NCBI RefSeq assembly: GCF_038025025.1
Contig: NW_027117346.1
Location: 1,488,001-1,552,000 of the forward strand
Direction: 5' to 3'
From: Phyllosticta citribraziliensis
Lineage: Eukaryota
Length of the DNA stretch: 64,000 bases
The notes beneath the pieces were generated by a model. That model made no database searches. It had not been told where the DNA came from and saw only the letters and a list, made by a program, of their open reading frames with translations. A program made the translations under genes and the position numbers. Shown one piece after another: positions 1 through 64,000 of this stretch (positions within the stretch are counted from its first letter, which is position 1; each line of letters begins with the position of its first letter).

Positions 1-304
1 CGGATCCACTCCTCATTCTGATCCGAGGGCCCGGCTTCGAGAATGAGGACTGTCACGCTGGAGTCCTCGGTCAATCGGTTGGCTACAGTCAATCCACTTG
101 CGCCTGATAGGGTCAACTGAAGCTCTATTGAGCTGGTCCGTGAGACTCACCACCACCGACAACTAAAAAGGTCAGCCAAATACTCGGGTGTCCAGTAGAC
201 AGTCACTTACTAATATAGTCATACTCATCCAATAGGGTGTCATTAATCGGCCGTGCCAGGGAAGGAAGTGCAACAGCGAGCAAAAGAGCGAGCTGCGAAA
301 ACAT
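1..304 (-). CDS. Secreted GMC (AA3) oxidoreductase, 5' part only (runs off window start)
   Basis: Not in ORF track. Spliced exons 304-211, 162-151 (12-nt microexon) and 103-1 give [69 protein letters not shown]: a signal peptide plus the GMC FAD-binding start [15 protein letters not shown].E. Introns 210-163 (GTAAGT..CTGAC..TAG) and 150-104 (GTGAGT..CAG). Confidence 0.9.
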
Positions 305-2794
305 AACGAAGGACAGGTCGAATTACTACGTTGGACCAATGAAAGACGGAATGGCGCTGCGTAAAACGACCAATAATTACGAAACAAACGACGGGACGCT
401 ATAGCGAAGGTAGCGGGGAAGAAAGAAGGACGACAGCCGTACGGATGGAGCAAGAGGAGCGTACTCCGCGGGACAGTCTACTTATCCACGGTGGCTGCAT
501 CCACGTCGGTGTGCCTTGTTTGCCTACAGCCCTTTCATAATTGTCCTGTGGAGCGCCATGGCTCCAAGCCAGGCGTCAGACACACCGTGTTCGGCGGTAT
601 TATTTTTCGAGAGCTGGCTTCGCGGGCTGCTGCGGCCCCAGGTTGCCCTCTGCGGATCCGCACAGGTACCTGCAGCGGTCCGCCCATGATTGGCCGGCAG
701 ACCATCCGGCATCTTATGCAGATCTGCCAGAGACGGCAAGCCGGCGTCAAACAAATTTAGAATGGGCCACTGCCGCCATTGTTTTTTCGTTGGAGCCGCG
801 GATGGTGTTGGCAGGCGTTGCAGCGTTTGTTTTGGCCACCGACTCCTTTTCGCCCGTGGAGCTCGTGGCTGGGTCTTCCCTGCTCTTTTCCTCAAACCCT
901 TGTCCAACCACCAAGTTCCCCATTTTTGTTTCACGCCGCATCCCAAAATGGAGACTTTCCTCTTCTGGTCTTCAACGAGGCAACAAGGTCCATCTGCACG
1001 CCAGTGGAGCTTCAAACGGGTGCTGAGACTGCGGCCGAGTATCAGATGCGCCGTTCTCCAGTGGCCTTTGGGGGCGAGCAATCCTTCAATCAACGTCACT
1101 CCGGTCTTCCTTCTGACCATTCCCCGAGGCAGATGCCGGATGACATCGTAACGCCGTGCCGTGGAGCGCTCGGATATGGCAGAAGGAGCTCGCATGTCGT
1201 TCGATCAGGCAGTCTTGCCGCTGCCACTTGCCACGCTGCGCGCAGTGCTGATCGCAATGTCTGTGCACCCTGGAAGTAGATCTTTCAGGTACCGCTTCAC
1301 CACAAGCGCGTGAACGCTCCTCAAAGATAAACCATGTCCCATCAGGACTAGTGAAGTTGGCATTTTTCTTCGTATTTGTTTCCGAACTCCCGGGGCCCGG
1401 TTGACTTCTGCCCCCTCAAAGCTTTGCATAAGTCTTGATGCAGAAATTATTGGCGTAGCACATTGCTGGGTCGATTGTCGTAAAGGAAGCGTCGACAAAA
1501 TTGTAGCGGTGTATTACTAAAATCGGGTCTGGTTGTGGCCTCGGTATTCTAGCAGCTCGTAGTGTTCCTGATTTCTCAGCGTCAGAGCGTGCGAAGATAT
1601 CCGTCAGTCCCTCAGGCCGTGAGACAGTCAACAGGGCGGTGCCAAGTGCAGCCATGTGTCAAGCAAACACCACGCTTATCCGGGGCCAGCCTAATAACTC
1701 TAAAGTCGCGAGTGTGATGGATGGACTGATGGAAACTGGGGTTAGCATCAGGAATTGCGTGGAGTGACAATGAGCTGTTGCGCTCTTTCTCCAGGAAGCA
1801 GTCAGCTGTCAGTACGCGTTTAGTCCGCCGACCCGCAAAAACCCCCAGTCACCCGCCCTTTCGATCCGCAAAAGAAAAGAGGCAGTACCGGATGTGGGTG
1901 TGAAGTGGGTGGTGGCCAAATTCTTGGGAATCCTTCCCCACGAGCCGCACAGCGACCTAAGGCATCCCTTCAGGTCTCCTCCCAAGGAAGCCGACAAGCA
2001 TCCGTGTGCCTGTCGATTTTGCGTGGAGGCGATTGCTGGCGAGGCAGTGCTCCTCGCTTGTTTACCCATCGTGACGCCACGGTGGTTGACAAACGAATTC
2101 GGCTAGCAGGACTGTGGTGTTGCCCCTATTCTGCGGACCCGTAGCTCCGTCTCGATGCGGCTCGTCGCTCTACGACCGAGTTTGCGACCTTAAACCCCAA
2201 CAACGGTCGTCGAGGCAAAAGGCCGATGGGCGAAAATACGGCCAGCCAAGCACGTCTTTGCGGCATCCATGGTCTGCGGCCTCGTTGTGTCGTTGGTCTC
2301 GTCTTAGGTCACAGTGACGGCGGGAAGCAGCGGATAGCGAATCTTCGTGCGCGAGCCACCACGGACCGGTGACGCTGATGACGTCCGTTGAAGACCGAGG
2401 TTGGAAGTGGGAAAGACGAAGTTGGCGGAGAACTGGCACCTGGACGACCTGAGGGTTAGATTCGCTTCGCTCGTGCCAACAGTCATGATCTCATGGGGCG
2501 GTGTCTCCTGGAGTAGTGTAGGGCTGTACGCGAGGCTGCCCATGCCCGTTGTCAATGATGGAATTGCTGGATGCAAGTCACAGGAGGTGCACTATGGGTG
2601 TTCGTATCGATAGCGGTTCCTGACTCTTGTCCACCGACGTCCAGCTCAATCTGCTCGTGCGGCGTGCGGATTGTTTGCGCAATCAGGCAAACTCGCCTGC
2701 CACGGCAAGAGCCCAAGGATTTCGCCACTGCTTGGGCACGGTCTTGTGGTGGATGACTGAATCTTAGATAGACGTGGAAGTAAACAACACTCTA

Positions 2795-2936
2795 CAGCGG
2801 ATCGAAAGAAATGAGACTCCCTGGATCTGACTGCAGCAATGAACGACTGCTCCCTAGACATGACTGCGGTAGTGAATGAATGCGCCCCGAGTGCACTAGC
2901 ACTGCCGCAAGGTCTCATTCCGCTCAACACCCACTG
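2795..2936 (+). mobile_element. MITE-like dispersed repeat, copy 1 (degenerate)
   Basis: Shares the CAGCGG..CGAAAGAAATGAGAC / GGTCTCATT..CACCCACTG termini and internal AATGAAYG..CTCCC modules with copies at 12566, 23058 and 25525. Confidence 0.8.
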
Positions 2937-3971
2937 CGACTCGTCAAATCTATCAGCACTTCAACTCCTCGATTCAGCATCACCAGGCAGACAGCACAAT
3001 GTAGGACAAAAACATCTATTAGATATCCATGTCCCTTATTTTTTTTAGTTTTCTTTCTTTCTTCCTACCCGGTCAAAAGGTCCCCTCAACCCCGCGTCAT
3101 CTACTCTTCGTGTCCAACGAAAGCATGAGAGAGAAAAAAATCCTCGTGTCCCATTCTCGTCGTCCATGCCGTCCTGTCCCGTCCGTATGCCGAAGCCCCA
3201 AGAGTTCAAGGAAAAGCCAAATGATAATGCTCCGTAAACCCCATGAACTTGGGTATCATCGTTGAGACGCATCAGGACCAGCCGGTGGCTCCGTCTTTCC
3301 AGTGATATGAATCAAAAAAAACTCCCCGATCCAGAGCACCTGGCCTTTTTTCTCAACGTTTCCCGTTCAAGTCAAGGCTGTTGCAAAATCATCCCGCCCG
3401 TCCCGTCGATGGTGAACAAAGTAGAGGAAAGAGTAGTAGATGAGCCGCGTGTGAGGAGAGGAGGCAAAGGAGCGAATTAAAGTGGGTAGGTGAAGCAAAG
3501 TTGTATGTACCAGAAGAGGGAAAACAAAAAAAACAGCAAAACAGAAACACCGCGACTCCAGGGGAGAAAAGGAAAAGAGTAGAAGCAGGAAATGAAAGCT
3601 CAAATGCCCTCAAGACTCGAGGCTGCGAGTGTGGTCCGCCAAAAAAATCCCGGGACATCAACTGCAGCCCTCAAAGGACCCGAAAATCCATCATGCAGAC
3701 GGAAAACGAAAACGCCCCGCAGCACAAAGCATGAACGGATCAAACCCTGAGACCCCGTCGCTGGTGCAGTCGAAGAAGAAAAAAGTCCTAGAGAGCAGAG
3801 AGATGAAGATACCCAGCGCCGTACAATTACAAAAGAGATTCTTAGATCTGAAAAGAGCCCGGCACCATGCGCATGAATGCTCCGAGCCGGACGACTCGGG
3901 AGATGGAATCAAAAGAGGAGTGCAAAAGTCCCCAGATCCAAGATATCCTGAGCACCAAAACGCCCGTTGCA

Positions 3972-5477
3972 CTAGGTATCGACAAGTTGAAGCTTGAGGA
4001 GACGCTTGAGGTCGTTTTCGATCGTCTTGGCGTCAGTCTGGGCGGAATCATTTCTGGCTGGCGAGGAAGAGTTGTGGTGGAATGGAGATCCGAGTCCAGA
4101 GTGAGGTGGGGTCCCGACCGCCTGCGGCATGTGGAGACGGTCCGGAAGCGGCGAGCGCTGGACGTGAGAGTTCAAGTAGTTGCGCGAAGCAGCGTCAGCG
4201 TCAAGCTTGTGCTGTGCGGGAGTCTTCAGCACAGGCTCAGAGCGAGATGCAAGCTCCGCAGTGTTGGAAGGAGAAACGTCTAATTCCTGACGGAGGTTGG
4301 AAGACCGCTTGGCAGAATCACCACGAGCGGCCTGGAAAAGAGGAGAGAGATTGCGGTTTCCATAGTAGAACGGATTGGCTTCGAGGTTGATCTGGTTTGC
4401 GGGCGTGACGGGAGCCTTGTTGATTGATCCTGGGTTGTAAAATGGCGAAGGAGTGTGGAAATCAGGACCTTGGCGAGACGGAGTGCCACCACCTTGGCTG
4501 GGCGCTGGAGATTGGGAATGAGCCTTTTTGGAAGACGAAAAGAGTTCCTTGAGCGCCTGCGGGTAGTTTTCGGAATCTTGATTGTTCCTCGGAAGTGACG
4601 AAGGCGCCGTGACGGACCTTGCGGCAGACAGGCGCTCCCGCGACACAATTGGGCTGGGAGAGGCGGGCTTTGGCGTAGAGGCAACCGCATGGTCCATCTC
4701 CATGTTGAAGACGCCATTTGAAGTGTTGCGGCCGTGAGCCCTTCCGTTGATTTGCGGAGGGGCTTTGCCTGGAGGAGTAGAATTTCCGGCAGCGTTAGCC
4801 TTGCGGGCCTTTTCCGCCTTGTCCGCCCTGAAGAAAAAGTCTAGAGGCGAAGATTCATCACGAAGAGGAGCGCGCTCCGCCGGAGTGGCCTCTGTGGCAA
4901 GCGTAGCATCCGTGTTGGTGGGGGATTCGGTATTCTCACTACCACTGCTGCTGTCGGATTCTTGGTCCAACCGCGACTGAAAGGTTGCTGGAGCGGCATT
5001 TGCTGGAACCGACTTGGAAAACAGTCGCGGCATGGGAAGAGCGGATGGCGCTGGGGAGGCATGAAACGCAGGGCCGGCGTAGGCGCTATCCCTGGCCGGG
5101 GTCGCTGCAGAGAGATCCTTGGGCGGCGACATGCGGCCATTGCCGTATCGCTGCTGCTGAGGCTGCTGCTTGCCCCGGCGATTCTTCTGGCCAGCCGCGG
5201 GAGCTGGGCTGTCGGAGACAGATCCTTCGTAGGTGTGCGCTGAAGTCATGTTGTGGCCCTCGGAAACGTAACCGGGTACGACTGCGGGGTCGGCGTTGGA
5301 CAGACGTTTATTGTTGTGGTTGCTACCGTCGCGATTCTTACGCGGACGACGTTGGCTGGATCGCGCAGGCGTGGAGATGGCGTCGGAAGGGTTGGGGGCT
5401 GTCCTCGCAGGTGTTTCGCTGTTGGAGTGATAGTGGACCTTGGAGCCCCTCGATGGTGTCGAAATGAGGTCTGACAT
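3972..5477 (-). CDS. Edc1/PNRC-like enhancer of mRNA decapping (disordered, 501 aa)
   Basis: Intronless ORF with YAGPAFHASPAPSALPMP (YAG + LPxP decapping-activator motif of Edc1/PNRC2) and a C-terminal LKRLL helical leucine motif. Confidence 0.8.
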   Translation of the reverse strand: MSDLISTPSRGSKVHYHSNSETPARTAPNPSDAISTPARSSQRRPRKNRDGSNHNNKRLSNADPAVVPGYVSEGHNMTSAHTYEGSVSDSPAPAAGQKNRRGKQQPQQQRYGNGRMSPPKDLSAATPARDSAYAGPAFHASPAPSALPMPRLFSKSVPANAAPATFQSRLDQESDSSSGSENTESPTNTDATLATEATPAERAPLRDESSPLDFFFRADKAEKARKANAAGNSTPPGKAPPQINGRAHGRNTSNGVFNMEMDHAVASTPKPASPSPIVSRERLSAARSVTAPSSLPRNNQDSENYPQALKELFSSSKKAHSQSPAPSQGGGTPSRQGPDFHTPSPFYNPGSINKAPVTPANQINLEANPFYYGNRNLSPLFQAARGDSAKRSSNLRQELDVSPSNTAELASRSEPVLKTPAQHKLDADAASRNYLNSHVQRSPLPDRLHMPQAVGTPPHSGLGSPFHHNSSSPARNDSAQTDAKTIENDLKRLLKLQLVDT

Positions 5478-6148
5478 TGTGGGGAAGTAGGTCGGTAGCG
5501 AACGAACGGAGAGAGGAGCGGTTCAAGGGTCTACGGGATTCTCTGTTGAGGCCGATGGTTGTGGTAGAGTGACGTGTGGTTGGAACAGGAGCCGTGGTTG
5601 GCTATGTTGGCGTTTGTGGACGTGGCGGGGGTCGAGAGTGGGTCAGGTGAGGGGCGGTCGAAGTTGCGCAGAGGTTGGGGCTCATGTATAAGAATGGGCG
5701 GACGATGGAAAGCAGCGGGAGAGAGCTGATAATCATGGCCACTTGCGCGCGAGGTGAGTGGAGCGAAGGTGAAGGGTGTGGGAGAGGGAGAGGGAGAGTG
5801 GGAGACGAGTTGTCACGGCTTCTTGCCTTTGCCGGGCGGCGACGGCGACGGCGGCTGACCCGGCCCGCCCTGAACCCCGGGCCCACTGGGCTGCCCGTAG
5901 CGGGCTGTCAGCGGCGCCAGCCAACTTCGGTTGGGAGCTCCCTCCAGTCGACTCTACCTGGACCTACCGTCATACCTACCTATCTACCGGACTCTGCGCA
6001 TCCATCGACAACCACCACCAACACCTCCATTCGACCGCCGTCTGCCACGCTCCAGGGTCCACCATCGCACCTCCGCCCCGGCGCTCCATTCCTCCGTCAT
6101 CTTCACCCCGCCAGCGCATAAAACCCCACCATCCTCCATATCCACACC

Positions 6149-6640
<492 letters not shown>

Positions 6641-6827
6641 GCGCGCCGCAAAGTCCGTAGGTTTCGGGGCAGGAATGGTTCAAAAGAGGGTCGTCTGATG
6701 ATAATGACGCGTGCACTGGCGGCGTTGGGGCAAAATAGTCAAGAGGGTTACATTGAGCTTCGGTGGCTCTAGCAAACACAATCCCAAGCCCTTTGGGCTA
6801 CCAACGCCTGTCCCATGCTCAAGACTT

Positions 6828-7236
6828 CTATGTGACTCGCTGGCCATCTACCTCGACTTCAAGACCGCCCAGCCCCGACGAGTGCGAGGGTAGCCATGTG
6901 ACGGGGTTCTTGTTGAAAAATGGCCAGGGTGGAACGACGACGAGGAAGGTAACGGCTGCGCCGGCGAGGAGAATCCACAGGGTCAGGGCAATGTTCTGGG
7001 TCGAGTAGCCGACGAGAAAGGCGACAACCTGGAAAGGTTAGAAAGGAAGGAAACAGCCCGGGTGGGTGGGGCTTACGCCGGCAGTGGTGAGGAGAGCTGT
7101 CGTCAAGAGCTCGGCGAGGCGCTGGCCGTCGAAGTCCTGGAGAATCAAGTCAGATGGTGAAGCTGCGGCAGGGGGTGTGACCAACTATTTGGCCCTCGAA
7201 GACGTCGCGGGCCTTGTCGAGCAAATTGTCGGCCAT
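6828..7236 (-). CDS. SPC1: Signal peptidase complex subunit Spc1/SPC12
   Basis: Three exons give MADNLLDKARDVFEGQI|DFDGQRLAELLTTALLTTAG|VVAFLVGYSTQNIALTLWILLAGAAVTFLVVVPPWPFFNKNPVTWLP, with the SPC12 signatures DF.GQ and VVVPPWP. Confidence 0.93.
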
Positions 7237-8312
7237 GATTGTGATGGTGAGAGGGGAATGGACGACGTGGAGCGAGCTCAGCCCAAAGGCCAAGAGACCG
7301 GAAGGGAGCGTCCGTTCGCGACGGGTGATGATTGCCGGGATGGTGACGGCGAGCGCGCGAGCGGTCGGGTTGGCGCAGTTGGCGCGGCGATAGCGCAGCT
7401 GCACAACGATGAGGAGGAGGAGCAGGAGGAGCAGAAGTAATTCGCGCGTTCTACAACAGAGCAGCCAACGAGTGGACGTGAGGCTTTGAGGGAATTTGAT
7501 GCGGCTGTCATGCATCTCAGGGCCCTCCAGGTCCAGGTCCAGGTCCACCTAAGCTTCTGGTCTTCCCGAAGCGGCCTAGGGCGACGGCAAAGCTTTGTGC
7601 CAAGGCCGTCCTACTCTTCCGTTTTCCTCTCCACCCACGGCCCACGGCTCTCAACACTTCCCCAAGAATTCTTGCCGTCCCCCATCAGTCTCTCTCGCTG
7701 CCGGTCGAGTTGCACCGAACGCCCACTTTCCATCGCTCACTCGGCTTTATTCCCTCATAATCTACACGTCGCATCGTATCTCGTTCCCGCCGTTGCGGCC
7801 TGCGTTCGCGCTCGCTGTCAGTCTTGTCTGACCGACCGCCTCCTCGTCCGCAGCCCCAAGCCCGTAGTGGCTGACCGCGCCCCGTCGCCAAAACAAGTTT
7901 CTTCATTCCCGGCACCGCGCCGTCTCTACACTCTCAAATCCACCAAGTTGGCGGGCATCAAGGTTCTCAGGCTCTCCTTCATCCGTCCTCTCCTCGGCCC
8001 GTCCCTCTGGGTCAGCGGAGGCGACAAGAAGCCTCCATAACTGGCCCTCTTGCTTCCTCGGCCCCTTGGCTTGCAGCTGAACACCACATCTTAATACTAC
8101 GTACGCTTCCGACGGTGGAAGAGGTATTACTACCTCACCAGGAAAAGAGACAACCGGCTTAGTGTAGGGCGGATCCCTACGCCGAGCCAAACAGTCAAGT
8201 TGAGCGCCTTCACGCGGTGAGCGCTCACAAGCGGCTCGCCAAGTCTGTCCGACGACGCTTCGCACAAACACTGCCGCACTTAGCGCAATCCAACTCGACG
8301 TAAGACGTCAAA

Positions 8313-10386
8313 ATGACCGACACGCCCAGGTCGGGTCACTCCCACACGCGCTTCAGCACTCCCGTGTCTGAACTCGACGACCATCGAAACCAGCCGCAAT
8401 CCCTCCCGCTCGCCACGGACAATCCAAGCCCCCAGGCTTCCCGTCGCGGCACTGCCAACAGCCAGCACTTGACTCACGCCGAGCGGAGGGATCTCTTGAC
8501 CGTCAACGATGCTCTGGAACGGCACGGCCTGATTGCGCGAGATTTTGAAAACGCCATCGTGGATGACGACCGCAGCCCGCTCGACTCCGACAACGCAGGC
8601 TTCTTTGGCCGACGGGGCTCTATCAGCCCCATGACCCAGCGAAAGGACACCTTTCGCCGTCCAAGGGACGTGACGCTGGTCCCAGAGGCCACCCGGTCAA
8701 AGTCGCGGTCCTCTTCCAAGTCGTCTCGCTCCGTTTCTCCGCCAAACTCAGTCGACGCCTTTGCCGACCCGCGCCGTCGCGATCGCGCTGGAACGATTAC
8801 CTCACAGCGCGCCCCCTCTGACGTCGAATTGCGTCTTCAGCGAACCGTGTCCCAGAACACCCAGAGGCGCCGGCCCACCTTTAGCGAGGAGAGTCGCCAC
8901 GGTACCATCAATGACACCAACTCGCGGCACAGCTCGGCTGAAGAAGACGTCTGCTTCCCGGTTCCACCAGAAACTGGAAAGACGTATGGCATCGACTTTG
9001 AAGAGCTAGAGGAGTTCGTTGCCGAGAGCGGCCGCCGGACAAAGAACCCAATTGTGCTCCCGCTCTCGCGCAAGCCTAGCAAGGCCAGTGTCAAGTCGTC
9101 CAACTCCAAGCGCGTCTTTCACGACTTGCGCCAGAAGCCTTCGTTGGCCGACGTTGCCAAGATTTCCGGGTCGGCTGATGCTTACATGCCGCATCCTGAT
9201 GCTGTCGATAGCGGTGCCGAACTTCAAGAAAAGAAGGCCGATGTCAATATTCAAAACCCGGGCCTAATCACAAACACGCTCGACGGATACCCGAACAGGT
9301 GGACGTTTTTCTCATCTGAGCTCGACGACACCATTCACGCTGCTGACTTAGGCGGTCTTCTGATGCCGGGCGAGTCTTTCAGGGACTTATTCGAGCTCCC
9401 GCCCGACTCCGGCATGTGGTGGCTCGACATACTCTGTCCCACTGAGGAGGAAGTCTTTGCCATCTGCAAGGCTTTCGGCGTCCATCCCCTTACCAGAGAG
9501 GACATTCTCACCCAAGAGGCCCGCGAAAAGGTGGAGCTTTTCAAGCAATACTATTTCATCTGTTTCCGCTCCTTCTTCCAGGTGGACAAGGCCAGCGAGG
9601 ACTTTTTGGAGCCCGTCAATGTTTACGCCGTCGTCTTCCGCGAGGGTCTTTTGACTTTCACGTTTGCGCCAAACCCGCACGCATCCAACGTGCGGAAGAG
9701 GATTGGCCGGCTCAAGGATTACATTTCCCTGTCCGCTGATTGGATCTGCTATGCTCTCATGTAAGTCAATCATCCCTACGACGTGTCCCTCTGCTAACCA
9801 AATTAGTGACGACATTGTCGACAGCTTCGGTCCCGTTATCCGAGACATTGAACACGAGACCGATGGGATCGAAGACCAGGTCTTTACTGCGCGCGCCGAA
9901 GACAGTCGGGCAATCTTGCGTTGCATTGGCGAATGCCGCAAAAAGGTCATGTCAATGATGCGACTCCTCGGCGGCAAGGCCGACGTCATTAAAGGCTTCG
10001 CCAAGCGTTGCAATGAGCAGTACGACATGGCTCCTCGTGGCGACGTCGGTCTCTACCTCAGCGACATTCAAGACCACGTTGTGACCATGATGAGCAACCT
10101 CAGTCATTTCGAAAAGATGTTGTCGCGCAGCCACTCCAACTACCTGGCGCAGATTTCGGTCGACCACCTGACGCAGGGCAACAGTGTCAACGAGATGCTG
10201 GGCAAAATCACCCTCATTGCAACCATTCTCGTCCCGCTCAATCTCATCTGCGGTCTGTTCGGCATGAATATTCCCGTCCCGGGCCAGGAAAGCGGCACGC
10301 TGGCTTGGTTCTTTGGGGTCTTGGGTGTCATGGCTGCCTTTGTGTGCACATGCCTGATCATTGCGAGGAAGATGAAGTATGTGTGA
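8313..10386 (+). CDS. CorA-family Mg2+ transporter (Alr1/Alr2/Mnr2-like)
   Basis: ORFs 8313-9764 and 9664-10386 are joined by intron 9761-9806 (GTAAGT..CTAAC..TAG). Motifs WWLD..CPT, FGVHPLT.EDI..QE.REKVELF, GLFGMN and two C-terminal TM helices. Confidence 0.95.
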
Positions 10387-12565
10387 GGAGAAAGAGATTC
10401 TTGGTGTGTGTCTGGTCAAAAAGATTTCTCTGGCGTGGTCTCCGGTTGAGTTTCTTGCTACTTTCTTGGGTTCAGTTTCTAATTCAACGTTTGCCCCAAT
10501 CTGTTCTTCTGCTCCCGTTCCATTTTTTTGATTCGCCAGCTCATCTTCTTTCCGTTCTGCCTTCTCTTCTGCTTGCTATGTAATCCTTTGAGCTTCGTCA
10601 ACCTCGTCCCCCAAACCCCCTTTCCTCATCTCATTGGCAAAAAGGCGCAAACGAGCGAGCGAGCATGCATGTGCACAGCAAGCGAGCGAGCGAGACGCCA
10701 TTTCAATCTCTTTGGTCGTCGTTGTCGTTGTTGCATCCTCAAATGAATTTTTTCATCCCCTGCCTGGAATCAATCAACCAACCCATACTCCCTCCTCCTA
10801 GCGCTGCCGATTCGTTTGAGTTGTCATCTTCTTGATTCGATCTTGTTGGCCTGTAGATGGGTAGATGACTTTGGCCTTTTTCTTGGCTTTCGATGTTTTT
10901 TGAAGAGGAGTTGGAATAGGAGGATCAGGATGGGAGTTGGCAAAGGTTCAGGTTGGTTGGATGTGCGAATGGTGCGATGGCGATGGCGATGCGATGCGTG
11001 CTTTCTGGCTTCTCTTCCCCTGCCCTCCCACGTATATACATAGTCTACCTACCCACCCGTATAGTTTAGTACAAAAAAAGCGTAAACCCTCGTGTTGTTA
11101 TGAGCGTGATGGTAAAAGTAGCTGATTGTTTGCCGCATCTCGTCCATGCACATGTGTTGTCCGCTGACTCACTCCCTACTCACCTCACATACACAATTTT
11201 TCTCGTTCCTGTCATCTAGTGCCCAAGTCAGTCAAACCGATCTTCGTTCTATCGAGATGATGTTTCCTGGCCTGGCTCCCTTTTCACCATTTGAACGTCA
11301 CTCAAGACTCAAGTGTTGAATACTGACATCGCGACTCACAGAACACACACACTTACACACATCAAGCACACCATCTCCTTCCGCTGTTTTTGGCTACAAA
11401 ACTTTTAGTTCGAACGATGGAGCGAGTGCGTCAACGTACACGGGCTCAACACCTGACAAGCTGCGCCACACTAATCCGCACAAGATTCAATTGGCGTCTC
11501 GGCTCGAATTGCCACTTTTCTCTTGGTTTGCTTTCCTCTCCTGCTTTGTTGATTCCCGTCGTGCCACACGTGTGAACATTGCCCTTCGTTCTGCGCAGGC
11601 ATCCTGCTTCGGCAGAGCACCCTTCTATGCCGACGGTTTACGCTTTTAGGCGGCCTTTGGGGCCTAGCAATGATCCAGACACCTAACAAGCCAAATCTCT
11701 CGTTGCTCATGTCCTTGACGCCTTCCGAGCAAGTGTTGGACGAGCATTTGCTCTCGCGAAAGAGTGCCAAGGAGCGGCCGTGTCGGGGATGACGGCCAAA
11801 GATGTTGACAGAATGCCAGCGGTGGGACAAAGGCATATCCATGCGTCTAGGGAGGGGGGCTAGAGATGTGTGGCTGAGGCCGCGAGGCGAGCTCCTGCTT
11901 GGCAGTGGAAGAGACTGATGCGGATAGTGGTGAACTGAGTCGGGGACACGGTGATGGGATGCTTGGTCAGGAGAGAGGGGGAGCTCTTGGCATATGAAAA
12001 ATGGAAAAGGAATGTTCTGAAAAGCAAGTAATGGGACTGCTCATTCTCTTCGCAGATACTTATCAAGATGCCTCCGTGCCAATCGCAACAGCATCGGGCT
12101 TTAACAGCCGAGAGACTTCCTGTTGCCGTTGCAGATGCTGATCAAGGAAGTTCCCAAGATGCCCCCATGCCAATTGCAATAGTGGCAAACATTGACAGAC
12201 GAATCAGCAGGTTGCAAGACCACGGAACCAGAACTCCTCATGGGGTTCACGATAGACACTGCGAGAGGAAAAGGCTGTAGCTGCTTCGGGGCTTAAAATC
12301 CGAGCGGCGCCACCTCGTTCTTCGAAATGAGGGCAAGCAAAGGAGCAGGACGAAAAAAGGGACGGCCACAAATGACACAAAACGTTTGTGATGGGATGGG
12401 AATTGAAAAGGCATGTCTGGACATCCAATTTTCTTGCCATTGCATCAGTGGACTGCGAACTCTGGAAAGTCAATACCACGTGTCGGCGTCGGGACGGCAG
12501 GTTTTGGACATCATCTGGACTAACAGCGAGTCAGCTGTGGGACAGTCCCTTTGCCGATGGCGGCA

Positions 12566-12746
12566 CAGCGGGTGTCGAAAGAAATGAGACTTGACTTCCT
12601 GGGTCTGACTGCGGCAATGAATGACTGCTCCCTAAGCGCAGCTCAGTCGTGGTCAATGAATGCTGCTGAGGCGTAACTGTGGCAGCAAAGGAATGCTCCC
12701 TAGATGCACTCGCATTGCCAGGTCTCATTTCTGTCGACACCCACTG
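12566..12746 (+). mobile_element. MITE-like element, copy 2 (best preserved; hAT-like)
   Basis: Terminal inverted repeat of about 25 bp, CAGCGGGTGTCGAAAGAAATGAGAC / GTCTCATTTCTGTCGACACCCACTG (2 mismatches), flanked by a perfect 8-bp direct repeat TGGCGGCA (12558-12565, 12747-12754). Confidence 0.85.
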
Positions 12747-13546
12747 TGGCGGCACGTCTCCTGTCATGGCGCGGTCAAGCCGTTTTGCTCGCACACAGGA
12801 CCAATTCCGCAGCTGACAAACTTTAATGGTCGCATGGGGTAATGAGTGCAGCCCTGCCGGACGGGCGTGCCGGCGTACCGTGTGTTCCGATTGGAGCTCA
12901 CGAGGATGACCGGGATAAAAAATGACGGGGGCTGGGTTGTTTGCAAAAGGGAAAATGCCATCTGTCCGACCCGGGTAGGCTCATGGGAAATTCCAGCTCC
13001 CCCTCAGAATACCATGGCGCCAAACATGCTTTTTTTTCTTTCAAATGCGCGGGTTCCGCTGCTTGTCGGGGTGGCCTGCTTGGCTTCCTTGCTTGATGCA
13101 ATGTACCGCACATGCTCGTGGCACAACCTGATGACAGGAGAGGTGCACAAATGCCTGGGCCCACGGTCTAGTCTCGATGGTGGTCAGAGTCCGCAAAAAC
13201 CGCTAGTAAGCGATGGGATGAGGTTGCAACAAGGTAGGTGCAAGCAGCGAGTCAGGACCCAGGGCATCCAGGGCAACGATCGAGATCCAACTGATAACGA
13301 GCTCTTCAGCGCGGAGAGGGCAGTGGTCTAGCCAGCATCGTAGAAGCTTGGGCAAGAGGGAGTAGGACCGATTCGCGTTGATGACGAGGAGAGATGGCCG
13401 GCCAGATGCTGGACCTGATCTGGCAGTGTAACCGGACAGGCGGTTCAAAGTTTCGTCTTTTGAAGCGGCACAGCCGAGGATGAGAGGCCTGATGGTGCTG
13501 GAGCAGTCGAGGCATTGTCATTGGACTAGGACTGCAGTCGTCGGCT

Positions 13547-13568
13547 GGGGGGGGGGGGGGGGGGGGGG
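13547..13568 (+). repeat. poly-G tract (G22)
   Basis: 22 consecutive G followed by CGGGGG, about 1 kb upstream of the HSF1 ATG. Confidence 0.95.
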
Positions 13569-14577
13569 CGGGGGCTTGGGATGCTCTTGTAGCGCATAAA
13601 GGAACCAACATGGCGGGCCCGAGCTAGCGCATCATGGTGACGGCGATATTGCCGGCCATGACGGGCCACGAGAAGCAACAAAGAAAGACGATGGCGATGG
13701 TGGTGAAGAGAGGCAACAAGTAGCGGGATGTGGTGGTGGCTTGGTCGGCGGGCAAGACTGGAGTTCCTGGGGCTCGAGTCAGCCGTCGTCTTTGGCCGTT
13801 GCCCGCAATCAGCAGATCCACTTTCCCATGGCAAAGACGGGTTGATGGACAGCGTAGAATCCGATCCGTATCAACATTTCGATCCGACGTCGTCGTTGGT
13901 TTTCCCCGAGCAATATGCCCTGCCCGCCAAGAAGCGCCGAACACGTGCCGTGCTGGACCGCCCAGGTGCGATGGATGCGCGGCTGTCCCAGGCCGCCATC
14001 GCATCACATTGCTCTGACTTCACCTCCAACGTCTGCCACCACCAACGATTCCTCATTTACCGTCTTCCTGCGCCGCTCCAGCCTGCTTCGCCGCTCACGA
14101 ACCCTGTTCTCCTCTTTTTGGGTCGTTCCTCCCATTCCTCCCCGAGACACCGCCCCGCCCGCCCTTCTGCTGCCGCCGCCCGCCCTTCAAATCCGACTTT
14201 TTGCGACCTAGACAAAAGACGCCTTGTGCTTCTGCTTCTCGAACTATTCCAGCAATCGCCCCTGACACAGTTGCAACCGCACAATCGCTTCCTTGGTTGC
14301 AAACCGCCCGTCTTTGAGCGCCCGCTGCCTCGTGGAAACAACTTCTTTGATGACTGCTGCCGCAGCCTTCTAAAGCACTGCACCGAGCCTACCTCTTTCC
14401 AGCCGCTGCTCGCACCTCTTCCGCCCCACAAATTCTGCCTGTCGGCCGTCACATCGCTATCGACATAGCATCTGCCCGGATTTTCCACCTGAGCCCAATC
14501 CAGGGCCTCGAGACGCACGCACGACGGTGCTACCACGGTACCTGAGCGACGCGAACTCTGCAACCAAACTTTCTCCG

Positions 14578-16782
14578 ATGGTCCAACAAACAGCCACGGC
14601 ACAGGGTGCCATGGGCCCGGCCTACCCCGACGACCAGTACATGGGTTGGAACGAGTCGACCATGAACGGCGTGTCCGCTTACCCCGAAGGACCCCTGTAC
14701 GATCCCAACGTCCTCTCGTCGCTCCAAAACGGCGTCTACCCGGACGGACAAGTGTCGAGCACGCAGCTTGTACGCCGCCCAAATAATCACCAGTTGACGA
14801 CCCGCGATTTTGGAGGTTATGGGTCCGTGTCACAAAATGGATGGCAGGAGGAGGAAGAAGAAGACTTGGAAGCCATGGCGCTCAAGGCCAAAAAGGAAGC
14901 CCAAGCCAAGAGAAAGCAAATCCCACCGTTTGTGCAAAAGCTCAGCAGGTACGCTGCCCGCCCAAGAGTCCGTTTTGCCACTAACTGTTGCAGCTTCCTC
15001 GACAATTCAAACCACACCGACCTCATCCGCTGGTCCGACGACGGCAACTCCTTCGTCGTCCTCGACGAGGACGAATTTGCCAAGACCCTCATCCCAGAGC
15101 TTTTCAAACACAACAATTATGCCTCATTTGTCCGCCAGCTAAACATGTATGGCTTCCACAAGAAGGTCGGCCTTTCCGACAATTCCATGAAGCAGGCCGA
15201 GAGAAGAGACAAGAAGACGCCAAGCGAGTACTTTAACAAGTACTTCAAGAGAGGTCGGCCCGAGTTGCTCTGGTTAATTCAAAAGCCGAAGAACCCGCTG
15301 TCTGGCGCCAAGCGCAAGCGTGACGACGATAAGAAGCCCGACAGCGATGAAGAGGGACGCAAGCTCGAGGGTGAGGGTATCGACAATCAGGAGATGCAGC
15401 TCATTCCCAAAACCGAATACAATTCGATGCGCAGCGAGATTCGCCAGCTTCAGCAACAGCAAAAACTGATTTCGGGCATTATCCAGCAAATGCGTCGCCA
15501 AAACGAGCAGTGGTTCCAACAGGCCAGCCAATTCCAAAAGATGCACGAGCGCCACGAAAACTCGATCAATGCGATCCTGACGTTTCTTGCGACGTTTTAC
15601 AACCGCAGTCTTGAAGGTCAGAGCGGTGTGAACATGAATATTGCCGACATGTTTCCCCAGTCCATCTCGCAAACCACCCAGAATCAAGGAAGCGTGGTTG
15701 ACATGGGCGATTTTCAGGAGGTCGAAGTGCCCAAGACCACGCCCGGGCCGCGACACAACAAGAGACCACTTGCGCTGCTCCCTCCGCCTGCCGCCACCGA
15801 ACAGTCGCCCAGTCCTCGCATCTCACCGGCCAATGGCTCTTCACGCCCGAGCGCCAGCCCCAGGAGTCAGCCAACGCGGACGCCAAGCTTCTGCAAAAGG
15901 CAGCAGCAGCAGCAGCAGCAGCATGGGTCCCGCATGAGTGCCAGCCCGCAGACACCCCTGGAGAACCAGTTTTCGTCGGCAACTGCTAGCCCGGCCATCA
16001 AAGCAGAAACTCCGCCGTCTTTGCACATTCCAGGCACATCTGACGACATGATGTCTGTGATCAACTCGGTAAATGCCAGTTCCAACGCCCCGAATGGTCC
16101 GCAATTTGATTTCCCTGCTGCGCTATCGCACTTCCAGACAGCCGACGGGAACACCCCACTGACTCAGCAACAACGCGAAGATATGTTGTCGTTGATGAAT
16201 GCGGCTTCTCCCGGTCTGAACGGCCAGAACAACAATGCCCTCATGAACCCTACTCCTCCACCAATGCCATCCCTGGAGCACTTTGGTGCGCACCAGGAGC
16301 AGCTCGATGTGCTTCAACGGCTGCAAGAAGAGCAAAATGCACGTGTGCAACACCTCTCTGACCGGCTAGCGCCAATGAGCCCACACGGCGCCATTCCCGG
16401 CCTCGCGTCGTATGATGGATCCTTGAACGGACAAGCCAATGCTCCCCCAAGCGACTTTGACCTTGACTCGTACATTCACACAGACGCCGACAACTACTTT
16501 GGTGACACCACATCTGCGACAAACGGCTCAAACTTCACGCCGCTGCCCAACGACGATAATCCCGACTTTGACTTTGGAACCTTTGGCGCAGAGTTGGCAG
16601 CAGCGCAAGATCGAGATGCCAGTCTCTTTGGCACTGAGAGCCCGCCGGACGCAGCACATAATGGTGGTGTGGTTGAGAGCATTCCGAGTGAAGGTGCTAC
16701 GCCTTCTGAGACAGAAATTGTGAATGCAGACAAAGCGCCGGCGGCACCGAAGTCGCCGAGAAAAAAGAGAAAGACGGGTTGA
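14578..16782 (+). CDS. HSF1: Heat shock transcription factor
   Basis: HSF DNA-binding domain (IPPFVQKLSSFLD...LIRWSDDGNSFVV...FKHNNYASFVRQLNMYGFHK) restored by removing the in-frame 45-nt intron 14949-14993. Followed by the HR-A/B coiled coil (ENSINAILTFLATFY) and a (CAG)7 tract at 15901-15921. First in-frame ATG is 14578; the true start is uncertain. Confidence 0.95.
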   Translation: MVQQTATAQGAMGPAYPDDQYMGWNESTMNGVSAYPEGPLYDPNVLSSLQNGVYPDGQVSSTQLVRRPNNHQLTTRDFGGYGSVSQNGWQEEEEEDLEAMALKAKKEAQAKRKQIPPFVQKLSRYAARPRVRFATNCCSFLDNSNHTDLIRWSDDGNSFVVLDEDEFAKTLIPELFKHNNYASFVRQLNMYGFHKKVGLSDNSMKQAERRDKKTPSEYFNKYFKRGRPELLWLIQKPKNPLSGAKRKRDDDKKPDSDEEGRKLEGEGIDNQEMQLIPKTEYNSMRSEIRQLQQQQKLISGIIQQMRRQNEQWFQQASQFQKMHERHENSINAILTFLATFYNRSLEGQSGVNMNIADMFPQSISQTTQNQGSVVDMGDFQEVEVPKTTPGPRHNKRPLALLPPPAATEQSPSPRISPANGSSRPSASPRSQPTRTPSFCKRQQQQQQQHGSRMSASPQTPLENQFSSATASPAIKAETPPSLHIPGTSDDMMSVINSVNASSNAPNGPQFDFPAALSHFQTADGNTPLTQQQREDMLSLMNAASPGLNGQNNNALMNPTPPPMPSLEHFGAHQEQLDVLQRLQEEQNARVQHLSDRLAPMSPHGAIPGLASYDGSLNGQANAPPSDFDLDSYIHTDADNYFGDTTSATNGSNFTPLPNDDNPDFDFGTFGAELAAAQDRDASLFGTESPPDAAHNGGVVESIPSEGATPSETEIVNADKAPAAPKSPRKKRKTG

Positions 16783-18910
16783 GTCGCTTTGCTTTCGACA
16801 CGAAAATCATCCAGGAATTGAATTTGACGGTGTGAGCGGATTTCTCGGCGGCTACATTTGCGCAAAGAGCAGGCGTATGGATGGAGCACAGGTACAGCAC
16901 AATGGGATATGCACAACTGGGTCTCTGGCTATTGCGGTTTTGGTTTGGCGGCTTACCATTTATGAACTACTATTATCATGACTTCCTCTTCTGGCATTCC
17001 TGGACTTGATTTGAAGAAACGACTGCTAAACCCAGCATTCTAGGACACGCCACGGTTCAGACGATTCTTCATTGACAGCACTCGCAGGATTGAGCAGGGT
17101 CAGGAGGCGTTCCATTGGTTGTTGAGGCGCATTTTCACAAGCATTCCCCGGAAGCGAACAAAAGCCTCGCGACGAGGCCAGAGAAGGAATAATACGAATA
17201 TTCACGACTCACGCATGAATCCACGTCGACATTTGGATGGGGCCGCTCACGACGACAAGTACAGGCTAGGCTCAGAGCTCCGGTTGTTTAACTGACGTCA
17301 TACGCCAATCCACATCCCCTCTGGACCCTCTGCTAGGCAATGAGCATCGATCAGGCACACACAGGTACATGTGATTCGCTCATGCACGGCAGGATGATCC
17401 GGTACCTCCTCGTCCTTCCCTGATCCTGCGACAAGCTTCTCGAGCCCTCTCGAATCAGCGACTTCCTTGGCGGGGAGCTGGGATGAGAAGATAAATTACC
17501 CTCTTGCCCGCATTCGTCGACCTGACCAACCAACCAACCTTCAGTCTCTTCCACAGCCGAGTTTACGATCGCTCGATGAAGGAGCACAGTCATCCGTTTT
17601 GCTCCTCCAGACACTGCATCCTTTCCTCCTTGCTCCGCCAGCCACCAGTGTCTCTTCCGAGTCTACCCCTCCACCTATCGGTTGCCGCGCTTTGCGATTT
17701 TTGTGGGCCGCATCCTCTCCAATCTCACCAAGTCCGCTGAAAGGTCAACAGCAGCGCAGCAGTGGGACTTCAGTGGCTGCCTGTCCGGAACGATACGAAA
17801 TACCCGAGACGACACGATATGATATCTGACGAGGGCTGGGCACGCTCGACAGGAGTGTTGAGACGAAAAGGCGTAGTCGAAGCGGAACTGCTCCGTGTCT
17901 CTGTGGGTGCCAGTCAAAACAGCTGACTGGTCAAAACAAAGGCATGTAAGCAGGTGCATGAGCAAGGAATATCCCAGCACTGGTCGCAGCACACCATCTG
18001 GCCAATCGTCGTCGTTTATCAAACCAGACAGACATCATGTCCGGGTCGAGCCACAAGAGAAAAACGAGCATCGCTACAAGCCACGACTGCGACAACAGTC
18101 TCCGAGCCAACGAGCTGTGGCTGATGGAAACACACACGCCTCTGCTGCGTGGCGCCGCAAAGCGCCGGTATATTCCTATCCGGTGGAGTCCGTTCGGGGA
18201 TACTGCGGTGCCCAGCCGATTTGCTTTTGAGCTCGGAGTCGCGGCGAGGACATCACGAGAAAAGCGCGCATTCCGACCCGGGTGCAAGATGGTCGTCACG
18301 GATCTGCAACCATGTTGTCGTGGGGGCGGCTGCCAAGTGGGAGGGACAGGGCTGTCGGGGCGTTGGGGAAGGATTGCGGGAGGATGAGGGATGAATGGGT
18401 GTGGTGGAGCGTTTCCAAAGCCACGACCTAGTGTGGCGCAGGCACGATGCTCGGTGGCCGTATGAGACACATTCCCTCAAGCCCTTGGGCGACGAGAAAG
18501 GATGTATTCTGGTCCATGAAGGGCTGCTTTGAGGCGCTGAATAGCAGAGTGTTGGATTGGATTGAGGAACTCTGCACAATCTCAGACAGCTTCTCTTGCC
18601 GACGGGCAGGCAGGCAGGCAGGCGATGAAGAGATTCCCGTCATCAGGGTGCTGTCTACAACGTTTTGTTTTCCGATGAGAGCACCACACGGAGCGGATGC
18701 CTTTGACATGGACTTCAACACATCCACGCGTTGCTCCACACCACAATCATGGCCGACAATCCTGGCTCACAATCCTGGCTCACGAGCCGTCAAACTCTCT
18801 ACACTGCCTCACCACAACTTGCCACCACCTCTCCTACTGCCCCAAGTCCACCCCCAAGTCCGGCCACAAGCACTGCTCACGCCTCCCAGCTTCAACAACC
18901 TTCCCATCAC

Positions 18911-18940
18911 AGAAAGTTCGAGAAACTTCGCGAACCTTCG
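18911..18940. promoter_or_regulatory. Perfect heat-shock element (six contiguous inverted nGAAn units)
   Basis: aGAAa gTTCg aGAAa cTTCg cGAAc cTTCg. Confidence 0.65.
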
Positions 18941-21388
18941 CCGTCCTTCCACATCCTTCTCCAGCCATGCGTAAAACGGTGGCAGTCAAGAATGCTCCCT
19001 CCCGTCGACGACCAACCCATTAACCCATTATTCATCCCTGGCTGCGGCTTGATAAGCAAACAAAGGCCATATGCAGGGACCAAGGGGCAATGGCGATGGG
19101 GTGCAAGGCCTTGACCCCGTGTGACCAGCGGCTGGATTGCCGGTATGATTGTTGGCTCCTTTTGCAGTGGCTGGTTACTGAACCATCCCCTGTTTCCCAT
19201 GCGCTATGTGGGAAGTGATGATACAGCATGCTTCTCTCCGAGGGACTATGTTGGAAGGCTTGCATTATCCTTCCTCACCGAGCAGGGCCCTGTCTGGCCT
19301 TTGGCATCGCGCCTATCAGCTACAGGGCCAGGGTCTTTCCCAAAAAGATCTTTCAAGCTTTCCACGCAAGCACATGCGGCCGAAAAGAAACTAACCGGAC
19401 GAGAGAACGGAAGGCTTGCCTCCAGACTAGCTGAGGTCGATTTCAGTCTCGACTTACAGGTTAAGCACATGTTTCGAGACGAGGTCTCGCCCACCAACCT
19501 ACCAAATAGACGACATGAACTGTGGGGCTTGACGAGCCACGGCAGACCGGAGAAGCCTAGTCATTCCAAGACAGCTAATCAGGCCAGCGCGAACGGCGGC
19601 CTTGTTTCCCATGTCCCCGTTCCCTTCTTCGCAACGCCATCATGCTTCCTCCGGAGCAGACGAACCGAAACCAAGCACCGGCGGACACCATTCCAGCTTG
19701 CCCATTGGACACCCACGCATGACCGACCGTGGGATCCGCAATCAAGCAGGGACCAGGGTACAACACGACAAGGTTGGACGTCGCGAGAGCCATGGAAAAG
19801 TGCACTTTCCCATGGCCGATTCCCATGGCCGCAGTCTGGAATCCGGTTTGCGCGCAGGAGCGTGGCTGCGGCTGGAGCCGTTGCGGACGGATGGACTTGT
19901 GGCTGCTGTGGTGGGTCTGGGAGGGTCGAGGGTCGTCTTTGGGTGCTGTGGGGCCTCCCTCGTCGGCCGTCCGAGAGACGCGAGCGCTGCTGGTAGACTT
20001 CTCCTGCACGGCTACGTCCACGGCAGCTGCTGCTGTTGTGGTCGTCTGCTCATGCATGCGGCGGTGGATACCAAGTCGACGGTGTCTCCGTGGCGGCTTT
20101 GGTGCTGTCTTCACCGATTGATTGAGTCAATGACGTCCGGTCCTCATTTCGCAGTCCATGCATACAAAATCTGCTGGAACATTTCCCCTCTGTATCGCGA
20201 TATACGCGTGGATCGATGATTTCCGACGAGGAGAGGGCGTCAGAGGCAACATGAGAAAGCAGGGTTTGTCCGTATACGCGCAATGTGTGTGGGCTCGGCT
20301 GTGCGGCAGCAGATTGGGAGCGGAGGGTAGTGCAGGGCAGGGCAGGAGAACGGCCCCGTCAGTGCGGCCGACGGCCACATCCACAGTGAGCTGGCAGTGA
20401 TACTGGTCACCATGGCATCATTCCCAGGCATGGTGATGTAGTCAGTGTCGAAATTGCGGGATGGGAGTGGGCGTCAGGCTCGGCCGAGTCCACAATTTCG
20501 ACCTTCACTTCTGCCTCCAAGGGCCACCTCACGATACGGGACACCACGATTGGTTGGGATCGGCCCAACGGGCAGTGAAGATGGTCATGGGATCCTCGGA
20601 CATGTGCAGCTAGCTACGGATCTCATTTGCCGTCGAAGTCGCGCGTGTAAAGTTCTGTTTGATTCAGGTTTTTGTGGGTTGAGGGACACGAAAGGGGTGA
20701 CCTTGACCAACCAGCAGATCGAACGTTTGTATGATGATCTGGTGAGTCACTGAAGCACTGTAGCTCTAGGCTGGCAGTCATGGCCGGGGTTGTATGCTTC
20801 ATGGTAAGTGGCGGTGGCGCGTGGGTGGATTGGGCTTAGGGGATGATGTCTATTTTTTGGCCAAGGTCGAGACAGAGGACAGGTGTCCGGCTTGTCGCCA
20901 CCGCTTGGGATATAGTCATGCCTGCAATTTGTGTTAATGCTTTGTTTGTCCTGGTTTGCTTCGGTTTGTGAGCGGAGGGGAGTGAGACGTGGCCCCTGAA
21001 AGTTTTTCGCTTCCTCTTTCTCGGCATTTCGGTATTACCTTTGGTCATCAATACGGTTCTTACGCTTTCTTCATGCGAGCTTCGGCATGTTTCAAGAGCT
21101 TGGAAGGTTCTTCGGGGTGGCCTTTGGACAAATGCCGTGTTTGTCCAGTCAGAGATTGCTGGAAGCTGTCAGAGCAACCTGCGATTATGATTCTGTCCAC
21201 GAGAAGGTCCTGGCCTATTCCCGGCTGCGGCCTCGCAAAAGCCATATCCAAGAATCCATCCATATCTGGTCATCTATGAAAACCATTTCATGGAATAGAG
21301 AGATTTCAAGTCTCAGTTTGATCCAGGTCATACTCACCAGCCCACGAATTCTGTAAATTCAGTCTATTCTTGCATCTTTGAATTCTTC

Positions 21389-23020
21389 ATGAGATCTTCA
21401 TATCACCGCTTGATCGACAGGGTTGGTAGTACGTACAGTACGCGCCGGTTGGTTGCGTCTTTACGCCGCGCTCGAAGAAGACGCATAAGCACCATCGAAA
21501 AGCTCCCCCTAGACCTTCTCTGGATCATATTCGAGCAACTTGCTTCGCAGAAGATGTTCCTGAACCTCACAAAAACGTCAAAGGCGCTCTGCTGGGCCGT
21601 GGAGCCGTTTGTGTACGACAAGATTTCCATCGGCCAGAGGAGGCGGTCGGATTCGGATGTCCACCAAATTTCTCACGCCCAGTCGAGATTGCTTTTCCAA
21701 CAGTTGCGGCTTCATCCGCAGCTGGGCAGGCGGGTTCAACAGCTTTCGGTGTTTGTCCCTCCTTCCCAGTGGCGTTGGGATGAGCCTCTGTTGTGGTACG
21801 ACTTTCTCCGCCTCCTTTCGAAAATGCCAAACATCAAAAGGCTCGAGGTCCGCTGGCAAATGCTCAATATTCTTTGGTTGTTTCGACATTGTCAGGGCAA
21901 GAAGTGCTCACCTGAGTCGTCTCCTCAGTTGATCGCTCATCCTCAGGGCACATTTTCTCATAGATTTGAGCGCCTCGCGGACTTGACCTTAGGTCCCGGA
22001 ATCTACGAAAAAGGGAGACTTCGTTTGGAAAGGTTGAGTGACTTCGTTCCTATACTGCGCCTGTCCGCACTCGAAAAGTTGACGCTCCATTCGTTTGGCA
22101 TGATTTGGACTTGCAAGGAAGACTTCCAGATGCCAGCGCTCAGCTCAGGAATTCAGTCATTGAAGTTGGTGGACACGACGTTGTCCGGATTTTCAATTAT
22201 TTCAAAACAGTCTGACCCTCAGCCAAGAACGCTCCTTGGTCCGGGTCGGTTGGTCGTACTTGAGCCTGCTATCGGAGCCTTCCTGGGCGCCATCAAGAAG
22301 TTGAAAGAATTCACATGGCTGTACAACCCTGTACAGCTTTCGCAGCGCAAATTCGATTTCTCAACGCTGTTGTCGGATTTGGAATGCCACGCAGCCACTC
22401 TTGAGCGACTGACCATCGATGCAATGTCGTTTTATCGGCATCGAGTCCAGCACATTGGTTCGATGAAAAAATTTCCCAACCTCACTTCTTTGACTTTGCC
22501 ACACGGTGCGCTGATTGATGAGCGCTTTTTTCCTCTCGAGCACGCATTCAAAAATGAAGAGACTGCAATCGACGTCGTACCATCACGGCTTCCCCCAAAG
22601 CTGCAAGAGCTTGTCATTTGTCCGTCCGAAGGTTACCTAGAGCCCGCAGTCCGCCTCGCCGTGTTTTTGGAAGAGAAACGGCGCAACGAATCTTGCTTCC
22701 ATGCACCAGAAAGTCTCTGGATCGGGTTCCGCAGCAAGCGGTACGGCAAATTTAGGACCACCCTCTCGACGGTCAATGCGTGGACGAGCAACGATTGCAT
22801 TGACATGTTGGTGGACGAGACCTTCGTGGACGAGGAGTATCTTGAGGGGATTGCACCCATGCCGTATGGGGATGAGGACAAGTTCTTCTTCCGGTCGTGG
22901 AACGTGACGGTAGCGTTGCGGGGCGTGTCCGAGAGCTTCAGGAGTTATATCGGGCATTACATGAAGATGTATCATGATCATTTGCGGGCTGAACTGGAGG
23001 ATTCGGAGGACTCAGACTGA
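21389..23020 (+). CDS. F-box-like protein with leucine-rich C-terminal region
   Basis: 543-aa intronless ORF. N-terminal IEKLPLDLLWIIFEQL...LTKTSKAL...VEPFVY resembles an F-box; LxxLxL repeats follow (LEKLTL, LKEFTW, LERLTI, FPNLTSLTL, LPPKLQELVI). Confidence 0.75.
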   Translation: MRSSYHRLIDRVGSTYSTRRLVASLRRARRRRISTIEKLPLDLLWIIFEQLASQKMFLNLTKTSKALCWAVEPFVYDKISIGQRRRSDSDVHQISHAQSRLLFQQLRLHPQLGRRVQQLSVFVPPSQWRWDEPLLWYDFLRLLSKMPNIKRLEVRWQMLNILWLFRHCQGKKCSPESSPQLIAHPQGTFSHRFERLADLTLGPGIYEKGRLRLERLSDFVPILRLSALEKLTLHSFGMIWTCKEDFQMPALSSGIQSLKLVDTTLSGFSIISKQSDPQPRTLLGPGRLVVLEPAIGAFLGAIKKLKEFTWLYNPVQLSQRKFDFSTLLSDLECHAATLERLTIDAMSFYRHRVQHIGSMKKFPNLTSLTLPHGALIDERFFPLEHAFKNEETAIDVVPSRLPPKLQELVICPSEGYLEPAVRLAVFLEEKRRNESCFHAPESLWIGFRSKRYGKFRTTLSTVNAWTSNDCIDMLVDETFVDEEYLEGIAPMPYGDEDKFFFRSWNVTVALRGVSESFRSYIGHYMKMYHDHLRAELEDSEDSD

Positions 23021-23057
23021 GAAGATTCAGGAAAATCTCAAAATTCAGGAGATTTCG

Positions 23058-23270
23058 CAGTTGGTGTTGAAAGAAATGGGGCCTCCCAGTAAGGCGGCTG
23101 CATGCGGGGAGCATTCATTCACTGCCAGTTATGCAGAGATCTTTATCCTCTGCCATTGCTGTTGCGCTGTGGGAGCGGTCATCCATTGTCGCGGTTCGTG
23201 TCCAGGGAGCATTCGTTTATCACTGCGGGTCTTCTGACCCAGGGAGTCTCTTTTCTTTCCACATCCACTG
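23058..23270 (-). mobile_element. MITE-like element, copy 3 (reverse orientation, longest)
   Basis: Reverse complement begins CAGTGGATGTGGAAAGAAAAGAGACTCCCTGG, contains GAATGCTCCC modules and ends CCCCATTTCTTTCAACACCAACTG. Confidence 0.8.
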
Positions 23271-23392
23271 TGAATTAATTGAAGGGTGGGACGCAGGAAC
23301 TGTATTTTGATTGAGTATATGGGTTGTTTGTTGAGAATGCAGAGTGGTTGTACTGTACTGGTTGATTTCCTCTTTTGCTTTACATTGTCGTC

Positions 23393-25079
23393 TCACTTGC
23401 GTTCCTCTGTGTCTATAGTGTCGCCTGCTCTGTGTCCAAAACTATCAGGCTCTCCGACCGCCAACTCCCGTTCGAAGGCCCTCGACTCCCAGGTTTGGTG
23501 ATCATTCGATCCAGGAAGCCTGCTTGCGTCTCGGTCGTGCTCTTGCTCTTTGCCTCTGCCATCACTTGACTCGACCTGTCCAACTTTTTCCTGGGTTGAC
23601 GCGACTTTTTTCTGTGCTTCTCTTGCCTCTAATTCCACCGGCAATGACACGCCGTCCTTTTCTGATGCCAATCTTGCATGCCGCGATACACAAGACCAAT
23701 CGCAATCATTGTGGTGGCAGCATCCTCCGTCTACACTATCTGTGCCACGACCCCATGTGATGTTCATTCCACTGCCGCGGAACCCTGAAGCATCCGATCC
23801 AAAATGGAGCGCTGCTGAGTTGATGGCGGGGTGCGCCGGCATGTCCGGTGATGCGGTCATGTTTGGCGTCGAAATGATGGAGCCGCCTGCTGCTTTGGGA
23901 AAGCCGTCGAGTTCGGGTACAGCAGACGGCTTTTCTCTTCCACCTTTTGCGCCGGCCTTGAATGCTCCGTGGGCGTCCGAAGGCTCTGAGGAGCTGGTTT
24001 TTGAAGATCGCCCGGAGGAAAAGAGGTGCATGACCAAGTAGCGAGCTCGATGAGAGATTGAACGATTTTGATGAGGCTGCGACCTTTGATCTACATTGTA
24101 GGTGTTACTTTGGATGCATATTTGATTCCTCTTTCTGCGTTGCCTCCGGAGCAAGAGTAGAATGGCCGTTCCAATAAGAAAGGGGACTGCGATTCCAACC
24201 GAGAGAGCGATAACAAGCGTGGGCTTCTTGGACCGAGATGAGTCTTCTTCTTCGCCGCTTCCATCGCTTCCGGGAAGCCGGCAGCCTGTACCTCCTTTGT
24301 AGTAAGTTGTGCAATCGGTAAGTGGAATGTATTCCTTGACCGTAGTTGTAGAGACTTTTCCGTCAGAATTTGTCGTGACAGCAATAGAGATCTCGGTTGA
24401 CGAAGACGGCTCTGGAGAAGACGGCTCTGGAGTTATACTCGGCTCTGCTGTGCCCACAGGAGTTGGAAAGTCAACGCTCAGGATTGTTGCGATTGGAGAC
24501 ATGGGAAGCTCTCCTAGATTGATAGTCTGCGGATGTTCGTCATGTGCACATTTCCTGAAAAACTTTAGCCAATGAAAGCTCTAAAGATTGCTGCTCGCAG
24601 TTTTCTCACCCAGAGTTGTCTCCGTTGCAGCAGTATATGCCTTCGCCGTATCGCTCTATCCCGCAGTTTCCAGAATCTGTACTGTTGATACCTGGGGGAT
24701 TGCCTATGTACGAGTAGTGTTAGTTTCATTCTTTTCTTTTCCGTGCCCACTCCGAGAACCCAACCGCATATCAGAGAGTGTCGCACCTACTCCCATCGCA
24801 GAACTTTGGACAGGCGTCTGATGCCCAATTCCTGTCGGTGCAAGTGAAGCGCCCGAGCTGTCTTGTTTCCAGGTTTCGGCACATGAAATTTGCCAGACAA
24901 GCCCAATTCAAAGGACAGCACATGCTGGCTCCATTGTGGTTACAGGGTCCATCGTTCTGCTTCCCATTTGCGTCTAAGCTCAGCTCTCCGTTCGGATAGT
25001 AGCAATTTTGCCCCGACGCGACGAGTGGGTTGTACGTTGTGATGAGAATGGTTTGAAGCAGAAGGGATTTCTGAAGCAT
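23393..25079 (-). CDS. Single-pass membrane protein with Cys-rich ectodomain (fungal CYYPNG...CC...CTD..W....CP..C type)
   Basis: Three exons join in frame: signal peptide + QNCYYPNG...SMCCPLNWAC...FTCTDRNWASDACPKFCDGSR|QSPGINSTDSGNCGIERYGEGIYCCNGDNSG|KCAHDEHP. Then an S/T/P-rich stalk, a TM segment LVIALSVGIAVPFLIGTAILLLL followed by RRQRRKR, and cytosolic PELDG/PVELE motifs. Confidence 0.85.
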
Positions 25080-25524
25080 CGTGCTCTTGTTCGTTCGAGG
25101 CGGAATCTAGAGATTGTGGTCGCAAGTGTGAAAAAGTCCCAAAAATTGTGAAATGAGAAGAAAGCAGGAGGCGCGACGAAATGAAATGGACGCAAAGGGT
25201 GATGTACAAGCGGGAAAAAGCCAGTCATGGCGCAGGGTAGCACACAACCACAAACAAACACAACGTGAGGATCGAGAGAGGACTGGCACGAGAGCGTGTC
25301 CATGGCATCAAGTGACACAGACGCATACTCCAATCTGAAGCAAACCGGAACGCGTTTTGAGCTTAGCCAAGGTTACATCTCGGGTAGTAGCAGGTCGGTG
25401 AAGGCCACCGCTAAAGCTGATTTGTTTTCGGCAAAGGATTTGCAAAAGGCGCAGAGGACTGCCCACCTTGGTACTTGAAGCACGTCATTCCGGTGTGGCA
25501 GAGTGATCAGTGACAATGGTGTCA

Positions 25525-25657
25525 CGGTGGTGTTGAAAGAGATGAGACTAGCTACAGCAGTGAACGACTGCTCCCTCAGCGTGGCTGTAGTAGCAAATGA
25601 ATGCTCCCGAAGTGCACTCGTACTGCCAAAAGGTCTCTTTTCTTTCGACACCTACTG
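25525..25657 (+). mobile_element. MITE-like element, copy 4
   Basis: CGGTGGTGTTGAAAGAGATGAGAC ... GTCTCTTTTCTTTCGACACCTACTG, with flanks TGGTGTCA / TGGTGTGG (6/8 match, degenerate TSD). Confidence 0.8.
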
Positions 25658-26489
25658 TGGTGTGGTTGAACTAATTGGCAGGTTAATGGAGCCGCCAGTT
25701 CCGCTGTGCGGCAAGTCGCAGCTCGCAACCTCCTCCATTCTATCATGATGAGTGGGGCCGGATCGCTTCTCCGAGTCCAACTCTTAATTCTGGTGATAGC
25801 GTCCTCAAGATTTGTGCGTGTATTGGCTTGGCCTTCAGTGCAGCAGTAACAACATGTTTGATTTGGAGAATAAAGTATCCTGTCGTCCAAATAGGCGACA
25901 GGCTTGCATAACGCCTGCACAACTCAACTAGAATTCCCCAGGAAGCCATTGCCGCCTGGAAACCACTGAGGAGCGATGGTATTTGCTGTCGACAATGAAC
26001 CTTCAATTTCATCGGTGAGAATCATACCCAAAGGTCGTGACCCACCTATTCGGATGCTCTGCAGACGTCGGATGAGAGGCAGTCAACGACGGATATGGGA
26101 CCAAGACGCAACTGGGATCAAGCTTAAAGCATTCAAGCAATTGCCGGGAAACAGTCGAATGCGGAGGTGTTTGAGTTGCGCACCTTACCCATTTGTTCGA
26201 TGGCGGCGCTTCTTCCCCACAGCCTTCCTTGTACGCTGCCATCGCCGAGCCCGCTTCCGTTGCGCCGCTAGCATGAAATCCATCCTACGATTCCCCGTGA
26301 GGCCTCGGCCGCGGCTCTGTATTTGCTGTCGTCGGGCTACTTCGGCGTCCGTGTTCATTTCAGTAGCTATAAGATAAATGGCGGGATGCGTCTTGAGTAT
26401 GAAAGCGTACGTCCTGGACGGAGGGATTCCAGACTTCTTTCCTGGCGTGTCGTCCCTTTGATAAATCTTGCCAGATTTACTTGTCCGTC

Positions 26490-27328
26490 ATGTCTTCAAA
26501 AAAGCCCGTCCTCGTCTTTGCACCCGCCGCCTGGCACGGTCCAGACTGCTTCGAATCCACCATTGACCATCTCTCCAAGGCCGGCTACACCTGCGTCAGC
26601 TGCAACTTGCCTAGCTTGGGCGCCAAGCCACCGCTGGAGAGTTGGGATCCAGACGTCGCTGCGATTCGCAAAACAGTGAAGGAGGTGATTGACACGGGGC
26701 GCGACGCTGTTGTCATTTTCCACTCGTATTCTGGGCTTCCCGGTGGAGAGGCGATGGAGGGTCTGGATCGCACCTCACGCGCGCAAGCTGGGCTCAAGGG
26801 AGCAGTCGTCCGGCTGGTGTACCTGGCTGCATTTTTCGCGGAGACAGGTATGGCGTTGATTGACTATTTGGGCGGTCAAGATCTCCAATGGTTCGACGTC
26901 CAAGTAAGCCGGGCCCCGTCCGTCCGCTATGTCTTGCTCTTGCTGATGTTGCCACTTAGGACAAGAAAGTGAGGCCTCGGAATGCCCAGGAAATCTTTTA
27001 TAACGACCTCTCCCCTGTTGATGCGGACAAATGGGCGGCCAAAATCCCCCACCACTGCTATCGCACCTTTTACTCCAGGGTGACGTATCCGGCTTTCAAA
27101 AACGTGCCGAGCACTTATCTGGTATGCGAAGCAGACAATGCTATTCCGTTGGAGGCGCAGGAGTCGATGCTGGAGAAAGTTGGGCAGGGCAGGTTCGATA
27201 TCGAGAGATGCGGCGCTGGTCACAGTCCATTCTTGAGCATGCCAAGATTGACCTCAGAGGTCATTCGGAGAGCAGCAGGCGAGGTAATCTTGGACGGTAA
27301 CACGAGGAAGGACAGCGTTAATTTGTGA
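26490..27328 (+). CDS. Alpha/beta hydrolase (Abhydrolase_6 / methylesterase-like)
   Basis: Exons 26490-26903 and 26960-27328. Motifs VFAPAAWH, nucleophile elbow HSYSG, acid CEADNAIP and catalytic His GAGHSPFLS. Confidence 0.92.
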
Positions 27329-27741
27329 GCTGTGTTGTACGCTTGTCGGGGTGGATCTGTAAATTTGAAATTGAAGATAGCTTCGAAACGAAGTCAGACG
27401 CGGAATAGCGCAAATGAAAAGAAACAAGAAACATCACGAAAGGTGAGCAGCTGGCCAGGCGCGCAAGATAGCCTACGGTAGCTGGCAGATCGGCATGTTT
27501 GAAGATGAGGTGATGACAAAAGAAGGTGGTGAGCGGATCATCGGCGCAACTTGGCCGCCATACCCAAAAGGTCAACGCATCTTTTCGTCATTGCCAGAGC
27601 ATCTCAAAGCTTCGCATCGCAAACACAACACAACTACACTACCAACACTCTAGCACCAGCCTCCTCTACGAACGCCTTCTCGCGCCACCGACCGCATTGC
27701 CCTTCGCACACGAGACCGGCACCTCCCCACACACGCCCATC

Positions 27742-28121
27742 ATGGATAGCATCGGCGGCAGCGAAGTCGCGTCCAAGCTGAACAACCTCTCGCCGGGAGA
27801 GATGAAGGAGCTGCAGCAATTCGTCGAAGCTGAGTCGCAAAAGGCACGCATGCAGTCGAGTACGTTTTCCCATGGCCCCTCCCGCTGTGCCTCGCGGACA
27901 GAGCTGCAATTGTGCGATCCAGAGAAACAACCGCTGACTGCCGTTTGTGTGCCTTAGCTGTGCACGAGCTCACCAACGTTTGCTTCCGCAAGTGCATTAC
28001 CAGCAAGATTTCGTCGGGAAAGCTCGACAAGTACGAGGAGCCCTGCATGCAAAACTGTGTGGATCGCTGGATCGACGCCAACCAGACCATCATCAAGTCG
28101 CTGGAGAATTTGAAGCACTAG
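27742..28121 (+). CDS. TIM8: Mitochondrial small Tim chaperone Tim8
   Basis: Intron 27860-27957. ELQQFVEAESQKARMQ...VHELTNVCFRKCI...KLDKYEEPCMQNCVDRW, twin CX3C motif. Confidence 0.93.
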
Positions 28122-28516
28122 GTTGAAGATCGCGGACTATATGAGCAAGAGCTGGTTGGAAAGCTGGTCTACATGGACACGAAGAAAGCAAAAGACCGTC
28201 GTTGGAGGGAGAGCATAGAGTGGACATGGTAAAAAGCACGGCGCGGCGCCATGTACGATAGGCACATCAAGGCTGGAGATCCCAACTCCCCGAGAATTCC
28301 ACAAAAATCACAATTCAAAAGGCAATGTGCTTCATTGGCAAAGCTGAAGCGGGTATCGAAATCTTTTTGTTTCCCGTCATGACAGTAGATTGGCTGTTCC
28401 GAGCGCTATCCACGAATAACCCAGAGGACCGATTTTTCCCGGCGGCGCGCAAAGCCTGTGACAGCCGCTAAAACTCCTGCCCTGTCCTAATTCATGCCCA
28501 TAGTTCAAAGACTCGC

Positions 28517-29188
28517 TTAAACAATGTTGAGCTTGGAGGCGGCAATGTCGAGAGCGTCAGCGTCAGGGGTGAGGCGGACGAAAGCCTTCTTCCTGCCGTC
28601 GGGGCTGGAAATTGTCAGTATGCGCCGCACAAAGACCGCAAATTTGAGCATACCGGATCAGGGTGTTGATCTTGACGGTGTCGACGTCGTAGAGCTTCTT
28701 GAGAGCCTCCTTGATTTGGCGCTTGTTGGCCTTGGTGTCGACGATGAAGACGAGGGTGTTGTTCTCCTCAATCTTCTTCATGGCGCTCTCGGTGTTGAGC
28801 GGGTGGATGATGACCTTGGAGGCATCGAGGCGGGGCTCGTGGGGAACGCTCTTGCGGGCGTACTTGGGCGAGCGCGAGAGCTGGAGCGTCTTGGGGCGGT
28901 GGAAGGACGTGCTAAGGCGAACCTTGCGGACCTTGTGCGAGTTGACCTAGAAAACCAGGCCGTGAGCGATTGGTGCTCACACGCCACTTGAAAGTGTCCT
29001 TACGCCGCGAAGAGTAGCCTTGGCCGCGGCAGAGGCCTTAGCGGAAGGCTTGGAGGCTGCAAAATGTTAGCATTTGGTCTGAATCTCTGGTGTCGCGACT
29101 GGTTTTGGCGGAACTTCGCGTTCGCGACATGAACGCAGTCGACGCGGAGAGTTTGATACTCACGCTTCTTGTTGTCCTTGGGGGCCAT
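28517..29188 (-). CDS. RPL25: 60S ribosomal protein uL23 (L25/L23a)
   Basis: Exons 29188-29164, 29056-29004, 28946-28654 and 28604-28517. Motifs TFHRPKTL...PKYARKS...[48 protein letters not shown]. Confidence 0.97.
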
Positions 29189-29382
29189 TGCTACTGTCGT
29201 TGTCCGGGAGGAGAGTCGTCGGTGATAGAGCAAAGGGTGGTGAGCGAAATCGAAGTTTGAGTGCCGCGCAGACTCGCTTGCCGTTCCCGAAGCGGCTTAG
29301 TCTGCCAAGACCGAAGCAACGCCCTGCGAGCGCCTCCCCCATCACCTTTCACAATTCTACATCCAAGATGCCGTGAACACCA

Positions 29383-30294
29383 ATGGTTGCGTCCAAGCGC
29401 AAGGTCAAGGGCCGCACGCCAGGCCTTCTCTCGCACACTCGCTCGCCGCATCTCGTCACCAACAAGTCCAAGCCAGGCCTATCTGCGAAAACGACCGCCT
29501 CCATTATCCGAACGCACCACCAACTGCAAAAGGCACATGCGCAGGCCGTAAAATCGGGCGACCAGGCCAAGGCGGCCGAGATCCAAAAGCAGATTGAAGC
29601 CAATGGAGGATTGAAAAAATATCAAGTGGCCAGCATAACGGGGCAGAGCGCAGAGCGCGGCGGCGACAGCAGTCGGGTTCTGGTAGATTGGCTCGAAGAG
29701 CTACGACTCCCCGGCGCAAAAAAGGGCAAAGGCGCAGATGACGGCGATCAGTCTGTGTCGCGATGTGTGTACGACCTCCTTGAAGTCGGCGCCCTCTCGA
29801 CGACAAACGCCTGCTCCCAGCGGCGCTACCTCTCCGTCACGCGCATCGACCTAAACTCGCAGAGCCCGGGCATCCAGCAGCAGGACTTCATGGCCAGGCC
29901 GCTGCCAAAGAGCGATGACGACCGTTTCGACATCATCTCGCTGTCGCTCGTGCTGAACTATGTCCCGGACGCCGAGGGCCGCGGTGAGATGCTCAAGCGG
30001 ACGTGCCAGTTTCTTCGCGCCACAGCAGAGGACGCCAGCGAGCGTCCAACGCCGTGCCTCTTTTTCGTGCTGCCCGCGCCATGCTTGACCAATTCGCGGT
30101 ACCTCGACCGCCCGCGCCTCGCGCGCATCATGGAGAGCCTGGGCTACGTGCTGCTGCGGGACAAGGTGACGTCCAAGCTGGTATACCAGCTGTGGAAATG
30201 GACAGGCAAGCCGCAGGGCAAGCCGCAAAAGTTTGCAAAAGTTGAGGTCAACCCGGGGCCTAAGAGGAACAACTTTTGCGTCGTGCTCAAATGA
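29383..30294 (+). CDS. BMT2: 25S rRNA adenine-N1 methyltransferase Bmt2-like
   Basis: GGLKKYQ.AS..GQ...RGGDSS, LLEVGALS, RIDLNSQ..GI.QQDF, ISLSLVLNYVP...RGEML, RNNFCVVL. Confidence 0.93.
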   Translation: MVASKRKVKGRTPGLLSHTRSPHLVTNKSKPGLSAKTTASIIRTHHQLQKAHAQAVKSGDQAKAAEIQKQIEANGGLKKYQVASITGQSAERGGDSSRVLVDWLEELRLPGAKKGKGADDGDQSVSRCVYDLLEVGALSTTNACSQRRYLSVTRIDLNSQSPGIQQQDFMARPLPKSDDDRFDIISLSLVLNYVPDAEGRGEMLKRTCQFLRATAEDASERPTPCLFFVLPAPCLTNSRYLDRPRLARIMESLGYVLLRDKVTSKLVYQLWKWTGKPQGKPQKFAKVEVNPGPKRNNFCVVLK

Positions 30295-31092
30295 GGCGGA
30301 ATTAGAAGTCGTAGCATCTGTAGCATAGCCAGCGCAAATGCATGCTCTGTCAAGCTAAGATTAAGAAACACCATATGTTCGTGAAAGATTGCAATCTTTG
30401 GACGCCAGTGACCATCTCCATTGCTTCCTTCAATCCTATCACCAAACTCAATCCTCGTCGGTAGATCCACAGAACAGCACAGACGGCCGTTACCAAAATT
30501 TCCCCTAGCCGCCGCTCTCCACGCCGCACCAAACGCAGCGCGCCCCGTGCCCCGCCTCGCCTCACAGTGGAGACGGGCGCAGACGGCGGAGAGCAGCCGA
30601 CCTCACGCGATCCATCAATCAGGGCAGACTGATGATTGATTGATTGATAATTTCTGCATCGGGAGTCTAGACGCCGCTGAGGAGCGCAGGGGGCGGAGAT
30701 GGGGACGATAAGGAGGGCGAAGATGACGGGACTGAGTTTTTCTTGGTGGATGGAGTGGGTTCTAAGGGGCCTGGCGGCTGGGGCGCGTACGTTTCTGTTA
30801 CGTAGTTTGGCATGCGGGGGGGGGGGAGCAATTGTGCTGTGTTTCTATTTTGTGTGAGAAATGGTGGTATGTAGGCAGTCGGCAGGTATATTTGTTTTGA
30901 TAGAAAGCCATCCTCCAGCGCCGGGCAATGCGGGTGACGAGTGACAGAACGTATGTAGGTAGGTGTTGAGAACACACACAGAGGTAGACGGCAGCAGTAG
31001 ATACAAAAAAAAGTAGCCAAAAAGGTAGTTCCACAAAAGAGAGAAAGCTTGGAGAATATAGAACAGGAAACAAAGCGCCTCGACTCGACTCA

Positions 31093-33220
31093 TCAACCCA
31101 TATTCATAATGACTTCTTTCGGCAAGCACGCAAACACGGTGCTCACGAGCGCCATGATGGAACTGACGATAATCAGCACCCACGTCCCCCAGCGCTCGAA
31201 GCTGCCAATCTCTTTGCCAAAAAGCTGCAGATGGAACGCTAGGGGCAAGATGATGCAAATGGTGAAGCAAGCAACGGCGCCCAGCAGCGCCATGATGCGA
31301 TCGAATGCCGGAAAGACGATGGCAATGGCGACGAACGCGACGGTAGTGCCGAGGCGGACGGCCAGCTTTTGGATGCCGCGGTTGAGGCCGCTGGCGCCTA
31401 CGAGGGCGTTCGTTGCGGGAAGCGATCGCGGGTCGAGGCCGAGGAATAGCTCGACGGTCGAGATGATGGGGCGCGCGTTGAGCGGGATCTTGGTCAACGG
31501 GATGATGGCGATTCCGGCGACGATGAGGACCGACAGCGCGCGCGGATAGCCCGGTGTTGTGAGGATGTTGGATGTGATTTCGTCACTCACCGCGTCGCCG
31601 AACATGAGGAGACCCACGACGGCCATGGAAAGGTCTAGCAGGAAAGTGAAGATGTAGGTGATGTTGACGCCGCGCTGGTACTTGTATGGGTGCCGCATGT
31701 CCCTCATAATGTTCGGGAAGACGGAATGCCCGCCCCAGGGTGACATGAGTAGTCCGAAGCTGAGTGGTACTGTTGTCCAGCGCTCGGGAAAAAGGTATGT
31801 TTTTGCAGGTTCTTGCAGAGACCCCGGCTGGTGTGGTTTGATGGCGCCGTCGACAAAGACCATGAGGACAACTGGGCTGATCAGCAACTATTGAGACGGG
31901 TAAATGCAGATAGGAAAGGGGGCAGTCAGCGGCTTTGGAGATCAACTTACTTCCCAGACAGCACAGTATACCCAGGACGCTGGTGAAGCTGAGCAAACGC
32001 AGAGGCAAGAAGCCAAGGGGTATCAAGATAATGCCGCAGACGATTTTCCACGCAATGACGCCAATGTCGGGAAATAGCCCGTTCAGGGTATCCGCGAACA
32101 AGACAACCAACGCAACGCACGTCGCTACGAGCTCGAGCGTGAATAGGATGCTGACTGCAACTCTTGCGCGCTGACCAAACGAGACGTACGCCAAGTCTGC
32201 AAACGTAATCAAGGAACTGTCTACATCTAGACATTTGGCCAAAAGCTTGGCCGTGTAAGAGGTGGTGACGGCCGAAAAGACGAAAAAGACAAGGCCAATG
32301 ACCCAGCCTGAATATTTGAGGGCCAGTGGCAGACTGAGTAGGCCAACGCCAATGAGAACATTGACGGAGTTGAAAATGGTTTGCGGCAGCGTCGACTGCC
32401 CAACCACGACGTTGATGATTTGGCCGTCTTCTTCAACCTGCTTGACGAGCAGCGGCTCGCGATCCTGGTCGGGCTGGCTGGCACCCTTGGCTTGCTGCTC
32501 TTGAAATAGTCGGCCCGCATGGCGCATCGAAGGTTCATTGAGGCGGTCCCTCAGGCCGCTGCTGAAACTGGTGCCATAGCTGCCGCCGAAAGGGGAAGAC
32601 AGCGAAGGCTCAATGGTAAAGATGTTGTCGTCGCGCAGCGAGCCGGTCCGCGAGGCATTAAGGCGGTCCTGGGGGGTTGAGGCGGTCGTAATGATGCTGG
32701 GGAAATGCGAGTCGTCGACGCCGGGGTCGTCTTCGGTCACAAGGGCATGATCGGGAGACCGTTGCGACTCATTCTCAAAAGCGGCGCGGAGCAACGACCG
32801 GCGCTCTCCTGGGGAGGCTTCGACGTCGCCATGTCTCTCCTGGCCGACTTCATCGCCCTGCTCGGAAAAGCGAAATGTGTGCTGGACCGGGGTAACTTCG
32901 TAGAAACCGGCGGCTCGCTGCCAGGAGCGGGCGAAATTGTCCAAGCTGTTGACTCCACCGGCGGCGCGGATCGAGTTGAAGCGCATTGATAGGGAGGATC
33001 TGGCGGAATGAGCGCGGATTTCATGCAACGAAGACCAAGATAACGACTACCTTCGCTCCCTCAACTGATGGTCTTCGAGGCCATTGTTTTCACGGCTGCG
33101 GCCTTGACGGACCGGCTCCTCGTCCCACTGGATGCGACTGCTGGCCGTGGAGCCAAAGGATCCGGCGCGGACTCCGTCATACTCGTCCCAGGTGGAAGGC
33201 TGCTTGCGGGGGACGTCCAT
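31093..33220 (-). CDS. Vacuolar amino-acid transporter (Aa_trans, Avt1-like)
   Basis: Short first exon from ATG 33220, then spliced ORFs 33028-31950 and 31887-31093. Motifs GGVNSLDNFARSWQRA, GQSTLPQTIFNSVNVLIGVGLLSLP, PWGGHSVFPNI.RDMRHP, plus about 11 hydrophobic segments. Confidence 0.93.
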
Positions 33221-34047
33221 GAGAAACAACGACTGGCAGGGAGAAAGGAAAGACGCGCAGGAGAGAAGAGCAGGAGCAGTTGTATAAAAGCTGCCGGGGT
33301 GGTGGGCCGGCGTTGGGCGATAACTAGCTTGGTTTATCTGGTGGAGCTAATGTTTGACACGCGCGAATTAGACGACGTTGGCGGCGGCGGGAATTATATA
33401 GAGAACTGAAGTATAGATTGGAAAGATGGTTATCGACGAGCAAAGAAGGATGCGCCGCGAGCATGCACTCCACAGCATTGATCGGAGCCGCGTCCACGGG
33501 AGACGGCTGTGATGCGCCAAGGCGCGGGCTTCAGGGATGCGGGGGCAAAATTTTTTGTGCAGGTGGCCAGGCGTGCAGGAAGGACGAGAGCCGAAATGTT
33601 TTTTTGTTTTTGGTCTGATCCGACCTGGTTGCTCGGATTCGGGCTGCTGTGGCCGTGGTGTTTGGATTGGATTGGATCGCTGCACTGGCGAGTGGTGGCG
33701 GCGGCCAACGTCTTGGGCACTGGTCGCTTACCCGTCGACTCTCGTGCCTGTGGGAGTCCAGTCGGTGGATCCGCATGACGCCCGCTGGAGCACAACAAGC
33801 GACGCAATAATAGCAGAACAGAGCCCAAAGCACCAAGTTTTGTCCCCTCGTCCCCATTGTCCGTCCCCCAACCGTCCTCTCCCTTCCTCCACCACCTCTC
33901 CCCCCATCTCTCGACGCACAGCTCCCCCCGCAGTCGTCGAGCCCCGTCGCTGGCCTTTTTCGCTCCAGCACCAGCGCATCCGTGTGCCCACCGCGCTGCA
34001 AAACTCGCCTCTGCTCGACCCCGCCGTCCTTCGGCACCACCGCCATC

Positions 34048-35480
34048 ATGAGCTCCCAGCAGCAGCAGGCCAACGACGCCGAGAAGAACATTGAGATATG
34101 GAAGGTCAAGAAGCTCATCAAACGCCTCGAAGCCGCCCGTGGCAACGGCACCAGCATGATTTCGCTCATCATCCGTGAGTCGCTCTCGCTCTCGCCCACG
34201 CCTCGCGCTGCCTGGCTCCCACACAAGTGCTGACTGTAGCTCGCAGCCCCCAAGGACCAGATTTCGCGCATCTCCAAAATGTTGGCTGAAGAATACGTGC
34301 GTCGGCGCCCACACTAACTGCCTGTGCTCCCGCTGAAAGTCTTTAGGGTACCGCCTCCAACATCAAATCGCGCGTCAACCGTCTCTCCGTCCTTTCCGCC
34401 ATTACCTCGACCCAACAGCGCCTGAAGCTTTACTCCAAAGTCCCGCCGAATGGCCTCGTTGTCTACTGTGGTGAAATCATCACCCAGGAGGGCAAGGAGC
34501 GCAAGATCAACATCGACTTTGAGCCGTTCAAGCCAATCAACACCTCGCTCTACCTCTGCGACAACAAGTTCCACACCGAGGCCCTGAGCGAGCTGCTCGA
34601 GTCGGACCAAAAGTTTGGCTTCATCATCATGGACGGTAACGGAGCTCTGTTTGGTACTCTGAGCGGCAACACTCGCGAGGTCATCCAAAAGTTCTCGGTC
34701 GACCTGCCCAAGAAGCACGGCCGTGGTGGTCAGTCTGCGCTGCGTTTCGCACGTCTGCGTGAGGAAAAGCGTCACAACTACGTCCGCAAGGTGGCCGAGT
34801 TGGCCGTCCAAAACTTCATCACCAACGACAAGGTCAACGTGGCTGGTCTGATTCTGGCTGGTTCCGCCGACTTCAAGAACGACTTGAACCAGTCCGACCT
34901 GTTCGATGGGCGCCTGCAGGCCAAGGTCATCAAGGTCGTCGACGTCTCGTATGGCGGAGAGAACGGGTTCAACCAGGCCATCGAACTGGCTTCCGAGACT
35001 CTGAGCAACGTCAAGTTTATCCAGGAGAAGAAGCTCATCAACAAGTACTTTGAGGAGATTTCCCAAGACAGCGGCAAGGTCTGCTACGGCATCGAAGATA
35101 CGCTCAAGGCTCTCGAGCTCGGTGCGGCCGAGATTCTGATCGTCTACGAGAACTTGGAAATCACGCGCTGGACCTTGAAGAGCTCCGAGGGCGCCGAGGT
35201 TATTCTTCACACCAACAAAACGCAGGAGGAAGACCGTAGCCTCTTCATGGACAAGTTGACTGGCCAAGAGATGGAGATTGTCGACCAGCAGTCCTTCCTC
35301 GAGTGGCTCGCCGAAAAGTACAGCGACTTTGGTGCTACCCTCGAGTTCGTCTCGGACCGCTCCTCCGAGGGCAACCAGTTTGTCAAGGGCTTTGGTGGAA
35401 TCGGTGCCATTCTGCGCTACAAGGTCAACTTTGAACAGCTCGCCGATTACAGTGACGATGACGAATTCTACGATGATTGA
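34048..35480 (+). CDS. SUP45: Eukaryotic peptide chain release factor 1
   Basis: Exons 34048-34174, 34247-34296 and 34347-35480. Motifs [23 protein letters not shown] and GRGGQS. Confidence 0.99.
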
Positions 35481-35653
35481 CGGTTTGGTACCCTCGCAGT
35501 GAGCGAGGAAGCTCTCCCAGAGAAGGCTACTCCCGGCACTCTGACGGCTCTTCCTCGCGTCGAGCGTCGCGTTGGCGCTCAGGAGCTGGAGAATGGTGTC
35601 GCACCGTTCCCATGCCGCTCCATGTTGTAGGGAGTCGAGAAACAAAGACCTCG

Positions 35654-35697
35654 GTGAGTATTGGAAACACGTGCTCCAGGCGTAGCTAATTCGCCAG
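35654..35697 (+). other. Predicted 44-nt intron in the eRF1 3'UTR
   Basis: GTGAGT donor (35654), GCTAAT branch (35685-35690) and CAG acceptor (35695-35697); size is typical of introns in this window. Confidence 0.75.
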
Positions 35698-36129
35698 AAT
35701 GCTCGAGAAAGCATCAGATGAACTAGTCTGGACGGTACTTGCTCGGACTCGTGATACCCACGGCACGGCTTGGAGCCGGGAGCGCGCAGGGCGTCCTCGC
35801 TCCAAGACGAAAAGAAGCGGGCAGGTGGCGGTTACACTTTCAATGTAGCAGCAGAGGTCTTTTTTTGATTACCTCGAATTGATTTCAGATTGTCAAGTAG
35901 TGATCCAGTGGGTCAGCAATAAAGAAGTGGTTTCCTTGCCTATGTACCCGCCAGCACCTTGAGATTTTGCCCACCGCAGTCTGCCTCACCGCTCGGCCCG
36001 ATGCGTTTAGCGCCTCGGGCATTTTTACACGGTCATCGGTCTTCAAAGACGTCGATAAAAGGCACTCCAAGCGGCTACCATGATATCAGGGTCAAATTGA
36101 CTTTTTGACTCTCCTTTACAACGGTCATC

Positions 36130-37273
36130 ATGACTCAAGAAACCGTCGCCTTCCTGGGGCCCAGGGCTTCGTATACACACCAGGTATTAGCTTTTTGTAT
36201 TGTCATTTTCACGTACCCTTTCGCTAGCGCTCCACAAGCATGGCCTGTCTCTTTATCAACTGTCCCCGATCTCGCAGCACTAAGGATTTCAGGCAGCGCT
36301 CGATTCGTTTGACGAGCAAAAGTACAAGTTGCGGCCGGTGGTCAACATCGAAGACGTCTTTGCGGCCGTCCAACACGACGAGGCCTCATATGGAGTCGTG
36401 CCGGTGGAAAACTCGTCCAACGGGGCCGTCATCTTCACGCTGGATCTCTTTGCCGACTTGAAAGACCGATATCCAGATATTTTGATTTGCGGCGAAGCCT
36501 ACGTCCGCATCCAACATTGTCTGCTTGGCCGAGCACCGCCCAAGTCACCATTTGCCAGCGATGTCCTCTCTTCTCCAAGCGATTCTGGCGCCGCAACTCC
36601 CACGCTGGACTCTCCGGATCCCGCAAAGCCGCAAACCAAGCCGTTGGTCAACATCAGTCACGTGAAGAAGCTGTACTCGCACCCTCAAGCGTGGGGCCAA
36701 TGCAAAAACTTCCTCAACACGTATCTCAAGGGTATCGAGAGGCAGGACTGCTCGTCGACGTCGCGGGCTGCGGAGGAAGCCGCAAAGGACGAGACGGGAC
36801 GCAGCGCGGCCATTTCGAGTGCCACGGCGGCCAAATTGCACGGGCTTGACTTTTTAGCCCAAGGAATTAACGACTTTGACGACAACACGACGCGCTTCTT
36901 TGTACTGCGGCGGCGAAGCTCGTCCGAAATGGAGACGCTTGCCGACTCCTTCTCCCCGCGAGACTTTGCTGCAGGCGCATCGGACGACGACATGGACAGC
37001 TACAAGTCGCTCGTCTCGTTCACGGTTGAAGAACACAACCCAGGCGCTCTGGCCGACTCTCTCGGCGTCTTCAAGCCGTATAGACTCAACCTCACCAGTG
37101 TCAATACCAGGCCGAGCGGCGTGGAGAAGTGGAACTACATTTTCTTCGTCGAGTTCCGTGGCAGGCGGCTCGAAGGCACGCGCGGGGCTGTCAACAGCGC
37201 GCTGAGGGATCTGGGCAAGGTGGCCAAGAGCTGGAGATGGCTGGGTAGCTGGCAGAGCAAGCCAAGCGCGTGA
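36130..37273 (+). CDS. PHA2: Prephenate dehydratase
   Basis: Exons 36130-36183 (VAFLGPRASYTHQ) and 36293-37273. Motifs YGVVPVENSSNG, LYSHPQAWGQC, NTTRFFVL and ACT-domain NLTSVNTRPS. Confidence 0.96.
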
Positions 37274-37493
37274 TGGCACAAAAGCATTTCCTGATGAACA
37301 TACTGGATTGCCGCTTTGGGCACCGCACGCGGGGACGGACGGGGATAGACGGGAATAACGCAGGGCAATGTTGCCGCGACCTCGGGTTCCTGCACTTCGA
37401 CTCATCACCACCGCTATGTAGACCCTCCACTTCTGCTCTGCCTCTGGCAGTCAATCCAAACCAAAGCAAACCAATTCCACGCCATTTCCAGCC

Positions 37494-38657
37494 ATGGTCG
37501 CCGTCGCTTCTCTCACACGTCCAGTCTTGCGGCGCGCACCTGTGTTGCGCTTGTCGACGTCCTCGCGCTGCATCTCCACCTCGAACCTCAGAGACACGCT
37601 CTTCCCGCATCGTCTGCCTCCCGTGTACTCTGATCTGACGCCGTCCTCCTCGCACGCCCTCGCCATTACGCTCTCGTCCTTTCTTCCTGCCGACTGGACA
37701 CTCAAAAGCCCTGTCGCCGCGCTGCCTCGCAACAACGCCGGCACCCCCGCCTTGCCGCCGCCCTCGCCCTCGCTGCCGCTAGCGCCCGCCCACCACCTCG
37801 TCTACTTTAACCCAGCCCTCCCCGCCGAGCGTTTGCTTCCAGATGGAACCGACCCGCTGCAAAGTCCTGGCGAGCAGTATCCGCGGCGCATGTGGGCAGG
37901 TGGACACGTCCGCTGGGGCGAGCGCCCGGTGCCGCTAGACGGGAAGAGGTGGGTTTGCGTAGAAGGCATTCGAGACGTGACAGTCAAGGGGCGCGAGGGC
38001 GAGGAAAAGGTATTCGTGGGGATCGAGCGGCGCATCGGGCAGGCGGATGGCGTGGTTGAGGGTAAAGAGGGATCTGAGGAAGAAGTGCGGCAGAAGCTGT
38101 GGACGGAGAACGAGGATGATTTGGGAGAGGCTTGGGTAATTGAGAGGAGAAACATTGTCTTCATGCGTGGGCGCAGCCCGGAGCAAGCAAAAACGGAGGT
38201 CAGCAAGGGCGGCAAGGTGGTCAAGCGTAGGTTTTGTCTCAAGACACACTCGAGCTGAGGATTGACGACGACGACAGCGCCACACGCCCCCGACTTTTCG
38301 CACACCATTGTACCCACGCCATCTCTCCTCTTCCGCTACAGTGCTCTCACCTTTAATGCCCACGCTATCCACCTGGACCCTGCCTACTGCCGCGATGTCG
38401 AGGGCCACCGCGATCTACTCTTCCACGGCCCGCTGTCCTTCACTTTTCTCGCCACGCTGCTGCACAACAACATCGGCCCTGGCAAGCGCATTGCATCCCT
38501 CGAGTACCGCAATGTCGCTCCGCTGTACTGCAACGAGCCCATCAAGTTTTGCGGACGAAAGGTTGAGAAGGGAAATGGCGGCCTCGAGAGGTACGATGTG
38601 TGGGCTGAGACGCCCGAAGGTGGGTTGGCCGTCAAGGGGACAGCCTGGACGACGTAG
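37494..38657 (+). CDS. Double hot-dog dehydratase (Htd2 / mesaconyl-CoA hydratase-like), probable mitochondrial presequence
   Basis: Intron 38227-38277. Motifs HHLVYF, LLPDGTD, RRMWAGG and LFRYSALTFNAHAIHLD..Y...EGH..LL.HGPL; Arg/Ser-rich N-terminus. Confidence 0.9.
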
Positions 38658-39806
38658 AGTGTTCTAGGACGCTGGTGAAGTGCGTTCGTGAGGATTGAAA
38701 GACGGAGATGGCTATTGCTTGAGCGAGCAGCAAAAGAGAAGAAGAGCGATCAAAATTGAAAAAGTTGCTGCTACCGGATGGCAGGTCGGAACTTGGTAAG
38801 AGCGTAACATGGCGACTAGACAAACGCGTGCCCGCCATGGAGCAGTACCTATTGTCCGGAAAGTCCAGTCGCTATTTTCCTTCTGCATGTCTTTTCGTGG
38901 GCTGTGGCCGTTCATGCTTCACTGACTGGCCTTCACTGACCGACTTGAGAACTATGAGTCTTCTGACTGTTGGCCTGTCATCGGCAACAACTGAAGATTT
39001 TCTAATGAACCTTCCGACATCGCGGTGTACTCCCCGGGAATCCGCTGACCTGTGCCTGTCATCTTATCGCCCTATTTTGATGGGACTCGACGTCATTTGC
39101 ACCAGACGAGAAAGTGTCCGCGGCGAGTCCCGGTTCTTCGTCTCTGGTGCTTTGGTAGCTTTACGGATAGCTCCAAACCACGCGCAATGTGGCTAGTGGA
39201 CCACGTTTTCAATCCCCGCAAATAGAAGTATCCGCACATCTGGGCGTGGTGTGTCCTTTCGGGAAAGGTTTTGCCGCCCTCATGCATCCCATTCCTGGGA
39301 AAGGGGCAGAGTCGCCCATTTGCCGAAGGACGGCTGTCATTTTGGCAGACCCTTTGCCCGCGGGATGATGAGATGAGCGCGTGGCTGTGGCTGTGGCCGA
39401 TGGGATACGGAGCAATTTTGTCCAAGCCAGAAATCTGGGGCAAAGATGAAAGATTGTCTCATGCTGAAAATGCTAATTTTTGAGACAGAGGGTTGAATTG
39501 TCATTAGGGAGTCCTCGAGCCTCTTACAACGAACAATCTGGTGAACAGTGAGAACCTCGTTCATGTCTAAGCGTGCTTTCTCCAGACAATTTATCTCTCG
39601 AACAACACTGGACAGCGTACCTGCATTTCCCACAAAAAGGGTCCATCAAATTAGCGCTTAGAAGCTTCAAGCCACGTCCGTACCGCAACCAGGAGCCATG
39701 GACAGGACCACATGCAAAGCCATGGCATCAACCATATTCCATCCCCTCGCTCTGAGGGTACTCACAAATCACCATTTCAGCCTAGCAAGCAAGAAAAAAA
39801 TACATC

Positions 39807-40297
39807 ATGGCCGCAGACGAGAAGGCTCCCGCTACAGAGCGCTTCAGCACGCTCGAAGTCGACCACAGCAGCGAGCTGCCCGAGGTAGCCCTCAAGGCCG
39901 CAGACAAACAAGCAGACCGACCGCCGAACGATGACGGCAGCAGCGCCCCCGAAGTCGTCAACCTCGCCTCGTCGCCTCAGTCCATGTCGACGCTGTCGCC
40001 AAAAATCGACGCATCCTCGGATCCACGCTACTCGTACACGTCGGTGCCTGGCTACGCCAACAGCAGCGGCACGCCTGACGCGCGCTTCTCACACGCCTCG
40101 GTGCCGGTTGACGGTTTTGCTGTTCCTCCTACGCCGCTCGAGGGCCCGGAGCCCAAGGGCGCTGTCGAGAATGGCCGCAAAAGGACTATCTGCGGCATCC
40201 GGCGCCGCACATTCTGGCTATGCCTCAGCATCGTGCTGGTATTCATCGCCGCAGCGGCAATAGGGGGCGGCGTGGGCGGTGTCGTGGGGAACCGGAA

Positions 40298-40328
<31 letters not shown>

Positions 40329-41586
40329 AACACCAACAACGGCGTGACGGCCACGACGGCTGGGACGGGCGCAGCCAATCTGACGACGACGACGACGACA
40401 ACGCGCCTGTTGCCCAGCTCGAAACTCGCGGCTGTCAATTACACGGACAGCAGGGGCGCCAATTACAATCGGCTGTACTATCAGACGGCAAGCTTGGAGA
40501 TTGCGGTGGCGGAATGGGACACCGCGTCGTTAAATTGGTCGATTCCGGCGATCGTCAAGTTGAGTGGGAGTGACAGCAATACCAAGATCGAGGCAAAAAA
40601 TGGCACCCCGATTGCGGCATACGTGTATTGGCGCGCTGACGGGAAAGTGAGTACATCCCCTCTCCTAGAAACTTTCCCCCACTGTTTGGCCCCTGAATCG
40701 CCGGCGCAAGGCGAAGGACACAAGACTTGAAAATAGAAGCTGAACTGCTCGCCTGTAGCACACCTTCGAACTCGCCTTTCTCGACAAGACCAACCTGATC
40801 CGCGCCTACTCTTCCAACATCTCCGCCCCGTCGACGTGGAGCCTCAGCTCCGCCGATTCGCTCGTGCGCGCCGCGGGAGATAGCAGCCTCGCAGCGTACG
40901 CTACGGGCTGCAGCGTGTGCCTCAGCGGCGCGCAATGGCTGCTCTACCAAGACGACGACGGCAGCGTCAACGTGCTGGCCGCGCAGAACGGAACCAATTC
41001 CACCGACGACGACAACGACGGGAAAGCTCCAACGTGGAGCAGTCCCGTGACGATCCTGCCCTCGGCCGTGCCAGGCACCGCGCTCGCCGCCATCCCCATC
41101 TTCCCCGTGCAGGGCAACGAGCCCAAGGCCGCCGTCTACGCCAACGCCAACGCGCTCAAGGAGGTCTACTTCATCGCGTCGGCGTCGCCGCAGTGGGCGC
41201 CGCTGACCAGCATCGCCGAGTCGAGCGCGGCGTCGGCCGCGCTGAGCCCGGCCGCGGGCATCGCCGCCTTCGCCCGCGACGTCGACGACGAGCTCGACAT
41301 CGCCGTGCTGACGACCAAGGGCGGCGCCGCCGGCGGCGTGGCCGTCACGTGGTGGGACGGCGCGAAGGCGACGTGGGGCCGCGTCGCGAGCGTGGCGGGC
41401 ATGGAGGGCGTCAATGCGAACAGTCCGGTCGCGGCGAACCAGGCCGGGAGCGTGTTTGCGTTTGCGGATGGCGGCGATGGGACGCAGGTTACCGAGTGGC
41501 GGTTTGCCGGGGGCGCGGGGACGGGGGATGCGGCCGGGGCGGCGAGGTGGGACAAGTTTGGTGTTGTGCCGCTGCTGTCGGGTTGA
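39807..41586 (+). CDS. Type II membrane protein with fungal fucose-lectin-like beta-propeller ectodomain
   Basis: Intron 40647-40758. Cytosolic APEVV region, RTICGIRRRTFW + TM + GGGVGG, S/T linker, then repeats SKLAAV..RLYYQ, GTPIAA, SSLAA..LLYQ and GTALAA. Confidence 0.8.
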
Positions 41587-42043
41587 TTGGTTCTGTTGGT
41601 TCATTTTTGGTCGGTGTTGAAGAAGGCGGAGTTGGACTGGAAAGGGGGTGGAAGTAGGGCGTCAGGGGTCAGACTTGGCTTTACCAGGATCATTCAAATT
41701 GTGCATCAACAAAGCGCTGGATTCAAGTACGTATTTGCTCTCTACATTTCCATGTCCTTCGTCTAATTGGCAGAGACTTGACAACTCCTGACCACACTGA
41801 CCTGTCAGGTGATTGATAGATTTTGAAAGACTAATGGCACACATTAGAAAAAGGCGGGAAAGCACTCAAGCCGCTCGGTACAACAGGGACAGGCAGCATT
41901 CAAGCTCCCCGACAAGACGGATGACCACGGACAGGGAGCTATCAAAAAAGTCACATTGCATCTGCCACGACTTGAGATTCTTTTTCATCGTGAACTCACA
42001 TCTCTCGACCCCTCCAGTACTCGCAACCGCTCATTCCCTAAAC

Positions 42044-44696
42044 CTAATACCCAGCAACGAAATACCCCTCCAACCTCTCGACGCCCCTGCCTACCCTCCC
42101 CTCCTCACTCATGCGCGGCCACTCCTCGACAACGAAGCCCTCCTCCTCGCCCACAACTTCGAAACTGACGCTGCGGCCCTCACCCAACATGTCCGCCTCC
42201 TCGCCCTCGACGCCAACCTCGATGCTGTACGTGCCGGGCCAGACCTTCTTGTCGCCGTGCTCGTCGGCGCGCGCCAGGCGGCCCAGGTCCAGCGCCACGC
42301 CGACGGTCTGCGTGCTGCCGGGCGCCAGGTCGTGGAGGCGCGTGTACGCGACGAGCGTCTTGAGCGGGACGGGCTGCGGACCGACGGCCGCGGGGAAGCG
42401 CGCAAAGAGCAGCGCGGCGTAGTCGGACGTCGTGTTGCCCGTGTTCGTGACGGCGAGGGAGAGCGGCGGCAGGGCGCACGCGTCGAGGTGCGTGGTGGCG
42501 TTGCAGGACGACGTGACGGCGGCGAGGTCGACGGCGTCGGTGCCGTCGGGGAGCGCCAGCGAGGCCGAGAACGTCGTGTAGTGCAGCCCCCAGCCGAACG
42601 GGTACGTCGCCGTGCCGTTGTACCACATGTACGTCCGCCCTGGGCTGCCCGTCTCGTCGTTCGGCCGCAGACTCATGTCCGTCATGGGCACCTGGCTCAC
42701 GTAGCGCGCTGGATACTGCGTCGTCGGGAGACGGCCGGCCGGCGCCACCTTGCCAGTCAAGATGTCCAGCAGCGCCGTGCCGCCCGATTGCCCCGGGTAT
42801 CCGGCCCACACGATGGCGCTGATGTTGGGGTTGGCTACGAGCGGCGCGCTGTCGATCTGCCCGCCGCCCATGGCGACGACGATGGTGGGCTTGCCTTGGG
42901 ATGCCAGGCGCGATATCAAATCTAGTTGCGGCCCGCTCCATCCGATTGTCACGCGGTCCATGCCTTCGAGCTCGACGTCGTTGTCGATACCGCCAATGTA
43001 AACAATCACGTCGGCAGATGAGGCTGCGGGCCAGATCTCATTCCATTTTCCCGTAGTCGGGTCTCCTTGTCCGTTGCCGTTGGCATAGCTGACGTTGAGG
43101 CCGGCTTCTTGTGCTGCCATGAGTGGTGATATCAGGAAGGGCTTGCTACTGGTCAGCTACTGCCACTGTATGAGTAGTATGTGAAAGACTTACCGCGGTG
43201 CCAGCATAGTTCCCCTGAGCTTGTGTGGTCGCGTTGGCCCACTCTCCTATAAGCGCGATGGAGGTCTCGGGCGTGAGAGACAGAGGCAGGGCGTTGTCGG
43301 TGTTCTTGAGCAGCGTGATGCCTTCTTGGGCCGCCTTCAGCGCCAGCTTCTGCGCATGCTCCGTGTTGACGCTGCTCCAGTTGAGCGCGCGATACGGCTG
43401 GACAGACGCCGGGTCAAAGTATCCTAGCTGCACAAGCCCAGAGTAAACGCGCGTCAGAGCCCTGTCGAGCGTGGTTTCGTTGATGAGACCTTGCTCATAG
43501 GCCAAGGGAAGGTAGGTTTGATAGTAGGTACCGCAGTCGAGGTCTACTGGCGTCAGTGAAACAGGCCTTGCATGTATTTGAAGTAAAACGACTCACCAAC
43601 ACCGGCGTTGAGCGAGTCTGCCGCCGCCTCCTCCTGTGACGAAGCCCACTGGTGGGGCAGGTAGACGTTCTGGATGGAATCACAGTCCGAGACGACGTAT
43701 TGATTGTCGTTGGTCCAGCCCCAGTGCTCACGCAGCAGCGTCGTCTGGAGGTATGGGTCGGCACAAGTTGGAACGCCATTGACTGCATTGTACGTGCACA
43801 TGAAGGAGCCAACGTTGGCGTCGCGCGCGCAGCTGGCGAAAGGAGGGGAGTAGTAGTCGGACAAGTCCTGAGGCGTGATTTGTGCATCGAATTGATATCG
43901 CCAGTTGCCATTCCAGCTCTCAATGTCATATCCTGATGATGGTTAGCCCTGGCTAGGGTGCATCTCGCGTACCGAAAGATGAACTTACCCAAAAAGTGTT
44001 TGCATGTTGCCACAATCTTTTTGTACTTGGGGTGGACTCCTCCCTGCAGTCCATCCAGCAGAGCGCGCACATAGCTTGCAATGTGGAATGGATCCTCTCC
44101 AGGCGTCTCCTGTCCGCGGCCCCAGCGAGAATCACGGAAAGGGTTGACGTTGGGAGTCCAAGCATCAATGCCAAACTGCCCGGCGTTGCTGAAAGCACGA
44201 GACTCGGTGCTCACGACATCAGCGACAGCGCGAATCAACTCGTCATCGAAGGCCGCGCCCATGAGAATCGGCTGCGGGAAGCTCGTTGCGTGCGTAAACT
44301 GATCCGTGTCATTGGCGTCTCTAAAAACCTCCACGTCGTACGAGTATGCCACGCCGTGCAGCGCCTCGTTCCACCATTGGTACGGTGGAATCCCTAGCCG
44401 CGGCACGCCCGGCGCCGTGTTGCCTGTGTTGCTGAACTTTTCTTCGAGCGTGAGCGCGGCGACGAGGGCGGCGGCGCGGGCTTTGGGTGCTGTGGTGGAT
44501 CTTGTTAGTCAATTGCTCGTGGGCTTGCCATTAGACGAGAGGAAAATGTCAACGTACTCGCTGTGGTGTCGCAGACCAAGTTCTCTTTGAGTGGCCCATT
44601 CTCGCAATCGGGAAAGCCGTATAACCTCAAACCAGCCACGGCATCAATGCCCACCGCCAGGAGAGTCGCGAGACGCGTCAAGCTGTACGGCGCCAT
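42044..44696 (-). CDS. Secreted GH3 beta-xylosidase (XlnD/BxlB-like)
   Basis: Multi-exon gene: signal peptide, FPDCENGPL..NLVCD, WWNEALHGVA, ATSFPQPI, RWGRGQETPGED, CKHF, YVVSDCD (nucleophile), ELEGMDR, PGRTY.WY and an FnIII-like tail. Confidence 0.96.
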
Positions 44697-46658
44697 GGCT
44701 CTTAGCAATCAGACCGAGAACAAGCCCAAAGCTTTGCGGAAAGAGGAGGAAGAACAACAATCAAGAGACCTGGCCATGGCCGTATTTAAGTCCCAGATCA
44801 TCTGGTCACTCGCGCTGCGAAGGCGTGGGAGACAACTCGCGTTCTCCGCATTGTACCCCAGGAAACCCGCCGACTTGTGGGGACGTCATACTGCGGGGTC
44901 GCAAATCCAGAGGACTCCTTCGTACGGTTATTCTTCACGACTCGGCGAGAGGAGGGGCAGTCTGACCGACGGCAGTCCGAATCTCGCATCTTCTGATGTC
45001 GAGCTGCGAGAAAAAGTAGAAAACATGCCACTCCTTTATCCACGACGTAGGCAAAGATTTGCATTCTTCCACGACCATCTTGCTCGGTGCCTGCATCGCG
45101 TCATCAATTCCCTTGGCAGATGTCGACCAGTGCGGTGGAGTGGTTTACCAGCTCGCTTGTCGGTGCTGCATCTGCCGACGACGTCAAAAGGTCAGATTAA
45201 GCTTACCCGCAAAAGGCGACGAAAGAGGCATTTCGCACCGCAGCTCTCAAAATGCGGCTGTTGCGCAGCAGTGTGCATGTGCCTGTCAGTGGGTAAGAAA
45301 TAAATCTGCATGCGTCTTTAGCCGCGAATTCAGCCGGAAATCGGGTCAATCTCAGCTCACCTCTCAAGTGGACTGTACACTGGGTTAGACCATAATAGGG
45401 TCAGATCATGTCCACTGGCGGACCTTTTTTTGTTTTCTTTCAACCATTTCGAAAGTAGAGTGAGACACACGAAGAAAAAGTCAGGTCTTTGCAAGATGTT
45501 GGAAATACCTCTTGTCACTTCTTACACTCACCACAGAGCAGAACGTCTTGCCTTGAACTGAACAATTGCATTCAACTGGACAATATAAGCCTCAAATCGA
45601 GCCAATCGATTAAACTCGGGGGACAATCAACAAAAGAATCGCACAGTCAATCGGGGAAAAAAAAAAAAAAAAGAATAAACGGAGGGGGAGTACCGGTATC
45701 GGGGGGTTGATGTGTAACGACAGAGGCGCATAGACTACTTTGTTTGACTGGACTCGTTCACACACGGACGGCCAAAAGATCAACGAAAGAAAAAAATCCC
45801 CGGCAAAAGTAATGACAGGTGAGAAAGAAAAACGGAAAAACTGTGGTTCAAATAATACAATGCAAGATCCCGCCCGCCTTGAAAAGATGTCGCGTAGGAT
45901 ATGTAGGATACACAGTGGATGTGGGAAGAAAGCAAACTCCCTGGGTCTTGCGGCAGTGAAAGACAGCTCCCGAGACGCGACTGTGATAGCGTGTGCAAGC
46001 TCCATAGCTTCATCTGTGACGATGATGAAAGCTCCTGGACACAGGCGCCGTACCAGGTATCCAACTGTTGACGGATGGGTCTTGACCACTCGGGCTGGAG
46101 AAGGCACTAGCGAGGATGAATAGTTGCGGTGGGAAGACTTCACGTGTGGTGAAGGTGAGAAGCAGCAGAAGAGAAACAACGACCGTACCGCAATGCGGCA
46201 GAGCAAGAGGAGAGGAAAAAAGACGTGAAAAGAGCACCAGCGCAAGAAACCCAATCAAGGTCGATTATTCAAACGCACACAACCAGCCGCTACCAACCAG
46301 CCACCTCGTCAATGCTTTTTTTGTGTTTGATCTCGTCTCTCTTCCAGAAAGGGTACCCAACGTTTGTCGCGTCAAAACGTCTCTTGTTCGGATATCAATA
46401 GATGATGGAGTGTCGAATATCTCATGTGATGATGATGATGACAATGATGATGTAGGCTCTCGTCGTGCAAAGAGGAAGGCAGGGGAATGCGGAGCGCGAA
46501 CTCCATCAGTGTTTAGTGTCTACGTTTCGTAGCGTCATTCGTCGTCGTATGCGTCATGAAAGCCCCCTTTCTTGCTTGCAATTAAGAGCGGGCTCCTCCG
46601 TGATTTTTTTAGGCCGTTCCTTCTTGAGTGCATATACGGGCGTGAGTTTCTGCTGTTT

Positions 46659-48621
46659 TCACTCCACCACAATCTCGACGCCGGACTGGGAAGAGAGCTC
46701 ATCGCTGCCGCGGCCATGGTGGCCGTTTTGTCTGGTCCGCGAAAAGCCGGAGCCGCGCTCGGGAATGGGACCGCGCGGCTGGCGAGTGGGCAAGCCCTGG
46801 CTGCGGTCGCGGTTCTGTTCATTCTCGTAGTTGGTGCTGAAAGATCTGTGGCTGCCAATCGGACCGGGATTCCTGTCCGAATCCCAAGAGACCATGCCGC
46901 GCAAGCCGCGGGGGCTGCCGCTCTGGCCAAAGCCGCCGCCGAGGTTCATGTTGCTGAGGCCATTGACGAGCAAGTTGTCCTCCTTGCCGAGCGTGGCGGT
47001 CGGCGTCAGGCTAGGGTTGGTCGATGAGGAGCTGTGTCCATAATCCTGGTACCTGTTAATGTTGCCACTGAGCGTCGCCGGGAAGCTGGCAGTGGAAGGT
47101 ACCGGAGAAGGCGTGTAGGAGCGCAGGTCGGCGTACGACTTTGCAGCTCTGAGATTCGGTGCAGCTGTAAGACCACCACCCGGCGAATCGGGAAAACCTA
47201 GCAGGCCGGACGACTGGCGACCGAGAGTGCCGCCGTAAAAGTTCTCGCGCACGTCGCTAAAGTCCGTCGTGGCAGCGCGGTTGAGACCGCGGCGCTGGGC
47301 ATCGAGGGGATGGCTAGTCGGCGCCATCTGGGGCATCGGGGGGCTCGTGTTGGGGTCTCCGTACTTGTAGACGTGCACCTGGCGCGAGTCACCCATGCCT
47401 TTGGAGCTGTGCGACAGGCCCATAGTATGGGCAATCGTGTGGCAGATGCGGCGCTGGGCAGGCGTGAGGGTCGAGGGAAAGACGAGCACCTCGCGGTTGG
47501 GGTCCTCCTTGAACAAGAGGAGCTGCGAGTAGAATTGGAGGTGCTGGGGGTCGTTCATGTCTACCTCTGTTCCGGCGTTGTTAGCCCACGAAGGGCCAGT
47601 CATGACGTCCAACTCACCAGGCTTCCTACCATTGACGGGTGATGGAGAAGCGGCCGACTGGACGTGAGACGACATGGAGGACAGCGAGGGCTGGGTGTGA
47701 AGCTGCGAGGAAGGCAAAGGCCGGTGCTGCTCCTCCAGCTGACCCCGGCGCTCCCTCTTCTCACGCTCAATGCGCTCCCTCTCTGCCAGCGGAAGCATCT
47801 TCTTGTACTCGACGCGGAGCTTGCGGCCTTGCAGCTCAAAGTGGTTCATGGTCTCGATGACGGCCGCAGTCTCTTCGGGAGTGGTAAAGTTGGCAAAGGC
47901 CAGGCCGCGAAAGACGCCATTGTCAAAGTGATAGTTGAAGGCGTAGGGCAGCGGCAGGCGAAGGTCGGTCATGAGCTGCACGAGCTGCTCCTTTTTGACG
48001 GCAAACGGTATATTCTTGATGACGATGGCGGTGGGGATGAGCTCCTCGTCGGCGTCTGTCGAGCTGTAGGGGTCGGGGCGGCCCATCTGTCCCTGAGCAA
48101 TGCCCTGCGGCAGGTTTTGGCCGAGGCCGTGGTGCTGGCCGATTCCGAGCGACGACGCTCCGAGGCCAGAAAAGGCGTTGGAAACGTTTGGCAGAGGCGG
48201 CTGCTGGTCGAGCCACGGCTGTAGAGTTGCGAGTCAGCAGGCGGATGAAGCAGAGTTTGTCCGAGCAACTTACCGAAGGCAGAGCAGAGCGCGCGCGAGA
48301 CGAGGGCTTCATCCTCGTGGTCGCGTTGAGGGCGGCCAGGCCGTTGCTGCCGGCAAAGGCGTTGGCGTTCCATCCCTGGGCGCCGCCCAGTTCGTAGCCA
48401 GTGTAGCCGGCGTGGATGGTCGCGTTGAGCCTATCGTTGTAGCGCGACGAGTCGTAGCGCGTTTGGTGGTCGTCCTGGGGGTAGAGGCCCGAGTTGAGCT
48501 GGCCGTAGGCGTCAAACTGGCGCGAGGGCTGGCGGTGCAGTGTTTGCGGCTGATGACGATGCGAGCCCGGCGAGCGGGATGATTGATTCTCGTAATACAT
48601 GTCGTGGGAATGACTGGTCAT
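46659..48621 (-). CDS. RRM + R3H RNA-binding protein (Pin4/Cip2-like)
   Basis: Exons 48621-48274, 48218-47618 and 47566-46659. Motifs IPTAIVIKNIPF...PYAFNYHFDNGVFRGLAFANF...GRKLRVEYKK and R3H QRRICHTIAH. Confidence 0.93.
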
Positions 48622-48877
48622 TATACAGAGGGAGTGGGCGGGGGAAGGTGGGGGATGGTCCGAGGCTGGAGATGAATTTTTTTTCTTGGATGCAGACGTG
48701 GGCGTCGTCAGTCCTGGGCTCCTCTCGCGTCGTGTCGGTCGTTAGGCGGAGCGGTGCGCGGGGTGCGGCATCCGAGAAACGGGACTCTAGCGAAGAGGAG
48801 AGTCGTCGGCGAGCAGGATGGGAGGGGTTTGGCGGATGCAGCGGTGTTGGGGTCAGCACTGCTGGGGGTGGAGGAGA

Positions 48878-48910
48878 GGTGGTGGTGGTGGTGGTGGTGG
48901 TGGTGGTGGT
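48878..48910 (+). repeat. (GGT)11 microsatellite
   Basis: Direct read; lies upstream of the PIN4-like ATG on the minus strand. Confidence 0.95.
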
Positions 48911-49082
48911 GTTTGGCGAGATCCGGTTGAGTGCGAGGAGAGAGTACCGCACGGCAGCAGCTGCTGACTACACACGGGACTAGACTAGGTAGGCAATGTG
49001 GTAAGGCAGACCTGGCAACGCGGCACTAGACAGCTGTCTCAGCGATGATGCAGAGCAGTGACAGCGACGTTGACAGCGGGCG

Positions 49083-49115
<33 letters not shown>
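49083..49115 (+). repeat. (GGC)11 microsatellite
   Basis: Direct read. Confidence 0.95.
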
Positions 49116-49117
<2 letters not shown>

Positions 49118-51199
49118 GGACTACGGCCTAGTGTAGTGGCGAGCGAGTGGATCTTGTGGTGTTGGACTTGACTTGGTCTGCGGCGGTGGTGGTGGTGTTC
49201 ACATCAGTTGGTAGACTGAGCTATGCACTGCTTAAGACCTGCTTCGAACCCCTATCCCCTCGCTCCCCCTACGCCGACGACTTGACGACGACAATTGAGA
49301 CAGACGAGGTCCGGTCGGCCCGGCCGTCCACCACAGATTGCATGCTGCCCGTGCAGGCCGTCTTCATCTCTTTTGCTCCATGATGCTCAAAGGGGCGCTC
49401 CCGTATCAAGACCGATCCTGCCCGACCATGCCAACCACACCGCCCGGCAACCCAACACAACACCACCTTACCACGCCCATCCTCGCTGGGTGCCGTTGCC
49501 ACGACGCGTCGACTGTTTACTTCGGGCTCACGTCCAGTCTTGGAATTCCCACGTCGCACTCCTCTACCGACCCTCGTCGCACACCACTGGGTCGACACAT
49601 CCATCTCAGACCTGCTCACCCCATCTCGTCTGTCCGCCGCGTCTCGTCTCACCTCTGCCACCCTCTCACTCACTTCCTCACCACCACCACCAACCAAACA
49701 CTCCCCGCGAGTCATCTCGACGCCTCTGCCTCGTCCACCTGACCACCACTCTCTCGCTCACTCCAACATATCCAACAACCCTCGCTCCACGCACGCATGA
49801 TTGATTGCCGCCCACCCACCTTCCCCATCCATCCTCCTACGCCAGACGCAATCCATGTCTGCCTGCGCTGCGCCCCACCCTCGCGCATACACTCCCATAA
49901 CTATACCATGTCCACGCCTACATACAGCATCTGCCTTAACCAGCTACATGCGTGCCCGCCCCGCCTCGCCTCGCCTACCGCCCCTACATACCACCGCCGG
50001 CAGCCACTTGCACCTCATCACACGCCGCACGCAGCAAGCGCCGGTCATGTGACGCCGTCCTCCTTGCTGGGTGGGTGGTTCACCTCACCCCAGCAGCTTA
50101 CTCACGCGCCCATCTGATTACTGACGAGAGCCAAAATTACCCCTCTGCCCTTCACTCTCGTATCGCCGTGAAAGATTGAGCTTGAGCCATACATCATCCA
50201 CTGTCGCGGGGCCGTCTCGGATGTCAACATGCGGACGTGCCAAGCTGCTCTGATCTGTCCATGTACCTGTCTGTGTCCATGTGCAGATATACGAGTCGAG
50301 AAGAACGTGCCGTAGCGCACGTCCCCAGGCGCCATGGGACAGGGCTGCATGGTGGACTAGAGCCAAAGGCTACATTTGTAAGACTGTCTCCTGTGAAGCG
50401 TCAACTACGTCGACGTGGGCAAGAAAAGGGAAAGCAGGTTTCCAACATGTGCTGCCCAAGTGCTGGACGTCGAGCTGCCCTATGTTCCTCATTTCCTCGT
50501 CCCTTCCTCCCTTTTGAGATTTTTTTAATTTTTTTTTTCTTCCCCCTCTCTTGATTTTCTGTTCACGTGTGAAAGCCACTTGATCACAACTGCAGACCAA
50601 TCATGAGGAAACAGGATGACATCCATTCTACAAAATAGCAACCTCGCGCCCTGCTTCCCGCCGTCGTGCATCCAGCAAGTACTCGAACACCGCCACCGCC
50701 GGGAAGCAGGACCAAGGAGAGAGCGAAGGACGGAGCCGCATACGTCCAAGCCACAAAGCAAAGCAGGCCACTGAGTCCCACCCGTCCTCATGGCAGAAGA
50801 GAGTCAAAACACTTTCTCAATCCCAGAACATGTCCTCCACCTGAAATAGCAATCCAGCGTCCGACACGGAACAAAAACATCTTTTTCGTCGCGGCGGGCA
50901 TCCACCGCGTTTCTCTTTGCCACTGCCGTTCCACTTTCTTTGTGCTGCTGTGCGTGCGCGCCGTCCATGTGATGTGCCTACAGTGCCGAGTCATTGCTGT
51001 TGCGGATCCCATCAAAGCCATCCGACCAGCTCGCCGCCTCCCCTCGATATTGGCATCTTGTCTTGTGCGTTTCTTGTGGTTCCCATTAAGAGCCGGGTAT
51101 TCCTGTCATTTCGTGGCCCAGTCCGCCAGTCCCCTCCTCACTGGCGCCTTCCTCAACACGGCCGATTCATGCCAATCCGCAGCACGCATGCGCCAACGA

Positions 51200-51800
51200 C
51201 TAGGCCTCCATCAGGTTCTTCTTGCCCTTCTTTTGTTCCACCTTGAGCAGCAGTGCGCGGTTGATGTGCGGCAGGACACCTCCAAAGGCGATGGTAGCGC
51301 GGATGAGTGTGTCGAGTTCCTCGTCGCCGCGGATGGCCAGTTGCAAGTGGCGTGGCGTGATGCGCTTGACTTTGAGGTCTTTGGCGGCGTTTCCTGCCAA
51401 CTCGAGTACTTCGGCAGTCAAATATTCGAGGACAGCGGTGAGGTAGACGGCGGCCTTGGCTCCGATGCGCGTACGCTGGCGCGTAATGTTGCGAAGGTGA
51501 CGCTTGATGCGACCGCAGGGGAACTGTGCAGCGTCTATCGTCAGCTCTGTGCGATGGTGAAGCCCGCATACGTGATGAGAAATGCGTGTCGTGACGTGGC
51601 GCGTCGACTTGGGGACCGTGATAGCCTTACCTGGAGCCCGGCCTTTGCGGAGTGCGACTTGGTAGTCTTGACTTGGGAGTCTCCGCCCTTGCCACCAGTC
51701 TTGCCGCCAGTTTTGCCTGTGAAGCGCAACAAAATAGACGCGTTAGCCGTTGCATCAGCCCTCGCAAGACGCGATTTTGCTCACCTTTTCCGCCCGGCAT
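51200..51800 (-). CDS. HTZ1: Histone variant H2A.Z
   Basis: Exons 51800-51785, 51716-51631 and 51523-51200 give MPGGKGKTGGK...[14 protein letters not shown]...[59 protein letters not shown]. Confidence 0.97.
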
Positions 51801-54485
51801 TATTGTCGTTGGATATCAAGTGCAAGTTGAAATGGGTCAGGTCGATCAATGCGATCCTAGGAATGGAAGTTTGGTAATGGAAGCTTTTCGTGGTGCGGGG
51901 CGGGAGGTGGTGGTCGTGGACGTGGTTGGTACGGCTCGATTGTGAAGACGCGAAGTGGCAGCCACGGCTAGGTAAGGTAGGAATTCACCTCAGAGTCATG
52001 GCACGTGACATCAAAGGCAGCATTCCACAGCGCGACAAAGGCAACAAGACGTGCTACGAATTGTTCTGAAAGACGTCAGCCGATATCAAGTCCGTTGTCC
52101 ATACTCTGCCTGGTTGGCCAACGGCATTTTTTTGCCGGTCGCCGCGCCCGAGTCCAGCCAGTCACGTGCCCTTGCAGGAGAGCTCGAGACCCGATGTGCT
52201 CGCATTGGCTTGGTTGAGCAAATCGTCCGGTTAGAGCTGAGTAGCTTACTATTTGGTTCGCAGTTGCATGGAGCATGTAGATCAAGAAGCCTTTGTAAGC
52301 CAAATACTTGATCTCGCCCGTGAAGTCCCTTGGACGTTGACATGGCTGCGAAGGCGGCGGTTTGTCACGGCCATGGCCAAGGCATTAGCGGCAAGACAGC
52401 CCCGTCAGCTTCTCAAGTAGTCTGGAACAGGATGTCAGAGATGGACTTGAGCAGGTTTAGCATGTACAGTAGGTGCCAAAGCTTACCTTGGGTTTGGCTG
52501 GCTTCGTTGCTTTCAGTGTCGACAGTCTCGCCGCATGTCAAGACTCTGTCTCGAGCAATTTGCATGCAAGCAGCCGTGGAGGGCGCAATGGCAGCGCAGC
52601 ATGATTGTAACTGGGCATCTCTGAGGACAGCAAAGGTCGTAGCAGCAACACAGCCGCGGTTTGAGGATGCGGCCAACCTTGAGCTTGCAGTCCATCTGTT
52701 CTGGCGTTGGTAGACCTGAGAGCCACTGAGCCATGTCGGAGCACTCGTCGCCGGCCTCCGGACCAACGTCATGCCCTCGGCTCCCTGCCACGCCCGCACT
52801 GCTCCAGACTGGTCCTCCGCAACATCCATCATCCAGCTCTTGCGCCTCCTGATCTGCCGCCTGGACTCGCCGCTCTGCAATATCGCGACAATTTCGCTCC
52901 GGTCCAAGAATGGGCTTTGCTGCTCCCGTGCCGCTGATGGGCTTCGAGGCGAATCCTCCAGCCTGCCGCTGCTATCTGAACCTGGCCGCCGCATACCAAC
53001 GTGTCCACTGAACATCCTGATTCTTGCTAACGATTTATGGCTGCCAATGGTCTGCAGTGCGCGACTTTTGATCCATCTAGTCCTCTTGGAGCAAGCCAAT
53101 CTGCCATCTGTTGCCATGCCGGCGTGCCAGAATCTCTCCGCGAAGTGTGGTCCCCTGAGCTCGGCAGGCTAACCAGTACTGCGGCGCTGGTGGCACAGCT
53201 GCAAAAAACGGCTGCCGAGTCCTCAAGTGCTTGGTCTACCTGGAAACAGTAAAGCTCCCTCTGAACTTCTCCTCGGATTGACTTCTACATGGCCGCTACT
53301 TGGATGCGATTCACCACTTCTCAATGAATCCCGTGACGGACCAACGGCAGCGGAGCCTCACATTTCTATCCTTATTTGTTCTGTGTTGCAACAAAAGCCG
53401 TAAAGGTTGTCTCCACTGTGGCACGCGTGTGCTTTGCGTGGGAGATTTGGGAAGCATTCCTCAGTATCCACAAGTTTTTGTGGCTGCGGATTCTGTCTAA
53501 TTCTGCTCTCGGTTGACATCCGATTGGGTTCCCTGTCGCCAGTCGGTCTATCCACTGCCGTGGCAGCGTCGCTTTCGCAATCGTACGCCGTACACGTAGC
53601 GACAGAAGATCAAGCACGTCATATGTAAGATCAGACGGCAAGGGCGGGAGGATGTATGGCTCTTGAAGAGCTTCCACGTGGGCGAGATGGCATTCTTGAA
53701 CATTAACAGTGGTAGCTCGGTTGCAGTCTATTGAGTTTTGGATGGGCCAGCGGTCTGGATGCTTCCACTGCGCTGGGTCGAACGGCTTGCCCAAGGCCGG
53801 GCTTGCCCAAAGGAGCCAAGGGTCCAGTGGAGTCTTGGTCGAGGAACGGGTAGAGTTGCACTGCGGATGGGAAGAATGGGAGTCGACGTCGCGCCGTCCC
53901 GCCAAAACCACCCATCACCCCGCAAGTCCCAGTGGGTCGGGAGCAGGTCCGAAGATGCAATGCCACAGAGGAAGCGGGACTCGGCTGGGGCGTTACTGCA
54001 AGCAGTCTAGCATGACTTTGATCATCTCGCATCCCGTCAGGTCGGTCACATCTGCCAGTCAGTGTCAGGTCGGCACTCGAGTGCAGCCGTGGTTCAGTCC
54101 CAGTCGTCGCGGCTCCGGGCCGCCTGGCTTGGTTGTCTCTGCGCCCTGGAGCACGGAGCAGCCCAAGGATTCAGACCACGGCATCAGCTCACCGACCTCT
54201 GTCTTCCACGGCATGACAAACGGTATCGCTGACTGGCAACTTGACCGCCAACCCGTGCAAGCCCAATTGTAATTTTCATGGCCTCAGACCGGTGCGCCGC
54301 TGATGACTCAGGTCGTTGCTCCACCACCTGCGGCAAATTCGCCCTACGCGTCTCTTAGGCCGCCGCCTCCATCCCCGTCAACACGCTCTGTAAACAAACT
54401 GGCTCCCCTTTTTTTCGATACCGGCATACCATGGTGGGTCGACGTGACTCTCCACTGTCCACCGTCTCCATGTCGCCGTCCTTAC

Positions 54486-54491
54486 TATAAA
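54486..54491 (+). promoter_or_regulatory. Candidate TATA box
   Basis: TATAAA about 155 nt upstream of ATG 54643, followed by a pyrimidine-rich stretch. Confidence 0.45.
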
Positions 54492-54642
54492 GCCGCCTCG
54501 TCGGTCCGGTGCATGTCGCGCATCATCCTGTCTCCCCCAGTGCCCTTTTTTGCTCCCCGCCGCATCCTCTCCAATACATCCTCTCAAGTGCCATTCGCGA
54601 CGAGTCGCAAAGCTTCAGCTAGCGCGACTGGGCGCCCGCAAC

Positions 54643-56186
54643 ATGGTGCGTATCCGCTGCTCGATCCAAGGCCTACCTTTTTGCTAATTCTGCGACAGGC
54701 TTCCAGCGCCGTTTCCACGTTCCCGCAGCAAGTGGCCAAGATGCTCTCCCGAAAGAGCGTCGCCATTCCAATCGCCGCAGGCTCAATCATCCTCTTCCTC
54801 CAATGGCGCAAGAGGAGGTCGCAGACGTCGTGGCTCAAGTCGAGCCAGCCGGAACAAACGCCCGAGTCGCAAAAGCCACACGACGAGACCAAACCCGTGG
54901 AAGCGCGGAGCAAAGAGACGGAGGCGACTGCAGATCATACGACTGTCCCGCAGGCACGCCTTTGGTCTTCGCAGGAAGAGCTTGGGACCGCGTACCTGAA
55001 CGCCAAAAGACCGCGCCTAGATACCGGCGAGGGCGTTCGCCAGGCCCCCACGGATGAGAAGCCATATATGGAAGTCCGAACGGATTCTTTCCTTCCCGTG
55101 CTGGATATATCCTCGCCAGCGCCCACGCCAGCCTCCCGCCGCGAGTCGCGTCGCGAATCCATTCAGGTTGACACTACGGTTCAACTCACGTACGAGACGG
55201 CACCATGGCCAGGCAGCGCCGGGATGGCTCCGACCTTTTCGACGATTGTCGAGGCCGCGGAAGCGGAACCGCTGTCGGCGGCTTCTTCCATCTTTTCCAA
55301 CCCGTTCAAGGACGAGACTTCGGCAGTGCCCACGCCAGACACGTCGTTTGGCGACTTCAACTTTGGCCGGCGCGACACCCTCACGCCGAACAACGACGCC
55401 CGCTTCGCGCGCAAGCAGTCTATCCAGGTCGACACCATCGTGGAACACTCGGTAGAGACGACAGAGGCCGATGTGAAGCCCTGGGTTGAGACTGTCGTTC
55501 ATGCGACTGGATCCACCCCGGGCAGCGACGAGGACGACGAGGACGAGGCAAACATGGGCGTCGAGCTGCCGCCCCATGAGGCCTTTGGCCGCCGCCAGTC
55601 AATTCAAGTAGATACAGTTGTTTCGCGCACCGTATCTCCCGCGCCTCCATCCAGCGACTCCATCCCTCGCGTCGAAAGCATTGTCGAAGCGGACGCCTAT
55701 CTCGACCCCCTGGACCCCCTGGCACCCACGCCTCTGCAGCCCCCTCAACTCAAAGTCGACACGCCGCAGGACACAGCATCGCCAGCGCTGTCGGCAGCGC
55801 GCTCGTCCGACGCCGAGCTGGACCCGCTCTCGCCGCTGCCGCCGTCGTCGACGTCGCCGCTGAGCACCAGCAACCACAACAGTCTGCTCGCGCAGCCGCC
55901 CGTGGACCGCCTCGTCCACGTCTACAGCGACGACGACGCCCCGCTCAAGCACCTGCCCGGCATGGGCGTGCCCAACAGCGCGCGCGACGCCCTCGTCATG
56001 CGCGTGCGCCAGCACTCGGTCGCCGACGCCGTCGTGGAGGCCGAGGAGGCCCTGGACGATGCCCGCAGCCGCGAGGGCCTCGTCGCTGTGCTTGAGGGCG
56101 CGGTGGCGCCGCCACCCAGGGAGCCCGTGGGCGCTGTCGTCCCTGAGCGCGAATGGCTGCCTGGCTTTGGCGTGCCGAACGCTTGA
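54643..56186 (+). CDS. Uncharacterised ~496-aa protein: N-terminal hydrophobic anchor, disordered acidic body, 3x SIQVDT repeats
   Basis: ATG-only first exon (54643-54645), intron 54646-54698 (GTGCGT..GCTAAT..CAG), then in frame with ORF 54303-56186. Hydrophobic VAIPIAAGSIILFLQW is followed by RKRR. Confidence 0.8.
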
Positions 56187-57159
56187 GATGGCGATAGCAA
56201 GGGCGAGGTGATGACACACATCTGACGGACGTGACGACGGACACGAAGTAACGGCCGATCAATCCGCGCGCCACTGACGGGACGGACGGACAGAAGGACT
56301 GCTCCCTGCATGAGAGCATTCAGGCGGGCGAGCGAGCTGGAAAACCACCGCCGTGGGAAAAGGGGAAACGAAACATGTTGGCAGGCTGATCACGTCGCAT
56401 CACTTGCCTTGTACTACGCGCCCATGTACCACCATCAACATGATTCTTGGAGTTGGAGGAGGAGCGGAGTTGGAAGCGTTGGAGGAGCAGCGTTACGCAT
56501 AAACGCACGCACTTACCTTAGAAACACAAGACCTCACAAAGATCGTTGAAAAGGCGTTCGCACAGGAAGACAGGCATTTTTGGGCATAGATCATCCACAC
56601 GAATAAGACATTGAGCTGGAATGCTTTGGGCATTTGCGCAGCTGGCTTGACTACACATCTGGCATTTGGTCTGTTTTCCTTCTTCGTTGTGCAGCCGCAG
56701 TGCTTGTGGTTGGTGCTTCTTCCACCACCCACCGTAAATTCAAGAAGAACCAAAGGGGAGCCATCAAATGGAGATGAAGATGATGATACAGCGCCTCCCT
56801 CGTGCACCATCCACCCCACGCCTGTCAACGCCGGAATATGGCAATAGTCCGCCATCCCTGAGCCTAACATCGGTGCTAGTGCAGAAGACAAATTCCTCCC
56901 TCCCCCCGTTCGCCCGAGACAGACGTAGCTGGTGATCAGCAAATAAAGGATAAAAGTACAGCGTCCCAATCGTGACTAGATCAGACCAGCCCCATGGTAC
57001 CAAACCTCGCGTGCCGTCCGTCGCCGAAATCCGCCCATCATCATCCGTCCATCCGTCCCAGCTTGATGCGAGAATTCCAAACTACCAAGCTCGTGGCATA
57101 TCTCTTTTTTCTCTCGAACCTGATGTGCGCGTGAGATAGTTTGTTCACAGACAGGTTGT

Positions 57160-57770
57160 TCACGCGTCGCCCCAGGCGCCGCGGATGCGTCGTGCCAGCT
57201 GGATGTCCTTTTGCATAATGGTGACGCGCTTGGCGTGGATGGCGCAGAGGTTGGTGTCTTCGAAGACGCCGACAATGTACGCCTCGGCGGCTTCCTGGAG
57301 CGCGCCAATTGCCGACGACTGCCAGCGCAGAGACTCGCCTGGGGGTATCATGTTGTGGGCGATTTCGCGAACCTGGCGGGGGGAGAAAAGACGTCAGCGC
57401 CGTCGTTTGAGCACGGGGGCGATTTTTGCTGCGGAGCTGGGACTTACGAGGCGCGCAAACGGGAGCTTGCGGAGTAGCAGGTCCGTCGTCTTTTGGTAGC
57501 GTTTGATTTCCCTGAGAGCCACGGTGCCGGGCTTGTAGCGCGTCTGCTTCCTGGGTGTGGGGTCGCCGGCTGTGGGGCAGTCAGTCACTTAGTTCTGGGG
57601 AGGGCCGCAGGAGCGATTGATGGGGAGGCGTATTTACGCTGGGCACCGGATGACCTGCGTCTCTTTGGGGTCGTCGCTGCGGCGGATCCAGTCGATTTGC
57701 GCGGTCCTTTGCCGCCGGTGGACTTGCGGCCGGTGGAGTGTCGGCCTCCTCTGGTGGGTTTGGGCGGCAT
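57160..57770 (-). CDS. CSE4: Centromeric histone H3 variant CENP-A
   Basis: Exons 57770-57638, 57569-57448 and 57372-57160 give a divergent basic tail, [43 protein letters not shown], a longer loop 1 with LRWQSSAI (W replacing the H3 F), and [16 protein letters not shown]. Confidence 0.93.
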
Positions 57771-58370
57771 TTCTGTTGCTCAAAGAATAGATTGGCTCGA
57801 GCGGCGCGATCTGAGACGCGTTGATTGCGCTGTTTGTAGGCAATGGGTGGTCGCAATGGCTGGAGTTGGGCAGCTGTCGCGAGCGCGTCAGAGCGCGTTG
57901 TTGATGAGCCAAAGACGACCAACGGGCGGGGAAAAAGCGGCAAGGGCCAATTGGAGTCGAGGCGGGGTTGTAACGGGAGTTGAGGGGCTGCGGCGAGGCC
58001 TCTGTCCGGCAACCTGAGGGTTTCGGTCGTGGTGGATGTACACAAAGCGAATAACTGGGAGGTTGGGATGGATGGATCTGATGCGTGCGACGGCAGGGAT
58101 GAGCTAATCTTAGCGGCCTTGCGGCTTGGTGGGCAGGCAGGGCACTTGTGGCTTATCTCCGCGCCTCCGCATCGCTACAGTCCACGTTTGTTTCTTCCAT
58201 CATCTTAGCTACATGTAGATATCCACAACATCTACGTACCTCACATACAGATCGCTCCCCTCGAAGTTCCTCGCCGCCTCGTCCACCTCTTTACCTGCCT
58301 CGTCCAACTCTTTCCGCTCGCTTCCGCCGCCTACCTCACGCTTCACTCCAACTGCCGTCCATCCGCCGCC

Positions 58371-59220
58371 ATGGCCGGAATGCTTGGGCCCGGTGAGGGC
58401 ATGATGGGACAGTTTCCGCTCGAACAGTGGTTCTACGAGCTGCCCGTCTGCACTCGCTGGTGGACGACCATAACTGTGGTTCTGAGCGTGCTCGTCCAGT
58501 GCCACGTCGTCTCTCCCTTTCAGCTCTTCTACAGCTTCCGCGCTGTCTACTTCAAAAGCCAGGTTCGCTTGTGATAACGCAGGCATTGTTTGTTGTACTG
58601 ACAAGACATTGTAGTATTGGCGCATTCTTACCACATTCTTCTACTTCGGCCCTCTCAGCTTGGACCTATTGTTCCACGTCTTCTTCCTTCAGCGCTATTC
58701 ACGCCTCCTAGAAGAAGGCTTTGGCAGGTCGCCCGCGCACTTTTCATGGCTCCTTGCCTTTTCCTCTGCCGTACTCCTCATCATCGGGCCGTGGTTCTCC
58801 ATGGGTTTCCTCGGGTCCGCCCTTAACAGCGTACTGGTCTACATCTGGAGTAGGAAGAATCCGGACACCAACTTGAGCTTTTTGGGGCTGGTTGTCTTCA
58901 AAGCGCCGTTTCTGCCGTGGGTGCTCGCCTTGTTCAGCATGGCTGTCCATGGCTCAGTACCCAAGGACGACTTGTGTGGCATCATCATTGGGCACCGTAA
59001 GCCGAACCCTCACCAACGGGCCTCTTCGTGATAGCTGACATTTGCAGTGTGGTACTTTTTCAACGATGTGTACCCTCCGATGAACCGTGGCTCTCGTCCG
59101 TTGGATCCGCCCTCGTGGTGGATCCGTCTTTGGGAAGGTCGGCCAGCCAACGAAGACAACACACCCGCTGGACCCATCGACCACGGCATTGCTGCCGTAC
59201 CTGCTCCAGAAATAAGATGA
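58371..59220 (+). CDS. DER1: Derlin (ERAD membrane protein)
   Basis: Exons 58371-58562, 58615-58996 and 59048-59220. Motifs P.CTRWW, QYWRILTTFFYFG, RYSRLLEE, YIWSRKNP, APFLPWV and GHLWYFFNDVYP. Confidence 0.95.
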
Positions 59221-62065
59221 ACAAAACATCTTCGCTTCGTTTCAAAAGTTGCTCAGATACCCGGCGATGAGGAGGCAACTTGGCGCAAGGAAATCTTTTC
59301 TGGTTATGTCGGAGTTTGGGATAAGAAAGGAAGAACTGGGTCTGGTATGTTTAAAACTGGAGGTCGCCTGTGATGAGGGTGGCTTGAATGCCCGCAATCA
59401 GTCGTCTATCGAAGCGGAAGAATATTGCCTGACTACTCCCCTACTGGTGTGTGTGCCACGACTTGCGACCAAGTCTCGCTCCCTTGCCCTTGTGCATACT
59501 CTGAATGGCTTATCTCCAACAGTTTTCGTCAATGATCATGTAGCGATACTCCCCAAGTCGCATGAAGATCGAGTCGATGCTGGAAATTGTCCACGATCAA
59601 GAGAACAAGGTATCCATATCATATAAGAAGGCCTTTTACATCACACCTTCCTATTTGCTGCTGTTTTCCGGCCTTGGCTCTACTGGCGCTGTCGTGCCAG
59701 CTTCCTTTGTCCAAGCTGCATCATGGCCGGAATAACTATCCATGCGAAATCCTCATCTCAGCTGACTACTCTCCATATAGCGGTTTGCAATCGGCAGCAT
59801 ATTACACGTCAAAGGGCCTGGCGGACGGCGTACCTCCCGAAAACATCCCGCTGGTCGTGTGCCCTCGGCCCGCCTGACTGGAATGTAACCGGTTGGACTA
59901 GCCTCCACCGCCACACCTTGGCTCCCCCTCGCTGCATCAAAGCACTCGGCTCAAGAGGACGACAACTGGTCACACTCCACGTGGAAATCGCAAAGGAATA
60001 CATTCACATGTTCTCGAATCCAGTCCAAGCCTTGCGCTGCACCACCAAAGTACATGCAAGGTACGGAAGGAGCCTATATTCAACGATGCACGTCCAATAT
60101 TGCAGCTGGGAGACACGTCTGGCCCCGTCGACGCGACTCGTGTCGCTTGATTCCTTTTGTCTTTGCTTTCGCCGAAAAAGTGAGGAATTGGATGCGCATC
60201 ACGAGGCATAGGTGGGGAGATACAGCATGCCGCAGCCGCAGGCAACGGGCAAACCGTGAAAACGCAGTGGGGAAGAGCTGGAGAACCCTAGTCCTCATCA
60301 GTAAGTTGCTTAAGCATTTGTGGTCGAGAAAATCTCCCGTCGTATCCATGTCGCCCTAGTGTAACAGTGGGGTCCCCTGTCAGCTTGCGACGACTCTCAA
60401 TATGCACTTCGCTCTTCTAGTTACCATTCTCAGACATTTGCTCGAATCCGGTATGAAGATTCTGCGACTCCGCCCTACCCACCCTCGACCGGTCTCCTTG
60501 CTTTGTCATTGGGTCTTCTCTCAACCTCAGTTCATGTCTACGTATCTGACCAACCTGACCACGCTCGCAGGACGCACGCACCTGGACTTGACATCCCGCG
60601 CTCGTCATCGTTATCAGCGAGATATCCAGTTTGCTGGGCATACCTGTGGCGCTTGATAGTTTGAAACTCTGTGCTACTCTTCGACAGTGTCTTTGCCAGG
60701 TTCCGTCTGCACCCCGGAAAGGCGTTGATGTTTTGGAGCCACTTTCGCAATTACACTCCACTATGCGCAGTCGAATCCATATGCAGGCCAGATCTTAGAA
60801 CGCCACATCCTCCGAGTCTCCTGGGTCTGACCAAGACGCCGCATTTGGATTTTCATCCCTCCTGTTGGCGCAGTAAACCCACATTCTCGACTCCTGAAGG
60901 ACCCCGCGTCTCCAGCCTTTTCATGTCGCACTTGCGCCTAGCAATTCTGGACGACTAACCTCGCTGTCTCCGAACTATTCTGTGGTTTATGGGCAGCTCA
61001 TCCTGCCAGCTCAACTGACGTCTCATCACGGGACTGCGTCACACTTGCTCCCGCGACTGCCTAGACGCAACACTAGCATGAAACATGGCTAATATCTTCA
61101 GCTGTTGAGCGTTCGCAGGGACGTTGAGTCCCGGGTCGCGATCGTTGTCGCCCATTGCGACTTGCCCTGCTTTGGTGCTCAGTCCGCCCGTGCGCCATGG
61201 GCAACAGGTTATACGATGAAATCCCTCATCAAAAACATTCTCGACACGCCAGCCACTTTGCGACGTGTCGATAACTCCGAGAAAGATTCTTGTTCGCAGA
61301 TTGCGCGGCCGTGAGTTCTAGACGCGATTCAAGGCGCAGCTACACTGGAGGAGCATTTCCAGTTGAACAAGCCCAAAAACAGAATGATTTCCCAGCTGTT
61401 GGCTATCGAAGAGTTCAGCGGCCTAGGAAGAGATCTCTGGAAGCCCCCACGGGCTATCAACGAGGATGGCATTGCGGACATCGCATTCAACATCTTGACA
61501 ACGTTTCTGCCTCCCGTCCACCCTCTCAGACGAACATCTTGTGATTTCTAGCCCAGCCTGGTACAACTCCGAAAGCTCGGCTCGGCGTCCCCATTCGCAT
61601 CTCGGCCCATCCCCACCGACGCCCACGTTACCTCTACCGCATGTCATCCGTCAACCTGTGCCATTCTCCGCCCCTGTCAGAAGAATGGGCCGGCCCGCCA
61701 TACCCAACAGATAGGGCGCTCGGATGCCCAAGCCCGAGGCAGGGCGATATGGCACCCGCCTCTCCCCTGCATGAGCTCCCACGAGGTTATCTGGGTCTTA
61801 GCCGCGCGATCATACCGGAGCAGTTACTACAGTAATGATGGTGGGCTGGATCACTTGTTGTCAGTCCTGCGCCTCATGGTTTTTGTAGTCGTGGGTATAA
61901 AGAATCCAGGTTGGACGCCGACTTGAAAGCTCATCGCCAGCCTTTGCACATCTCTGTCTTTGCGGTCCTAAGCAACAGTCTCCGTACTTTCGTTCGGTAG
62001 ACTTGCCCTGCCACCACCTTCCGGGTACACTGTCCACGGCTCCAGTCCTTTACCAACTGTACAAG

Positions 62066-63740
62066 ATGATCACTACTTCGCGTCTCGCCTCCCTGGCAGC
62101 TGCTTTTGTCACTGTGAGACACGCTTCTGCTGGATTCAATCCGTCCTCGAAGAACAATGTCGCCGTCTATTGGGGTTTGTGATGTTCGTGGTTGGTGAAG
62201 CAATAATGACTGACTGGCTGCAGGGCAAAACTCTCATGGGAGGGGAGGTGATGATCCTGAGGCTCAGAAGAGACTGGCTTATTACTGTGCAAGTATGATC
62301 CACCGTGGCACTGATCAAGCACGGCGAAGCTGACCAACGTGACCACAGATTCCGACATCGATGTACGCAAACTTTGAAGTCTTCTTGTTTCCATCTGACT
62401 CTCATTTAGGTCATCCCCATGGCTTTCATGACAAAGATTGGCGGCGCCGATGCCCTGCCGGAGTTGAATTTTGCAAACCAAGGAGACCCGTGCGGCATGT
62501 TCGATGGGACAAACTTGAAGAACTGTCCCCAGATTGCGTGAGCTTCCCCTGACACTGCCTTTGATCCAGCTGCTGATGTTCCTCCAGTGAAGACATTGTA
62601 ACATGTCAAGAGCAGTACGGAAAGACGATACTTTTGTCGATTGGAGGTGCTACATATACCGAGGGAGGATTCCAAAGCGAATCCGCCGCTGTCACTGCAG
62701 CCAACAAAGTTTGGGACATTTTCGGCCCCTATAATTCGGGAAGCAGTGCCCTCCGGCCCTTTAATAACTCTGCAGTTGACGGGTTCGACTTTGATTTCGA
62801 GTCTACTGTCCAGAACATGGTACCCTTTGTGCGACAGCTGCGCACTCTTGTGGATTCCGCGTCTGATGGAAAGAAGCGTTACCTCACTGCAGCACCACAG
62901 TGCCCATACCCTGACGCCGCAGACCAGCAATTTCTCGACGCCGTCGGAATGGACGCCGTCTTTGTGCAGTTTTACAACAACTACTGCGGCGTGCAGTCGT
63001 ACAGCCCGGGATCGAGCCAACAGAACAACTTCAACTTTGACACCTGGGACAAGTGGGCCACGCAGACTTCGCCCAACAAGAACGTCAAGGTCTTTCTTGG
63101 GATTCCGGCCAGCTCGACGGCTGCTGGAAGCGGTTACCTGGAGCCGACGGCCCTCGCGCCCGTCATTTCGTACGTCAAGAACTTTTCGAGCATGGGTGGC
63201 GTCATGATGTGGGATGCCAGTCAGGCGCTCTCCAACAAGGACTTCCTGGCGCAGGTCGCAGGCGAGCTTGACACTTCGTCAGCGCAATCCACGTCTGCTG
63301 CCACTAGCGCTGTGGCTTCCAGCACGGGGACAAGCAGCTCGGCCTCGCAGCGCTCCACCGGCGTCTCGTCCTCTTTGTCGTCCTCGGCGGCGTCCAGGAG
63401 CAGCGCCGCTTCGACCCTCGTCACAAGCGTGCGCAGCTCCTCCCTCACCTCGTCTTCTTCGGTTGCTGCCCCGTCCTACGACGCGCCTCCCGTCACCAGC
63501 CAACCGCAGCAAATTCTCTCTCGCGCCACGGACGCTCCGTCTGAGGCTGCCAGGTCGGGATATGGAATCAGCAGTGGCAGCAGCAGCAGCGTTGTACCCG
63601 CCTCCTCGATCCAGGCAGTGCTGCCCCCTTTCCACCATGGCCCGCCTCCGCCTATGCGCTCTTCTTCTTCCACAAGAGGCAAGCCGCATCGCTTTGTCTG
63701 CGAGGAGATCGTCGACGATGATGCCGGCGAAGCGGCTTAG
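62066..63740 (+). CDS. Secreted GH18 class III (Cts1-like) chitinase with Ser/Thr-rich tail
   Basis: MITTSRLASLAAAFVTVRHASAGFNPSSKNNVAVYWG|QNS, several small exons, then ILLSIGGA, intact DGFDFDFE catalytic motif, TAAPQCPYPD, VQFYNNYC and GGVMMWD. Confidence 0.95.
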
Positions 63741-64000
63741 ATTGGTTTGTAGGTGCTAGATAGAACAGCCTGGGTGTCTCTATCGTCATAACGATCGCTA
63801 AAGACGGGATGAATTTGTTTTTGGCTCAGTGGCGTGGCATGTCATGATATGACGACGCACACGCACATGAGATGGAGTCTGGCAGATGGACACGGCCGCA
63901 GATATGGTATAGGCTTGATGCTTCTCGGAGTCGTTCTTCGCACATTTTGTACTTCTCTCGCTCAAGAGGCGGATGCTTTGCTCTCTTCCATTTCTTCTGT

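Follow-up and report, generated by a model that had tools for sequence, protein, structure and literature searches.

The locus analysed here forms the 3' end of a filamentous ascomycete's eRF1 gene and probably serves as a sensor of eRF1 supply, a putative one whose mechanism of stop-codon readthrough coupled to NMD is inferred from sequence and splicing. The readthrough/NMD model is supported in that its structural predictions hold at this locus and are conserved in relatives well above controls. The eRF1 (sup45-type) coding region lies at positions 34048..35480 of the window (the whole 64,000-nt stretch of DNA analysed), on the forward strand like all features below, in three exons (34048-34174, 34247-34296, and 34347-35480) that encode 436 aa plus the stop. 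The translation is complete, with NIKS and GGQ motifs, and exon 3 has matches to Pfam eRF1_1, eRF1_2, and eRF1_3 at E values of 2.7e-15 to 1e-48. A protein atlas search with the neighbouring gene assigned the organism no more closely than to Ascomycota. The level of eRF1 determines how faithfully stop codons are read throughout the cell, and an eRF1 that senses its own activity via its own stop codon would be a compact form of translational homeostasis.

In the proposed circuit, ribosomes would terminate at the UGA at 35478 (stop 1) when eRF1 is plentiful; an EJC deposited some 20-24 nt ahead of the 35653/35698 junction would then remain, and the mRNA would be lost by EJC-dependent NMD. With eRF1 in short supply, ribosomes would terminate slowly at the weak UGA-CGG-UUU, an effect aided by a hairpin that stands 11 nt past the stop, at the mRNA-channel entrance. 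According to PMC13517186, the mRNA channel holds the roughly 11-12 nt that follow the A-site codon. A near-cognate tRNA would decode the UGA and the ribosome would continue for 49 codons to the UAG at 35628 (stop 2), with its A site then 23-25 nt short of the junction and on the EJC site. The EJC would be stripped there, and the mRNA would escape decay and give more eRF1.

Splicing in the 3'UTR was verified at the RNA level. The intron (35654..35697, 44 nt) has a GTGAGT donor, a CTAAT branch-like site at 35686-35690, and a CAG acceptor, and RNA contigs join 35653 to 35698 (GT..AG, 44 nt skipped) in 4/4 runs from three studies, which is the junction that the earlier note had predicted. Runs X1 and X2 show no difference from the window; X6 and X7 come from RNA sequencing of a relative that is about 2% different at the places compared. 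Both coding introns (34175-34246 and 34297-34346) are absent from the contigs in 4/4 runs, and the contigs are therefore cDNA-derived. No unspliced contig was found among the four runs, in which contigs cannot reveal rare forms. The last 3'UTR exon (35698..35932) contains AATAAA at 35918-35923; the RNA contigs stop at points from 35856 to 35932, which do not fix the poly(A) site. The intron's position was also as predicted: 173 nt separate stop 1 from the donor at 35654, and 23 nt separate stop 2 from it. The junction is thus 173 nt downstream of the main stop, beyond the approximately 50 nt that a readthrough/NMD layout calls for, and the 23-nt gap agrees with the layout's call for a second stop too near the junction for NMD or for a frame that runs beyond it.

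Stop 1 is a TGA at 35478-35480 followed by CGG, and the frame then stays open for 49 codons to a TAG at 35628-35630 (extension 35481..35630, ending in PFPCRSML); the coordinates and the peptide are exactly those of the earlier note. The probability of at least 49 open codons in the window is 0.12-0.15 from base composition and 0.25 empirically, and the window's frame +2 is also open, for 68 codons. A chance arrangement without function in a GC-rich 3'UTR would therefore have something in its favor, since GC-rich DNA yields long open frames and 25% of the window's stop-to-stop runs reach at least 49 codons, but it is refuted by conservation over 46 non-redundant regions and by all comparative controls, the verified splicing of the 3'UTR intron also speaks against it, and its probability is close to nil. 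The window, taken alone, is weak evidence, not beyond chance; the significance of the layout comes from the relatives, and it is the comparison with them that is decisive.

The comparison set consists of 46 non-redundant eRF1 3' regions, namely 45 metagenome loci and the window, drawn from 80 metagenome loci. The relatives' 3' regions align to the window only in short patches of 32-80 nt. The set excludes L006 (only 101 nt after the stop) and L026-L030, L032, L052, L062, and L065-L080, which are yeast-like, non-fungal, or distant eRF1 genes (67-80% identity, mostly with TAA/TAG stops); L053 was kept, and L049-L051 were examined separately. A set of 44 used for donor counts leaves out L006, L036, and L047, the latter two being spliced mRNA-like contigs.

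This comparison of orthologous 3'UTRs, which the earlier note had called for, bore out its expectations of a conserved TGA-C, an open frame, and a downstream intron, the last as a prediction. Stop 1 is TGA in 46/46 regions with C at +4 in 44/46, and GAT is the last sense codon in 45/46, although its share of Asp codons in the coding sequence is only 0.46. The zero frame is open for at least 44 codons in 46/46 regions versus 5/46 and 7/46 for the other two frames, with a median open length of 72.5 codons versus 15 and 2 (Wilcoxon p ~5e-9 and 9e-9, respectively). Introns in the relatives are motif predictions, the RNA-verified intron being the window's only; under a strict intron rule a donor is predicted 0-40 nt after stop 2 in 15/44 relatives, most often at 20-23 nt. 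The first stops of the other two frames give 0/44 and 2/44, and shifted windows give 0-5/44. At 11 further loci the intron candidate with the donor nearest stop 2 leaves the spliced zero frame running across the junction. No intron candidate was found under the strict rule in 19/46 regions, two of which are spliced mRNA-like contigs; in seven of these 19 a GT resembling a donor follows stop 2 at 21-36 nt, and in another a donor immediately precedes stop 2 (judged by eye). The mRNA-like contig L036 and the genomic L037 differ by 61 nt in length around a predicted 58-nt intron, with no clean joint, which is suggestive only. A putative eRF1 readthrough/NMD layout is, on these sequence comparisons, widespread in these fungi.

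The stop context (35475..35491) comprises GAT TGA CGG TTT and the remainder of an 11-nt spacer, and it appears to be the conserved, readthrough-prone context of eRF1 readthrough/NMD 3'UTRs. The UGACGG hexanucleotide of the type II readthrough signal is present at 35478-35483, and UGA CGG UUU is a type II viral readthrough motif, listed in the VEEV row of Table 1 of PMC13517186. The earlier note had called UGA-CGG the leakiest context; the TGA-CGG is there, but not as the leakiest context by itself, since viral readthrough at UGA-CGG requires a stem-loop downstream, as stated in PMC13517186, and a hairpin would therefore be the important partner.

Such a hairpin, which the earlier note had named in its title, was found in the sequence as CCUCGC-AGUGA-GCGAGG (hairpin 1, 35492..35508, 6 bp), starting at +15 from the U of UGA. 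It follows the 11-nt spacer, and type II signals have their structure approximately 8-13 nt after the stop. The motif occurs once in the 64-kb window versus 0.08 times expected, and it is single-copy in each of 52/80 related loci. Counted by regular expression, since alignment A1 misplaced L043, L045, and L063, a CCUCGY-loop-RCGAGG hairpin starts at exactly +15 in 41/46 non-redundant regions. Stems of other sequence stand at the same place in the remaining 5/46 regions and in L076; L053 and L076, both with such stems, are two more distant, probably non-ascomycete eRF1 genes. The codon at +13..+15 encodes nine different amino acids and yet ends in C in 43/46 regions; CUC is used in 44/46 regions versus 0.35 of Leu codons in the coding sequence, and GAG in 41/41 versus a share of 0.68. 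This constraint on third codon positions shows selection at the RNA level.

Folding energy gave the hairpins no support, as the 75-nt fold is not unusually stable (z = +0.56; 142/200 shuffles fold as well or better). RNAalifold on 20 sequences predicted hairpin 1 only, with hairpin 2 not predicted and 0 compensatory pairs. The covariation score over 18 related sequences was reached by 8/500 shuffles, and pairs changed on both sides were no better than shuffles (228/500); classical covariation is thin because the stem bases are nearly invariant. A clade-specific hairpin 2, CC-CAGAG ... CUCUG-ac-GG (35516..35547), appears in the MFE and centroid folds and has a second UGACGG inside it (35542-35547, +1 frame). 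For hairpins 1 and 2 together, 94% of cells pair in the 18 related sequences versus 31-39% with the partners slid. In hairpin 2 the fifth position varies among GC, UA, CG, and AU pairs and is unpaired in 7/18. Confidence in hairpin 2 as a predicted structure is moderate, the named-structure count and single-sequence folds being its whole basis. Rfam has no family in 35300-36000, where there were sub-threshold chance matches only (sR39 at 18.2 bits and mir-2772 at 16.1 bits).

These results bear on the idea that, through its 3'UTR intron, the mRNA is constitutively subject to NMD, with no role for readthrough and with the open frame and the hairpin incidental. A spliced 3'UTR intron more than 50 nt past the stop agrees with it, as do the window's open frame, not significant alone, and a fold that is not unusually stable; it is nonetheless very improbable, given a zero frame open in 46/46 regions versus 5/46 and 7/46, TGA-C in 44/46, a hairpin fixed at +15 under RNA-level constraint, a stop 2 tied to the intron, and protein-level selection on the extension of relatives.

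That selection is seen at the end of the extension. Among the 46 regions the extension ranges from 44 to 198 codons, with a middle part that is unalignable; the window's own extension has no Pfam family match. The last 12 codons (RPSPLRS-V/M-M-T-A-S) are kept as protein in 13 relatives, with switches between AGC and TCG for Ser and between CGN and AGG for Arg, and in this clade, which excludes the window, pN/pS at the extension end is 0.265 (core 0.108) versus 0.92 just upstream and above 1 in other frames. Protein-level selection on this end implies that ribosomes read the extension in these relatives and that it is, judging from the sequences, translated there. The window's PFPCRSML resembles the RPSPLRS(V/M)M motif of the 13 relatives, and a related motif, RSxLRxMV, stands at the end of the extension in one clade, there downstream of the exon junction. 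The extensions of the window and of the RNA-seq relative have two differences only, one Val-to-Ala and one synonymous, which are uninformative either way on selection.

The canonical PTS1 is a tripeptide of the [SAC][KRH][LM] type. The earlier note had speculatively taken the terminal SML as weakly PTS1-like; the window's own tripeptide lies outside the canonical pattern, but the suggestion is not dismissed. The extension ends in ARL, ARL, SRL, or AHL in 4/46 relatives, all fitting the PTS1-type pattern, whereas such tripeptides occur internally at a frequency of 0.0017 (binomial P 1.4e-6, with loci that are not independent).

Readthrough might exist mainly for a C-terminally extended eRF1 isoform, carrying a targeting signal, a degron, or a nascent peptide that acts at stop 2, with the intron separate or secondary; this is compatible with an NMD circuit. 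The 12 codons conserved as protein in the 13 relatives (0.265, core 0.108, versus 0.92 upstream), the RSxLRxMV motif that ends the extension even where it falls after the junction, the PFPCRSML with which the window's extension terminates, and the four PTS1-type ends (1.4e-6, loci not independent) all lend it weight. An isoform as the main purpose is nevertheless unlikely, considering a length that varies from 44 to 198 codons around an unalignable middle with pN/pS of 0.92, the misfit of the window's SML to the canonical PTS1 pattern, and a coupling between stop 2 and the intron that isoform function alone does not account for. In plants, moreover, the extended protein is inactive and not conserved, as reported in PMC5397192.

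The readthrough/NMD sensor may also be more elaborate than the circuit outlined above, and reading the hairpin and the extension jointly, we tentatively regard as possible, though doubtful, a sensor that combines a virus-like bipartite signal with an extension end that has its own job, for the product or for the nascent chain. The bipartite signal may consist of UGA-CGG-UUU (CAR-UUY in relatives), the fixed 11-nt spacer, and the hairpin at +15, across all 46 Pezizomycotina-like regions. The last approximately 12 residues of the extension may lie inside the ribosome tunnel while the ribosome is at stop 2, on the EJC site, and in the window's subgroup the extension may end in PTS1-like tripeptides. 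The job of the product might be to hold the ribosome on the EJC site, or to dispose of or re-route extended eRF1. If the conserved extension end is functional, it would be an extra layer on the published model and new; a stimulatory role of the hairpin would likewise be new and would make it the cellular equivalent of viral type II readthrough signals. Failing both, the result amounts to a sound annotation of a mechanism already known.

Placed among known systems, the locus is a further member of the eRF1 readthrough/NMD circuit, with circuit function here putative. The earlier note's claim to extend the circuit to another ascomycete lineage is right in that the layout is present, but its novelty was overstated, since the layout occurs in all 46 fungal 3' regions examined and there is a Neurospora crassa paper of 2020. 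That paper, by Kurilla et al. (FEBS Lett 594:3504), names translational readthrough, a 3'UTR intron, and NMD in its title for N. crassa erf1, and its abstract is said to propose that circuits of this kind occur in many fungi; Zhang & Sachs 2015 (Genetics 200:1133) is reportedly a related paper on autoregulation of N. crassa erf1 by readthrough and 3'UTR-intron NMD. N. crassa erf1 is the same gene in the same phylum, with the same ingredients of readthrough, 3'UTR intron, and NMD as in the circuit proposed here. What the locus adds is an RNA-verified case of 3'UTR intron splicing and, from the 46 regions, a testable filamentous-fungus blueprint: an invariant UGA-C, a hairpin one mRNA-channel length downstream, and a second stop on the EJC site.

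Fungal metabolic enzymes with a cryptic PTS1 exposed by UGA readthrough were reportedly described by Freitag 2012 and Stiebler 2014. They resemble the present case in that fungal UGA-C readthrough adds a short tail, which would end in a canonical PTS1-type tripeptide in 4/46 relatives, and they differ in that the window's tail is SML, its context is CGG rather than CUA, and most relatives end otherwise. A literature search on a fungal eRF1 hairpin or extension peptide found nothing, the content of the N. crassa paper of 2020 lying outside its reach. The available text of PMC9661723 does not mention the eRF1 readthrough/NMD circuit, and in that of PMC5009743 the sole passage on Pezizomycotina concerns a frameshifting gene and eRF1 is absent.

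NMD triggered by a spliced 3'UTR intron requires EJC factors in N. crassa, according to PMC10578600. In plant eRF1-1 a 3'UTR intron begins less than 25 nt past the next stop, and readthrough shields the mRNA from NMD (Nyiko et al. 2017, NAR, PMC5397192). The plant gene shares with the present locus a leaky stop, an open frame, and a next stop near the 3'UTR intron, and its stop context is described in the same source as extremely conserved. The plant context is UAG-CAAUCA (type I-like), whereas it is UGA-CGGUUU here and UGA-CAGUUU or UGA-CAAUUY in relatives; no downstream hairpin is mentioned in the available part of PMC5397192, whereas hairpin 1 is present here; and the plant extension is reported there as not conserved and inactive, whereas one fungal clade has protein-level selection on the extension end. 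With VEEV the first nine bases, UGA CGG UUU, are identical (Table 1 of PMC13517186). In VEEV and CTFV (Colorado tick fever virus) the same review places a required stem-loop from +12, with a spacer of at least 8 nt, and here the structure starts from +15. The viral element is an extended stem-loop of 78-177 nt, whereas here a cellular gene has a 6-bp hairpin, with a second in some clades, as the putative stimulator.

The eRF1 gene of the window comprises exons at 34048-34174 and 34247-34296 and a third exon whose frame closes at TGA 35478-35480 (stop 1), giving a 436-residue protein; exon 3 matches Pfam eRF1_1, eRF1_2, and eRF1_3 (E values 2.7e-15 to 1e-48). Stop 1 is followed by CGG TTT and by 49 open codons (the extension) up to an in-frame TAG at 35628-35630 (stop 2). 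A 44-nt intron begins with GTGAGT at 35654, carries CTAAT at 35686-35690, and ends with CAG at 35697, placing the 3'UTR exon junction 173 nt past stop 1 and 23 nt past stop 2. An earlier note had proposed that this region autoregulates eRF1 through readthrough and NMD, and every coordinate it gave for the TGA-CGG, the 49 codons, the TAG, and the intron was right on re-reading the sequence; the hairpin, mentioned only in its title, was located at 35492-35508 (hairpin 1, CCTCGC-AGTGA-GCGAGG), with a spacer of eleven bases from the stop codon. The 5'UTR under the RNA contigs (33873-34047) is about 175 nt long and C-rich. No ATG was found in it on reading the sequence, and thus the gene lacks an upstream ORF as an alternative NMD trigger.

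Four public sequencing runs from three studies were compared with window positions 33800-36200. Contigs from X1 and X2 are identical to the window, and those from X6 and X7, RNA-seq libraries labelled plant metagenome, represent a relative with about 2% of places different. The transcript contigs reach from about 33873 to 35856-35932 and, in all four runs, skip 34175-34246, 34297-34346, and 35654-35697, with GT..AG ends at each skip; they are therefore cDNA-derived. The 44-nt 3'UTR intron is thus real and removed by splicing, as the earlier note had expected of RNA data, with an efficiency equal to that of the coding introns as far as the contigs can show. The gene downstream (36131-37273, + strand) encodes a prephenate dehydratase (protein atlas score 0.97 to PF00800 clusters); its RNA contigs are interrupted at 36184 and resume from 36294 onward, a break that, with one G ambiguous, corresponds to a GT..AG intron of about 109 nt (36184-36292).

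By itself, the window's eRF1 3' layout cannot be told from chance. By composition (56% G+C), an open run of at least 49 codons after a stop has a probability of 0.12-0.15, such runs make up 25% of all stop-to-stop runs in the window, and frame +2 after stop 1 is open for 68 codons. The 75 nt after stop 1 fold at -22.2 kcal/mol, which is not beyond shuffles (z +0.56; 142/200 at least equal). Because the window alone did not exceed chance, the eRF1 3' regions of relatives were gathered. Metagenome contigs were scanned with the exon-3 protein, resulting in 80 loci (L001-L080), about 55 of which have 83-93% protein identity to the window and the gene structure of filamentous ascomycetes. The first 300 nt after the stop were clustered at 90% identity into 47 groups, the window among them, and 46 non-redundant regions remained when L006 (too short) was left out. 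The relatives' 3'UTRs align to the window only in patches of 32-80 nt, and the 3' regions have therefore diverged almost completely after the stop.

The stop context and open frame are conserved across these regions, as the earlier note had anticipated. Stop 1 is TGA in all 46 and is followed by C at +4 (counted from the U of UGA) in 44, both exceptions being TGA-TGG-TT; 45 have GAT as the last sense codon, although its share of Asp codons in these genes is only 0.46. Past stop 1, the zero frame stays open for 44-198 codons in 46/46 regions (median 72.5), compared with at least 44 open codons in 5/46 for frame +1 and 7/46 for frame +2 (medians 15 and 2; Wilcoxon p about 5e-9 and 9e-9, respectively). 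A short predicted intron splits the last eRF1 sense codon, two bases ahead of the stop, in 33 of the 80 loci (L003, L005, L007, L009, L011, L012, L017, L018, L020-L023, L025, L033, L035, L038-L042, L048-L051, L054-L056, L058, L060, L063). It is 47-88 nt long where one was found, lies at about 2680-2800 in most loci, has the layout ...TAY GAY G|gt...ag|AT TGA C... (the last codon becoming GAA in L049-L051), and would place an exon junction 2 nt before the leaky stop; the spliced stop context equals that of the window, where this intron is lacking.

Hairpin 1 is fixed in its position. CCTCG at +15 to +19 is retained in 43-45 of the 46 regions, and CCUCGY-loop-RCGAGG begins exactly at +15 in 41; of these, 33 have a 5-nt loop and eight an 8-nt loop, and the stem closes with C-G in 29, U-G in 7, and U-A in 5. 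A single copy of the motif lies in the 64-kb window (0.08 expected), and 52/80 loci likewise have one each, by position at the +15 site. The constraint on this predicted stem is on the RNA, not the encoded peptide: the codon at +13 to +15 specifies nine different amino acids, yet its third base is C in 43/46, and CUC follows it in 44/46 (0.35 of the Leu codons in the CDS). Within the 3' arm, one codon encodes six amino acids with a final C always, and GAG is used in 41/41 (CDS share 0.68). The five motif-less regions keep a hairpin of other sequence at the same place: L043 and L045 have GGCUC/GAGCC, L053 has GGCUCC/GGAGCC, L021 has a longer stem, and L008 has a 5-bp version. RNAalifold found no compensatory pairs in the common stem (20 sequences), where classical covariation is thin because the stem bases hardly vary, and Rfam held no family for the window's eRF1 3' region. 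The frame, context, and hairpin controls contradict the idea that NMD operates here without readthrough, which is highly improbable, and they leave a chance arrangement a negligible likelihood.

A second hairpin (hairpin 2, 35516-35547, CC-CAGAG...CUCUG-ac-GG) is probable in the window's subgroup. Across 18 sequences, 94% of cells in hairpins 1 and 2 pair, vs 31-39% with slid partners, and 8/500 shuffles reached the covariation score; at its fifth pair, hairpin 2 has GC, UA, CG, or AU, with 7/18 sequences unpaired there. The 3' side of hairpin 2 is formed by a second UGACGG (35542-35547), which is in the +1 frame, identical to the stop context, and at a fixed distance of +65 from the first. 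It also occurs in L003, L007, L008, L011, L014, L023, L040, L042, L048 (as UGACGA), and L064, and its surrounding consensus in the window's subgroup is UCUGACGGC.

Codon substitutions point to translation of the extension, at least among relatives. Thirteen regions could be aligned gap-free backwards from stop 2, where the last 12 codons read R-P-S-P-L-R-S-V/M-M-T-A-S with serine (AGC/TCG/AGT) and arginine (CGN/AGG) codon switches. Their pN/pS (Nei-Gojobori) is 0.265 in the zero frame, 0.108 in a seven-codon core, and above 1 in the other frames, vs 0.92 for the 12 codons directly upstream. A related motif, RSxLRxMV, ends the extension in a clade that encodes it past the junction, and the window's P-F-P-C-R-S-M-L resembles P-S-P-L-R-S-M-M-L-A of L017; no alignment was possible across the middle part, and the extensions differ four-fold in length. 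Tails in the window's subgroup follow x-[RL]-[SA]-[MHR]-L. Four of the 46 regions fit the canonical peroxisomal PTS1 pattern (ARL twice, SRL, AHL), vs an internal frequency of 0.0017 for such tripeptides, although the binomial P of 1.4e-6 overstates the case because the loci are related. SML, the tail of the window and L011, falls outside that pattern, and its description as weakly PTS1-like is not upheld. The peptide-level selection in relatives supports a function for the extended isoform or for the nascent peptide, which is unlikely as the primary purpose of readthrough and may coexist with the proposed NMD circuit.

The proposed NMD circuit would also draw on the position of the intron, verified by RNA in the window and predicted in relatives. 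With strict patterns (GT[AGT]NG[CT] donor, CTRAY branch, [CTA]AG acceptor, 42-130 nt), 15/44 genomic regions have a candidate donor 0-40 nt past the zero-frame stop (6, 9, 14, 15, 18, 20, 22, 22, 22, 23, 23, 23, 34, 34, and 35 nt), vs 0/44 and 2/44 when the distance is taken from the first stop in either other frame and 0-5/44 when the search interval is shifted along the UTR. Stop 2 and the predicted intron are thus coupled in position, in line with the earlier note. When the search with these donor, branch, and acceptor patterns reached 750 nt past stop 1 and the candidate with its donor nearest stop 2 was kept, the spliced zero frame crossed the junction in 11 further regions, ending 15-128 nt past it; a number of them, L002 included, are remote from stop 2 and doubtful. 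This rule gave no candidate in 19/46 regions, two of them spliced mRNA-like contigs; by eye, seven of the 19 have a donor-like GT 21-36 nt past stop 2, and in one more of them (L023) a donor just ahead of stop 2 would carry the frame across the junction. A weak hint of a 3'UTR intron in relatives comes from comparing L036 with L037. In the window's subgroup (35626-35633; L011, L012, L042, L056, L057), every extension closes with the codon TTG before its TAA or TAG, and TTG-TAA-G/A contains the donor-like string G|GTAAG. A candidate intron in L011 begins at stop 2 and would delete it; at the window's TTG TAG GG, the RNA contigs take the donor 23 nt further downstream.

The window's eRF1 3' end is one more case of a known regulatory design, reportedly the circuit named for Neurospora crassa in the title of Kurilla et al. 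2020. The design turns out to be the rule among the filamentous-ascomycete-like eRF1 genes sampled. It is absent from five yeast-like loci (L026, L027, L029, L030, L052), which have TAA or TAG stops and no hairpin motif in the 57 A/T-rich bases after each. The earlier claim of an extension to a new lineage is modest, because the design is known and general in these relatives. The literature searched (Kurilla 2020 lying outside it) held no report of a fixed +15 hairpin with RNA-level constraint, of different stems taking its place in more distant eRF1 genes, or of a conserved extension end. L053 (2812-2850) and L076 (1380-1415), with eRF1 at 67% and about 75% identity and C-terminal tails unlike ascomycete ones, share TGA-CG, open extensions of 103 and 118 codons, and a GGCUCC-loop-GGAGCC stem at +13 or +14, and the design may therefore extend beyond Ascomycota.

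In the mechanism that we infer, stop 1 would be leaky and stimulated by the hairpin, and EJC removal and NMD would provide feedback via the eRF1 level. PMC5397192 places the exon-junction complex 20-24 nt upstream of a junction; stop 2 of the window occupies -25 to -23, and a ribosome past stop 1 would reach the expected site whether stop 2 precedes or follows the junction. The stop signal is similar to viral type II readthrough sites: Table 1 of review PMC13517186 lists UGA CGG UUU for VEEV, and according to that review both this virus and Colorado tick fever virus require a downstream stem-loop beginning at +12. Relatives with UGA-CAA-UUY resemble the review's type I motif. According to the same review, the mRNA channel is filled by about 11-12 nt past the A-site codon, and therefore, with UGA in the A site, hairpin 1 at +15 (11-nt spacer) would sit at the channel entrance. 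In N. crassa, NMD from a 3'UTR intron depends on the EJC (PMC10578600). The anatomy of the window's eRF1 3' end matches the plant eRF1-1 'RT-NMD 3'UTR', described in PMC5397192 as a leaky stop with the next stop <25 nt upstream of a 3'UTR intron, in which readthrough frequency sets the degree of protection from intron-induced NMD.

What the first reader, a model, noticed from the sequence alone, without database searches (positions are those of the whole stretch)
54643..56186. Uncharacterised membrane-anchored disordered protein with three RRxS-IQVDT motifs: candidate PKA-gated multivalent dynein light chain (LC8/Dyn2) scaffold
Seen: RRESIQVDTTV (SIQVDT at 55158-55175), RKQSIQVDTIV (55419-55436) and RRQSIQVDTVV (55599-55616). 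Each is followed about 15-20 residues later by a second sub-motif (PTFSTIVEA, PWVETVVHA, PRVESIVEA), and a degenerate fourth unit exists (RQHSVADAVV). The SIQVDT copies are identical in protein but differ at most third codon positions (TCC ATT CAG GTT GAC ACT / TCT ATC CAG GTC GAC ACC / TCA ATT CAA GTA GAT ACA), which points to selection on the peptide and not a recent DNA duplication. Established: GIQVD is one of the two classical LC8-binding motifs (nNOS-type); multivalent LC8 sites occur in disordered scaffolds such as Nup159; [RK][RK]xS is the PKA consensus. Inference: a signal-anchored organelle protein (hydrophobic segment + RKRR, as in mitochondrial outer-membrane anchors) whose LC8-driven dimerisation is switched by phosphorylation of the Ser inside each motif. 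I recognise no family for it.
Basis: partly seen in the sequence, partly recalled or inferred. Interest (0 to 1): 0.75.

Follow-up and report, generated by a model that had tools for sequence, protein, structure and literature searches.

The report
Membrane-anchored disordered protein with SIQVDT repeats
A gene found only in Phyllosticta fungi encodes a membrane-anchored, unstructured protein with three strictly conserved kinase-site-plus-SIQVDT motifs that look partly like dynein light chain LC8 binding sites, but LC8 binding could not be tested here.

Summary
A two-exon gene (ATG 54643-54645, 53-nt intron, exon 54699-56186) encodes a 496-aa protein. It has one N-terminal hydrophobic segment followed by RKRR. 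It has three R-[RK]-x-S-I-Q-V-D-T-x-V cores at the stated coordinates, each followed by a [FV]-x-[ST]-[IV]-V-x-A element.

The three SIQVDT copies differ at 4, 5 and 6 of 6 third codon positions and at no first or second position. Relatives were found in three other Phyllosticta species (80-97% identity). One unnamed partial protein shares only the anchor. No Pfam family matches. AlphaFold2 predicts disorder, with no hairpins.

The tail is enriched in basophilic-kinase sites: 7 R-x-x-S/T-hydrophobic sites against 1.04 expected.

The IQVD anchor equals the nNOS/GKAP/DNMT3A class of LC8 motifs. The flanks do not fit: R or K at position -4 occurs in 0 of 79 published binders and 2 of 32 non-binders. 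My rough recomputation of the published LC8Pred amino-acid score gives 5.7-8.1 against a threshold of 12.9.

Verdict: a genus-restricted, membrane-tethered, multi-phosphosite disordered protein. LC8 is the only named candidate reader, at about 0.2 probability. Interest is modest.

The parts
54643..54645 (+). Exon 1: start codon only
   Evidence: ATG followed by GTGCGT. The spliced product starts MASSAVSTFPQQ, like the P. citrichinensis model P0003.
54646..54698 (+). Intron, 53 nt (GTGCGT...CTAAT...CAG)
   Evidence: Read directly. Supported only by the annotated N-termini of relatives.
54699..56186 (+). Exon 2 with stop TGA (56184-56186); the whole protein is 496 aa
   Evidence: GC by codon position is 0.67/0.52/0.76. 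In-frame indels only among four Phyllosticta orthologues.
54759..54806 (+). Single hydrophobic segment VAIPIAAGSIILFLQW (residues 22-37), the predicted signal anchor
   Evidence: Highest 19-residue Kyte-Doolittle mean is 1.53 (next best outside residues 1-50 is 0.70). AF2 helix. Invariant in four species, and shared with partial protein P0006.
54807..54818 (+). RKRR directly after the anchor
   Evidence: Net charge is +5 in the 15 residues after the segment and +3 in the 21 before it.
55077..55091 (+). RTDSF, a further R-x-x-S-hydrophobic site
   Evidence: Invariant block.
55149..55181 (+). Repeat 1 core RRESIQVDTTV (Ser155), preceded by a second RRES
   Evidence: Invariant in 4 of 4 species.
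55230..55256 (+). Repeat 1 second element PTFSTIVEA
55299..55313 (+). NPFKD, which fits the NPFx(1,2)D endocytic signal read by Sla1
   Evidence: Invariant in 4 of 4 species. Arises in 198 of 50000 shuffles. Motif definition from the title and abstract listing of PMC2199253.
55362..55382 (+). FGRRDTL, an R-R-x-T-hydrophobic site that shares FGRR with repeat 3
   Evidence: DNA repeat D6 (55361-55373 / 55583-55595).
55410..55442 (+). Repeat 2 core RKQSIQVDTIV (Ser242)
   Evidence: Invariant in 4 of 4 species.
55479..55505 (+). Repeat 2 second element PWVETVVHA
55527..55547 (+). Acidic stretch DEDDEDE within a poorly conserved linker between repeats 2 and 3
   Evidence: Only 28% of columns are invariant in the linker, against 83-93% in the repeats.
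55590..55622 (+). Repeat 3 core RRQSIQVDTVV (Ser302)
   Evidence: Invariant in 4 of 4 species.
55665..55691 (+). Repeat 3 second element PRVESIVEA (itself an R-x-x-S-I site)
55953..56042 (+). Most conserved C-terminal block: LPGMGVPN ... RVRQHSVADAVVEA (the degenerate fourth unit, R-x-R-x-x-S-V)
   Evidence: The wider block, residues 389-432 in P0002 numbering, is 98% invariant. Coordinates.
56157..56180 (+). C-terminal LPGFGVPN, a second copy of the LPG[MF]GVPN element
   Evidence: Invariant.

Best explanation
This is a real two-exon gene restricted to Phyllosticta. It encodes a 496-aa protein held in a membrane by one uncleaved N-terminal signal anchor, with the rest of the chain (about 455 residues) facing the cytosol as an intrinsically disordered tail. 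The tail is a string of short linear motifs under purifying selection. There are three old composite repeats, each R-[RK]-x-S-I-Q-V-D-T-x-V followed 12-16 residues later by [FV]-x-[ST]-[IV]-V-x-A. There are also further R-x-x-S/T-hydrophobic sites, one NPFKD and two LPG[MF]GVPN elements.

Most likely mechanism: the Ser of each core is phosphorylated by a basophilic kinase (PKA or another AGC/CaMK-type enzyme). The same residues, S-I-Q-V-D-T-x-V, form an extended docking peptide for a partner that binds by beta-strand addition, so phosphorylation switches partner binding at three sites on a membrane-tethered scaffold.

The partner is not identified. LC8/Dyn2 is the only named candidate, at about 0.2 probability.

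Shown: the gene model by comparison, the repeats, the selection on the peptide, predicted disorder, kinase-consensus enrichment and the restricted distribution. Inferred: topology, phosphorylation, docking and the switch.
For: Gene and distribution:
- 100/96/91/80% identical proteins were found in Phyllosticta only.
- HMMER over 1.84 billion cluster representatives gave 2 hits at E<=0.001: P. capitalensis, and a 159-aa partial protein matching only residues 1-66.

Selection:
- SIQVDT codons show 0 differences at positions 1 and 2, and 4-6 of 6 at position 3.
- All 33 core residues are invariant in four species against 79% overall. The acidic linker is 28% invariant.

Disorder:
- AF2 mean pLDDT is 31.9. 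The only helices are the anchor and one 9-residue helix. There are no strands.
- The repeat unit alone also shows no secondary structure.

Kinase sites:
- 7 R-x-x-[ST]-hydrophobic sites against a shuffle mean of 1.04 (0 of 20000 shuffles reach 7).
- 5 R-[RK]-x-[ST] sites against 0.35 (0 of 20000).
- R at -3 is the one basic residue kept in all three cores.

Cytosolic tail:
- More positive charge after the anchor than before it (+5 against +3).
- No Cys and no N-x-S/T sequon in 496 aa.
- An invariant NPFKD.

Docking peptide:
- Conservation extends well beyond what a kinase consensus needs, to Q-V-D-T-x-V.
- IQVD equals the anchor plus +2 residue of three curated LC8 binders.
- Client phosphorylation at or near the anchor is reported to cut LC8 affinity sharply (passage of PMC12017986).
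Against: - There is no expression, phosphorylation, localisation or binding data of any kind.
- The orthologues are close (80-97%), so conservation between species is a weak test.
- The kinase-site enrichment is partly non-independent, because three sites descend from one repeat.
- The topology rests on a small charge difference, and no signal-peptide predictor was run.
- AF2 ran on alignments of 4 and 3 sequences, so a failure to predict a fold is weak evidence of disorder.
- For LC8 specifically: R or K at -4 is in 0 of 79 binders and 2 of 32 non-binders. E at -3 is in 0 of 79. S-I-Q occurs in 3 of 3 I-anchored non-binders and 0 of 7 I-anchored binders.
- The approximate LC8Pred amino-acid score is 5.7-8.1 against the threshold of 12.9.
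Confidence: 0.5

Rival explanations
1. The three cores are true LC8/Dyn2 sites of the nNOS (IQVD) type. LC8 dimers zip two tails together on an organelle membrane, and PKA phosphorylation of Ser at -2 releases LC8.
For: - IQV plus D at +2 is identical to the anchors of DLGAP1, DNMT3A and nNOS.
- R at -5 is in 12 of 79 binders and 0 of 32 non-binders. S at -2 is in 20 of 79 binders.
- The binder MAST1 (RHQSVQTE) is close in pattern.
- Phage display also selects Arg or Lys at -5 (passage of PMC3078936).
- The sites lie in predicted disorder.
- Spacings of 87 and 60 residues resemble the three Bassoon sites (Q positions 1431, 1507 and 1535).
- Phosphorylation at or near the anchor is reported to weaken client binding.
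- The true nNOS motif itself scores only 11.0-12.3 in my recomputation, so the 12.9 threshold misses this class. The paper states 20 false negatives.
Against: - R or K at -4 is in 0 of 79 binders. The residue there normally H-bonds Thr67 through Asp or Ser.
- The only Q-V-D non-binder, PRFQTQVD, has R at -4.
- E at -3 (repeat 1) is in 0 of 79 binders.
- S-I-Q is seen only in non-binders (3 of 3 I-anchored non-binders).
- The approximate score is 3.5-5.3 units below the nNOS motif.
- The conserved T(+3) and V(+5), and the second element, are not explained by LC8.
- Mitochondrial targeting is untested.
Confidence: 0.2
2. The cores are phospho-dependent docking sites. The phosphorylated R-[RK]-x-pS-I-Q-V motif, not the unmodified one, is what a reader binds (14-3-3, or another phosphopeptide-binding module). 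Two or three sites give bidentate binding.
For: - R at -3 and a basic residue at -2 before Ser in all three cores, plus four more R-x-x-S/T-hydrophobic sites.
- 14-3-3 is a dimeric hub that reads such phosphosites and binds two sites at once (passages of PMC12017986).
Against: - There is no Pro at +2.
- Ile at +1 is, as I recall the ELM pattern for canonical 14-3-3 sites, not among the accepted residues. This is recalled and was not checked by any search.
- It does not explain why Q-V-D-T-x-V is held identical.
- No test was run.
Confidence: 0.1
3. The two elements of each unit (SIQVDTxV and VE[ST]IVEA) are paired beta-strands. The units fold on themselves or pair between chains, giving self-association of the tail rather than recruitment of a separate hub.
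For: - Both elements alternate hydrophobic and polar residues, and they recur at a fixed distance of 12-16 residues in three units.
- Conservation of the second element is as high as that of the core.
Against: - AF2 predicts no strand in the whole protein (pLDDT 31.9) or in the isolated unit (pLDDT 67, no secondary structure).
- Pro- and Gly-rich, variable-length linkers separate the elements.
- No known repeat family matches.
- The alignments are shallow, so this is weak evidence.
Confidence: 0.1
4. The hydrophobic segment is a secretory signal. The tail is lumenal or secreted, and the dibasic sites are Kex2 cleavage sites that release peptides beginning [EQ]SIQVDT.
For: - RKRR lies directly after the hydrophobic segment.
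- RR lies immediately two residues before SIQVDT in repeats 1 and 3.
- The organism belongs to a genus that includes plant pathogens. This is inference only.
Against: - Repeat 2 has R-K, not K-R or R-R, before Q-S-I, and this is invariant in four species. Kex2 needs Arg at P1 (established knowledge, recalled).
- What is invariant is R at -3 from Ser, a kinase feature.
- No small residues sit at -1/-3 at the end of the hydrophobic segment.
- The charge balance favours a cytosolic C-terminus.
- There is no Cys and no glycosylation sequon.
Confidence: 0.05
5. Not a functional gene: an open frame kept open by high G+C content.
For: - The window is G+C rich (0.62 here) and full of overlapping long open frames.
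- The frame is open even upstream to 54303.
- There is no RNA evidence.
Against: - A 1.49-kb frame is kept in four species with in-frame indels only.
- Conservation is block-wise.
- Synonymous-only differences occur between paralogous motif copies.
- Conservation starts sharply at the predicted N-terminus, while the upstream frame is not conserved.
Confidence: 0.03

Closest known systems
Multivalent LC8 (DYNLL/Dyn2) clients with the nNOS-type G-I-Q-V-D motif (nNOS, DLGAP1/GKAP, DNMT3A), and multi-site clients such as Bassoon, ASCIZ and Nup159
   Same: An I-Q-V anchor with D at +2. Small residue at -2 and Arg at -5. Location in a disordered region. Several copies per chain.
   Different: Basic residue at -4 (never seen in the 79 curated binders). 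E or Q instead of K or R at -3. S instead of G at -2. Conservation continues to +5. An obligatory second element follows. The approximate predictor score is far below threshold. Binding is untested.
PKA/AGC basophilic kinase substrate sites (R-[RK]-x-S/T-hydrophobic)
   Same: All three cores, RRES and RRDTL fit the pattern. Three more sites fit R-x-x-S-hydrophobic. The enrichment is strong.
   Different: A consensus match only. The kinase is unknown and no phosphorylation data exist. Conservation goes beyond any kinase consensus.
N-terminally signal-anchored proteins (type III membrane proteins; mitochondrial outer-membrane anchors of the Tom20/Tom70/OM45 kind)
   Same: One short (16-residue), moderately hydrophobic segment near the N-terminus, flanked by basic residues, with the bulk of the protein after it.
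   Different: No sequence relation to any of them. The target membrane is unknown. NPFKD would fit a plasma-membrane or endosomal itinerary instead.
NPFx(1,2)D endocytic cargo read by the Sla1 adaptor (PMC2199253; title and abstract start seen in the listing)
   Same: An invariant NPFKD in the presumed cytosolic tail.
   Different: A single five-residue match found after the fact (198 of 50000 shuffles, before correction for the many motif classes one could look for). The short anchor is not typical of fungal plasma-membrane proteins (recalled).

Membership tests
LC8/DYNLL client motif | Anchor [T/I/V]-Q-[T/V] at positions -1 to +1 | tested here: met
   I-Q-V in 3 of 3 cores. IQV is the anchor in 3 of 79 curated binders.
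LC8/DYNLL client motif | Strand-breaking D/E/P at +2 | tested here: met
   D in 3 of 3 cores. D at +2 is in 20 of 79 binders and 3 of 32 non-binders. The preference is stated in PMC6607443.
LC8/DYNLL client motif | H-bonding residue (D/S/T, sometimes N/H) at -4 | tested here: not met
   R, K, R. R or K at -4 is in 0 of 79 binders and 2 of 32 non-binders. Asp or Ser at -4 H-bonds Thr67.
LC8/DYNLL client motif | K/R (or aliphatic) at -3 | tested here: not met
   E, Q, Q. E is in 0 of 79 binders. Q is in 4 of 79 binders and 4 of 32 non-binders.
LC8/DYNLL client motif | Lies in an intrinsically disordered, cytosol-exposed region | tested here: inconclusive
   Predicted disorder is met (pLDDT below 50 throughout). 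Cytosolic exposure is only inferred from charge balance.
LC8/DYNLL client motif | LC8Pred amino-acid score of at least 12.9 | tested here: not met
   My recomputation gives 5.7-8.1. It uses the published formula and hand counts of Table S4, with approximate background frequencies. The nNOS motif scores 11.0-12.3 on the same scale. The volume/polarity score was not computed.
LC8/DYNLL client motif | Physical or modelled binding in the LC8 dimer groove | not testable with these tools
PKA-type kinase substrate | R-[RK]-x-[ST]-hydrophobic consensus | tested here: met
   5 R-[RK]-x-[ST] sites against 0.35 expected; 0 of 20000 shuffles reach 5.
PKA-type kinase substrate | Observed phosphorylation that depends on the kinase | not testable with these tools
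   No phosphoproteome was consulted or available.
Signal-anchored membrane protein | Single N-terminal hydrophobic segment, not cleaved, flanked by basic residues | tested here: inconclusive
   The segment and its flanks are present and AF2 models a helix. No signal-peptide or topology predictor was available.
Kex2-processed repeat protein | K-R or R-R at every repeat boundary after a cleaved signal peptide | tested here: not met
   Repeat 2 has R-K before Q-S-I in 4 of 4 species.
Any Pfam family or known repeat fold | Significant profile match or confident fold | tested here: not met
   0 Pfam families at E<=1. AF2 gives no fold. No fold search was run, because the models are too poor.

The most novel reading that the evidence does not exclude
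A genus-restricted, membrane-anchored scaffold in which a basophilic-kinase site is built into each of three nNOS-type IQVD motifs. The basic residues sit at -5 and -4, and the phospho-acceptor sits at -2. This would be a previously undescribed LC8 motif variant that is constitutively weak and is switched off site by site through PKA-type phosphorylation. LC8-driven pairing of the tails on the membrane would then become a graded readout of cAMP signalling.
Probability: 0.12. Interest if true: 0.55.

Novelty: new member of a known kind. Interest (0 to 1): 0.3.

Why it matters
If the cores bind LC8, or another beta-strand-capturing hub, and are gated by phosphorylation, the protein would be a clean natural example of a kinase site fused into a hub-binding motif and repeated three times on a membrane tether. 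It would also widen the accepted LC8 motif to include basic residues at -4. It is also a case of a taxonomically restricted gene whose function is carried entirely by short motifs. Such genes are invisible to family-based annotation, and this one lies in a genus that includes citrus pathogens. As it stands, it is an uncharacterised lineage-specific protein with a testable hypothesis, not a demonstrated system.

Tried and rejected
- Pfam scan of the protein: no family.
- Three word-indexed homologue searches (whole protein; residues 120-325; a profile of the three repeat units against longer proteins): only Phyllosticta. One search failed on a parameter limit and was corrected.
- Full HMMER search of 1.84 billion representatives: one further partial protein, matching the anchor only.
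- ESM Atlas, whole protein and repeat region: best score 0.76, then nothing usable.
- Earlier findings of this scan: nothing on this genome or sequence. One unrelated note on a viral LC8-motif microprotein.
- Whole-genome search for the organism's own LC8: no genome is held.
- Docking with LC8:
  - I fished LC8 genes from metagenome contigs.
  - I confirmed one 97-aa full-length Dynein_light protein.
  - I built a 19-sequence alignment.
No verdict exists, and the LC8 sequences were not used further.
- Beta-hairpin fold: AF2 on the full protein and on one unit gave no strands.
- Literature: "SIQVD" occurs in 5 papers, none listed with a relevant title or abstract. "LC8 + IQVD + motif" found 0 papers.
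- Other motif classes were considered by eye from recalled patterns and rejected as inconsistent across the three units: calcineurin PxIxIT, PP1 RVxF, SUMO-interaction motif, Atg8 LIR (fits unit 1 only), PP2A-B56 LxxIxE (fits unit 1 only) and FFAT. None of these was tested by a tool.
- The upstream in-frame open stretch (54303-54698) was rejected as coding, because it is not conserved against P. capitalensis.
Full report
WHAT IS THERE

The region holds a gene on the + strand. An ATG at 54643-54645 is followed directly by GTGCGT. A 53-nt stretch with a CTAAT branch-like site ends in CAG at 54698. From 54699 a frame runs open to the TGA at 56184-56186. Spliced in this way, the product is 496 aa and starts MASSAVSTFPQQVAKMLSRKS.

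The annotated proteins of P. citrichinensis (P0003, 493 aa, starts MASSAVS) and P. capitalensis (P0007, 499 aa, starts MVSTAVS) have the corresponding N-terminus. The same frame is also open upstream to 54303.

G+C by codon position is 0.67/0.52/0.76.

- SIQVDT is encoded three times, at exactly the stated coordinates. These are the only IQVD tetrapeptides in all six frames of the window.
- The three hexapeptides show no differences at first and second codon positions, and 4, 5 and 6 differences out of 6 at third positions.
- No DNA-level direct repeat covers them.
- Each core is followed, 12-16 residues after its end, by PTFSTIVEA, PWVETVVHA or PRVESIVEA.
- The degenerate fourth unit, RVRQHSVADAVVEA, lies in the most conserved block of the whole protein (98% invariant).
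- A 6-mer present three times arose in 1 of 20000 shuffles of the tail.

DISTRIBUTION

- Three word-indexed searches of 5.8 billion proteins found only four clusters. The searches used the whole protein, residues 120-325, and a profile of the three units against longer proteins. The clusters are the window's own protein and those of P. citrichinensis (96%), P. citriasiana (91%) and P. capitalensis (80%).
- A full HMMER pass over 1.84 billion cluster representatives gave 2 proteins at E<=0.001. One is P. capitalensis. The other is a 159-aa partial protein from a 1105-bp unnamed contig, which matches only residues 1-66. That region covers the anchor and RKRK (E 2.4e-4).
- Pfam gives no family at E<=1. 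The ESM Atlas gives nothing above 0.76.
- The gene is therefore detectable only in Phyllosticta. There is a hint that the anchor region is older than the genus.
- The orthologues are close, so cross-species conservation is a weak test, but it is patterned. All 33 core residues are invariant in four species against 79% overall. The acidic linker between units 2 and 3 is 28% invariant, and residues 31-130 are 68% invariant.

ARCHITECTURE

- There is one hydrophobic segment, VAIPIAAGSIILFLQW (residues 22-37). Its 19-residue Kyte-Doolittle mean peaks at 1.53, and the next best elsewhere is 0.70. It is followed by RKRR.
- Net charge is +3 in the 21 residues before the segment and +5 in the 15 residues after it.
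- No small residues sit at the end of the segment for signal peptidase. The protein has no Cys and no N-x-S/T sequon.
- From the positive-inside rule (established knowledge), I infer an uncleaved anchor with the tail in the cytosol. This is inference. No topology predictor was available.
- AlphaFold2 with the four-species alignment gives mean pLDDT 31.9. It shows only the anchor helix and one nine-residue helix, and no strand.
- One repeat unit folded with the other two as its alignment gives pLDDT 67 and no secondary structure.
The alignments are shallow, so this is weak evidence.

KINASE SITES

- Besides the three cores, the tail has RRES just before core 1, RRDTL, RTDSF, RVESI (inside the second element of unit 3) and RQHSV.
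- Counted as R-x-x-[ST]-[ILVMF], there are 7 sites against a shuffle mean of 1.04. None of 20000 shuffles reaches 7.
- Counted as R-[RK]-x-[ST]-not-P, there are 5 sites against 0.35. None of 20000 shuffles reaches 5.
- The three cores share ancestry, so the counts are not fully independent.
- The one basic residue kept in all three cores is R at -3 from the Ser. That marks AGC/CaMK-type kinases. With R or K at -2 and Ile at +1, the cores fit the PKA consensus (established knowledge).
- The same detail argues against Kex2 processing, because unit 2 has R-K rather than K-R or R-R in all four species.

THE LC8 QUESTION

With Q as position 0, the cores read R(-5) R/K(-4) E/Q(-3) S(-2) I(-1) Q(0) V(+1) D(+2). 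I compared this by hand with Table S4 of Jespersen et al. 2019 (PMC6607443), which lists 79 binders and 32 anchor-bearing non-binders.

In favour:
- IQV is the anchor of 3 of 79 binders (DLGAP1, DNMT3A and nNOS, all G-I-Q-V-D).
- D at +2 is in 20 of 79 binders.
- S at -2 is in 20 of 79 binders.
- R at -5 is in 12 of 79 binders and 0 of 32 non-binders.
- The binder MAST1 (RHQSVQTE) has a similar layout.

Against:
- R or K at -4 is in 0 of 79 binders and 2 of 32 non-binders. One of those is the only Q-V-D non-binder, PRFQTQVD.
- E at -3 is in 0 of 79 binders. Q at -3 is in 4 of 79 binders and 4 of 32 non-binders.
- The three non-binders with Ile at -1 all read S-I-Q. None of the seven binders with Ile at -1 does.

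Rapali et al. 2011 (PMC3078936, passages seen) describe Asp or Ser at -4 H-bonding Thr67, a preference for Arg or Lys at -3, small residues at -2, and apolar residues or Arg/Lys at -5.

I applied the published LC8Pred formula and weights (Supplemental Data 1) to my hand counts, with two rough background sets. The amino-acid score is 5.7-7.5 with a disorder-like background and 7.3-8.1 with a uniform one. The nNOS motif scores 11.0-12.3 on the same scale. The published cut-off is 12.9, at which the authors report 20 false negatives.

The cores would therefore not be called by that predictor. They sit 3.5-5.3 units below a true IQVD binder, and the predictor is known to miss this class. The volume/polarity score was not computed, and the background frequencies are approximations, so these numbers are indicative only.

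Conservation of T(+3) and V(+5), and of the second element, is not explained by an eight-residue LC8 motif.

The decisive computation is docking to an LC8 dimer with anchor-mutant controls, as benchmarked in PMC12057147 (abstract and methods read). I prepared it with LC8 genes fished from metagenome contigs, but the complex predictor was not available.

Weighing the improbable coincidence of a conserved IQVD against the never-seen basic -4 residue, I put LC8 binding at about 0.2. If binding occurs, a phospho-switch is plausible. [quoted passage not shown]

MOST LIKELY MECHANISM

I read the protein as a membrane-tethered, disordered, multi-site substrate of a basophilic kinase. The phospho-acceptor lies inside an extended docking peptide, so phosphorylation switches a partner on or off at three sites.

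The partner is unidentified, and LC8 is the only named candidate. Rivals are:
- a phospho-dependent reader such as 14-3-3 (about 0.1);
- pairing of the two elements as strands within or between tails (about 0.1);
- a lumenal, Kex2-processed precursor (about 0.05);
- a non-gene (about 0.03).

OTHER FEATURES OF THE TAIL

An invariant NPFKD lies between units 1 and 2 (55299-55313). It fits the NPFx(1,2)D endocytic signal read by Sla1 (PMC2199253, title and abstract start seen). It arises in 198 of 50000 shuffles, before allowing for the many motif classes one could look for. It would place the tail in the cytosol and the protein on a plasma-membrane or endosomal route, rather than on mitochondria. 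Against that, the anchor is short for a fungal plasma-membrane protein (recalled). The location is open.

Two LPG[MF]GVPN elements and several D-P-L repeats are also conserved and remain unexplained.

CONTEXT

The neighbours give no functional hint. They are:
- an R3H/RRM protein (46662-48233, -);
- histone H2A (51203-51742, -);
- a histone H3 variant (57160-57770, -);
- a Der1-like gene (58209-59028, +);
- a GH18 chitinase (62577-63737, +).

VERDICT

LC8 binding and the organelle assignment are not shown, and the motif flanks argue against strong binding. This is a lineage-restricted protein of a known general kind, of modest interest until a partner is found.

Noticed in passing
window 55299-55313 (+): NPFKD in the disordered tail, invariant in four Phyllosticta species. 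It fits the NPFx(1,2)D endocytic signal recognised by Sla1. It appears by chance in 198 of 50000 shuffles.
   Followed up: partly
window 57160-57351 and 57585-57770 (-): A histone H3-like gene in two open pieces. The C-terminal piece matches solved H3 chains (E 3.8e-25). The N-terminal piece has a tail unlike canonical H3 as I recall it. It may be the centromeric H3 variant; this is my inference.
   Followed up: partly
window 51203-51742 (-): Histone H2A gene (Pfam Histone and Histone_H2A_C). A partner H2B gene may lie next to it but was not looked for.
   Followed up: no
window 58209-59028 (+): A Der1-like (ER-associated degradation) gene split over two open frames, presumably by an intron. 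The Pfam DER1 profile is matched at positions 1-42 and 42-168.
   Followed up: no
window 54303-54698 (+): The frame of exon 2 stays open for 396 nt upstream of the predicted start. One public model (P. citriasiana, 550 aa) uses part of it. It is not conserved against P. capitalensis, so it is probably leader and intron, not coding.
   Followed up: yes
protein P0006 (159 aa, from an unnamed 1105-bp contig): A partial protein from another organism shares only the N-terminal anchor and the basic cluster (52% identity over residues 1-66). The anchor may therefore be older than the genus, while the tail evolves fast. Its DNA could not be fetched.
   Followed up: partly
window 55953-55976 and 56157-56180 (+): Two copies of LPG[MF]GVPN, the second at the extreme C-terminus. 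Both are invariant in four species. No known motif comes to mind.
   Followed up: no
window 55361-55373 and 55583-55595 (+): The only DNA-level similarity linked to the repeats is a 13-nt match (12 of 13) encoding FGRR, before RRDTL and before core 3. This suggests that FGRRDTL is a decayed further copy of the unit.
   Followed up: partly
window 46662-48233 (-) and 62577-63737 (+): An R3H plus RRM RNA-binding protein gene and a GH18 chitinase gene. These are ordinary neighbours.
   Followed up: no
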